Source: Escherichia coli (GTDB lineage: Bacteria; Pseudomonadota; Gammaproteobacteria; Enterobacterales; Enterobacteriaceae). Taken from it: a stretch of 64,000 nucleotides of DNA. The notes below the pieces were generated by a model. That model was not told the origin of the DNA and searched no databases. It was given only the letters and a program-made list of their open reading frames with translations. Below, one piece after another: positions 1 through 64,000 of this stretch. The stretch's first letter is position 1. Each line of letters starts with the position of its first letter. Both the position numbers and the translations under genes were made by a program. The stretch lies in assembly GCF_003334815.1 (NCBI RefSeq), contig NZ_QOWO01000005.1. The stretch is one strand, 5' to 3'.

Positions 1-1810
1 CTGCGGCGTTGTATTCATACCGCGTTTCACGGCCCTGTGCGTCTTTCACCGAGGTTAACCGGCCACGGTTGTCATAGCGGCGGTAAAGGCTGATGCCTTC
101 CTCGCGGTGGACCGCCGTCATCTGGCCGAAGCGGTCGTATTCATAACGGGTCTGGTAGCCCGAGCAGTCGGTGAACGCCAGCAACTGCCCGTAGCGGCTC
201 CAGGTCATCTGCCGGGTGCTGCCCGTCGCATCCGTTGTCGTCGCCGGTAACTCACTGTGCGCGTCATCGTAGCGGTAGCGTACTGTCTCCCCGCTGCGCG
301 ATGTCTCCGATACCAGCCTGCCCGGTTCATCATATTCCCGGCGGCTCTCCAGCCCGTCCGGGGACACCACCGCCGTCAGCTGGTTCCCGTCGTTATAGTA
401 AAATTTCGTCTCCCGCCCGTCCGGTGTGGTGATGTCCGTGATATCGCCGGACACCACATTCAGACCGTACTCTGTCCTCCGTCCCGCCGCGTCCGTCTGC
501 GCCGTGAGCCTTCCTGCCGCGTCATACCCGCTGCGCGTGACGCTGCCGTCCGCCAGTTCTTTTTTCACCACCCGTTTCAGCCCGGCCCCGCCTTCTGTAT
601 GCAGCACCTCACGCCGGTTCAGGCTGTCGGTGACGGTGATGCGGTCCTGCTCATAAAGATAGCGGTAGCTTAACCCTGCCGGGTTCAGTTGCTCCACCAC
701 CCGCCCCGTATCGTCGTAGCGGTAGCGCATCTCCGGCCTTCCCGCGTAACGGTGCGCCACCATCCGGCCCGGGTGCTGCGCGTCATACGTGAAAGCGCGC
801 ACCTGCGTATTGCTGCGGTCATATACCGCCAGCAGTTCACCGGCTTCCGTATACGTGTACCGCACCAGTGGCGCAGCGGGCAGGCTCTCCGGGTATGCCG
901 GGTCGTGCATCAGCCACACCGCCGAAAGGCGGATACCCCTGTCGGGGCCGTATTCGGTACCGGGCAGTGTGTCGGGGAACGCTGAGGCTGAGAGAGGGCG
1001 GGAACTGTCAGAAGAAGATAGCGAAGAGGTGCGGGCCTCTTCCGCACGCTGCGCCTGCGTGGTCAGCACCAGACGGAACTCCCGCCCGGCACCGTCCGTC
1101 ACGCCGGTGATTTCCCCGGCCAGGTCGCCTGCGGCCTCACGCCGGTACGTCAGCGTCCGCCCGAAACGGTCTGCCAGCCCGGTAAGCACCCGGTACGGCG
1201 GCAGCGGCGCTGGCAGTACGTCCTCAGCACCCGGCACCCGCTCTGACCACCCCAGTATCCACCACGGCCCCTGTGCGCTGTTGGTCGCCAGGTAAAGATG
1301 CGGGCTTAACCGGATATCCGGCGGCAGCGCCCCCCACAGCCGCGCCAGCGTATGGCCGTCCGGCTGTGCTGCCTTACCACCGCGCACCAGCCACATTGAC
1401 TCACTGCGGCTGTACACCGCCTCCCCCGGCAGCAGCGGCTCAAAGTGAATGCTCCGCCCGCCGTTGTCGTTGAGTATCAGTCCGTCATCACGTAGCTGTA
1501 AGCGGATATCAGAAGGCGCTTTCCAGCCGGGGCCGAAAACGCCCACCGGTGCAGGCGTCTTCGTCCGGTAGCTGCTGTAGGTGCGGGAGAGAATGAACGG
1601 CAGCGGGCCGGGCAGCGCAAGGTCCGTCTCGCCGGGCAGCACCTTCGCCCCCAGCAGCGGATTTACCGGGTTGCCCGAAGTCATCCCGCCCGGACACACC
1701 GAGCACGCCACGCCGGTGGGCGCGCCAATTCTTACACCTGCCGAACCCTGGACAATGGGACCGCCATACTGAGTCATATCTCCCTGACGCGCCGCTGGTT
1801 TTCCGCTCAT
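1..1810 (-). CDS. rhsD: Rhs element core protein RhsD, N-terminal ~603 codons (partial; CDS runs off window start)
   Basis: Minus-strand translation from ATG (complement of 1808-1810) reads MSGKPAARQGDMTQYGGPIVQGSAGVRIGAPTGVACSVCPGG... with no stop before position 1; absent from ORF track because it is incomplete. Confidence 0.9.
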   Translation of the reverse strand, partial: MSGKPAARQGDMTQYGGPIVQGSAGVRIGAPTGVACSVCPGGMTSGNPVNPLLGAKVLPGETDLALPGPLPFILSRTYSSYRTKTPAPVGVFGPGWKAPSDIRLQLRDDGLILNDNGGRSIHFEPLLPGEAVYSRSESMWLVRGGKAAQPDGHTLARLWGALPPDIRLSPHLYLATNSAQGPWWILGWSERVPGAEDVLPAPLPPYRVLTGLADRFGRTLTYRREAAGDLAGEITGVTDGAGREFRLVLTTQAQRAEEARTSSLSSSDSSRPLSASAFPDTLPGTEYGPDRGIRLSAVWLMHDPAYPESLPAAPLVRYTYTEAGELLAVYDRSNTQVRAFTYDAQHPGRMVAHRYAGRPEMRYRYDDTGRVVEQLNPAGLSYRYLYEQDRITVTDSLNRREVLHTEGGAGLKRVVKKELADGSVTRSGYDAAGRLTAQTDAAGRRTEYGLNVVSGDITDITTPDGRETKFYYNDGNQLTAVVSPDGLESRREYDEPGRLVSETSRSGETVRYRYDDAHSELPATTTDATGSTRQMTWSRYGQLLAFTDCSGYQTRYEYDRFGQMTAVHREEGISLYRRYDNRGRLTSVKDAQGRETRYEYNAA

Positions 1811-2240
1811 ATAAAGTGCCCTTTTAGTTATTGTTCATATCCCTGTGTTAGCAACAAAAAAAAATAAAATGACACACAAGACCAGCTAATGTATTTATAT
1901 ATTTTTCACATAAACTTATTTGTTCTCAATCAACAACAACTGTTATTACAGGTCACTTTCAATATTTTATTAAACTAACATTTTTAGCACAGATGAATTC
2001 ATCATCAACAAATTCACTATATGGATAATATCCATTCAACGCATATGATTTATGATTTTATTAGTCTGAGTTATTTTTGTAGGGCTATATTTAAAATCAA
2101 TAAACTCCACCGATTCAGATTAATATCAGCAATAGAAAGATAGGAAATCACCAATTCAATAACATCATCAATGAAACATATTGTAGAATTAATTTAAACA
2201 AGGCGTTCCATTCAACCAGAACGCCCCTTATTTACTCTCA

Positions 2241-4655
2241 TCACCCCGCAAACTGCCTGAACAGCGCCTTACCCTTAACCAGTCGCGCACCCAGCCAGCC
2301 GCCGAAAAGCGACAGCAGCAGCGCTCCGCTGCACGGCAGAACAATCCACAATCGCCAGTCTGGCTCCCACGGAAAATCAAACACTTTCGCCTGCAACACT
2401 GCCAGCGCCGTTTCCGCACCAATTGCGGCCACCAGGCCGGAAACAAACCCAAGCATGGCGAACTCACACCACAACGTGGTACGCAGCAGTTTTTTCCCCG
2501 CACCGAGTGTGCGCCACACCACCAGCTCCTGATGACGCTGACGCATTCCCACCTGCACCTGTGCCAGCAACAGCAACATACCGCAGGCGGTGACCAGTAC
2601 CACCATCACTTCCAGCGCCCGACTTACCTGCTCCAGCACCTGACCGACCTGTTTTAAAATCGCGCCAATATCTAACAGGCTAATGGTCGGGAACTGGCGG
2701 TTGAGTTGTGTCAACATGCCGTTGCCATTCTCCCAGCGGAAACTGGTAAGCCAGCTCTGCGGTTGCCCGTCTAATGCCCCTTCAGGGAAAATAAAATAGA
2801 AATTAGGCCGCAGACTTTCCCAGTCCACTTTGCGCAGGCTGGTCACTTTAGCGCGGAACTCCTGGGTATCGCCCATAAAAGTCACGGTATCACCGAGGGC
2901 AACGTTTAAGCGTTTCGCCAGCCCCTCTTCCATCGACACTTCATCGGCTTTTGGCGGCCAGTTACCGGCGACAATCGGATTATGATCGGGCCGCGTATTT
3001 TGCCAGGTAAGATTGAGTTCGCGGTTAAGCGCCTCATCTTCATTACCTTCTGTCGGCTTATCGTTAATCGCCGTCAGCCGCGCCCGCACCACCGGATAAA
3101 ACGATTCCGGGACTATCTGATGTTCCGCGAGGAACGCTTTTAGCGGTGCTACCTGTTCTGTGGCGATGTTAATTAAAAAGTAGTTCGGGCTTTCTGGAGG
3201 TAGCTGCTGCTGCCAGCGGTCGAGCAGATCGCCACGCAACACCAGCAGCAGTGCCAGCAGCATAAAGGAGAGCGAAAATGCCGAAAGCTGACTTAACGTT
3301 GACCACGGCTGACGTAACAGGCGGCTAACCGCCAGGCGCAGAGGCAGCGATTTCAGCGTCATGCGGCGAAGTACATTCAGCAGCATCCAGCCCAGCACAC
3401 CGCACAGCAAAGCCAGTACTACCGCGCCCGCCAGCACCGCCCAAAGCAGCATGCTGCCACCCATTAATCCGGCGAGCAGCAGCACAACCACCACACTGAC
3501 AATCGGCAGATAAAACTTCAGCGGCCAGACGTTCGCTACCACATCATTACGTAATACGCGTAAAGGCTGCGTTGCCAGCAACAAGCGATATGGTCGTAGC
3601 CCCACCAGCAGCGAGATGACCGTCATGGTGCCAAGCGCCCACAGCCACGGCCAGAGGCTGGCTGGCGGTAGTGCAGCAGGCAGAACGGGCTTGAGCAGCA
3701 CCATCAACACGTTTTCGAACAACAGGCCTATGGCCCCACCGGTAACGGCTGAAAGCGTCAGCACCATCAACCACTGACCGACGATTAGCTTACGCAGTTG
3801 CGCTCGCCCTGCCCCCAGCGTTTTGAGGATCGCCACCAGATCGTAGCGACTGCGACAGTAATGATTCATCGCTACCGCCACCGCTGCCACTGCCAGCAGC
3901 AAGGTCAGAAGCGCCGAAAGCAGCAGGAACTGTTGCGAGCGTTCCATCGATCGCCCCAGCGCGCCTTCGTCCTGTTCCAGACCGTACCAGCGTTGTTCGG
4001 GTTTAAGCTGAGGTAACAACCATTTCTCATAGCCGTCGAGCTGGTTCTCGTTGCCGCCGAATTTATAACGCCAGGTGACCCGACTCCCCGGCTGCACGGC
4101 TCCGGTTTTATCGACATCCGCCAGATTCATCATCAGACGCGGAGCCATCTGGAAGGGGTTAAAACCGGAATCCGGTTCCTGAATCACTTCTCCGGCAATC
4201 CGCAAGGTGGCATCGCCCACGTCAATGGTGTCGCCCGTTTTCAGGTTAAGCAGTGCCATCAGGCGTGGGGCCAGCAATACGCTGCCCGCCTGCGGTTTCA
4301 GGCCAGGGGGATTAGTTTGCAGATCGCCATACATCGGGTAGATATCATCCACCGCTTTGACGTTCGCCAGCTGCGGTGTGTCGCCTGCAAAGGTCATTGT
4401 GGCGAAAGTCAGCTGCTTGCCGACTTTCAGGCCGCGCTTTTGCGCTTCCTCCAGCCACGCTTGCGGCACTTCGCGTGAACTGCGCAACGCCCGATCGCCC
4501 GCCATAAACTCACGGCTTTGCTGGCTTAAGCCCTTCTCCATGCGATCGCTGATATTGCCCAGCGCCAGCACGCAGGCCACCGCCAGGCTTAGCGCCAGCC
4601 AGACAATTAATAGCGACGGCGAACGCCATTCGCGCCAGAACCAACGTGCAATCAT
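2241..4655 (-). CDS. ybbP: FtsX-family ABC transporter permease (804 aa)
   Basis: ORF track 804 aa, MIARWFWREW...; multiple TM segments; start overlaps ybbA stop in ATGA. Confidence 0.93.
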   Translation of the reverse strand: MIARWFWREWRSPSLLIVWLALSLAVACVLALGNISDRMEKGLSQQSREFMAGDRALRSSREVPQAWLEEAQKRGLKVGKQLTFATMTFAGDTPQLANVKAVDDIYPMYGDLQTNPPGLKPQAGSVLLAPRLMALLNLKTGDTIDVGDATLRIAGEVIQEPDSGFNPFQMAPRLMMNLADVDKTGAVQPGSRVTWRYKFGGNENQLDGYEKWLLPQLKPEQRWYGLEQDEGALGRSMERSQQFLLLSALLTLLLAVAAVAVAMNHYCRSRYDLVAILKTLGAGRAQLRKLIVGQWLMVLTLSAVTGGAIGLLFENVLMVLLKPVLPAALPPASLWPWLWALGTMTVISLLVGLRPYRLLLATQPLRVLRNDVVANVWPLKFYLPIVSVVVVLLLAGLMGGSMLLWAVLAGAVVLALLCGVLGWMLLNVLRRMTLKSLPLRLAVSRLLRQPWSTLSQLSAFSLSFMLLALLLVLRGDLLDRWQQQLPPESPNYFLINIATEQVAPLKAFLAEHQIVPESFYPVVRARLTAINDKPTEGNEDEALNRELNLTWQNTRPDHNPIVAGNWPPKADEVSMEEGLAKRLNVALGDTVTFMGDTQEFRAKVTSLRKVDWESLRPNFYFIFPEGALDGQPQSWLTSFRWENGNGMLTQLNRQFPTISLLDIGAILKQVGQVLEQVSRALEVMVVLVTACGMLLLLAQVQVGMRQRHQELVVWRTLGAGKKLLRTTLWCEFAMLGFVSGLVAAIGAETALAVLQAKVFDFPWEPDWRLWIVLPCSGALLLSLFGGWLGARLVKGKALFRQFAG

Positions 4656-5338
4656 GCTTCCTCCTGCAACTGCCCGTTCACCAGCCGTAAGCAGCGGTCG
4701 CAGCGTGCCGCCAGTTGCAGGTCGTGGGTCACCATAATCAACGTGGTGCCATGTTCACGGTTGAGGGAAAACAGCAGGTCGGCAATTTTATCGCCCGTCT
4801 GGCGGTCAAGGTTGCCGGTGGGTTCGTCGGCAAACAGCACATCAGGTCGACCATTAAAGGCTCGTGCCAGCGCCACTCGTTGCTGTTCACCGCCGGAAAG
4901 CTGTGCCGGAAGATGATCCAGACGTTTACCCAGCCCTAACTGTTCGAGCAACGCTTTCGCCCCGTTACGACTTTCCGCGCTACTCTCACCGCGCAGCAGA
5001 GCCGGAAGCTCGACGTTTTCCAGCGCGTTAAGGGTAGGAATTAACATAAATGACTGAAAAACAAAGCCGACGTGCTTCGCGCGCAACTTTGCCCGCGCTT
5101 CTTCGTCCATATTATGTAGCGGTTGTCCCACCAGACTCACTTCGCCACTGCTGCCGTCATCAAGCCCGGCGAGGATCGCCAGCAAGGTTGACTTACCCGA
5201 TCCCGACTCGCCCACCAGTGCGATGGTCTCGCCACGTTTGACAACCAGCTCAACTCCGGTGAGGATGGAGAGTTCATGCTCCCCCTGACCGACGGACTTC
5301 TTAAGATGATGAACTTCAACAATGTTTTCCGCTGGCAT
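4652..5338 (-). CDS. ybbA: ABC transporter ATP-binding protein (228 aa)
   Basis: ORF track 228 aa MPAENIVEVHHL...; Walker A GESGSGKST, signature LSGGEQQR. Confidence 0.93.
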   Translation of the reverse strand: MPAENIVEVHHLKKSVGQGEHELSILTGVELVVKRGETIALVGESGSGKSTLLAILAGLDDGSSGEVSLVGQPLHNMDEEARAKLRAKHVGFVFQSFMLIPTLNALENVELPALLRGESSAESRNGAKALLEQLGLGKRLDHLPAQLSGGEQQRVALARAFNGRPDVLFADEPTGNLDRQTGDKIADLLFSLNREHGTTLIMVTHDLQLAARCDRCLRLVNGQLQEEA

Positions 5339-5932
5339 TTGCCCTTCCTGTTCCTGGTCCTGTTAACCTTCCGTGCCGCCGCAGCGGACACGTTATTGAT
5401 TCTGGGTGATAGCCTGAGCGCCGGGTATCGAATGTCTGCCAGCGCGGCCTGGCCTGCCTTGTTGAATGATAAGTGGCAGAGTAAAACGTCGGTAGTTAAT
5501 GCCAGCATCAGCGGCGACACCTCGCAACAAGGACTGGCGCGCCTTCCGGCTCTGCTGAAACAGCATCAGCCGCGTTGGGTGCTGGTTGAACTGGGCGGCA
5601 ATGACGGTTTGCGTGGTTTTCAGCCACAGCAAACCGAGCAAACGCTGCGCCAGATTTTGCAGGATGTCAAAGCCGCCAACGCTGAACCATTGTTAATGCA
5701 AATACGTCTGCCTGCAAACTATGGTCGCCGTTATAATGAAGCCTTTAGCGCCATTTACCCCAAACTCGCCAAAGAGTTTGATGTTCCGCTGCTGCCCTTT
5801 TTTATGGAAGAGGTCTACCTCAAGCCACAATGGATGCAGGATGACGGTATTCATCCCAACCGCGACGCCCAGCCGTTTATTGCCGACTGGATGGCGAAGC
5901 AGTTGCAGCCTTTAGTAAATCATGACTCATAA
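5306..5932 (+). CDS. tesA: Thioesterase I / protease I / lysophospholipase L1, SGNH hydrolase (208 aa)
   Basis: Trimmed from ORF 5276..5932 to ATG at 5306 giving MMNFNNVFRWHLPFLF... signal peptide then GDSLSAG motif. Confidence 0.9.
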   Translation: MMNFNNVFRWHLPFLFLVLLTFRAAAADTLLILGDSLSAGYRMSASAAWPALLNDKWQSKTSVVNASISGDTSQQGLARLPALLKQHQPRWVLVELGGNDGLRGFQPQQTEQTLRQILQDVKAANAEPLLMQIRLPANYGRRYNEAFSAIYPKLAKEFDVPLLPFFMEEVYLKPQWMQDDGIHPNRDAQPFIADWMAKQLQPLVNHDS

Positions 5933-6731
5933 AGCAACGGAGATCCTGACAGGTAAAGTTATGCAAAAATCGGTCTTAATTACCGGATGTTCCAGTGGAA
6001 TTGGCCTGGAAAGCGCGCTCGAATTAAAACGCCAGGGTTTTCATGTGCTGGCAGGTTGCCGGAAACCGGATGATGTTGAGCGCATGAACAGCATGGGATT
6101 TACCGGCGTGTTGATCGATCTGGATTCACCAGAAAGTGTTGATCGCGCAGCCGACGAGGTGATCGCCCTGACCGATAATTGTCTGTATGGGATCTTTAAC
6201 AATGCCGGATTCGGCATGTATGGCCCCCTTTCCACCATCAGCCGTGCGCAGATGGAACAGCAGTTTTCCGCCAACTTTTTCGGCGCACACCAGCTCACCA
6301 TGCGCCTGTTACCCGCGATGTTACCGCACGGTGAAGGGCGTATTGTGATGACATCATCGGTGATGGGATTAATCTCCACGCCGGGTCGTGGCGCTTACGC
6401 GGCCAGTAAATATGCGCTGGAGGCGTGGTCAGACGCACTGCGCATGGAGCTGCGCCACAGCGGAATTAAAGTCAGCCTGATCGAACCCGGTCCCATTCGT
6501 ACTCGCTTCACCGACAACGTCAACCAGACGCAAAGTGATAAACCAGTCGAAAATCCCGGCATCGCCGCCCGCTTTACGTTGGGACCGGAAGCGGTGGTGG
6601 ACAAAGTACGCCATGCTTTTATTAGCGAGAAGCCGAAGATGCGCTATCCGGTGACGCTGGTGACCTGGGCGGTAATGGTGCTTAAGCGCCTGCTGCCGGG
6701 GCGCGTGATGGACAAAATATTGCAGGGGTGA
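5922..6731 (+). CDS. ybbO: Short-chain dehydrogenase/reductase (269 aa)
   Basis: ORF track 269 aa; TGCSSGIG Rossmann motif; start overlaps last 11 nt of tesA. Confidence 0.92.
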   Translation: MTHKATEILTGKVMQKSVLITGCSSGIGLESALELKRQGFHVLAGCRKPDDVERMNSMGFTGVLIDLDSPESVDRAADEVIALTDNCLYGIFNNAGFGMYGPLSTISRAQMEQQFSANFFGAHQLTMRLLPAMLPHGEGRIVMTSSVMGLISTPGRGAYAASKYALEAWSDALRMELRHSGIKVSLIEPGPIRTRFTDNVNQTQSDKPVENPGIAARFTLGPEAVVDKVRHAFISEKPKMRYPVTLVTWAVMVLKRLLPGRVMDKILQG

Positions 6732-6749
6732 GTTGAAGCGCGCGCTTAA

Positions 6750-7646
<897 letters not shown>

Positions 7647-7676
7647 TATTCCGTTGATCGGCACATGAACCACAAC

Positions 7677-7702
7677 GCCGGATGCGATGCTGCGCATCCG
7701 GC
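7677..7702. terminator. Hairpin between convergent cnoX and fetB (likely bidirectional terminator)
   Basis: gccggatgcg (7677-7686) pairs with cgcatccggc (7693-7702), 6-nt loop; lies between the two stop codons. Confidence 0.6.
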
Positions 7703-7708
7703 ATCGCA

Positions 7709-8488
7709 TCATTTCTTCTTCAATTGCGTCACCACCAACTGGTGGCGCGAATTATAAAACTTACGATAGGTTAAATAGCAGGCAATAATGGTCGACAAGC
7801 TGGCGGTTGAGAGCAGCATAAAGGTCACCATAATCTGATATTTAATCGCCTTCACCGGATCAATCCCGGCAAATATCAGCCCGGACATCATTCCTGGTAA
7901 ACTCACTAAGCCAACCGTTTTTGCTGAATCGACCGTCGGAATTAAAGCCGCGCGAATACTGTCGCGAATCAATATCGCTGAAGCCTGCTTCGGCGTCGCA
8001 CCAAGACTCAGTTTCTCCTGAATCTGTTGCTGTTCGCTAATGACCCGTTGCCCTAAATTGTTGTAACACAACCCCACCGCTACCATGGCGTTACCGGCAA
8101 TCATCCCGGCGATAGGGATCACCTGCATCGGGATAAATTCAATCGACCCTGAGAGAATCAGCACCGCCAGGGTAATTCCCGCCCCGACCGTAATGGCAAT
8201 AAACGATGAGATAAAAGCTTTAGCAATATATTTACTGCGTTTTTGCGCGTTCCACGCCGCATTAAAGCAGATAAATAACACCATCAATAATGTCAGGCTG
8301 GCATCATCCACGCTGAAAATATACTTCAGCACATAGCCGACAATAATCAGCTGAATTATCGCTCGCCCGACGCTCCAGAGAATATCTTTCTCCAGCGCCA
8401 GTTTTTCTTTATGGCTAATTAAGATTGCCACCACCACCAGCATTAATGCCAGTGCTAATGATTCGTTAGTAATATTATGCGAGTTCAT
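7709..8488 (-). CDS. fetB: Iron export ABC transporter permease (259 aa)
   Basis: Trimmed from ORF 7709..8515 to ATG (complement 8486-8488) MNSHNITNESLALALM...; polytopic membrane protein. Confidence 0.88.
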   Translation of the reverse strand: MNSHNITNESLALALMLVVVAILISHKEKLALEKDILWSVGRAIIQLIIVGYVLKYIFSVDDASLTLLMVLFICFNAAWNAQKRSKYIAKAFISSFIAITVGAGITLAVLILSGSIEFIPMQVIPIAGMIAGNAMVAVGLCYNNLGQRVISEQQQIQEKLSLGATPKQASAILIRDSIRAALIPTVDSAKTVGLVSLPGMMSGLIFAGIDPVKAIKYQIMVTFMLLSTASLSTIIACYLTYRKFYNSRHQLVVTQLKKK

Positions 8489-9152
8489 AGCGTGCTTCCT
8501 GCATTTCTCCGGCATGCGGTTGCAGTGTAATCACTTTATCCGCATGATTAATTTCGTCTTTATCGTGTGTCACCCACAGCACGGCAATATTTTGCTCGCG
8601 CACATAACGATGGATCATCTCATTGACGTTATGTTTATTACTTTCATCCAGCGCACTGGTTATTTCATCCAGCAATAAAACCTTCGGCATAAATTGCAGG
8701 TTACGAATCAATGAGATGCGTTGTTTTTCACCACCAGATAGCTCGGCGATATTCTTCGTCAAAATGCTGTCCGGCAAGGCGAAGCGTTCGAGAAAATCGA
8801 GAAAAATGGCTGGGTCAGGCTGCCGGTTACGGATCTGCCAGGGAAAGATCAGATTATCGTATACCGTATCGCCAAACAGCGTCGGTGTCTGGGCGCAGTA
8901 AGAGACTTGTTGGCGGTAGATTTCTGGCTTTAGTGTGCTGACATCCTCACCTTCAAACAGTAACGTTCCGCTGGTTGGGCTGATCAATGAAGCAACTATT
9001 TTTAGCAGCGTACTTTTGCCACAACCAGAAGGACCGGTAATTAACTTAAATTCGCCAGCACGCAGCGAAAAATTGATGTTATTAAGAATCTTCGCATCAC
9101 CCGCCAGATATCCTACGTTTTGTAGCTGAAGCAAAGGACTATTTTCCTGCAT
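8475..9152 (-). CDS. fetA: Iron export ABC transporter ATP-binding protein (225 aa)
   Basis: ORF track 225 aa; Walker A GPSGCGKST, signature LSGGEKQR; 3' end overlaps fetB start by 14 nt. Confidence 0.92.
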   Translation of the reverse strand: MQENSPLLQLQNVGYLAGDAKILNNINFSLRAGEFKLITGPSGCGKSTLLKIVASLISPTSGTLLFEGEDVSTLKPEIYRQQVSYCAQTPTLFGDTVYDNLIFPWQIRNRQPDPAIFLDFLERFALPDSILTKNIAELSGGEKQRISLIRNLQFMPKVLLLDEITSALDESNKHNVNEMIHRYVREQNIAVLWVTHDKDEINHADKVITLQPHAGEMQEARYELA

Positions 9153-9297
9153 CGCTGTTCCCTTTTTCTGATTTTTACTAAAAACAGTTTATCCTTCGCA
9201 GGAATAAGGGGGAACTCTCTTTCAGTAATCAGGTATAATTTGTTTAATCAAGCAGCAATTTTGCTGATTATGGACGGTACAACAGGAGGTTTTTCCG

Positions 9298-10215
9298 ATG
9301 CTTATCTTTATCCCGATTCTCATTTTTGTCGCGCTGGTCATTGTCGGCGCGGGTGTCAAAATCGTACCGCAGGGCTATCAGTGGACAGTAGAACGCTTTG
9401 GTCGCTATACCAAAACGTTACAGCCGGGGCTCAGTCTGGTGGTGCCGTTTATGGATCGCATTGGTCGCAAGATCAATATGATGGAGCAAGTGCTCGATAT
9501 CCCTTCCCAGGAAGTTATCTCGAAAGATAACGCCAACGTTACCATCGACGCCGTGTGCTTTATTCAGGTGATTGACGCGCCGCGCGCGGCTTATGAAGTC
9601 AGCAATCTGGAGCTGGCGATCATCAACCTGACCATGACTAACATCCGTACCGTGCTGGGTTCAATGGAACTTGACGAAATGCTCTCTCAGCGCGACAGCA
9701 TCAACTCACGCCTGCTGCGTATTGTCGATGAAGCCACCAACCCGTGGGGGATTAAAGTCACCCGTATTGAAATTCGCGACGTGCGCCCACCGGCAGAGCT
9801 TATCTCTTCAATGAACGCGCAGATGAAAGCGGAACGTACCAAACGCGCTTACATTCTTGAAGCGGAAGGGATCCGTCAGGCGGAAATCCTCAAAGCCGAA
9901 GGTGAAAAACAGTCGCAAATCCTGAAAGCGGAAGGCGAACGTCAGTCGGCGTTTTTACAGGCTGAAGCGCGTGAACGTTCCGCCGAAGCAGAAGCCCGCG
10001 CCACCAAAATGGTGTCTGAAGCTATCGCCTCCGGTGATATTCAGGCGGTGAACTACTTCGTAGCGCAGAAATACACCGAAGCGTTACAGCAGATCGGTTC
10101 CTCCAGTAACAGCAAAGTAGTGATGATGCCATTAGAGGCCAGCAGCCTGATGGGGTCGATTGCCGGGATTGCCGAGCTGGTGAAAGACAGCGCCAACAAA
10201 CGGACTCAGCCATGA
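9298..10215 (+). CDS. qmcA: SPFH/stomatin-prohibitin family membrane protein (305 aa)
   Basis: ORF track 305 aa; N-terminal TM, coiled-coil KAEGE repeats. Confidence 0.92.
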
Positions 10216-10670
10216 TGGAGTTAATGGTCGTTCATCCACATATTTTCTGGCTCAGTCTCGGCGGTTTGCTGCTGGCAGCCGAGATGCTGGGCGGAAATGG
10301 TTATTTGTTGTGGAGCGGCGTGGCAGCGGTGATTACCGGCCTGGTGGTCTGGCTGGTGCCGCTGGGTTGGGAGTGGCAAGGGGTAATGTTTGCCATCCTG
10401 ACGCTGCTCGCCGCCTGGCTGTGGTGGAAATGGTTGTCGCGGCGGGTGCGCGAACAAAAGCACAGCGATAGTCATTTAAACCAGCGCGGGCAGCAGCTGA
10501 TTGGCCGACGTTTTGTGCTGGAATCTCCGCTGGTCAACGGGCGCGGTCATATGCGCGTCGGTGACAGTTCATGGCCTGTCAGCGCCAGCGAGGATCTCGG
10601 TGCAGGTACGCATGTTGAAGTCATTGCGATAGAAGGGATAACCCTACATATCCGAGCCGTCTCGTCTTAA
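10212..10670 (+). CDS. ybbJ: NfeD-like inner membrane protein (152 aa)
   Basis: ORF track 152 aa; ATGA overlap with qmcA stop. Confidence 0.9.
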
Positions 10671-11078
10671 TCACCCTGCCCGATGATGACAGCAGCCGGA
10701 GAGATTTTCGATAATCGGGCAGTCGGCGCTGTCATCGCCAGGGCAGGCATTCGCCAGTGCCAGCAGCTGGTCGCGCATGGATTGCAGCTCCTCAATGTGT
10801 CGTTCGATCTCCGCCACCTTCTCCAGCGTGCGCCGTTTGACGTCGGCGCTGTGCCGCTGCGGGTCGTTAAACAGATTCACCAGCTCGCCGCTCTCTTCCA
10901 GGTTAAAGCCCACCTGCCGTGCCTGGCGCAGTAAGGTCAGTTCGTTGAGATGCTGCTGCGTGTAGGTGCGATAACCGTTTTCGCTGCGCATCGGCGGCGT
11001 CACCAGCCCCTTCTCTTCATAGAAGCGAATGGCTTTGCTGGTCAGGCCGGTAATTTTTGCTACATCGCTGATGTTCAT
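10671..11078 (-). CDS. cueR: MerR-family Cu(I)-responsive transcriptional regulator (135 aa)
   Basis: ORF track 135 aa [25 protein letters not shown]...; C-terminal CPGDDSADC metal site. Confidence 0.95.
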
Positions 11079-11202
11079 CGTTCGCGCAACGCCTCCTGTG
11101 CTTTGTTAAAGGGTTTCAACAGATATTCAAGCACGTTTTTTTGCCAGTGCGAATATCGACCGCCACCACAATAATACAGGAAGTACTGCGCACAGAGAGA
11201 TG

Positions 11203-33811: not shown

Positions 33812-34189
33812 TCAGTGCTTTTCTTGCTTTTCATCAATCACCGGAATTCGCCACATATAGAAAAGCAAACAGGCGAGAATTACCAGCAACATGATGCGCA
33901 CCCATGGCATCTGGACGAACCACAGAGAAATGGCAAACGTGAGCAAAATAAGCAAAATCGCCCGCGGTTTGACGCCGCGCGGCATCGCATGATGTTTCTG
34001 CCAGAAACGTAGATAGCTGCCAAACCATGAGCGGTACAGCAACCAGGCGTGAAAGCGCGGGGAAGAACGGGCAAAGCACCAGGCCGCCAGCAGGATAAAC
34101 GGCGTCGTCGGTAATACCGGTAATACCACGCCCAGCGTACCCAGCACTACCGCCAGCCAGCCAATGATGATTAAAATGATTCGTTGCAT
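33812..34189 (-). CDS. ybaN: DUF454 inner membrane protein (125 aa)
   Basis: ORF track 125 aa. Confidence 0.88.
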
Positions 34190-34258
34190 ATTGAGTGTTG
34201 TCAGCTTACAGAGTGGCTACTTTAGCATAACAATTATCATTTTCATTGAGGTCTTATC

Positions 34259-34786
34259 GTGAAAACCGCCCTGCTGCTGGAAAAACTGGAAGGACAGCTC
34301 GCTACGCTGCGTCAGCGTTGTGCCCCGGTGTCACAGTTCGCCACGCTAAGTGCTCGTTTCGACAGGCATCTTTTTCAGACTCGTGCGACAACACTACAGG
34401 CTTGTCTCGACGAGGCGGGCGATAATCTGGCTCCGCTTCGTCATGCAGTTGAGCAGCAACAGCTGCCGCAAGTGGCCTGGCTGGCGGAACATCTGGCGGC
34501 ACAACTGGAAGCCATCGCGCGTGAAGCCTCCGCCTGGTCATTGCGCGAGTGGGACAGTGCACCACCGAAAATTGCCCGCTGGCAGCGTAAACGTATTCAG
34601 CATCAGGATTTTGAGCGGCGGCTACGTGAGATGGTTGCCGAACGCAGAGCCCGTCTGGCGCGGGTGACCGATCTCGTGGAACAGCAAACGCTGCATCGTG
34701 AAGTGGAAGCCTATGAAGCGCGCCTGGCACGCTGCCGCCATGCGCTGGAAAAAATCGAAAACAGGTTAGCGCGTTTAACCCGCTAG
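34259..34786 (+). CDS. priC: Primosomal replication protein N'' (175 aa)
   Basis: ORF track 175 aa [20 protein letters not shown]... Confidence 0.92.
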
Positions 34787-34799
34787 CAATGGAGAGAAT

Positions 34800-34961
34800 A
34801 TGTCACTGGAAAATGCCCCTGACGATGTCAAACTGGCTGTCGATTTGATTGTGCTGCTGGAGGAAAATCAGATCCCTGCCAGTACCGTGCTGCGCGCGCT
34901 GGATATTGTAAAGCGTGATTATGAAAAGAAATTAACGCGCGATGATGAGGCGGAAAAGTGA
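34800..34961 (+). CDS. ybaM: Small DUF2496 protein (53 aa)
   Basis: ATG 34800, stop TGA 34959-34961; [53 protein letters not shown]; below ORF-track size cut-off. Confidence 0.85.
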
Positions 34962-35014
34962 GAAATAAATGGGGTCGCTAAATGTCCCCTAAGGTTGCGG
35001 GCAAACGCAAAACT

Positions 35015-35112
35015 GCCTGATGCGCTACGCTTATCAGGCCTACACCGCTCCTGCAATATATTGAATTCTTGCGGTTTCGTAGGCCGGATAAGGCGGTCAC
35101 GCCGCATCCGGC
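35015..35112. repeat. REP pair (BIME) between ybaM and mscK
   Basis: gcctgatgcgctacgcttatcaggcctac (35015-35043) and cgtaggccggataaggcggtcacgccgcatccggc (35078-35112). Confidence 0.85.
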
Positions 35113-35172
35113 ATGAACAACGCGCACTTTGTTAGCAATCTCGGGGCAACTAAATGTTGCCCCCTTTCGTTT

Positions 35173-38100
35173 TTACCCTACCGCTGGCGTCGGGTCATCG
35201 CCTTTGTAGTCGCGTTTTACTTCCGTCACCTCATCGCCCTTCTCGTTGTGCAGATGCACTTCAAGCTGGTTAAAGGCAATGTTGATGTCGTTTTCACGGC
35301 ACAGCTGATCGATAGTACGGTTCAGCTCATCGACAGTACGACTACGGTCACGCAGTTCACGCACATACAGACGCAGCTCATGATCCAACGTGCTGGCACC
35401 AAATGCCGTAAAGAAGACTTCCGGCATTGGTTCGTGCATCACCCTTGGGTGCTCAGTCGCCGCCTTCAGTAACACTTTACGCACTTTTTCCAGATCGGAG
35501 CCATAGGCCACGCCGAGACGGATCACCAGACGCGTAGTAGTGTCAGTCAACGACCAGTTGATCAGACGCTCGGTAACAAACGCTTTGTTCGGGATGATCA
35601 CTTCTTTGCGATCGAAATCGGTAATCGTTGTCGCACGAATACGGATCTTACTTACCGTCCCCGAGAAGCTACCAATGGTTACCGTATCGCCAATACGCAC
35701 CGGACGTTCGAATAGAATGATCAAACCGGAGACGAAGTTACCGAAAATTTCTTGTAAACCAAAACCAAGACCTACGGATAATGCTGCGGCCAGCCACTGG
35801 AGTTTATCCCAAGAGACGCCCAGCGATCCGAACACCGTCATCGCACCAACAGCAATAATGATGTAGTTAAGGATGGTAGTAATGGCATACGACGCGCCCT
35901 GGCGCATATTCAGTCGCGAGAGCACCAGCACTTCCAGTAAACCAGGCAGGTTGCGAATCAACGCCCAGGCCACCATTGAGGCGATAATCGCAAACAACAG
36001 ACTGCCCATGGTGACGTTTTTCACCACCGCAGCGCCAGCTTCAGTGCCGTTGTAATGCCAGAGCGTGATGCTGTCGAGATAGCTGAACACGGTGATCAAA
36101 TCGGACCAAATTGCCCAGAACATGACACCGAACAGCGCAAACATCAGCAACATGGTAATACGCAGCGTCTGCTGGTTAACTTGCTCCAGTGCAATGGTGG
36201 GTTCTTCCGGCGGTTCAGCACCTTCTGCGCCCTCTTTCACCAGATTCTGCCGACGCGCCAGCGCACGACGCCAGGCGATACGCCGCGCCGCTACGCTTAA
36301 GCCACGCAGTACCGTCTGGTACAGCAGGTTCCAGATGATCACCAGATAAACGGTTTCAATCCAGCGTCCTGCCAGACGCAGCGTAGTGTAGAAGTAGCCT
36401 GTAGCAGTCAGCACCATCAGCGCAATCGGGATTATCGACAGCACGGTAATGGTGACCAGTCGCATGGTGTGCGACTCTTTATCACGCCAGCTTTCGCGGC
36501 ACATCGGCCATACCAGGAAGGCAATCAGCAGCAGGTTGAAGAAAATCATCGCTTGCCCCAGCACATCATCCATCAGATGCAGCGGGGAAAGTTCTGCCAC
36601 CACAGACCAGAAATGGATAGGCAGCAATGCGAGACTGATGCGGACAATTTGCCGACGCCAGTGGCTGGTCTGCTGTTCCGGCATGCCGAAGTGACGTACG
36701 GCAACGCCGTTTTTCTCCAGTACCTTCCAGCACAGGCCAAACACCAGCCAGAATATCGCCAGTTTTTTGCTGAACGACCATAGCAGTTCGCTGATGTTGA
36801 GCTGCATGGTCAACAGAATCAGGCCAACCGCGAGAATAATCAGGCACACCGGCAGCGCACGGATCAGGTCGATAAGGATCGCTTTTGGTGTGTTGAGCTG
36901 GCTGTCGTTACGCAGGGAACCCACAGCGGAAGCCAGTTTTTGTTGATACGCTTTCAGCCAGCCCAGACGCCAGTGGATCAGCCCGGCAATCAACAGCAGC
37001 GGCAAACCAGCGAGGAAAGCGATAAAAACGGCGGGCCAGGCTTTTTGCCAGTTCACCGTGATTTTCATCGACTTAAATTCATCTTTCAGGCTTTGCGGGA
37101 ACGCTTTGATCCAGTCCCAGTCCATTGGACGGTTACTGTTCACCCAAAAGATTTGCTGAGTCAGGATGGATTTCAGGTTTTTCGACACACTCATTAACTG
37201 CTGCTGGTTGATTTGCAGGTTAATGGCCATCATCAGCTGGTTACCCAACTGTTTGTTGAGTTGATCCAGCAATTCGCGACGCATATCAACCACTTGCAAT
37301 AACGCATCGTGAACTTCGCTGTTGACTTCGTTGGTGTGACCTTCTTCCAGTTTGTTGACGAACGCATCGCTCTGGAAGAGTGCATCACGCTGCTGGTTAA
37401 CTTCAAACTGTTCGAGACGCAAATCCGCGATGCGGTTGGTCATGTTTTCCAGTTCATCCGCCGAGGGCAGCGTTTGTTGTTGCTGGTAAAGGATACGAGA
37501 CAACAGCAGGCTGCCCTTCAGGACGGCAATCTGCTCTTTAATATTGCGTTCCGATTGCAGCGCCCGCTCCAGCCAGTTTTTGACTTTAATGTTTTGCTGC
37601 ATCAACTGATTACCGTTTTCAGTCGCGGTAATCAGACGCTGACTTAACTGCTGGTTAATTTCCAGTTCCTGCTTCACCAGCGGATTAGCCTGAATACGCG
37701 CGGCTTCATCCGGGGAGACGGCTTCCTGCGCCGTTTTTTCGGTTAAAGTCAGGCGCTTGCTGTTTACCGCTTCTTGCAACAGTTGTAACTGGTGCTCCAG
37801 ACGAGCGCTGTTCGCCGTCACGTAATCACGTTGCTTTTGCAAGGTATCCTGCAAGACGGTGTTCCCTTCCAGGCTTTTACGCTGCTGGTCAATCTCCGCA
37901 TTCAGCAACGCCTGCTGGGCCTGCATTAACACTTTCTGGCTGGGACGTAAGGCTGTCTCGCCGACATCAGTCCCATCCAGACGACTGCGAATTTGTTGCA
38001 GCTGCTGCGAAGCGTTATACATCGCATTTTGCACGCGTTCGGGCTGCGTCTGTAACGAAACCAGCTGGCTGTTATAAGACGCCAGATCGTTTTGTGCGTT

Positions 38101-38535
38101 TTGCAAATCGTCCAGCGCCTGGGCAACGCGAGTTTCCAGCTGGCGCAACGACAGCGTGCTCAGAATTTTGCGCGTTTCTTCGTCGTTATCGACATCGCTA
38201 AGTGCTGTTAACGCCGCGGTCGCCTGGCGCATTTTTTCCGGCGCTTCAGCGACTTTTTGCCGTAGCTGAACTGTCTCTTCTTTTATGCGATCGATTTTAT
38301 CGAGGGTGGCTAATGTATCTGTCAGATCCTGCTGCACCAGTTTGTCCTGAGCAGAAAGATCTTTTTGTTTATTTAGTGAGTCAAGTTGCGCCTGCAGGTC
38401 CGCTTTTGTCGGCAGATCACCATTCGATGACGCTCGCGCAAACGCCGTGTTCTGGCATAACAAGACAAAAACAAAAGCAATAAATGCTGAAAAAACAAAA
38501 TGCCGTGATCGTTTGTAATACTGGAACATAGTCAT
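35173..38535 (-). CDS. mscK: Potassium-dependent mechanosensitive channel MscK (1120 aa)
   Basis: ORF track 1120 aa; long coiled-coil periplasmic N-terminus, C-terminal MscS-like domain. Confidence 0.95.
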   Translation of the reverse strand: MTMFQYYKRSRHFVFSAFIAFVFVLLCQNTAFARASSNGDLPTKADLQAQLDSLNKQKDLSAQDKLVQQDLTDTLATLDKIDRIKEETVQLRQKVAEAPEKMRQATAALTALSDVDNDEETRKILSTLSLRQLETRVAQALDDLQNAQNDLASYNSQLVSLQTQPERVQNAMYNASQQLQQIRSRLDGTDVGETALRPSQKVLMQAQQALLNAEIDQQRKSLEGNTVLQDTLQKQRDYVTANSARLEHQLQLLQEAVNSKRLTLTEKTAQEAVSPDEAARIQANPLVKQELEINQQLSQRLITATENGNQLMQQNIKVKNWLERALQSERNIKEQIAVLKGSLLLSRILYQQQQTLPSADELENMTNRIADLRLEQFEVNQQRDALFQSDAFVNKLEEGHTNEVNSEVHDALLQVVDMRRELLDQLNKQLGNQLMMAINLQINQQQLMSVSKNLKSILTQQIFWVNSNRPMDWDWIKAFPQSLKDEFKSMKITVNWQKAWPAVFIAFLAGLPLLLIAGLIHWRLGWLKAYQQKLASAVGSLRNDSQLNTPKAILIDLIRALPVCLIILAVGLILLTMQLNISELLWSFSKKLAIFWLVFGLCWKVLEKNGVAVRHFGMPEQQTSHWRRQIVRISLALLPIHFWSVVAELSPLHLMDDVLGQAMIFFNLLLIAFLVWPMCRESWRDKESHTMRLVTITVLSIIPIALMVLTATGYFYTTLRLAGRWIETVYLVIIWNLLYQTVLRGLSVAARRIAWRRALARRQNLVKEGAEGAEPPEEPTIALEQVNQQTLRITMLLMFALFGVMFWAIWSDLITVFSYLDSITLWHYNGTEAGAAVVKNVTMGSLLFAIIASMVAWALIRNLPGLLEVLVLSRLNMRQGASYAITTILNYIIIAVGAMTVFGSLGVSWDKLQWLAAALSVGLGFGLQEIFGNFVSGLIILFERPVRIGDTVTIGSFSGTVSKIRIRATTITDFDRKEVIIPNKAFVTERLINWSLTDTTTRLVIRLGVAYGSDLEKVRKVLLKAATEHPRVMHEPMPEVFFTAFGASTLDHELRLYVRELRDRSRTVDELNRTIDQLCRENDINIAFNQLEVHLHNEKGDEVTEVKRDYKGDDPTPAVG

Positions 38536-38662
38536 GATGAATGAAGGTTTCTGAACCTGAAGAACGACCTGAAAAAGTCAAACCGCAAGAATATCACGAC
38601 GCAGTGAACCAGAATAGCAACGACGAAAATGTCCAGGAAAAATCCTGGAGTCAGATTCAGGG

Positions 38663-39310
38663 TTATTCGTTAGTGGCAGGATTACGAAGCGTGGGGCACA
38701 GGAGATACATCTCCAGTAAGATGGCAACGTAATCGCGGGCTTCTTTTTTAAGATCAAAAGATTGCGGGGCAAAGAGCCAGTTTTCCATCAGGCCGGAAAT
38801 ATAGCCGCGCATAATAATTGCTGCGCGACGCGTCATTAAATCCGCAGGCAACATTTTCGCTTCAATACAATGTTTTAACGTTTGTTCTATACGGTCATAA
38901 CTTTCCAGACAGAGATTACGTTGTGCCTGTTGCACAACAGCCATTTCTCCGACAAATTCGCATTTGTGGAATATAATCTCCATCAATAATCGACGCCGTT
39001 CTTCTGTCACCGTGGATTCAAGAACATGAATTAATATCTCTCTTAATACTGAGAGTGGATCGCCAGGGAATTTTGCCTGATACTCAAGCTCTAGTTCACC
39101 AATATTGGATTCTGACAGTTCCCAGATCTCACTGAACAAATCCGACTTGTCTTTAAAATGCCAGTAGATTGCACCGCGCGTAACGCCAGCTGCTTTTGCA
39201 ATCTCGCCCAGCGAGGTGGATGATACCCCCTGCTGTGAGAAAAGACGTAGAGCCACATCGAGGATGTGTTGGCGCGTTTCTTGCGCTTCTTGTTTGGTTT
39301 TTCGTGCCAT
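38663..39310 (-). CDS. acrR: TetR-family repressor of acrAB (215 aa)
   Basis: ORF track 215 aa [52 protein letters not shown]... Confidence 0.96.
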
Positions 39311-39338
39311 ATGTTCGTGAATTTACAGGCGTTAGATT

Positions 39339-39362
39339 TACATACATTTGTGAATGTATGTA
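39339..39362. promoter_or_regulatory. AcrR operator: 24-bp palindrome in acrR-acrA divergent control region
   Basis: tacatacatt-tgtg-aatgtatgta; 10-bp arms are exact reverse complements. Confidence 0.8.
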
Positions 39363-39451
39363 CCATAGCACGACGATAATATAAACGCAGCAATGGGTTT
39401 ATTAACTTTTGACCATTGACCAATTTGAAATCGGACACTCGAGGTTTACAT

Positions 39452-40645
39452 ATGAACAAAAACAGAGGGTTTACGCCTCTGGCGGTCGTTCTGATGCTCT
39501 CAGGCAGCTTAGCCCTAACAGGATGTGACGACAAACAGGCCCAACAAGGTGGCCAGCAGATGCCCGCCGTTGGCGTAGTAACAGTCAAAACTGAACCTCT
39601 GCAGATCACAACCGAGCTTCCGGGTCGCACCAGTGCCTACCGGATCGCAGAAGTTCGTCCTCAAGTTAGCGGGATTATCCTGAAGCGTAATTTCAAAGAA
39701 GGTAGCGACATCGAAGCAGGTGTCTCTCTCTATCAGATTGATCCTGCGACCTATCAGGCGACATACGACAGTGCGAAAGGTGATCTGGCGAAAGCCCAGG
39801 CTGCAGCCAATATCGCGCAATTGACGGTGAATCGTTATCAGAAACTGCTCGGTACTCAGTACATCAGTAAGCAAGAGTACGATCAGGCTCTGGCTGATGC
39901 GCAACAGGCGAATGCTGCGGTAACTGCGGCGAAAGCTGCCGTTGAAACTGCGCGGATCAATCTGGCTTACACCAAAGTCACCTCTCCGATTAGCGGTCGC
40001 ATTGGTAAGTCGAACGTGACGGAAGGCGCATTGGTACAGAACGGTCAGGCGACTGCGCTGGCAACCGTGCAGCAACTTGATCCGATCTACGTTGATGTGA
40101 CCCAGTCCAGCAACGACTTCCTGCGCCTGAAACAGGAACTGGCGAATGGCACGCTGAAACAAGAGAACGGCAAAGCCAAAGTGTCACTGATCACCAGTGA
40201 CGGCATTAAGTTCCCGCAGGACGGTACGCTGGAATTCTCTGACGTTACCGTTGATCAGACCACTGGGTCTATCACCCTACGCGCTATCTTCCCGAACCCG
40301 GATCACACTCTGCTGCCGGGTATGTTCGTGCGCGCACGTCTGGAAGAAGGGCTTAATCCAAACGCTATTTTAGTCCCGCAACAGGGCGTAACCCGTACGC
40401 CGCGTGGCGATGCCACCGTACTGGTAGTTGGCGCGGATGACAAAGTGGAAACCCGTCCGATCGTTGCAAGCCAGGCTATTGGCGATAAGTGGCTGGTGAC
40501 AGAAGGTCTGAAAGCAGGCGATCGCGTAGTAATAAGTGGGCTGCAGAAAGTGCGTCCTGGTGTCCAGGTAAAAGCACAAGAAGTTACCGCTGATAATAAC
40601 CAGCAAGCCGCAAGCGGTGCTCAGCCTGAACAGTCCAAGTCTTAA
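39452..40645 (+). CDS. acrA: Multidrug efflux periplasmic adaptor lipoprotein (397 aa)
   Basis: Trimmed from TTG-start ORF 39416..40645 to ATG 39452 MNKNRGFTPLAVVLMLSGSLALTGC (lipobox). Confidence 0.95.
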   Translation: MNKNRGFTPLAVVLMLSGSLALTGCDDKQAQQGGQQMPAVGVVTVKTEPLQITTELPGRTSAYRIAEVRPQVSGIILKRNFKEGSDIEAGVSLYQIDPATYQATYDSAKGDLAKAQAAANIAQLTVNRYQKLLGTQYISKQEYDQALADAQQANAAVTAAKAAVETARINLAYTKVTSPISGRIGKSNVTEGALVQNGQATALATVQQLDPIYVDVTQSSNDFLRLKQELANGTLKQENGKAKVSLITSDGIKFPQDGTLEFSDVTVDQTTGSITLRAIFPNPDHTLLPGMFVRARLEEGLNPNAILVPQQGVTRTPRGDATVLVVGADDKVETRPIVASQAIGDKWLVTEGLKAGDRVVISGLQKVRPGVQVKAQEVTADNNQQAASGAQPEQSKS

Positions 40646-40664
40646 CTTAAACAGGAGCCGTTAA

Positions 40665-43817
<3,153 letters not shown>

Positions 43818-43836
43818 TACAACGTGTAATCACTAA

Positions 43837-43858
43837 GGCCGCGTAAGCGGCCTTTTTT
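43837..43858 (+). terminator. acrB intrinsic terminator
   Basis: ggccgc-gtaa-gcggcc then tttttt (43853-43858), 20 nt after acrB stop. Confidence 0.85.
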
Positions 43859-44362
43859 ATGCATAACCTACGAACATTAAGGAGTAATTGAACCACCAAC
43901 TCAGGATCTCATACGAAAACCAGTATTAACCACGGATAAAATTCATAAAAAATACTGATTGTTAGTTAATTTATATTAAGTAGCGCTAATAGATTTAATA
44001 ATCCATAATCATTTAGAGGCTATTCTTAATTATTTGCGGTAATTCTTTATTCATTCCTCGGTTATTACGTCATATTCAGAGCAATCCTGGTATTAGTGTC
44101 ACCAATTTCATCTGGCGATAATCCTGAAATGTTATGAATAGTTCGAGCAAACTGCTTTTACCTGCTGCGGGTTAGTGCTAGTATGAAAAAGTGAGTCCTG
44201 TCCCGCTTCCTTCCTAATTGTAATTTTTCGTAATAATGCGATGAAAACCTGCAAAGAGTGGCTTATAGTTAAGCTAACAAACGAGAGGGCAAGTCCAGGT
44301 CAGTAAGTTTTTTCCATCCCGAAAGGTGTCCGTTAGTTCAACCGCTAAGAAGGGGACGCGTT

Positions 44363-44737
44363 ATGGATGAATACTCACCCAAAAGACATGATATCGCACA
44401 GCTTAAGTTTCTCTGTGAAACCCTGTATCATGACTGCCTTGCAAACCTTGAAGAAAGCAATCATGGCTGGGTAAACGACCCAACCTCGGCGATCAACCTC
44501 CAGTTGAATGAACTGATTGAGCATATTGCGACCTTCGCACTTAATTACAAAATTAAGTATAATGAAGACAATAAGCTCATTGAGCAGATCGACGAATATC
44601 TGGATGACACCTTTATGTTGTTCAGTAGTTATGGTATTAATATGCAGGATCTTCAGAAATGGCGGAAGTCAGGTAATCGACTATTCCGTTGTTTTGTCAA
44701 TGCGACGAAAGAGAATCCTGCGAGTTTATCTTGTTAG
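44363..44737 (+). CDS. tomB: Hha toxicity modulator TomB (124 aa)
   Basis: ORF track 124 aa [25 protein letters not shown]... Confidence 0.93.
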
Positions 44738-44762
44738 AATTATTACAACCATAGGTAGAAGT

Positions 44763-44981
44763 ATGTCCGAAAAACCTTTAACGAAAACCGATTATTTAAT
44801 GCGTTTACGTCGTTGCCAGACAATTGACACGCTGGAGCGTGTTATCGAGAAAAATAAATACGAATTATCAGATAATGAACTGGCGGTATTTTACTCAGCC
44901 GCAGATCACCGCCTCGCCGAATTGACCATGAATAAACTGTACGACAAGATCCCTTCCTCAGTATGGAAATTTATTCGCTAA
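44763..44981 (+). CDS. hha: Haemolysin expression modulator Hha, H-NS co-regulator (72 aa)
   Basis: ATG 44763 inside ORF 44517..44981; [72 protein letters not shown]. Confidence 0.93.
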
Positions 44982-45152
44982 TAAATAATTCGCTTTCGGA
45001 GCTATAACCGGCTGTTTATTAAGAATTTTATACTTTTTCGCCATGAAGACATACCCTATGTGATCTTTATCACACAGATGTAATGGGAACGTTCTCTTCA
45101 CTGACTTTTCGTCTTACTGTGTTGCCGCATTTTCAGCAACCGGAGGTCAGTA

Positions 45153-45704
45153 ATGAGCACAGAAAAAGAAAAGATGATTGCTGGTGAGTTGTATCGCTCG
45201 GCAGATGAGACGTTATCTCGCGATCGCCTGCGCGCTCGTCAGCTTATTCACCGATACAATCATTCCCTGGCGGAAGAGCACACATTACGCCAGCAAATTC
45301 TCGCTGATCTATTCGGTCAGGTGACAGAGGCTTATATTGAGCCAACGTTTCGCTGTGACTATGGCTATAACATTTTTCTCGGTAATAATTTTTTCGCCAA
45401 CTTCGATTGCGTGATGCTTGATGTCTGCCCTATTCGCATCGGTGATAACTGTATGTTGGCACCAGGCGTTCATATCTACACGGCAACACATCCCATCGAC
45501 CCTGTAGCACGTAATAGCGGTGCTGAACTGGGGAAACCCGTCACCATCGGTAATAACGTCTGGATTGGCGGACGCGCGGTCATTAACCCTGGTGTGACCA
45601 TTGGTGATAACGTCGTGGTAGCCTCAGGTGCAGTTGTCACAAAAGATGTCCCGGACAACGTTGTCGTGGGCGGTAATCCAGCCAGAATAATTAAAAAATT
45701 GTAA
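45153..45704 (+). CDS. maa: Maltose O-acetyltransferase, hexapeptide-repeat (183 aa)
   Basis: ORF track 183 aa. Confidence 0.93.
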
Positions 45705-45819
45705 TCGGTTTTTCGCAACTGTTATGCAAAATTGTGGTAGATCTGTTACTTCCCCTCTACTATTCCCACGTTAAAATAGGGTGTTCCCTGGAAAGTTGCA
45801 GATACCACGAAGGCAAACG

Positions 45820-46290
45820 ATGACCGAAATACAACGCCTGCTGACCGAAACGATTGAGTCTCTGAATACCCGCGAAAAACGCGACAACAAACCCCGCTTT
45901 AGTATCAGTTTTATCCGTAAACATCCGGGGCTGTTTATCGGTATGTACGTTGCTTTTTTTGCCACCCTGGCGGTGATGTTGCAGTCCGAAACGCTGTCAG
46001 GCTCTGTCTGGCTACTGGTTGTATTATTTATCCTGCTTAATGGTTTCTTCTTTTTCGATGTCTACCCACGCTACCGCTATGAAGATATCGACGTGCTGGA
46101 TTTCCGCGTTTGCTATAACGGCGAATGGTACAACACGCGCTTTGTACCTGCCGCGCTGGTTGAAGCCATCTTGAACTCTCCGCGTGTCGCGGATGTTCAT
46201 AAGGAACAACTGCAAAAAATGATCGTCCGTAAAGGTGAACTGTCTTTTTACGATATTTTTACCCTCGCTCGCGCCGAATCAACATCTTAA
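45820..46290 (+). CDS. ylaC: Inner membrane protein (156 aa)
   Basis: Trimmed from GTG-start ORF 45781..46290 to ATG 45820 [21 protein letters not shown]... Confidence 0.85.
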
Positions 46291-46447
46291 GTTAGGGTTA
46301 CATACCAGGCGTAAAGCTCTGCGCCTGGTCAAATGACAATGATCGTTTCCACCCATCACTTCATGAAATACCAGCTCTACCTCCTTATCTCCAGCCAGCC
46401 TTTTTCCACAATCAGATATACTTTCCCTACACTGTGTTAATAAGGAT

Positions 46448-48004
46448 ATGCTGGTGAGAACACGACATCTGGTCGGCCTTATTTCGGGAGTACTGATTCT
46501 TTCAGTATTGCTGCCTGTCGGCTTAAGCATCTGGCTGGCCCATCAGCAGGTAGAAACATCGTTTATTGAAGAGCTGGATACCTATTCCTCCCGCGTCGCT
46601 ATTCGAGCCAATAAGGTGGCGACACAAGGGAAAGATGCGCTGCAGGAGCTGGAAAGATGGCAAGGCGCTGCCTGTAGCGAAGCCCATCTCATGGAAATGC
46701 GTCGGGTATCTTACAGTTATCGCTATATTCAGGAAGTGGCTTATATCGATAACAACGTTCCCCAGTGTTCGTCTCTGGAGCATGAAAGTCCGCCCGATAC
46801 CTTCCCCGAGCCAGGTAAAATTTCGAAAGATGGTTATCGTGTCTGGTTAACATCGCATAACGATTTAGGCATTATCCGTTACATGGTCGCCATGGGAACG
46901 GCACATTATGTCGTCATGATCGACCCCGCTTCCTTTATTGATGTCATTCCCTATAGCTCATGGCAAATTGATGCCGCCATTATTGGCAATGCCCATAACG
47001 TTGTCATAACCAGCAGCGATGAAATTGCTCAGGGAATTATTACCAGGCTACAAAAAACACCCGGTGAGCATATCGAAAATAATGGAATCATTTACGATAT
47101 CCTGCCCTTACCGGAGATGAATATTTCGATCATCACATGGGCTTCAACGAAAATGTTGCAGAAAGGCTGGCATCGGCAAGTCTTTATTTGGTTACCGCTC
47201 GGGTTGGTGATTGGCCTGCTGGCAGCGATGTTTGTGCTGCGTATTTTGCGCCGTATTCAGTCACCGCATCATCGGCTGCAGGATGCTATCGAAAATCGTG
47301 ATATTTGCGTGCACTATCAGCCGATTGTCTCCTTAGCCAATGGCAAAATTGTCGGTGCTGAGGCACTGGCGCGCTGGCCGCAGACAGACGGTAGTTGGTT
47401 GTCACCAGATAGTTTTATTCCGCTGGCACAGCAAACGGGCCTTTCTGAGCCATTGACGCTACTGATTATAAGAAGCGTCTTTGAAGATATGGGCGACTGG
47501 CTGCGTCAGCATCCACAGCAGCATATTTCGATCAATCTTGAATCCCCCGTGCTCACCTCGGAAAAAATCCCGCAATTGCTGCGTGACATGATCAATCACT
47601 ATCAGGTTAATCCCAGACAGATCGCGCTTGAACTCACTGAACGCGAGTTTGCCGATCCGAAAACCAGCGCCCCGATAATTTCTCGCTACCGGGAGGCGGG
47701 CCATGAAATTTATCTTGATGATTTTGGTACGGGGTATTCAAGTTTAAGTTATTTACAGGATCTGGATGTCGACATTCTGAAGATCGATAAATCTTTCGTT
47801 GATGCGCTGGAATATAAAAATGTCACGCCGCATATCATCGAAATGGCAAAAACACTGAAACTGAAAATGGTAGCGGAGGGAATCGAAACCAGTAAACAAG
47901 AAGAGTGGTTACGCCAGCATGGCGTGCACTACGGTCAGGGCTGGCTCTACAGCAAGGCATTACCGAAAGAAGATTTCTTACGCTGGGCCGAGCAACATTT
48001 GTGA
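46448..48004 (+). CDS. pdeB: c-di-GMP phosphodiesterase, CSS-motif sensor plus EAL domain (about 516-518 aa)
   Basis: ORF track 518 aa; N-terminal TM, periplasmic domain, second TM, C-terminal EAL domain; true start could be ATG 46448 or GTG 46454. Confidence 0.9.
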   Translation: MLVRTRHLVGLISGVLILSVLLPVGLSIWLAHQQVETSFIEELDTYSSRVAIRANKVATQGKDALQELERWQGAACSEAHLMEMRRVSYSYRYIQEVAYIDNNVPQCSSLEHESPPDTFPEPGKISKDGYRVWLTSHNDLGIIRYMVAMGTAHYVVMIDPASFIDVIPYSSWQIDAAIIGNAHNVVITSSDEIAQGIITRLQKTPGEHIENNGIIYDILPLPEMNISIITWASTKMLQKGWHRQVFIWLPLGLVIGLLAAMFVLRILRRIQSPHHRLQDAIENRDICVHYQPIVSLANGKIVGAEALARWPQTDGSWLSPDSFIPLAQQTGLSEPLTLLIIRSVFEDMGDWLRQHPQQHISINLESPVLTSEKIPQLLRDMINHYQVNPRQIALELTEREFADPKTSAPIISRYREAGHEIYLDDFGTGYSSLSYLQDLDVDILKIDKSFVDALEYKNVTPHIIEMAKTLKLKMVAEGIETSKQEEWLRQHGVHYGQGWLYSKALPKEDFLRWAEQHL

Positions 48005-48045
48005 ATTTTTGGGCTGACGGCACGCCGCACAGCCCGTCACGCTAC

Positions 48046-64000: not shown

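Follow-up and report, generated by a model that had tools for sequence, protein, structure and literature searches.

The 5' portion of rhsD and its AT-rich leader in a K-12-like Escherichia coli chromosome

Positions 1–2240 of the window, the 64-kb stretch of Escherichia coli DNA analyzed here, very probably cover the upstream portion of the RhsD element in a K-12-like chromosome. [quoted passage not shown] The gene and its locus have already been described in the literature and annotated in RefSeq, as have the GC-rich core and the AT-rich leader bound by H-NS. The discovery value of the region is correspondingly small, and its biology is ordinary and catalogued.

Genomic setting and identity of rhsD

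The window is part of a K-12-like chromosome and spans the region from rhsD to lon. A minus-strand frame that begins with the ATG at 1808–1810 is open through 603 codons and exits at the window start. The encoded fragment is identical to K-12 RhsD at 602 of 603 residues; the exception is residue 212, which is leucine here and methionine in K-12. It aligns to positions 1–607 of the NCBIfam model NF041261 (RHS_core; 1261 positions) with 1298 bits (E=0), a score that falls below the curated cut-off of 2000 bits solely because the window edge cuts the gene. Indeed, the full RhsD of the nearest genome (L73) scores 2769 bits over positions 1–1258. The gene lies directly downstream of ybbA-ybbP in the same orientation and behind a unique 430-bp leader, a placing that is specific to rhsD, and a Rhs locus between ybbA and ybbB is known (PMC2935791, Table 3). 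In the RefSeq annotation of the nearest genomes, rhsD starts at the equivalent of window position 1810 and ybbP stops at 2241, and the two genes are annotated side by side in thousands of RefSeq genomes. The initial annotation had named the gene rhsD on the basis of the letters alone, and the K-12 identity, the RHS_core match, and the RefSeq annotation beside ybbP all agree with that assignment. Its coordinates for the rhsD start (1810), ybbP (2241), and the intervening 430-bp spacer (1811–2240) are exact, and the C-terminal tip and immunity gene lie beyond the window, as it had stated, together with the C-terminal two thirds of rhsD.

Table 1 Features of the upstream RhsD region (window coordinates)
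Feature	Position	Strand	Evidence
5' part of rhsD, GC-rich Rhs core, codons 1–603 of ~1426	1..1810	-	Open frame, K-12 identity, RHS_core, RefSeq, GC
First YD/RHS repeats of the beta-shell, codons 320–603	2..853	-	Pfam, TIGR01643, structure alignments
DUF6531, N-terminal plug of the Rhs shell, codons 46–123	1442..1675	-	Pfam PF20148, E=2.3e-18, model 1–74/74
N-terminal piece with single PAAR-like repeat (MSGKPAARQGD...GVRIG), codons 1–47, ends before P48-V-N-P-L-L-G	1670..1810	-	
AT-rich leader of rhsD, 430 bp, 28.4% GC, island-borne, single-copy	1811..2240	-	GC, genome comparison, K-12 identity
Putative Shine-Dalgarno-like AAGGG, 8 nt upstream of the ATG	1819..1823	-	Read off the sequence
Published sigma-70 promoter of rhsD, TTAATA-17-TGTAAT (-35 at 1973–1968, -10 at 1950–1945)	1945..1973	-	
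GC-rich hairpin 13 nt past the ybbP stop, likely ybbP terminator	2200..2227	-	Terminator-like match, 11 pairs
Junction between conserved chromosome (ybbP side) and variable island	2236..2240	.	Genome and four-site-type alignments
ybbP, ABC-transporter permease, conserved flanking gene	2241..4655	-	804-amino-acid ORF, RefSeq annotation

The element occupies the same chromosomal site as the RhsD element of K-12 (rhsD-ybbC-ylbH-ybbD; Rhs locus 3, ybbA/ybbP to ybbB/mnmH). K-12 has the identical spacer and the same neighboring genes throughout the window; however, the strain is not K-12, from which it differs by ~9 nucleotides in 25 kb (an estimate from the bit score). The closest records are those of strains 52F4 and L73. 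These two genomes and K-12 show about 1 to 9 mismatches to the window over the 14.4–25 kb compared (the value of 1 was counted, whereas the others were estimated from bit scores). In all three, an intact rhsD of 4281 bp (1426 amino acids) is followed by ybbC and then by an orphan tip. Disruption of rhsD beyond the window start in the window's own genome, for which the activity of IS1 in the RhsD island of relatives could be cited, is very unlikely. Nothing inside the window supports such an event; all 603 codons within it are intact, and relatives that differ from it by so few mismatches have retained the complete gene.

Base composition distinguishes the gene from its leader. The GC content of positions 1–1810 is 65.0%, the highest of any 1810-bp stretch in the window, and its excess over the window mean of 52.6% (sd 5.0) is the contrast characteristic of the Rhs family. 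The spacer, at 28.4%, has the lowest GC content of any 430-bp stretch in the window and lies ~4.8 sd below the mean; ybbP has a GC content of 57.6%. Runs of A or T in the spacer include A9 at 1856 and T5 at 1902, 1981, and 2074, and six unbroken A/T stretches measure 9–15 bp each. The description of a GC-rich core preceded by a strikingly AT-rich 430 bp with A/T runs is thus confirmed on both counts.

The AT-rich leader and its boundaries

A single copy of the spacer occurs in 2,907 of the 5,426 complete genomes compared (~54%), and the others lack it; the genomes that carry it have rhsD at the site. Copies are 98–100% identical between genomes, and that of K-12 DH1 is 100% identical. In genomes that lack RhsD, similarity to the window ends 3–10 bp past the ybbP stop (window 2231–2238) and gives way to unrelated sequence. 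Alignment of four types of site revealed that sequence is shared only from TC(T/A)CA-TCA(stop) onward. At the opposite end, the sequence shared with other Rhs cores extends exactly to the rhsD ATG and no further. The limitation of the spacer to genomes that carry rhsD, together with the loss of similarity at the ybbP stop, indicates that the AT-rich 430 bp are island DNA. The leader is the island's own single-copy sequence, co-occurring with rhsD and bounded by the ybbP stop and the ATG. The entry into a Rhs element recognized earlier at the start of the window is therefore borne out, with the refinement that the true boundary between chromosome and island lies ~5 bp beyond the ybbP stop, near 2236. 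Exact patterns of 24 and 22 nucleotides from the leader gave 0 matches in 100,044 species-representative genomes. This is a weak negative because exact matches were required and E. coli itself gave none; with these patterns, the leader was not traced outside E. coli.

These comparisons bear on two other interpretations of the spacer. According to one, the 430 bp are ancestral backbone intergenic DNA and the Rhs element starts only at the rhsD start codon. The exact onset of inter-Rhs similarity at the ATG, which excludes the spacer from the repeated part, would fit this interpretation, but the absence of the spacer from genomes without rhsD at the site and the unrelated DNA found there just past ybbP leave it with almost no credibility; a backbone origin is refuted once genomes that have RhsD are set against those that lack it. 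Judged by sequence comparison, the spacer belongs to the RhsD island and is not neutral backbone intergenic DNA. According to the other, the conservation of the spacer reflects a small gene or small RNA that has escaped annotation. Several ORFs of 21–40 codons are present (for example, 2021–2143 on the plus strand), and a small type I toxin gene is part of an alternative allele at the site. However, short ORFs are expected at 28% GC, and both small ORFs and repeats occur in the spacer at chance level; no repeat or structure stands out. In addition, a scan of positions 1600–2500 matched no Rfam RNA family at E<=1, and the RefSeq records listed contain no annotated feature in the spacer. Although its 98–100% identity provides too little variation for coding constraint to be tested by comparison, we consider a hidden gene improbable.

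In K-12, the spacer between ybbP and rhsD is one of 78 listed promoter islands (Panyukov and Ozoline 2013; PMC3661553), designated 522099_304 and bound by H-NS in all ChIP studies (PMC3661553). K-12 promoter islands are AT-rich, bind H-NS, are suppressed in transcription, and lie beside horizontally acquired genes (PMC3661553). The spacer in the window is the listed item itself, located on the margin of an accessory island: its sequence is 100% identical to that of the listed K-12 spacer, and its assignment to the H-NS-bound class draws on the published K-12 binding data. Shimada et al. 2014 list a sigma-70 promoter for ybbP>rhsD that is flagged HNS (PMC3946193). Its sequence, TTAATA-17-TGTAAT, has one exact match in the window, at 1973–1945, and 0 in 100 shuffles. 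A scan of the spacer for sigma-70 hexamers revealed another weak candidate at 1929–1901, but the total of 2 sites is no excess over the 2.1 expected in composition-matched shuffles so that, AT-richness aside, the scan adds no independent evidence for a promoter island. The H-NS consensus TCGATAAATT, allowing <=2 mismatches, has 2 two-mismatch matches in the 430 bp, a number that is not clearly enriched and is uninformative. From the published K-12 data on the identical sequence, the leader would bind both RNA polymerase and H-NS and would contain the sigma-70 promoter listed in Table 1. Since the leader is bound by H-NS in K-12, rhsD is most likely kept largely silent by this protein.

The hairpin that follows ybbP has a predicted fold of -17.6 kcal/mol (z=-2.1) and a poor T-run (GTTTAAATTA). 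In other island types, this position is occupied by different hairpins or by REP elements. The hairpin, the likely ybbP terminator, is supplied by the island rather than by the backbone.

Architecture of the RhsD protein

The closest solved structures to RhsD are all Rhs effectors of type VI secretion. The best match is Tse5 (PA2684; PDB 8cp6; E=5.9e-64), an H1-T6SS Rhs effector of Pseudomonas aeruginosa. Both proteins have a PAAR-like N-terminal fragment of ~47 residues that is free of transmembrane helices, and continue with P-V-N-P-x-L-G at residue 48, DUF6531, and a YD-repeat shell. Tse5 undergoes cleavage at K47|P48, and its N-terminal fragment of 47 residues is described as a PAAR-like domain that secretion requires (PMC10684867). 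Just before the DUF6531 plug, N47|P48-VNPLLG of RhsD aligns with K47|P48-VNPMLG of Tse5, and the Tse5 chain 8cp6_B starts at the residue aligned to P48 of RhsD. The two proteins differ in the residue that precedes the site, which is asparagine at the predicted site of RhsD and lysine in Tse5. They also differ in the toxin tip, a pore-former in Tse5 and DUF4329 in the RhsD of the nearest genomes, and in genomic context, in that Tse5 adjoins its vgrG whereas rhsD in the nearest genomes has no vgrG within 12-kb flanks.

The N-terminus of RhsD contains a single repeat. Residues 2–29 find a counterpart only in the final repeat of PAAR proteins (4jiv_D 67–93, E=0.026; 9rce_c 71–98, E=0.025), and the Pfam PAAR_motif (PF05488) matches residues 3–20 alone, at positions 52–69 of 70 in the model and with E=0.14. 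A complete PAAR domain, in which three repeats form a cone, was rejected on these grounds. By these alignments, the N-terminus qualifies as PAAR-like as that term is applied to Tse5, but not as a PAAR domain. This feature separates RhsD from canonical PAAR-Rhs effectors, which have a full three-repeat PAAR, often with prePAAR or transmembrane segments, and an N-terminal fragment of 25–45 kDa, in contrast to the one repeat and 47 residues of RhsD.

The remainder of the fragment resembles these same effectors. DUF6531 was identified as the N-terminal plug in the structure of Tse5 (PMC10684867). Tandem YD/RHS repeats give seven matches to Pfam RHS_repeat (E<=0.0016) and a match to TIGR01643 YD_repeat (E=3.4e-36), and they align with the shells of solved T6SS Rhs effectors that include, besides Tse5, RhsA of P. 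protegens (7q97; E=1.6e-41). RhsD shares its YD-repeat shell and plug domains with this protein and with Tre23/Rhs1 of Photorhabdus (7pq5). PAAR-Rhs effectors and the full RhsD of the nearest genome also have in common a RHS-associated core with a DPxGL-type motif; in L73 RhsD, this core (TIGR03696) occupies residues 1181–1258, and the motif PxxxxDPxGL takes the form PLQQIDPMGL. The toxin tip of L73 RhsD is DUF4329 (E=1.3e-37), and YbbC of the same strain matches the immunity protein family Imm-NTF2-2, which has an NTF2 fold (E=6.8e-26). The part of rhsD within the window is intact and encodes the 47-residue PAAR-like piece, the DUF6531 plug, and the opening third of the YD-repeat shell.

Delivery of RhsD and exchange of toxin cassettes

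Homology to solved Rhs effectors such as Tse5 and RhsA suggests that full RhsD forms a closed beta-shell around its C-terminal toxin. Cleavage is predicted at two sites, N47|P48 and downstream of the DPxGL motif. The PAAR-like N-terminus would load the protein on the VgrG spike of a T6SS for contact-dependent killing of competitors, and the toxin (DUF4329 in the nearest genomes) would be neutralized by the NTF2-fold immunity protein YbbC. The similarity supports the notion that RhsD works like the solved T6SS effectors, not that it is a member of their group. Neither the 64-kb window nor the 12-kb regions flanking the locus in the nearest genomes contain a vgrG or T6SS gene. K-12-lineage strains are known to lack a type VI secretion system; RhsD may therefore never be delivered in the window's genome.

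This consideration raises the possibility that K-12-like RhsD is not a secreted weapon and is instead an unused relic or an intracellular protein, either a toxin-antitoxin-like module with internal promoters or a modulator of phage infection. Besides the lack of a T6SS in K-12, published K-12 data in which full-length rhsD is H-NS-bound would be consistent with such a role. Moreover, Salmonella Rhs tips use internal promoters and act as type II toxin-antitoxin systems (PMC7043789), and every phage screen performed on a K-12 library showed mild enrichment of rhsD::Tn insertions (PMC7414163). However, the authors of the screens dismissed the enrichment as background (PMC7414163) and the signal is unvalidated, the window itself gives no sign of an intracellular role, RhsD possesses every module of a delivered Rhs effector, and the 1426-amino-acid gene is kept intact in K-12, L73, and 52F4. 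We regard a non-secreted role as unlikely and favor an effector of the T6SS type. A more specific proposal, that strains without a T6SS retain rhsD-ybbC as an intracellular, secretion-free toxin-immunity switch in phage infection or stress survival and that ybbP-mnmH is a dedicated site for exchange of toxin cassettes, is likewise unlikely and is offered as speculation. A literature search for rhsD together with ybbC found only a genome announcement. Why strains without a T6SS keep intact Rhs genes is a long-standing question that the window makes no more testable.

Rhs cores occur at a median of 6 places per genome, and the others match window positions 1411–1810 at 82–99.8%. Because the core is near-identical and present in several copies, it is a possible substrate for RecA-dependent rearrangement, and such rearrangement is the source of the name Rhs.

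Across the 5,426 genomes, the site between ybbP and mnmH carries at least four alternative contents, three of which are toxin cassettes: Rhs, a Hcp-fused effector, a DinQ-like type I toxin, or nothing. A literature search for DUF2931 with Hcp returned nothing on this locus. IS1 is active within the RhsD island of relatives. As an exchange site, the locus would allow unrelated cassettes to replace each other by recombination in the flanking genes. Comparison of genomes fixes the real boundary of the island at the ybbP stop codon. The ybbP-mnmH site neatly illustrates the replacement of one cassette by another between a convergent pair of core genes.

The AT-rich leader and the edge of the RhsD island

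A Megablast search of 5,426 complete E. coli genomes matched 2.4 kb of this region at 99.8–100% identity to DNA annotated as rhsD and ybbP; from rhsD to lon, the window is collinear throughout with the E. coli chromosome. The nearest records are those of strains 52F4 and L73. L73 shows 1 mismatch in 14.4 kb, and K-12 differs at ~9 positions in 25 kb (estimated from the bit score); the RhsD fragment is identical to K-12 RhsD at 602 of 603 residues (L212 here, M in K-12). In 52F4, ybbP (10753–13155 of locus L009) is annotated as 2403 bp rather than 2415 bp, with the 12 bp missing from the 3′ end; the sequence is near-identical, so the discrepancy probably reflects annotation or a point difference.

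In the nearest genomes, RefSeq annotation has rhsD starting at 1810 and ybbP ending at 2241 in window coordinates, so the spacer that separates them, hereafter the leader, is the 430 bp described in the initial annotation. The contrast in composition that was read from the DNA alone, a GC-rich core that opens the window followed by a strikingly AT-rich gap with runs of A and T, is also borne out. The intact 5′ third of rhsD has a GC content of 65.0%, the highest of any 1810-bp stretch in the window, whereas that of the leader is 28.4%, the lowest of any 430-bp stretch (mean 52.6%, sd 5.0); ybbP has 57.6%. The A/T runs in the leader comprise A9 at 1856, a number of T5 tracts, and six segments of 9–15 bp made up wholly of A and T. 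The window's second lowest-GC stretch (43807–44292, ~34–35%) lies in the acrB-tomB intergenic spacer.

Features of the rhsD–ybbP region (window positions; residues are those of RhsD)
Feature	Position	Strand	Description
rhsD, 5′ part	1–1810	minus	ATG at 1808–1810; frame open for 603 codons to window start
Leader (spacer)	1811–2240		430 bp between rhsD start and ybbP stop
ybbP	2241–4655	minus	804-codon ORF; next gene on same strand as rhsD
PAAR-like segment	residues 2–29 (1727–1807)		aligns to last PAAR repeat of 4jiv_D (67–93), E=0.026
DUF6531	residues 46–123		Pfam, E=2.3e-18
Ser-rich low-complexity stretch	residues 249–289 (943–1066)		TSSLSSSDSSRPLSASAF
RHS repeats, seven	from residue 320 onward		Pfam
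AAGGG	8 nt before rhsD ATG		read from sequence
TTAATA-17-TGTAAT	1973–1945	minus	published promoter hexamers
GC-rich hairpin	2227–2200		after ybbP stop; 11 pairs, −17.6 kcal/mol, z=−2.1

The leader occurs as a single copy per genome in 2,907 of the 5,426 genomes, at 98–100% identity. This is essentially the set with rhsD at this site: 2,844 genomes carry at least 80% of window 1–2400 in one place. In all others, the match ends at window 2231–2238, 3–10 bp past the ybbP stop; when four site types are aligned, the common sequence begins only ~5 bp ahead of the stop triplet. The leader is thus unique to the RhsD island and part of it. In genomes that lack RhsD, the best matches to 1411–2110 are other Rhs cores that span exactly 1411–1810 (82–99.8% identity); the repeated core therefore begins at the ATG. 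Thus, the reading of this region as the entry to an Rhs element stands with one refinement: the chromosome passes into variable DNA at ~2236, at the ybbP stop codon, and not at 1810.

Alternative contents of the ybbP-mnmH site

The genes ybbP and mnmH are convergent, and at least four alternative contents lie between their stop codons in the 5,426 genomes (examples in loci L002, L004, L005, L006, and L008). The RhsD island occupies the site in ~2,900 genomes; it spans 7.3 kb in K-12 and, with IS1, 8.1 kb in L73. In 1,315 genomes the two genes are 712 bp apart, and this spacer contains REP elements plus a gene that PGAP calls a DinQ-type type I toxin. Three or four DUF2931 genes accompany a 667-amino-acid, Hcp-fused effector of the Hcp family in 570 genomes, ST131 among them. 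A bare spacer measures 140 bp. Strain AL.H8 has lost the whole RhsD island through an IS1-mediated deletion that retains window 2199–2240 only.

Alleles break at or a few bases from the two stop codons (junction at 2236–2240 on the ybbP side); on the mnmH side they part within ~15 bp past the stop codon, or four codons before it in the Hcp allele. No integrase or tRNA gene is present at the site. Most simply, homologous recombination within the conserved genes on either side would replace one allele by another. The ybbA-ybbB position is conserved Rhs locus 3 (Jackson et al. 2009, PMC2935791), and a multi-allelic site for toxin cassettes is neat, though not surprising for Rhs loci.

IS1 repeatedly targets the leader (window ~2160–2200; L003 11249–12042, L010 715–1412, and L011). 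In EC590 and C1, IS1 is inserted ~80 bp from the ybbP stop, and plasmid pEcFELIX533.1 carries ybbA-ybbP and part of the leader adjoining IS1 copies.

Regulatory features of the leader

Published K-12 data apply to the leader because K-12 (DH1) has the same sequence, with 100% identity. Panyukov and Ozoline (PMC3661553) list ybbP/rhsD (522099, 304 bp) as one of 78 "promoter islands", associated with predicted foreign genes; every ChIP study that they compared shows it bound by H-NS. Shimada et al. report a constitutive RpoD-holoenzyme promoter for ybbP>rhsD, flagged HNS, with hexamers TTAATA-17-TGTAAT (PMC3946193). That pattern has one exact occurrence in the window and none in 100 shuffles. 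H-NS and RNA polymerase occupancy and the promoter hexamers thus come from the literature on identical sequence. Our own simple tests of the leader revealed nothing beyond AT-richness: promoter-like hexamers showed no excess over shuffles, the H-NS consensus no clear enrichment, Rfam no match, and short ORFs and repeats were at chance level. The hairpin that follows the ybbP stop is likely to be the ybbP terminator. It is island DNA; other alleles have a different hairpin or REP elements there. The gene, its locus, the GC-rich core, the AT-rich H-NS-bound leader, and the promoter in 1–2240 are already annotated or published.

RhsD and its proposed role

Residues 1–603 align to positions 1–607 of 1261 in the NCBIfam model RHS_core (NF041261). 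A search of solved structures gave 11 matches, all to Rhs-type proteins and mostly to ones named as type VI secretion effectors. At the top was Pseudomonas aeruginosa Tse5 (8cp6, E=5.9e-64), followed by P. protegens RhsA (7q97), Acinetobacter Tse15, Salmonella bongori Rhs, Vibrio RhsP, and Photorhabdus Tre23. Alignment to Tse5 fails in one part of the N-terminal region only, and in it lies the Ser-rich stretch, which is probably a variable surface loop.

The Pfam PAAR_motif matched residues 3–20 at just E=0.14, and when the first 61 residues were searched alone, RhsD aligned to only the last of three canonical PAAR repeats. One repeat by itself is not enough to build the three-fold PAAR cone. 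In the deposited Tse5 structure, the shell chain starts at the position corresponding to RhsD P48 (PVNPMLG in Tse5, PVNPLLG in RhsD). Together, these alignments indicate a short, Tse5-like N-terminus in RhsD, whereas RhsA and Rhs1 have a full PAAR domain plus prePAAR or transmembrane segments that RhsD lacks. Tse5 is cleaved between K47 and P48, and DUF6531 forms its N-terminal plug (PMC10684867).

The initial annotation held that a disrupted core would refute it; rhsD is intact in the closest genomes, L73, 52F4, and K-12 (4281 bp, 1426 amino acids), and downstream of it lie ybbC, an orphan Rhs tip fragment, ybbD-family fragments, and the ylbG pseudogene. Full-length L73 RhsD scores 2769 bits on RHS_core (cut-off 2000), with an RHS-associated core domain at 1181–1258, the motif PLQQIDPMGL, and a DUF4329 tip (E=1.3e-37). 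L73 YbbC is an NTF2-fold immunity protein (Imm-NTF2-2, E=6.8e-26).

By homology, RhsD would form a closed YD-repeat shell around its toxin, with cleavage at N47|P48 and after DPxGL. The PAAR-like N-terminus would load the protein onto a VgrG spike for contact-dependent delivery, and YbbC would protect sibling cells. K-12 is not known to have a type VI secretion system; where none is present, the protein may be silent ammunition or serve another role. The toxin-antitoxin module formed by Salmonella Rhs tips is one lead for a secretion-independent role (PMC7043789). Another comes from a K-12 transposon library, in which rhsD::Tn was mildly enriched in all eight phage-selection screens, an effect its authors regarded as background (PMC7414163).

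Follow-up and report, generated by a model that had tools for sequence, protein, structure and literature searches.

Evidence for a conserved head-to-head coding overlap of tesA and ybbA in Escherichia coli, with a candidate tesA promoter inside ybbA

Genes and start codons at the tesA/ybbA junction

The DNA analysed here is a stretch of 64,000 nucleotides from Escherichia coli (contig NZ_QOWO01000005.1 of assembly GCF_003334815.1), referred to as the window. It is E. coli chromosome in reverse-complemented orientation with respect to MG1655, the genome coordinate being 525071 minus the window coordinate. The genes tesA, for a lipid hydrolase, and ybbA lie head to head on opposite strands (Table 1), and the MG1655 annotation (tesA at 519139..519765 on the minus strand, ybbA at 519733..520419 on the plus strand) gives an identical overlap of 33 bp. 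In the RefSeq/PGAP annotation of another strain, tesA starts at the second ATG (window position 5309), which reduces the overlap to 30 bp. The overlapping stretch was found at an identity of at least 95% in 5419 of 5426 complete E. coli genomes. An earlier note on this DNA, made from the letters alone, had described a divergent overlap of the two 5' coding ends at 5306-5338, with the first 11 codons of each gene on opposite strands; the sequence, the list of open reading frames (ORFs) and the MG1655 annotation all agree with the overlap, and the codon count is correct as stated with the K-12 start. YbbA, read from the minus-strand ORF, starts with MPAENIVEVHHL (in longer form MPAENIVEVHHLKKSVGQGEH...), and the 208-aa TesA product from 5306 starts with MMNFNNVFRWH (given as MMNFNNVFRWHLPF...). 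YbbA is identical to chains of PDB entries 9GE6-9GE8 and TesA to 1IVN and 9GE8, and both proteins have thousands of homologues, which establishes both frames as real, functional protein genes.

Table 1 Features at the tesA/ybbA junction in window coordinates; fractions of 81 refer to the comparison set described in the text
Feature	Position	Strand	Remarks
ybbA coding sequence	4652..5338	-	228 aa + stop; ATPase subunit of the YbbAP ABC transporter; from the ORF list; MG1655 b0495
Predicted -35 element, TTGACA	5238..5243	+	within ybbA V32-V33-K34; invariant in 81/81, including three consecutive synonymous sites
Predicted -10 element, GAGGAT	5261..5266	+	17 nt after the -35 element; reverse complement of ybbA I25-L26; AAGGAT in most relatives
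Upstream in-frame ATG	5276..5278	+	possible 218-aa TesA precursor; 63-bp overlap if used
tesA leader segment, CTGACCGACGGAYTTCTTAAG	5285..5305	+	conserved; weak Shine-Dalgarno-like CGGA at 5293-5296; ybbA codons 12-18 near-invariant
First ATG of the ATGATG pair	5306..5308	+	K-12 annotated tesA start; non-start codon in 23/81
tesA coding sequence (K-12 annotation)	5306..5932	+	208 aa + stop; from the ORF list; MG1655 b0494; conserved start probably 5309, 3 nt inward
Dual-coding core	5309..5338	both	tesA M-N-F-N-N-V-F-R-W-H opposite ybbA M-P-A-E-N-I-V-E-V-H
ybbA start codon	5336..5338	-	ATG; plus-strand CAT in 81/81; sole start between the upstream in-frame TAA and codon 22
TTG abutting the ybbA start	5339..5341	+	only tesA start avoiding the overlap; chosen by some gene callers (197 aa)
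ybbA Shine-Dalgarno sequence, CAGGAAGGG	5342..5350	-	tesA signal-peptide codons Pro-Phe-Leu (CCC TTC CTG)

With the K-12 start of tesA, both strands code for protein over the 33 bp from 5306 to 5338, a length of 11 codons in each gene. The two frames are codon-aligned and antiparallel, codon position 1 of tesA facing codon position 3 of ybbA. Every codon of tesA faces a single ybbA codon as its reverse complement (ATG/CAT, AAC/GTT, TTC/GAA and onwards to CAT/ATG), so that the third base of a codon in either gene serves as the first base of the codon facing it. On the YbbA side, the shared stretch encodes the N-terminus and the first beta-strand of the ATPase domain. In solved structures of TesA, the chain begins at residue 27 (ADTLLILG); residues 1-26 are therefore the cleaved signal peptide, and of this the overlap encodes no more than the N-terminal part.

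The start codons were compared in 80 loci from other Enterobacteriaceae and Erwiniaceae species, aligned in register, which together with the window make 81 sequences. For ybbA, an in-frame TAA lies 9 codons upstream of the start, and no ATG, GTG or TTG is present within the first 21 codons according to the sequence and the ORF list. Homology of YbbA to the solved ATPase domains of MacB, LolD and MJ0796 starts at residues 4-10, which align with residues 2-11 of the closest untagged homologues; the N-terminus can therefore not be trimmed. The ybbA start proposed in the earlier note was thus borne out by its invariance, by homology reaching to the N-terminus and by a strong Shine-Dalgarno sequence, and the internal in-frame start for which that note had suggested a check has no candidate codon within the first 21. 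The Shine-Dalgarno sequence CAGGAAGGG forms a duplex with the 3' end of the 16S rRNA of -7.0 kcal/mol, beyond the 5th percentile of random positions. Taken together, sequence and conservation show that the ybbA ribosome-binding site lies within the TesA signal-peptide codons at 5342-5350.

For tesA, the frame is open from ATG 5276, with ATG 5306, ATG 5309 and TTG 5339 in frame further along, and automatic gene callers give TesA lengths of 194, 197, 204, 207, 208 and 218-220 aa. Because the callers disagree so widely on this start, the case looked doubtful. Codon 5309 is the conserved start in the comparison, with an ATG in all 81 sequences, whereas codon 5306 was ATG in 58, ACG in 22 and ATA in one, and is not conserved as a start. 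These counts argue for 5309 as the conserved tesA start and for a conserved overlap of 30 bp (5309-5338) instead of 33 bp. The comparative data also suggest that the K-12 start of tesA is better read as ATG 5309, the adjacent ATG 5306 possibly being used in E. coli as well; the choice between the two leaves the mature TesA protein unaffected. Of the start at 5306 given in the earlier note, the overlap thus stands, while the codon itself does not appear to be the conserved one. A 5' extension artefact was not found for ybbA, and for tesA it concerns one codon only (5306 versus 5309).

The other two in-frame codons were examined in the same way. At 5339, TTG was found in 62 sequences and GTG in one; the remaining 18 carried a non-start codon (CTG, TGG, TAC, TAT, CTC or TTA), and no Shine-Dalgarno sequence precedes the TTG (-1.5 kcal/mol). 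We rejected TTG 5339 as a tesA start on conservation. Initiation of tesA further downstream, which according to the earlier note would speak against the overlap, thus lacks a conserved codon at 5339, and 5309 lies only 3 nt from 5306. Codon 5276 was ATG in 50 sequences, GTG in 17, TTG in two, CTG in 11 and CCG in one, and seven loci had no in-frame tesA start at all between the upstream stop and 5306. As the conserved start, ATG 5276 was likewise rejected on conservation, and it was retained as a minority possibility for E. coli itself. It is preceded, nine nucleotides ahead, by a strong Shine-Dalgarno-like duplex (-7.9 kcal/mol) formed by the same bases as the -10 element proposed below, whereas the duplex for ATG 5306/5309 is weak (-3.2 kcal/mol) and near the random median. 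Given this difference, the main tesA start in E. coli could lie further upstream than 5306/5309. In the comparison as a whole, the start codons of tesA and ybbA lie beyond each other, and no conserved usable start avoids the overlap.

Synonymous constraint and a candidate tesA promoter inside ybbA

Synonymous codon-choice entropy was computed per codon over the 79 distinct ybbA sequences, codons 36-228 (the rest of the gene) serving as reference with a mean of 1.23 bits; third positions in this part of the gene differed in 48% of pairwise comparisons. The entropy dropped to 0.16 bits in codons 1-10 (5309-5338, the coding overlap; Mann-Whitney p = 3e-6 against codons 36-228), to 0.49 bits in codons 11-35 (5234-5308, upstream of the tesA start; Mann-Whitney p = 9e-8) and, within the latter, to 0.20 bits in codons 24-29 (p = 5e-5), p-values that are not exact because the 81 sequences are related. 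The constrained region contains a gap at codons 19-23 (5270-5284), where the entropy of 1.21 bits was no different from the reference. Codons 12-18 and 24-29 were near-invariant and codons 32-34 fully invariant, with codons 19-23 and 30-31 free. Among degenerate ybbA codons, 11 of 29 in the first 35 were codon-invariant, compared with 1 of 160 in the remainder. The constraint showed no gradient; it ended abruptly at codon 35, with normal variation from codon 36. The two longest runs of invariant bases in ybbA were 5330-5338, in the start region, and 5236-5244 (GTTTGACAA). On the tesA side, codons 1-10 had a synonymous entropy of 0.03 bits versus about 1.1-1.2 bits elsewhere, and suppression was restricted to codons 1-14 (5309-5350), that is, the overlap and Pro-Phe-Leu, variation being normal from 5354.

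Histidine codons that face a start codon illustrate the same constraint. The ybbA His10 codon opposite ATG 5309 was always CAT and never CAC, and the tesA His codon opposite the ybbA ATG was also always CAT; in contrast, ybbA His21 was CAT in 48 and CAC in 17 sequences. Invariant start codons in combination with CAT-only opposing His codons make the overlap more than chance, and the shared stretch is nearly frozen because almost any base change alters one protein or the other. Dual-coding constraint and conservation in orthologues were thus both observed, and a distant locus with 70% TesA identity (L083) has the same overlap of 30-33 bp. The collapse of synonymous variation in ybbA codons 1-35 marks the shared coding, the ybbA ribosome-binding site in tesA and likely the tesA promoter. 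From the combined data we consider it very probable that tesA and ybbA form a genuine, evolutionarily conserved head-to-head coding overlap.

A scan of 4900-5800 for strict sigma-70 consensus sequences and terminators returned no promoter, and a weight-matrix scan was then used instead. In the latter, TTGACA-17-GAGGAT was the best plus-strand sigma-70 match in 5100-5650, with a score of 10.55 compared to 8.76 for the 99.99th percentile of the background. The strict scan had missed this candidate because its -10 element matches only three of six positions. Both hexamers were kept in all 81 sequences, among them the 12 loci that lack a start codon at 5276, the -10 element reading RAGGAT throughout. 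Invariant synonymous sites were found at ybbA V32, V33, K34, I25, G28 and V29. The candidate therefore has the two hexamers, a spacing within 16-18 nt and a conservation beyond the needs of the host protein, as expected of an embedded sigma-70 promoter. The Ile25 codon of ybbA is always ATC even though ATT would give a better -10 element, so that something besides -10 strength also constrains that site. We infer from these features a tesA promoter TTGACA-17-RAGGAT followed by a leader of roughly 35 nt, both written in ybbA codons 11-34, with a predicted transcription start near 5272-5274. The leader region 5272-5345 folds no better than shuffled sequences (z = 0.68), and no Rfam match was obtained in 5000-5700.

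Alternative readings of the start codons and of the constraint

Two alternatives concern the place where tesA begins. One treats the overlap as an annotation artefact, with tesA beginning at TTG 5339 next to the ybbA ATG, so that the genes would touch without overlapping. Divergent overlaps are indeed rare and long ones usually stem from 5' extension errors (PMC2478687), some gene callers output TesA proteins of 197 and 194 aa starting there, the starts in distant lineages abut or overlap by only 2 nt, and among the 69-70 sequences with a Leu codon at this position 62 use TTG, an uncommon choice for Leu. We nevertheless give this reading hardly any chance. The 18 sequences with a non-start codon and the lack of a Shine-Dalgarno sequence speak against it, the resulting signal peptide MPFLFLVLLTFRAAAA would be without a charged N-terminal region, and the invariance of ATG 5309 comes with a CAT-only His10 codon in ybbA that YbbA alone does not require. 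In the other alternative, tesA would initiate at ATG 5276 to give a 218-aa precursor and a 63-bp overlap in E. coli, and the GGTRAGGATGGA block (5258-5269) would be a Shine-Dalgarno sequence and not a -10 element. The stronger duplex upstream of this codon, the presence of ATG, GTG or TTG in 69 of 81 sequences, a frame that is open between 5276 and 5306 in all loci and the choice of the 218-220-aa form by several gene callers are consistent with it, as is the fixation of ybbA I25 as ATC, which preserves the G of AAGGA. Against it, the codon is CTG or CCG in 12 sequences, including the seven loci without an in-frame start upstream of 5306, and GGTRAGGAT is equally conserved in these. Moreover, ybbA codons 19-23 (5270-5284) vary freely at synonymous sites, the invariant TTGACA exactly 17 nt upstream would be left unexplained, and the homologous hexamer in distant lineages is promoter-like (TAAAAT, TAGAAT, AAGAAT) and not Shine-Dalgarno-like. 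We therefore regard initiation at 5276 as improbable, although clearly less so than the artefact.

The third alternative accepts the overlap and concerns the origin of the constraint upstream of it. Codon choice and mRNA folding are known targets of selection at the beginning of bacterial genes, and the suppressed variation in ybbA codons 11-35 might reflect such needs of ybbA itself (mRNA structure, a translation ramp, or a site for a small RNA or a protein) and not tesA signals. Besides this known type of selection, the ATC-only Ile25 fits such an origin, not being what a -10 element alone would select. The pattern of the constraint, on the other hand, argues against it: instead of a gradient there are interruptions at the free codons 19-23 and 30-31 and an abrupt end just upstream of TTGACA, codons 32-34 being invariant and codons 35-37 variable. 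The constraint also reaches 100 nt into the gene, beyond usual start-proximal effects, and the predicted tesA leader has neither a significant fold nor an Rfam match. Needs of ybbA alone are thus a very improbable origin of the constraint, less credible than initiation at 5276 and more so than the artefact. The preferred reading remains a 30-bp coding overlap with a predicted tesA promoter and leader upstream of it, inside ybbA.

Distant loci, promoter geometry and related systems

Eight distant TesA representatives from gammaproteobacterial lineages, with identities of 41-70%, were traced to their contigs, and the spacing between the start codons was taken as called. In all eight, ybbP-ybbA is divergent from tesA. 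The spacing was -33 bp in L083, which has the same sequence motifs as E. coli, -8 bp in Wenzhouxiangella (L090), -2 bp in Vibrio (L084, a shared CATG) and in Alcanivoracaceae (L091), 0 bp in L086, +21 bp in L092, +25 bp in L088 and +52 bp in Kangiellaceae (L089). None of these loci can accommodate two promoters and two leaders between the genes. Placing signals within the neighbouring gene is therefore common to the whole family, and Enterobacterales show it in the form of a 30-bp coding overlap. The spacings are also evidence that near-zero packing of tesA and ybbA may be ancient. In seven of the eight, the -10 element of the best or second-best promoter match was the reverse complement of the conserved YbbA Ile-Leu, as in E. 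coli, an agreement across lineages that is partly built in, as any Ile-Leu dipeptide gives a -10-like NAGDAT/YAADAT on the opposite strand. Weak -35 elements were paired with strong -10 elements (TAAAAT, TAGAAT, TAAGAT) in the distant lineages, and vice versa.

For ybbA, a weight-matrix scan of 260 nt in 82 loci gave no consistently placed promoter match, and with tesA synonymous sites beyond 5354 unconstrained, no conserved ybbA promoter is visible there. Motifs resembling sigma-E and sigma-54 promoters were rejected by eye on account of their wrong spacing. The geometry requires a ybbA promoter located deeper within tesA. The earlier note had placed each promoter and ribosome-binding site inside the coding sequence of the partner; this held for the ybbA ribosome-binding site. 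Suppressed synonymous variation strongly indicates it for the tesA promoter and leader, and the ybbA promoter was not located. With the signals of each gene inside the other, overlap of the 5' transcripts is unavoidable, and the two promoters would face each other, both mRNAs being complementary across both translation-initiation regions. Neither gene was found in the supplements searched of the studies by Cappable-seq (PMC4782308), SMRT-Cappable-seq (PMC6131387), differential RNA-seq of E. coli and Streptomyces (PMC4681348), in vitro run-off RNA-seq (PMC10301672) and tetracycline ribosome profiling (PMC4909307). An older primer-extension study obtained no product for ybbA (PMC2760140).

An old arrangement in which tesA is packed against ybbAP with zero spacer may have reached its extreme in this overlap; the proteins encoded by these genes form one physical complex. 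The tesA start would have shifted about 10 codons upstream into ybbA in Enterobacterales. The two genes would then probably dampen each other's expression, by antisense pairing or transcriptional interference, without this being a designed switch. A more far-reaching reading takes the zero-spacer packing as an ancient, selected regulatory device across Gammaproteobacteria and not just neutral genome compaction, with face-to-face promoters and antisense pairing setting the ratio of hydrolase to transporter. The Ile-Leu and Val-Val-Lys codons of YbbA would then harbour the tesA promoter, and the mRNAs of the periplasmic hydrolase and of its ABC-transporter partner would each be antisense to the region where translation of the other begins. 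We consider this reading unlikely.

Neighbouring divergent genes with antisense-overlapping transcripts are known as divergent excludons, a concept that originates from Listeria. On RNA-seq coverage, tesA-ybbA was listed among 16 divergent excludons of E. coli MG1655 and was found in at least half of 58 samples (ExcludonFinder, NAR 2025, PMC12288877). It shares this listing with the others and differs from them in two respects: excludons typically overlap in untranslated regions, whereas here the coding sequences themselves overlap, and they typically show mutually exclusive expression, whereas TesA and YbbAP act jointly as a single complex, an argument against strict mutual exclusion. YbbAP-TesA has been described as a physical complex whose operons "partially overlap", with similar arrangements in other Gram-negative bacteria and a suggested co-regulation (PLoS Biol 2025, PMC12646458); the K-12 b0494/b0495 overlap reported there is the identical locus with the same 33 bp. 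The overlap as such is thus already known from the K-12 annotation and from both studies (PMC12646458, PMC12288877). In the literature searched we did not find 5309 as the conserved start, the codon-aligned frames, the frozen ybbA codons 1-35 or the promoter candidate inside ybbA.

Divergent overlaps account for about 1% of overlapping gene pairs, and all of those longer than 60 bp that were examined in 338 genomes proved to be start-codon errors (Palleja et al. 2008, PMC2478687). The tesA/ybbA pair belongs to the same divergent class and its tesA start is ambiguous among gene callers (194-220 aa). It differs from the misannotated cases, which exceed 60 bp, in its length of 30-33 bp, in having both starts invariant in the 81 sequences and in lacking a conserved downstream alternative. 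At 30 bp, a true divergent overlap falls inside the range that is accepted, though such cases are uncommon. Bacteria have few genuine head-to-head coding overlaps, and these are usually put down to wrongly assigned start codons; tesA/ybbA would be a clean, conserved counter-example in the best-studied genome, and its products have recently been shown to assemble into one membrane complex. These findings leave the current view of gene organisation as it was. What the comparison adds is a quantified dual constraint, a specific tesA promoter candidate in ybbA codons 24-34 and the probably ancient near-zero spacing.

In practical terms, a change made near the 5' end of tesA or ybbA also changes the neighbouring gene, which matters for knock-outs, recoding projects, CRISPRi guides and the "leaderless" TesA constructs used in fatty-acid production. 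Expression of tesA is likely to be disturbed if ybbA codons 1-35 are recoded synonymously. The candidate tesA promoter can be tested by point mutations that are synonymous in ybbA.

A further overlap is present at the other end of ybbA, where ybbA and ybbP share 4 nt in a co-directional ATGA at 4652-4655. Such co-directional ATGA overlaps resemble tesA/ybbA in that two coding sequences share bases in a conserved arrangement. They differ in that they lie on one mRNA and act via ribosome re-initiation, whereas tesA and ybbA are on opposite strands and on different mRNAs, so that no translational coupling is possible between them.

Ile-Leu codons of YbbA and the opposite strand

In the window and in six distant gammaproteobacterial tesA/ybbA loci (L084 from Vibrio, L086, L088, L089, L090 and L092), a −10-like hexamer is read on the strand opposite the codons for a conserved Ile-Leu pair of YbbA. 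The hexamers found at this position are TAAAAT, TAGAAT, TAAGAT, AAGAAT, GAGAAT and TAATAT, with AAGGAT in enterics. A −35-like hexamer lies in the Val/Ile-x-Lys/Asn codons of YbbA, 17 to 19 nt upstream of the −10-like hexamer, and a trade-off between the two was observed across loci, the −35 being weak where the −10 was strong and strong where the −10 was weak. Read from the sequences, the codons of this ABC-ATPase motif may form a putative antisense promoter.

Invariant hexamer within the spacer of the proposed tesA promoter

Gly28 and Val29 of YbbA are encoded by GGA, a rare glycine codon in enterics, and GTT in all 79 distinct ybbA sequences, so that AACTCC is invariant between the −35 and −10 hexamers of the proposed tesA promoter. 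This sequence is accounted for neither by the −35/−10 model nor by the rival reading, in which the block at 5258-5269 is the Shine-Dalgarno sequence of the tesA ATG at 5276. AACTCC could be a putative regulator-binding site.

Start of mature TesA and ybbA-strand candidates

Where mature TesA starts, the Asp and Thr codons GAC ACG have unusually low synonymous variation, of 0.59 and 0.33 bits, the rest of the region being unconstrained. A weak −10-like TAACGT on the ybbA strand, present in less than half of the loci, overlaps the ACG codon. On the same strand of L088, a GTTACA-17-TATAAT candidate ends 5 nt ahead of the ybbA ATG; the L088 sequence suggests a leaderless ybbA mRNA, with the predicted −35 within the first tesA codons.

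Junctions with ybbO and ybbP

In the in-frame start comparison, the equivalent of the ybbO ATG at 5961 was present in all 80 Enterobacterales loci, being the sole in-frame start in 38 of them, and that of the ATG at 5922 in only about 31. The conserved ybbO start is therefore probably 5961, and the annotated overlap of ybbO with tesA is likely due to a 5′-extended annotation of ybbO. In the ORF list, ybbA and ybbP overlap co-directionally by 4 nt, which is usual where ABC transporter subunits are translationally coupled.

Coordinates of the features (window positions unless stated)
Feature	Position	Detail
ATGA	4652-4655	ybbA stop and ybbP start
AACTCC	5252-5257	ybbA Gly28-Val29
−10-like hexamer	5261-5266	opposite Ile-Leu
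Ile-Leu, six distant loci	ybbA codons ~20-28	
GAC ACG	5387-5392	tesA
TAACGT	5390-5395	ybbA strand
ybbO ATG, K-12 annotation	5922	11-nt overlap with tesA (stop 5930-5932)
ybbO ATG, alternative	5961	MQKSVLITG..., seven codons ahead of TGxSSGIG motif
GTTACA-17-TATAAT	L088 1948-2010	ybbA strand

Follow-up and report, generated by a model that had tools for sequence, protein, structure and literature searches.

In the stretch of Escherichia coli DNA that we analyzed (64,000 nucleotides, called the window below), the convergent genes ybbJ and cueR end on stop codons that abut without a single base between them. Taken together with published transcript maps, our analysis supports an antisense overlap between the 3' ends of the two messages, which is already found in genome-wide tables. 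We consider it likely that ybbJ and cueR form an ordinary tail-to-tail pair devoid of an intergenic terminator, in which a spacer of zero goes with read-through ended by Rho or by collision and reflects neutral compaction. As a discovery this carries little weight, since the gene ends, the transcript overlap and the Rho-dependent read-through had all been published. The comparative picture presented below, that is, a tight junction that is also an insertion site, is the only addition to prior knowledge, and a modest one. The pair does provide a clean example of convergent E. coli genes that lack an intergenic terminator and would rely on Rho inside the opposing gene.

Reading frames and stop codons

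The preliminary description of this DNA had claimed that the convergent stops abut, and this was confirmed by the sequence, the list of open reading frames, the PGAP annotation, the record of strain MG1655 and the models of the protein families. Positions 10660-10680 of the window read tctcgtctTAA followed at once by TCAccctgcc, which corresponds over 10652-10679 to the codons gcc gtc tcg tct TAA and, beyond the junction, to TCA ccc tgc. The gene ybbJ (10212..10670, + strand) encodes an NfeD-family inner-membrane protein of 152 aa and stops with the TAA at 10668-10670, as given by the reading-frame list, PGAP, the MG1655 annotation and Pfam. The gene cueR (10671..11078, - strand) encodes a Cu(I)-responsive MerR-type regulator of 135 aa, and its TGA stop appears as tca at 10671-10673 (reading-frame list, NCBIfam, annotation). 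Read directly, the two abutting stops span 10668..10673. Upstream, qmcA (9298..10215, + strand; reading-frame list and annotation) heads the qmcA-ybbJ unit, whose transcription runs towards cueR, and 4 nt (10212-10215) are shared by the ybbJ start and the qmcA stop. The order of the locus in E. coli is fetA, then qmcA-ybbJ, converging with cueR-ybaT-glsA.

Judged by homology, the frames of ybbJ and cueR are not in doubt. CueR aligned with the NCBIfam equivalog NF007590 from residue 1 to 135 on positions 1-135 of the 135 of the model, with 308.6 bits for a cut-off of 244, and with TIGR02044 at 207.5 bits (cut-off 147.4); it is thus a full-length equivalog match above the cut-off. No NCBIfam model matched YbbJ, for which Pfam was used instead: the NfeD domain PF01957 was found at residues 94-148 (E 5e-12) and ends four codons before the stop. 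This C-terminal NfeD domain, together with the SPFH/stomatin-type gene qmcA immediately upstream with its 4-nt overlap, places YbbJ in the NfeD family.

Several complete genomes proved 100% identical to a 1-kb query from the locus. In a strain that is 100% identical here (L001), the PGAP ends match those of the window (ybbJ 1563..2021, cueR 2022..2429), and the MG1655 record gives the same ends as well, with cueR at 513993..514400 (+) and ybbJ at 514401..514859 (-). Homology and two independent annotations leave no place for a different assignment of either stop codon.

The abutment is, as a single case, statistically unremarkable. Nine convergent CDS pairs lie in the 50 kb of MG1655 around the site, with spacers of 315, 211, 132, 62, 41, 36, 30 and 0 nt and one 4-nt overlap (hemH/aes), and 75 convergent overlapping pairs have been counted in E. 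coli (Huvet & Stumpf 2014, PMC4161906). Altogether, the zero spacer is a real but ordinary observation that was already known, the gene ends being present in the reference annotation.

Transcript ends around the junction

For translation to end, an mRNA must run beyond its own stop codon. With a spacer of zero, it follows that each of the two mRNAs carries the complement of the last codons of the other gene. The earlier argument that there is no room for a terminator, and that the transcripts must overlap as antisense 3' ends, found support in the lack of any terminator-like site at the junction, in a published listing of the pair as an excludon (PMC12288877) and in a Rho termination region located 588 nt past the cueR stop (PMC7815308).

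ExcludonFinder (NAR 2025) counts cueR-ybbJ among the 165 pairs of MG1655 with convergent overlapping transcripts (PMC12288877, Table 1). Of 58 MG1655 RNA-seq samples, at least half showed this convergent excludon (PMC12288877), by a criterion that is easily satisfied when the spacer is zero. As for Rho, Adams et al. (eLife 2021) reported a bicyclomycin-sensitive termination region that peaks at MG1655 514988 (+), antisense to qmcA (PMC7815308, Supplementary file 2), with a Rho score of 15.4 and a p value of 2.7e-12. The reads upstream and downstream of it numbered 61 and 5 without bicyclomycin, and 68 and 86 with the drug (PMC7815308). Once converted via the MG1655 annotation, the peak falls at the above distance from the cueR stop, that is, at ~10083 of the window (- strand), antisense to the 3' end of qmcA; the region is placed to within hundreds of bases, as it was scored in 800-nt windows (PMC7815308). 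The DirectRNA-seq counts of 61-68 reads in 800 nt suggest that ybbJ and cueR are weakly expressed (PMC7815308).

The mapping of both transcripts by Term-seq, proposed earlier as a check, is partly answered by the same study: its curated list of Term-seq 3' ends holds no discrete end between MG1655 513,900 and 515,099, nor any entry naming ybaT, glsA or fetA (PMC7815308). The SMRT-Cappable-seq supplements (PMC6131387) have no entry for cueR, ybbJ or qmcA.

We also looked for the features expected of Rho-dependent termination past cueR. Ahead of the termination zone, the read-through RNA of cueR is indeed untranslated, C-rich and G-poor over 10270..10520 (- strand), a stretch antisense to ybbJ that lies 150-400 nt past the cueR stop. 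Its C/G ratio is 1.6-2.4 in 100-nt windows, and the GC skew on the + strand is +0.32 to +0.40. From this composition, we propose it as a candidate loading (rut) site for Rho. In principle, the reads upstream of the Rho region could come from an antisense start inside ybbJ instead of cueR read-through.

The search for intrinsic terminators, defined as a GC-rich hairpin followed by a U-tract past the stop, turned up no such site on either strand over the ~200 nt next to the junction. On the + strand, the nearest candidate, at 11035..11061, combines a weak hairpin with a following TTTTTGC; it lies in the 5' end of cueR, ~385 nt past the ybbJ stop. It was seen in a terminator scan, in a fold (-16.4 kcal/mol for 51 nt, z -1.9) and in a second scan, and would be the sole intrinsic-terminator-like candidate for the qmcA-ybbJ transcript. 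On the - strand, one scan returned marginal terminator-like sites at about 10459, 9993 and 9530, and a consensus scan returned none before 9553.

On this basis, we propose that RNA polymerase coming from each gene would pass its own stop and enter the opposing gene. As indicated by the published data (PMC7815308), the cueR transcript runs antisense through all of ybbJ and is stopped by Rho ~0.6 kb downstream, at the 3' end of qmcA; Rho would load on the C-rich untranslated stretch at 10270-10520. The qmcA-ybbJ transcript would in turn enter cueR antisense; Rho could end it, as could the weak hairpin with its U-run at 11035-11061 or a collision with polymerases coming the other way. The outcome would be a 3'-3' antisense overlap between messages of low abundance, and the zero spacer would have arisen as DNA without a function was lost over a long time between two genes of weak expression.

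One could also imagine that an intrinsic terminator is hidden in the coding sequence itself. Within its last ~75 nt, cueR harbours an imperfect inverted repeat (10675..10748; repeat search and folds), in which 10676-10687 pairs with 10711-10722 and 10685-10693 with 10728-10736, codons of the metal-binding loop pairing with codons of the CCHH tail. If this hairpin were a bidirectional terminator or a stabiliser of 3' ends, the overlap would be limited to ~80 nt, and the repeat pair of 9-12 nt does give a stable predicted stem on both strands, ending at the cueR stop. However, neither strand has a U-tract after the hairpin, the folds were no different from those of shuffled controls (z -1.6 and -1.9), and RNAalifold over 30 genera gave for the cueR 3' end a weak consensus of -7 kcal/mol with 0 compensatory pairs. 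Moreover, the hairpin precedes the cueR stop and so cannot end a translatable cueR message, and the curated Term-seq data have no 3' end there (PMC7815308). We thus regard a hidden terminator as hardly credible, and a conserved one in the cueR 3' end was ruled out by folding and by the 30-genus RNAalifold consensus.

No Rfam family matched between 10000 and 11300, even at E<=1. A sigma-70-like match (ATGACA, 18-nt spacer, GATAAT, 10/12) occurs at 10686-10715 on the + strand, inside the cueR 3' end and directed antisense into that gene. It is no more than a match to the consensus, and in total such matches in the region were no more numerous than in shuffled controls.

The junction in other Enterobacteriaceae and within E. 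coli

A scan for YbbJ in one genome per species gave 80 Enterobacteriaceae loci, in each of which both stop codons were located; setting aside 2 loci without cueR within 4 kb and 2 that were rearranged or doubtful left 76. In 48 of these 76 other Enterobacteriaceae loci with both genes convergent, ybbJ and cueR are 0-5 nt apart or overlap. The most frequent arrangement is a 4-nt overlap through interlocked stops TTAA, TTAG, CTAA or CTAG (YTAR), found in 34 loci from Enterobacter, Lelliottia, Klebsiella and others. The stops abut at 0 nt in 6 loci (Trabulsiella, Pluralibacter) and lie 3-5 nt apart in 7 (Kluyvera, C. sedlakii), and single overlaps of 9 nt and 47 nt are seen in Salmonella enterica arizonae and E. 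mori, respectively. An insert of ~2.8-3.8 kb is present in 24 loci (Citrobacter, Kosakonia, Phytobacter, Intestinirhabdus). The one insert locus that we examined, that of Citrobacter sp. FP75 (L012 4479-7309), carries a PA5441-family protein of 714 aa (NF053584) and a 238-aa ORF, the last of the insert, whose stop overlaps that of cueR by 4 nt.

As a control, we used the convergent pair cnoX/fetB from the same loci, which keeps a spacer of median 70 nt (range 14-233, n=53). In the window, this spacer (7647-7708) holds a GC-rich palindrome (GCCGGATGCG...CGCATCCGGC) typical of a shared terminator or a REP-like hairpin. At ybbJ/cueR, the C-terminal tails of both proteins vary freely and the junction stays tight. 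On the evidence of these sequences, the tight junction is a long-standing property of the locus and not the accident of one strain, and its persistence across genera is more than chance.

Within E. coli, 3204 of 5426 complete genomes, among them K-12, matched without a break a 100-bp query spanning the junction, and ~2160 other complete genomes matched its cueR half only. The junction is a recurrent insertion site: ~40% of complete E. coli genomes have extra DNA there, amounting to 0.8-2.6 kb of genes in the alleles that we examined (L002, L003, L086, L087). The inserts include a REP/BIME element fused to the last two ybbJ codons, a YadA-type trimeric autotransporter, a lipoprotein and hypothetical genes. 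To illustrate this, strain H105 has 829 bp between the two stops, made of a REP element and a frameshifted gene. At the right end of the island of O145 RM9467, which is the part that we examined, this gene exists in an intact form encoding a hypothetical protein of 407 aa, and its TAA touches the cueR stop in the same way as that of ybbJ in the window. UTI89 and PapM-32-1 carry a 2.56-kb island with a YadA-type adhesin, which leaves 3 nt before the cueR stop. In SCPM-O-B-8794, 112 bp are found and a deletion has produced a chimeric CueR tail: the cueR end is fused to island-derived sequence (L006 4572-5015), and the predicted CueR of 147 aa is altered after the CCHH motif.

The other side of cueR is also affected. 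PGAP reports in the window (11075-11172, - strand) a 98-bp remnant of a frameshifted gene that overlaps the cueR start. At its position, O145 RM9467 and PapM-32-1 have an intact gene for a HlyD-family type I secretion adaptor, which shares 4 nt with the cueR start; in O145 RM9467, a type I secretion permease/ATPase comes next. Given the junction inserts on one side and the secretion gene, remnant or intact, on the other, cueR has variable DNA on both sides.

In the island alleles, ybbJ ends with RAVIA and a TGA, the REP/BIME element supplying the last two codons and the stop. The K-12-type tail, RAVSS before the stop, resembles the RAVSST of Salmonella and the KAVSQ of Citrobacter. In the window, the last ~27 nt of ybbJ (10643-10670) show 6-8 differences from each of the other Escherichia alleles and are about as close to Salmonella and Citrobacter as to other Escherichia, the sequence just upstream being nearly identical. 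This pattern suggests that a recombination or indel event has left a sharp breakpoint near 10643.

Such a breakpoint could be understood if the K-12-type zero spacer were recent and had arisen by the loss of an island between ybbJ and cueR. In line with this, the 6-8 differences from every other Escherichia allele fall in the last 27 nt before the two final codons of the K-12-type ybbJ, and E. albertii, E. whittamii and two further Escherichia species have insertions or no cueR within 4 kb. In addition, a different + strand gene ends in the O145 and H105 alleles at an identical junction, cTTAA directly followed by TCA. However, the K-12-type tail matches those of Salmonella and Citrobacter, with which it shares synonymous codons (acc cta, gcc gt), the IA tail and TGA stop of the island alleles come from the REP/BIME element, and the tight junction is the state of most outgroup genera. 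By hand alignment, the K-12 sequence is not reproduced by a clean microhomology deletion. We considered one between the REP segment cgtcttatca and ccttaatca on the cueR side and think it less likely, the K-12 tail matching that of Salmonella. For these reasons, the K-12 type would be ancestral or re-imported and not a simple scar, and we hold the deletion of an island to be unlikely. In our reading, the tight allele is close to the ancestral state and the islands were inserted. Since all sampled non-coli Escherichia carry insertions, the tight allele may also be part of an old polymorphism or have been re-acquired.

On the other hand, a junction kept tight across the family could mean selection for coupling and not neutral compaction. 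The overlap would then make a functional excludon, in which qmcA-ybbJ transcription lowers cueR, or the reverse, via polymerase collision or cleavage of the RNA duplex by RNase III. We find this quite improbable, as we do its corollary, that copper sensing is tied to the QmcA/YbbJ membrane-protein system. The idea can draw on the conservation of the tight junction in many genera while both protein tails vary in sequence and length, on the spacer retained by the neighbouring pair cnoX/fetB and on the presence of cueR-ybbJ in the MG1655 excludome (PMC12288877). The qmcA-ybbJ orthologues srgKJ are moreover SdiA-inducible in Salmonella and Enterobacter (PMC11619404), so that the opposing transcription is regulated. 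However, the pairing is not needed, since the two are separated by inserted genes in ~40% of E. coli genomes and in ~25 further species. Both genes also appear weakly expressed, as seen above (PMC7815308), and SdiA was without effect on cueR or copA reporters (PMC11619404). The wider proposal that a spacer of zero or less has been kept across Enterobacteriaceae as a regulatory link is highly improbable in our opinion; induced qmcA-ybbJ transcription would there damp cueR and copper-efflux control, or the reverse, and junction insertions would rewire the link in some lineages.

Because ~40% of complete genomes have extra DNA between the two genes, the ybbJ/cueR overlap is dispensable in E. coli. 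This fits the neutral reading, and the description given here holds only for the K-12-type allele of the window. With a tight junction in most Enterobacteriaceae, a spacer in the neighbouring pair and E. coli alleles with and without an insert, the locus offers a natural test bed for the regulatory cost or use of such overlaps.

Comparison with known convergent pairs

A parallel can be drawn with the convergent excludons described in MG1655 (PMC12288877), which are, like ybbJ and cueR, convergent neighbours with overlapping transcripts and short spacers (95 nt on average for the class). The two genes have the geometry of an excludon, being adjacent, on opposite strands and tail to tail, and their spacer of 0 nt stands at the extreme of the class. 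The concept of the excludon nevertheless implies mutually exclusive expression, and it is operationally that ybbJ/cueR is classed as an excludon. That the two genes are so often separated in nature speaks against a functional, mutual-exclusion excludon.

The locus also resembles the class of Rho-dependent termination of untranslated read-through or antisense RNA (PMC7815308). As in this class, the cueR side shows a Rho region antisense to qmcA, a C-rich and G-poor tract upstream and no hairpin with a U-tract, the termination zone being coarse and the rut site here a candidate only. By analogy, ybbJ/cueR would work like many E. coli convergent pairs that have no terminator in between and for which Rho acts inside the opposing gene. 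Bidirectional intrinsic terminators, exemplified by the cnoX/fetB palindrome at 7647-7708, serve genes of the same convergent geometry and give them one shared 3' boundary. Unlike such pairs, ybbJ/cueR has no intergenic DNA, and a hairpin flanked by A- and U-tracts was searched for there and not found.

A second tight pair lies further along the window, where aes (25098..26057, + strand) and hemH (26054..27016, - strand) overlap by 4 nt at 26054-26057 through interlocked stops TTAG. This pair is present in the published list of excludons as well (PMC12288877). Like those of ybbJ and cueR, its CDS end tail to tail without a spacer, and the same 4-nt YTAR overlap is what most other Enterobacteriaceae show at ybbJ/cueR. 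The two pairs differ in that the stops of aes and hemH share bases, whereas those of ybbJ and cueR in the window abut (TAA, then TCA).

Elsewhere in the window, Rfam recovered RNAs expected from K-12, namely REP-derived naRNA4 copies, sroB/ChiX, the dnaX frameshift element and the 4.5S (SRP) RNA, at 16308-16486, 17784-17867, 23547-23624, 31651-31715 and 48519-48615.

Follow-up and report, generated by a model that had tools for sequence, protein, structure and literature searches.

A conserved 24-bp palindrome in the divergent acrR-acrAB control region of Escherichia coli as the likely operator of AcrR

A 64,000-nucleotide stretch of Escherichia coli DNA (the window, from whose first base all positions are numbered) was examined around the genes for AcrAB-TolC, the principal multidrug efflux pump of E. 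coli and related bacteria. The gene acrR (38663-39310, minus strand) encodes a TetR-family repressor of 215 aa, which falls within the NCBIfam equivalog NF007949 (419 bits, cut-off 271; alignment 1-214 of 216). On the plus strand, acrA (39452-40645) encodes the periplasmic adaptor of 397 aa (NF011604, 885 bits against a cut-off of 765, aligned over positions 1-397 of 397) and is followed by acrB (40668-43817, plus strand), whose 1049-aa product is the RND permease (NF011706, 2422 bits, cut-off 2150). An MscK open reading frame occupies 35173-38535 on the minus strand. The best PDB match of the AcrR product was 2qop/3bcg, annotated as E. coli AcrR (1-215/1-215, E 1.6e-141), with 3lhq as a further full-length match of that name. 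The same product scored 179 bits against the acrEF/envCD regulator model and 28 bits against the TetR model.

The start codons of acrR and acrA are separated by a divergent spacer of 141 bp (39311-39451), the distance and orientation reported for acrR upstream of acrAB (PMC9769551). An earlier note on this DNA had placed the starts of acrR and acrA at 39310 and 39452, respectively, and both positions are borne out by the end-to-end NCBIfam alignments and by the RefSeq annotation, in which the two starts are identical in E. coli BW25113 and strain Z1323CEC0008. The longest acrA open reading frame opens at a TTG codon at 39416 (409 aa), 36 nt upstream of the ATG at 39452; this TTG was ruled out as the acrA start by the model alignment and the RefSeq annotation, and a naive ORF caller would absorb part of the acrA leader and the ribosome-binding site (39416-39451). 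The region is highly conserved within the species: positions 39227-39526 are 100% identical to E. coli K-12 BW25113 481001-481300 (reverse strand), the 141-bp spacer was matched in 5424 of 5426 complete E. coli genomes, with at least 99% identity in 5420 of those 5424, and genomes sampled across the match ranking were 100% identical. Comparison of 39200-39560 with PLSDB returned 11 plasmid-labelled records with the locus, all of them non-mobilizable and several of 1.2-4.9 Mb, and based on these properties we read the records as mislabelled chromosomes or chromosome fragments and rejected a plasmid-borne acrRAB copy.

Direct reading of the spacer identifies a 24-bp palindrome, TACATACATT-TGTG-AATGTATGTA, at 39339-39362, consisting of a left arm (39339-39348), a TGTG spacer of 4 nt (39349-39352) and a right arm (39353-39362). 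A repeat finder returned the same element, with arms of 10 nt that are 100% complementary and lie 4 nt apart, so that the perfect 10-bp arms described in the earlier note are confirmed by two routes. Each arm measures exactly 10 nt because the bases just outside (39338 T and 39363 C) and just inside (39349 T and 39352 G) do not pair. The interval 39311-39451, to which the palindrome had been assigned, is the whole acrR-acrA spacer; the operator itself is confined to 39339-39362. The 24-mer has a single match in the 64-kb window, even with up to three mismatches tolerated, and no match was found in 100 shuffles. A first-order Markov model gives an expectation of 0.7 per 64 kb for perfect inverted repeats whose 10-nt arms are 0-10 nt apart, corresponding to ~0.0015 in one 141-bp spacer; 15 overlapping repeats of this type, in about nine places, were observed in the window. 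The eight other places with perfect inverted repeats of at least 10 nt and a short spacer (7677-7710, 18474-18497, 21602-21628, 28043-28072, 30032-30055, 37606-37635, 49087-49112 and 60703-60727) are probably terminators or other operators, and one of them (37606-37635) falls within the mscK coding region.

The earlier note had proposed a comparison with the published AcrR footprint, and the palindrome agrees with the published AcrR site at every base: the AcrR-binding 24-mer of the acrAB promoter, TACATACATTTGTGAATGTATGTA, aligns with 39339-39362 at 0 mismatches. This sequence is credited to Su et al. 2007 and is quoted as two 10-bp inverted repeats with a 4-bp spacer (PMC9769551, PMC10597343); the quoting papers cite Su, Rutherford and Yu 2007 (BBRC 361:85) and Li et al. 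2007 as its source. The acrAB promoter fragment has also served as the positive control in AcrR electrophoretic mobility shift assays (EMSA), in which it was shifted by purified AcrR (PMC9769551, PMC10597343). The window thus shares with the published E. coli site the same 24 bases, the 10-4-10 layout, the 141-bp divergent spacer and the organism, with no difference between them, and the palindrome lies between the true acrR and acrAB genes. No report of an AcrR footprint elsewhere in the spacer was found in the accessible literature, which excluded the primary binding and structure papers (Su 2007, Li 2007). Taken together, the identity with the published site, the presence of an AcrR equivalog next door and the conservation in 79 species described below support the assignment to a TetR-family AcrR operator made in the earlier note, and we consider it very likely that the local AcrR uses the palindrome at 39339-39362 as its operator in the acrR-acrAB divergent control region. 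The element is already known from E. coli K-12 as the binding site of AcrR; it dates from a 2007 publication and is in routine use as a search motif. The present analysis adds a conserved core from 79 species, the mapping of two published drug-selected single-nucleotide variants (SNVs) to the right arm and the -10 region, and the observation that the mismatch level of proposed secondary targets equals the chance frequency. Since loss of AcrR repression is a frequent route to higher drug resistance, the operator is medically relevant.

One genome per species was scanned with the AcrR protein, which yielded 80 loci ranging from Escherichia to Serratia, Erwinia, Pantoea and Rouxiella, the last four including AcrR identities down to 60%. 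One locus was dropped because its upstream region was missing, and the remaining 79 were kept. In all 79 species the best operator match lies 27-29 nt upstream of the acrR ATG (28 nt in the window) and the left arm TACATACATT is unchanged, while the right arm carries at most one change per species. In Kosakonia, Trabulsiella and Phytobacter the change is A>T at the base equivalent to 39358; the other substitutions affect the innermost base, 39353, which is G in Salmonella and T in some Serratia. Orthologous operators of Salmonella, Klebsiella, Enterobacter, Serratia, Erwinia and Pantoea match the window both in the left arm and in their distance from the acrR ATG. Among the 79 species the 4-nt centre of the palindrome takes several forms (TGTG, TATG, CGCG, TGCG, CATG and TTTG), with CGCG found in Serratia operators and TGCG in those of Erwinia. 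The spacer is also polymorphic within E. coli, being TGTG in the window, as in K-12, and TATG in the GTDB representative of the species, the latter form being shared with many other genera.

Majority-base frequencies, computed on an alignment of the window and the 79 loci, were 1.00 for the left arm, 0.98 (97.8%) for the right arm and 0.83 for the TGTG spacer, and outside the palindrome 0.79 for 39311-39338, 0.93 for 39363-39400 and 0.89 for 39401-39451. The whole acrR-acrA spacer is well conserved (0.79-0.93 per segment), and therefore the arms stand only moderately above their background. Because the central 4 nt and the innermost base of the right arm vary, the conserved core, as judged from this alignment, is TACATACAT-N6-ATGTATGTA. 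Invariant arms, a free centre and single changes that are uncompensated are what would be predicted for two protein half-sites and not for an RNA stem.

A consensus scan of 39200-39560 identified only one promoter-like site on the plus strand, with a predicted -35 hexamer TTTACA (39337-39342) and a predicted -10 hexamer TACCAT (39361-39366) at a spacing of 18 nt. The last 4 nt of the former fall within the left arm and the first 2 nt of the latter within the right arm. In the alignment of the window with the 79 loci, the columns of the predicted -35 are conserved at 95% or more and the predicted -10 is also conserved. Mapped transcription starts of acrA and acrR were sought in the accessible literature and none were found, a Salmonella CsrA paper giving a 'predicted TSS' only. 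The claim of the earlier note that the operator overlaps divergent promoters accordingly holds in part: for acrA it stands at the level of prediction, backed by the consensus scan, by conservation and by a selected -10-up SNV, whereas for acrR, repression through this site would follow from the geometry and from the reported control of AcrR over its own expression. The predicted acrA 5' leader further contains, in a strongly conserved part, an imperfect inverted repeat, ATAAACGCA/TGGGTTTAT, at 39381-39402, whose 9-nt arms are 89% complementary and lie 4 nt apart. CsrA has been reported to act through the acrA leader structure in Salmonella, and the repeat may belong to the leader structure it uses.

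The arrangement suggests a mode of repression. Each 10-bp arm would be contacted as a half-site by the helix-turn-helix of a single AcrR subunit; in addition, two AcrR dimers on opposite faces of the 24-bp site have been proposed as a model in the citing literature. With the predicted hexamers, the operator would reach from within the -35 as far as the second base of the -10 of the acrAB promoter. Because the predicted -35 and -10 bracket the palindrome, bound AcrR would block RNA polymerase from the acrAB promoter, with promoter occlusion as the probable mode of repression. Binding of a ligand at the C-terminal domain of AcrR would then release the DNA, and acrAB would be de-repressed.

Variants selected by drugs fall within this layout. 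According to a supplementary table, gyrase-inhibitor selection of E. coli BW25113 gave two substitutions of the same base, 481170 A>G (reaching 99% of one population) and A>T, together with 481163 G>T, and the authors of that study noted that the variants overlap the known AcrR site. We mapped these SNVs onto the window using the BW25113 annotation (acrA start 481075, acrR start 481217) and the exact sequence identity of the two regions. Position 481170 corresponds to 39357, the fifth base of the right arm, and a change there is consistent with loss of the operator; this base also lies within the promoter spacer, so that a direct effect on promoter strength is conceivable. The change 481163 G>T corresponds to 39364 C>A, converting TACCAT to TACAAT, which is nearer the consensus. 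It is consistent with a -10-up mutation and backs the assignment of the -10.

AcrR is reported to control its own expression (PMC9769551), and the same operator would also provide negative autoregulation of acrR, although the mode of action has to be deduced from the geometry. A weak candidate acrR promoter, recognised by consensus match only, occupies 39376-39405 on the minus strand, with TTAATA at 39405-39400, a spacing of 16 or 18 nt, and TATATT or TATTAT ending at 39378 or 39376, respectively. Should acrR be transcribed from this candidate, the operator would fall at ~+8 to +31 of its transcript. More generally, a distance of only 28 nt between the operator and the acrR ATG means that an acrR promoter anywhere in the spacer either overlaps the operator or transcribes through it. 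With an acrR transcription start in 39311-39338, the operator would coincide with the promoter region from -10 to -35; a start inside the operator would overlap it, and one above it would transcribe through it. A single site can thus act on transcription in both directions, in line with the reported autoregulation.

A marbox/soxbox, ATGGCACGAAAAACCAAACA (MarA, SoxS, Rob, RamA), lies at 39291-39310 on the minus strand and coincides with nt 1-20 of the acrR coding sequence (codons 1-7). The consensus AYNGCACNNWNNRYYAAAYN was matched exactly only once in the window (39292-39310, minus strand), against 0.08 expected. The box ends 26 bp upstream of the predicted -35 and is in the backwards orientation relative to acrA. 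A MarA/SoxS/Rob box upstream of the acrA -35, for which the earlier note had recommended a search, is thus present upstream of the predicted hexamer, although it is situated inside acrR and not in the spacer. In Salmonella, deletion analysis by RamA EMSA located this 20-mer at -161..-142 relative to the acrA ATG, which corresponds to 39291-39310 of the window, and in E. coli the first 20-21 nt of acrR (the marbox) are required for full MarA/SoxS/Rob-dependent activation of acrAB. A marbox within the spacer, ATAGCACGACGATAATATAAAC (39365 onward), was considered and rejected, as it shares only the GCAC half of the consensus and the sole exact match is in acrR.

Two well-characterised TetR-family systems provide points of comparison. 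The IR1 site of QacR (Staphylococcus aureus qacA) resembles the AcrR site in being a long palindrome (28 bp versus 24 bp) that overlaps the promoter of a multidrug efflux gene. QacR binds it as two dimers, a pair-of-dimers mode that has also been proposed for AcrR, while the IR1 sequence is unrelated to the AcrR operator. The qacR gene is likewise divergent but is not known to be autoregulated through IR1. TetR/tetO of Tn10 is, as is acrR-acrAB, a divergent repressor and efflux pair with palindromic operators in the shared spacer, in which a ligand releases the repressor; it differs in having two separate 15-bp operators, each bound by one dimer, where acrAB has a single 24-bp site. These features of QacR IR1 and TetR/tetO are established background.

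Among other accounts of the palindrome, one that is compatible with all the observations is that it is also used by further regulators, namely the AcrS/EnvR paralogue or, in some species, OmpR acting as an anti-repressor. We regard such shared use as possible but somewhat doubtful. It draws on the score of AcrR against the acrEF/envCD regulator model, which indicates a close paralogue with a similar DNA-binding domain, and acrAB is reportedly repressed by AcrS/EnvR, a finding said to go back to Hirakawa et al. in 2008. OmpR has been reported to overlap the AcrR site in Yersinia. The sequence does not, however, demand a second binder, and shared use would supplement the AcrR reading without replacing it. 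The acrS gene itself lies outside the window.

The palindrome might instead, or in addition, act as an RNA hairpin in the acrR leader that affects stability or translation, which we consider highly improbable. A leader beginning at an acrR start at or above 39372 would fold the palindrome into a 10-bp stem, with a second helix pairing 39365-39373 with the start-codon region, and the predicted fold of the acrR leader has an energy of -18.1 kcal/mol (z = -3.2). Any perfect DNA palindrome folds as RNA, however, and the z-score of the leader is therefore uninformative; moreover, the hairpin could form only with an acrR start above 39362. The invariant arms give no covariation, and the changes seen in the right arm (A>T, A>G) are uncompensated in the left. 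The stem is A+T-rich, no terminator-like T-run follows the palindrome on either strand and the terminator scan did not flag it, while a search of Rfam with the locus gave no relevant match at E <= 1. The third alternative is that the palindrome arose by chance in an AT-rich promoter region and has no function of its own; as its arms overlap the -35 and -10 hexamers at their ends, promoter conservation may explain part of the pattern. This reading is effectively refuted by the low expectation per 141 bp and by the arms being conserved over their full length, including the ~17 nt that separate the hexamers and in which promoters tolerate change, in contrast to the variable 4-nt centre. It is also at odds with the identity to a published binding site and with a selected arm mutation.

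With the palindrome taken as the AcrR operator, related sequences were assessed at the same locus and in published targets. A second AcrR site at 39306 (10 mismatches) was rejected, since sites with 10 or 11 mismatches are common in the window (32 and 124 24-mers, respectively, in 64 kb on both strands) and the stretch is the least conserved of the spacer (0.79). This rejected site corresponds to a direct repeat, 39308-39325 being 78% identical to 39341-39358. Predicted AcrR sites in puuA, mdtUJI, flhDC, soxRS and marRAB carry 9-11 mismatches to the operator (PMC9769551, PMC10597343), which is about the chance level, and these published predictions of secondary sites therefore rest on EMSA and not on the sequence match.

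In E. coli Z1323CEC0008, isolated from chicken in South Korea, an IS481-family element of ~1.1 kb is inserted immediately upstream of the acrA -35. The insertion is flanked by a 5-6 bp target duplication, TTAGA or TTAGAT, corresponding to 39333-39338 of the window (1400-1405 and 2501-2506 of that strain's locus, L081). The operator and core promoter are intact in this strain and are cut off by the element from the marbox and acrR, and the annotated transposase open reading frame extends through the operator.

Two inverted 9-mers are situated on either side of the operator, ATGGCACGA at 39302-39310 (minus strand), which takes in the GCAC end of the marbox together with the acrR start codon, and ATAGCACGA at 39365-39373 (plus strand), which sits at the predicted acrA transcription start. 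Both follow the pattern ATRGCACGA and are near-invariant across species, and thus offer no covariation in favour of pairing. The operator might be nested in a larger symmetric element, in which the 9-mers of an acrR leader starting at or above 39373 would pair and hide the acrR AUG around an inner hairpin made by the operator palindrome; alternatively, 39365-39373 might be a second half-marbox at the acrA start site. We think this very unlikely. If true, pairing of the inverted 9-mers would add a post-transcriptional layer to the control of acrR.

Follow-up and report, generated by a model that had tools for sequence, protein, structure and literature searches.

The 545-bp acrB-tomB intergenic region of Escherichia coli as a probable transcriptional control region of tomB-hha

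We suggest that the 545 bp separating acrB from tomB in Escherichia coli K-12 most likely comprise the last part of the acrAB transcription unit and, beyond it, the DNA that controls transcription of the tomB-hha operon. According to this model, transcription of acrB would stop at a conserved intrinsic terminator (43835-43860), and tomB-hha would be transcribed mainly from a sigma-70/sigma-S promoter (P1) with a start at approximately 44276 and a leader of approximately 87 nt. The weak -35 hexamer of P1 would be boosted by phosphorylated CpxR bound to the adjoining box in a class-I-type position (approximately -49.5). A weaker promoter (P2, start at approximately 44191) probably adds a leader of approximately 172 nt, and its transcripts would pass through the CpxR box. 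The DNA of approximately 360 bp between the terminator and the box would act as an upstream regulatory and silencing platform rather than as a transcribed leader. H-NS binds this platform, very likely together with its partner Hha, so that hha expression would be subject to feedback, and the platform would carry further operators, namely a PdhR-like box in E. coli and an RcsB-type palindrome throughout the family. The anatomy and conservation of the region, the binding of RNA polymerase, H-NS and sigma-S, and the CpxR dependence and binding in Yersinia are documented here or in the literature; we infer the exact start sites in E. coli, the mode of CpxR action, the Hha feedback and the occupancy of the PdhR-like and RcsB-like sites.

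Hha works with H-NS to silence horizontally acquired genes and virulence genes, and is itself modulated by TomB; therefore, the signals that set tomB-hha expression matter for biofilm formation, persistence and virulence. Our analysis locates the promoter, the CpxR box and the leader to the base, and indicates that the 545 bp do not form one very long leader. Because the binding of CpxR, PdhR, H-NS and RNA polymerase here has already been published, the finding itself is ordinary, and the general understanding of such regulatory regions is unchanged by it. Three details may be new, namely the palindrome that resembles an RcsB box, the invariance of CCAUCCC in the leader, and the presence of a 117-aa ORF at this position in Yersinia, Serratia and Erwinia. 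The palindrome, CCAUCCC and a two-promoter arrangement shared with Yersinia provide testable leads.

The window, that is, the whole 64-kb stretch of DNA analyzed, corresponds to the reverse complement of NC_000913.3 461071-525070 and differs from MG1655 by 18 SNPs, none of which lies within 43818-44362. Because the last base of the acrB ORF is 43817 and tomB has its ATG at 44363, the gap spans exactly 43818-44362, or 545 bp (NC_000913.3 480709-481253, reverse strand), and the MG1655 annotation places no feature within it. The region was found in 5,424 of 5,426 complete E. coli genomes with 90-100% identity, and the RefSeq E. coli genomes among the matches listed have no annotated feature in the gap except occasional IS elements.

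The G+C content of the gap is 0.378, compared with 0.526 for the window, and falls to a minimum of 0.295 at 43900-44099; only 0.7% of the 545-bp segments within the window are equally AT-rich. The gap also ranks first in length among the 49 intergenic regions of the window, the median being 127 bp. An earlier note, made from the sequence, had described a long, AT-rich spacer with A/T tracts typical of curved, H-NS-bound DNA. The first part of this description agrees with our results (545 bp, 37.8% G+C, the longest of 49 intergenic regions). The part concerning A/T tracts is not supported: we counted nine tracts of at least 4 nt, compared with 6.8 +/- 2.3 in composition-matched shuffles (p = 0.22), which is no more than expected by chance. 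Peaks of AA/TT periodicity at 9.5 and 10.5 bp reached only nominal significance among the 11 periods tested, and none of these sequence tests supports intrinsic curvature. The AT-richness is not peculiar to the gap, and the whole of 43675-45224, including tomB and hha, has a G+C content of 0.40 or less.

We also compared the tomB locus among the genomes of 80 Enterobacteriaceae species, in 76 of which the acrB-tomB gap could be measured. In all 76 species, the gap is long (435-559 bp) and AT-rich (0.35-0.40 G+C). Conservation across it is patchy: the terminator, the CpxR box with P1 (near-invariant) and the leader are kept. The segment 44215-44272 is almost invariant among species, identity falls sharply upstream of 44215, and a large share of 44095-44215 is poorly conserved. 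The features of the region are as follows.

43835-43860, plus strand: acrB intrinsic terminator, AAGGCCGC-GTAA-GCGGCCTT followed by a T run (terminator scan)
43862-43933, no strand: Escherichia-only segment of approximately 70 bp, gapped in 88-99% of other species
43938-44003, plus strand: AT-rich block of moderate conservation, with a -10-like hexamer at its end (species alignment)
44076-44089, no strand: RcsB-box-like palindrome, TCAGAGCAATCCTG in E. coli and TAGGAATATTCCTA or TAAGAATATTCCTG in the family (conserved pattern)
44092-44106, no strand: PdhR-like box, ATTAGTGTCACCAAT (one-mismatch consensus match)
44157-44184, plus strand: candidate promoter P2, TTTACC, a 16-bp spacer with TG, and TAGTAT (read from the sequence)
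44220-44234, plus strand: CpxR-type box GTAAT-N5-GTAAT, GTAATTTTTCGTAAT (consensus match and conservation)
44241-44269, plus strand: promoter P1, -35 ATGAAA (44241-44246), a 17-bp spacer, and -10 TATAGT (44264-44269) (promoter scan)
44276-44362, plus strand: predicted tomB 5' leader of approximately 87 nt (P1 start prediction and species conservation)

The terminator scan identified an 8-bp stem at 43835-43854 with the T run next to it, and this terminator, which the earlier note had mentioned, is conserved across the 76 species aligned. In C. amalonaticus, it reads GGTCGC...GCGACC, a paired double change that preserves the stem. We tested the adjacent Escherichia-only segment (43862-43933) as a Rho-loading (rut) site on the basis of its C/G ratio. 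This ratio (1.58) corresponds to only the 90th percentile of the window; because it is so unremarkable, the segment is unconvincing as a Rho-loading site. In the block that follows, the hexamer at 43997-44002 is AATAAT in E. coli and TATAAT in most genera. Another block, CTAAC..AATGAAT..TAAGG (approximately 44126-44145 and homologous positions), is kept in most Enterobacteriaceae and has been lost in E. coli K-12.

In the promoter scan, P1 (ATGAAA-17-TATAGT) matched nine of the 12 positions of sigma-70-type hexamers, and its -10 hexamer and spacing are invariant across the 76 Enterobacteriaceae species. Transcription is predicted to start at A44276 or A44277, for a tomB leader of 86-87 nt. A genomic SELEX study of RpoD gives the same hexamers for the constitutive promoter that it assigns to tomB-hha (Shimada 2014). 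A published sigma-S ChIP-seq peak (479920-480115 in U00096.2) corresponds to 44180-44375 of the window; it covers P1 and is centred on the predicted start. The conversion of U00096.2 coordinates to the window was verified with a published 17-mer, which was found at the expected position.

An IS1 element was observed between the -35 and -10 hexamers of P1 in E. coli FAM21845, a strain from raw-milk cheese (locus L084). It is flanked by the target duplication AGAGTGGCT (44255-44263 in the window), and separates the CpxR box and the -35 hexamer from the -10 hexamer of the tomB promoter. An IS1-family element is also found in the acrB-tomB gap of at least one other genome (H20).

In the CpxR-type box, two repeats in direct orientation are spaced 10 bp apart, and eight of the 10 specified consensus positions are matched. 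The box begins 56 bp upstream of the predicted P1 start, and its centre lies at approximately -49.5 relative to that start. The sequence TTGTAATTTTTCGTAAT at this box is nearly invariant across the 76 species. Matches to the CpxR consensus with two mismatches are common in the window (58 versus 42 expected). Since such matches are abundant, the case for CpxR is carried by the conservation and position of the box. The CpxR-activated promoters of cpxP and degP have tandem GTAAA-N5-GTAAA boxes. The tomB promoter resembles them in that its direct repeat has 10-bp spacing and lies just upstream of a weak -35 hexamer, and in that the operon is listed in the CpxR regulon. However, both of its repeats are GTAAT and not GTAAA, and tomB is missing from the direct CpxR targets identified in E. 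coli by a ChIP-exo study. Both tomB and hha are recorded as CpxR targets in RegulonDB, and the CpxR iModulon includes tomB. The only perfect GTAAA-N5-GTAAA match in the window, GTAAAAGTCCGTAAA, is found on the minus strand at 13587-13601, in the divergent intergenic region of copA and glsA, approximately 100 bp upstream of the copA start.

The orthologous operon of Yersinia, ymoBA, offers a direct comparison. In Y. pseudotuberculosis, phosphorylated CpxR binds the ymoBA promoter, as reported from EMSA and reporter data. The published CpxR motif is at -162 relative to the ymoB ATG, which places it 56 bp upstream of TSS2; the mapped starts are TSS2 at -106 and TSS1 at -188. In the Yersinia DNA, we found GTAAGATTAAGTAAT at -162, which is the published motif position, a TATATT ending 7 nt before -106 and a TATAAT ending 7-8 nt before -188. 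The distance from box to start is 56 bp in both organisms, the E. coli start being predicted, and the distance from box to -10 hexamer is 29 bp in both. The agreement of both distances with Yersinia provides the strongest support available for the predicted P1 start. In addition, both regions have a second start, predicted in E. coli, approximately 80 nt upstream of the first, and their -10 hexamers occupy equivalent positions. The two regions differ in their surroundings: the Yersinia region measures only approximately 158 bp and is bordered by a 117-aa ORF, the stop codon of which overlaps with the CpxR box, whereas E. coli does not have this gene and instead has acrB upstream, with approximately 360 bp of AT-rich DNA between.

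The candidate P2 is located at the position equivalent to Yersinia TSS1. The distance from the end of its -10 hexamer (44179-44184) to the CpxR box is 36 bp; for the TATAAT of Yersinia TSS1, the corresponding distance is 34 bp. The predicted start at approximately 44191 would give a leader of approximately 172 nt. TGnTAnAAT is found at the equivalent site in Citrobacter and Salmonella diarizonae, but not in Enterobacter or Klebsiella; 20 of the 77 sequences have an extended -10 there, versus 12 expected. The P2 -10 is conserved only in the E. coli/Citrobacter/Salmonella group. The leader of approximately 172 nt is plausible because P2 matches the position of Yersinia TSS1 and because of the extended -10 in Citrobacter and S. 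diarizonae.

With regard to the DNA upstream of these promoters, the high-affinity nucleation motif of H-NS is tCGwTwAATT. Only three matches with two mismatches occur in the 545 bp, and the window is likewise not enriched. Like other AT-rich spacers bound by H-NS and Hha upstream of silenced genes, the gap has a low G+C content, lies within an AT-rich island of 1.5 kb, is marked as H-NS-binding and overlaps an RNA polymerase site. The genomic SELEX study cited above (Shimada 2014) reported that the acrB-tomB spacer binds RpoD holoenzyme and marked it as containing H-NS sites, in agreement with the H-NS binding that had been proposed from the sequence. The gap differs from such spacers in that its operon itself encodes an H-NS partner, and in that neither an excess of A-tracts nor the nucleation motif was found.

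Boxes for RcsB and RcsAB have the consensus TaAGaatatTCctA. Of 77 sequences, 73 carry the RcsB-like palindrome at the corresponding site, compared with 15 expected from shuffles. The pattern, TN(G/A)GA-N4-TC(T/C)NA, is often a perfect palindrome, and the E. coli copy is degenerate, lacking the final A. The likeness to known boxes rests on the family consensus, TAGGAATATTCCTA or TAAGAATATTCCTG, and on the relaxed pattern, which also picks out a site at 36-49 bp upstream of rprA and another between bdm and osmC. On the other hand, the copy in the gap lies approximately 190-220 bp upstream of the promoter, which is atypical for such a site, and is degenerate in E. coli. We found no report of Rcs control of tomB-hha in the open-access literature that we searched.

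The PdhR-like box ATTAGTGTCACCAAT is the only match with one mismatch or less to the PdhR consensus ATTGGTNNNACCAAT in the 64-kb window. The form of the consensus scanned was ATTGGT-N3-ACCAAT, and the box at 44092-44106 is intact only in E. coli. The tomB-hha operon is a reported target of PdhR. The PdhR gSELEX peak was placed inside acrB, at approximately 43525, some 570 bp from the PdhR-like box, and the motif chosen by the authors (8/14) corresponds to 43347-43363 of the window (Anzai 2020). Taken together, the conserved promoter with its CpxR-type box and RegulonDB listing, the sigma-S ChIP-seq peak at 44180-44375, the window's best match to the PdhR consensus and the conserved RcsB-like palindrome support the complex control of tomB-hha that had been suggested previously.

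The predicted leader contains CCAUCCC (44314-44320) and the Shine-Dalgarno sequence AAGGGGA (44350-44356). Its length is 81-101 nt in 73 species, among which CCAUCCC is near-invariant, the ribosome-binding site is also conserved and the rest of the leader is variable. In most genera, CCAUCCC is predicted to pair with the Shine-Dalgarno sequence; in Escherichia, its predicted partner is the start codon. We considered an anti-Shine-Dalgarno hairpin and rejected it: although the two elements can pair, no covariation was found, and masking is the same as in shuffled leaders. Specifically, the E. coli leader folds no better than its shuffles (z = -0.15), RNAalifold of the 73 leaders gave only a 4-bp UCCC/GGGG pairing that never varies and shows no covariation, and the accessibility of the ribosome-binding site in 20 species was 0.37, versus 0.375 in shuffled leaders, so that there is no excess masking. 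Thus, the invariance of CCAUCCC is explained neither by covariation nor by masking of the ribosome-binding site.

We considered three alternative explanations for the gap. One is that control of tomB-hha is mainly post-transcriptional, with CCAUCCC masking the ribosome-binding site or binding a small RNA or protein, combined with early Rho-dependent termination in tomB. The near-invariance of this element in an otherwise variable leader, and its capacity to pair with GGGGAUG at the Shine-Dalgarno sequence or AUGGA at the start codon, are consistent with this idea. In addition, a strong Term-seq 3' end has been reported 72 nt into tomB (NC_000913.3 480636, minus strand; 44435 in the window) and marked as lying in a Rho termination region, with a Rho-score peak of 2.08 assigned to 481133 (43938 in the window) (Adams et al. 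2021); this 3' end hints at premature termination early in tomB. However, the Rho scores are coarse and cannot be assigned to the leader, because they were computed from 800-nt windows, and the folding, covariation and accessibility tests described above gave no sign of such a layer. We therefore regard it as unlikely to be the main one. A second explanation is that tomB-hha is transcribed from a distal promoter with the hexamer at 43997-44002, giving a regulatory 5' UTR of approximately 350 nt. That a TATAAT-like hexamer is kept there in most genera, with patchily conserved blocks downstream of it, might favour this explanation. However, the sequence offers no usable -35 hexamer, and the sigma-S ChIP-seq peak ends at 44180. 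In Salmonella, three promoters were predicted in the 1 kb upstream of tomB, and only the fragment proximal to the ATG drove GFP; the hexamer is probably the 'p622' of that study (by position, as the paper gives no coordinates), which was inactive in the GFP fusions. An Rfam scan of 43300-45300 at permissive E-values gave no match beyond a chance-level one on the terminator (best E at least 1.5), and conserved RNA structure was not found. Such a distal promoter is therefore very unlikely, and an extended 5' UTR, as suggested in the earlier note, is not supported for the full 545 bp: the conserved promoter gives approximately 87 nt and the possible second promoter approximately 172 nt, the only starts mapped in the Yersinia orthologue are at -106 and -188, and the upstream 360 bp follow a strong terminator and carry no RNA-level signal. 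The third explanation, that an overlooked gene for a small RNA or a small protein lies in the gap, might be prompted by its unusual length and by several ORFs of 20-40 codons within it. However, no such gene is annotated in MG1655 or, IS elements aside, in the RefSeq E. coli genomes listed, Rfam gave no match, and no Term-seq 3' ends lie within the gap (Adams et al. 2021). We also searched both strands of the gap for small ORFs conserved across species and found none; no frame stays open across species, and the ORF clusters merely mirror conserved promoter DNA. This makes a hidden gene extremely improbable.

A further alternative concerns the origin of the AT-rich DNA. In Yersinia, Serratia and Erwinia, a conserved uncharacterised ORF of 117 aa lies directly upstream of tomB/ymoB, where E. 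coli has acrB (loci L088-L096, e.g. L088:989-1342). This ORF ends in GAA TTG TAA, codons that overlap the CpxR box, and Yersinia TSS1, the distal ymoB start, falls inside its 3' end. No NCBIfam match was found for the 117-aa protein and no Pfam hit is recorded for it; a homologue search found it only in Serratia and Yersinia. The Enterobacteriaceae retain AATTGTAA at the junction of the 117-aa ORF and the CpxR box, and the distance of approximately 360 bp from terminator to box is close to the 354 bp of the 117-aa gene. Because the junction is kept and the gap matches the gene in length, the AT-rich DNA may have replaced this gene. The DNA between the terminator and the box could then be an evolutionary relic, that is, the site of the ancestral gene, now a mostly neutral spacer that is AT-rich by decay and carries a few secondary operators. 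The narrow distribution of the protein family and the poor conservation of much of 44095-44215 would fit this explanation. However, tblastn, a profile HMM against six-frame translations and nhmmer detected no coding remnant in the gap, only the promoter being alignable, and no intermediate state of gene loss was found in the more divergent Enterobacteriaceae. Several blocks of the gap are also conserved well above background, which argues for function and against a neutral relic. We thus give the relic explanation only a small chance of being correct, and we prefer the reading of this DNA as an upstream regulatory and silencing platform for P1 and P2. Within that reading, we tentatively raise the possibility of inputs that have gone unrecognised, in which Rcs envelope stress acting through the RcsB-type palindrome, and a post-transcriptional factor acting at CCAUCCC and possibly linked to the Rho 3' end in tomB, would set the dose of Hha, with the platform itself deriving from loss of the 117-aa gene.

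Finally, we observed in several assemblies predicted proteins of 185-205 aa (P0005, P0008, P0010, P0026, P0039 and others) that contain both a TomB domain (PF10757) and an Hha domain (PF05321). These look like products of read-through or fused tomB-hha genes, or else like artefacts of sequencing or gene calling.
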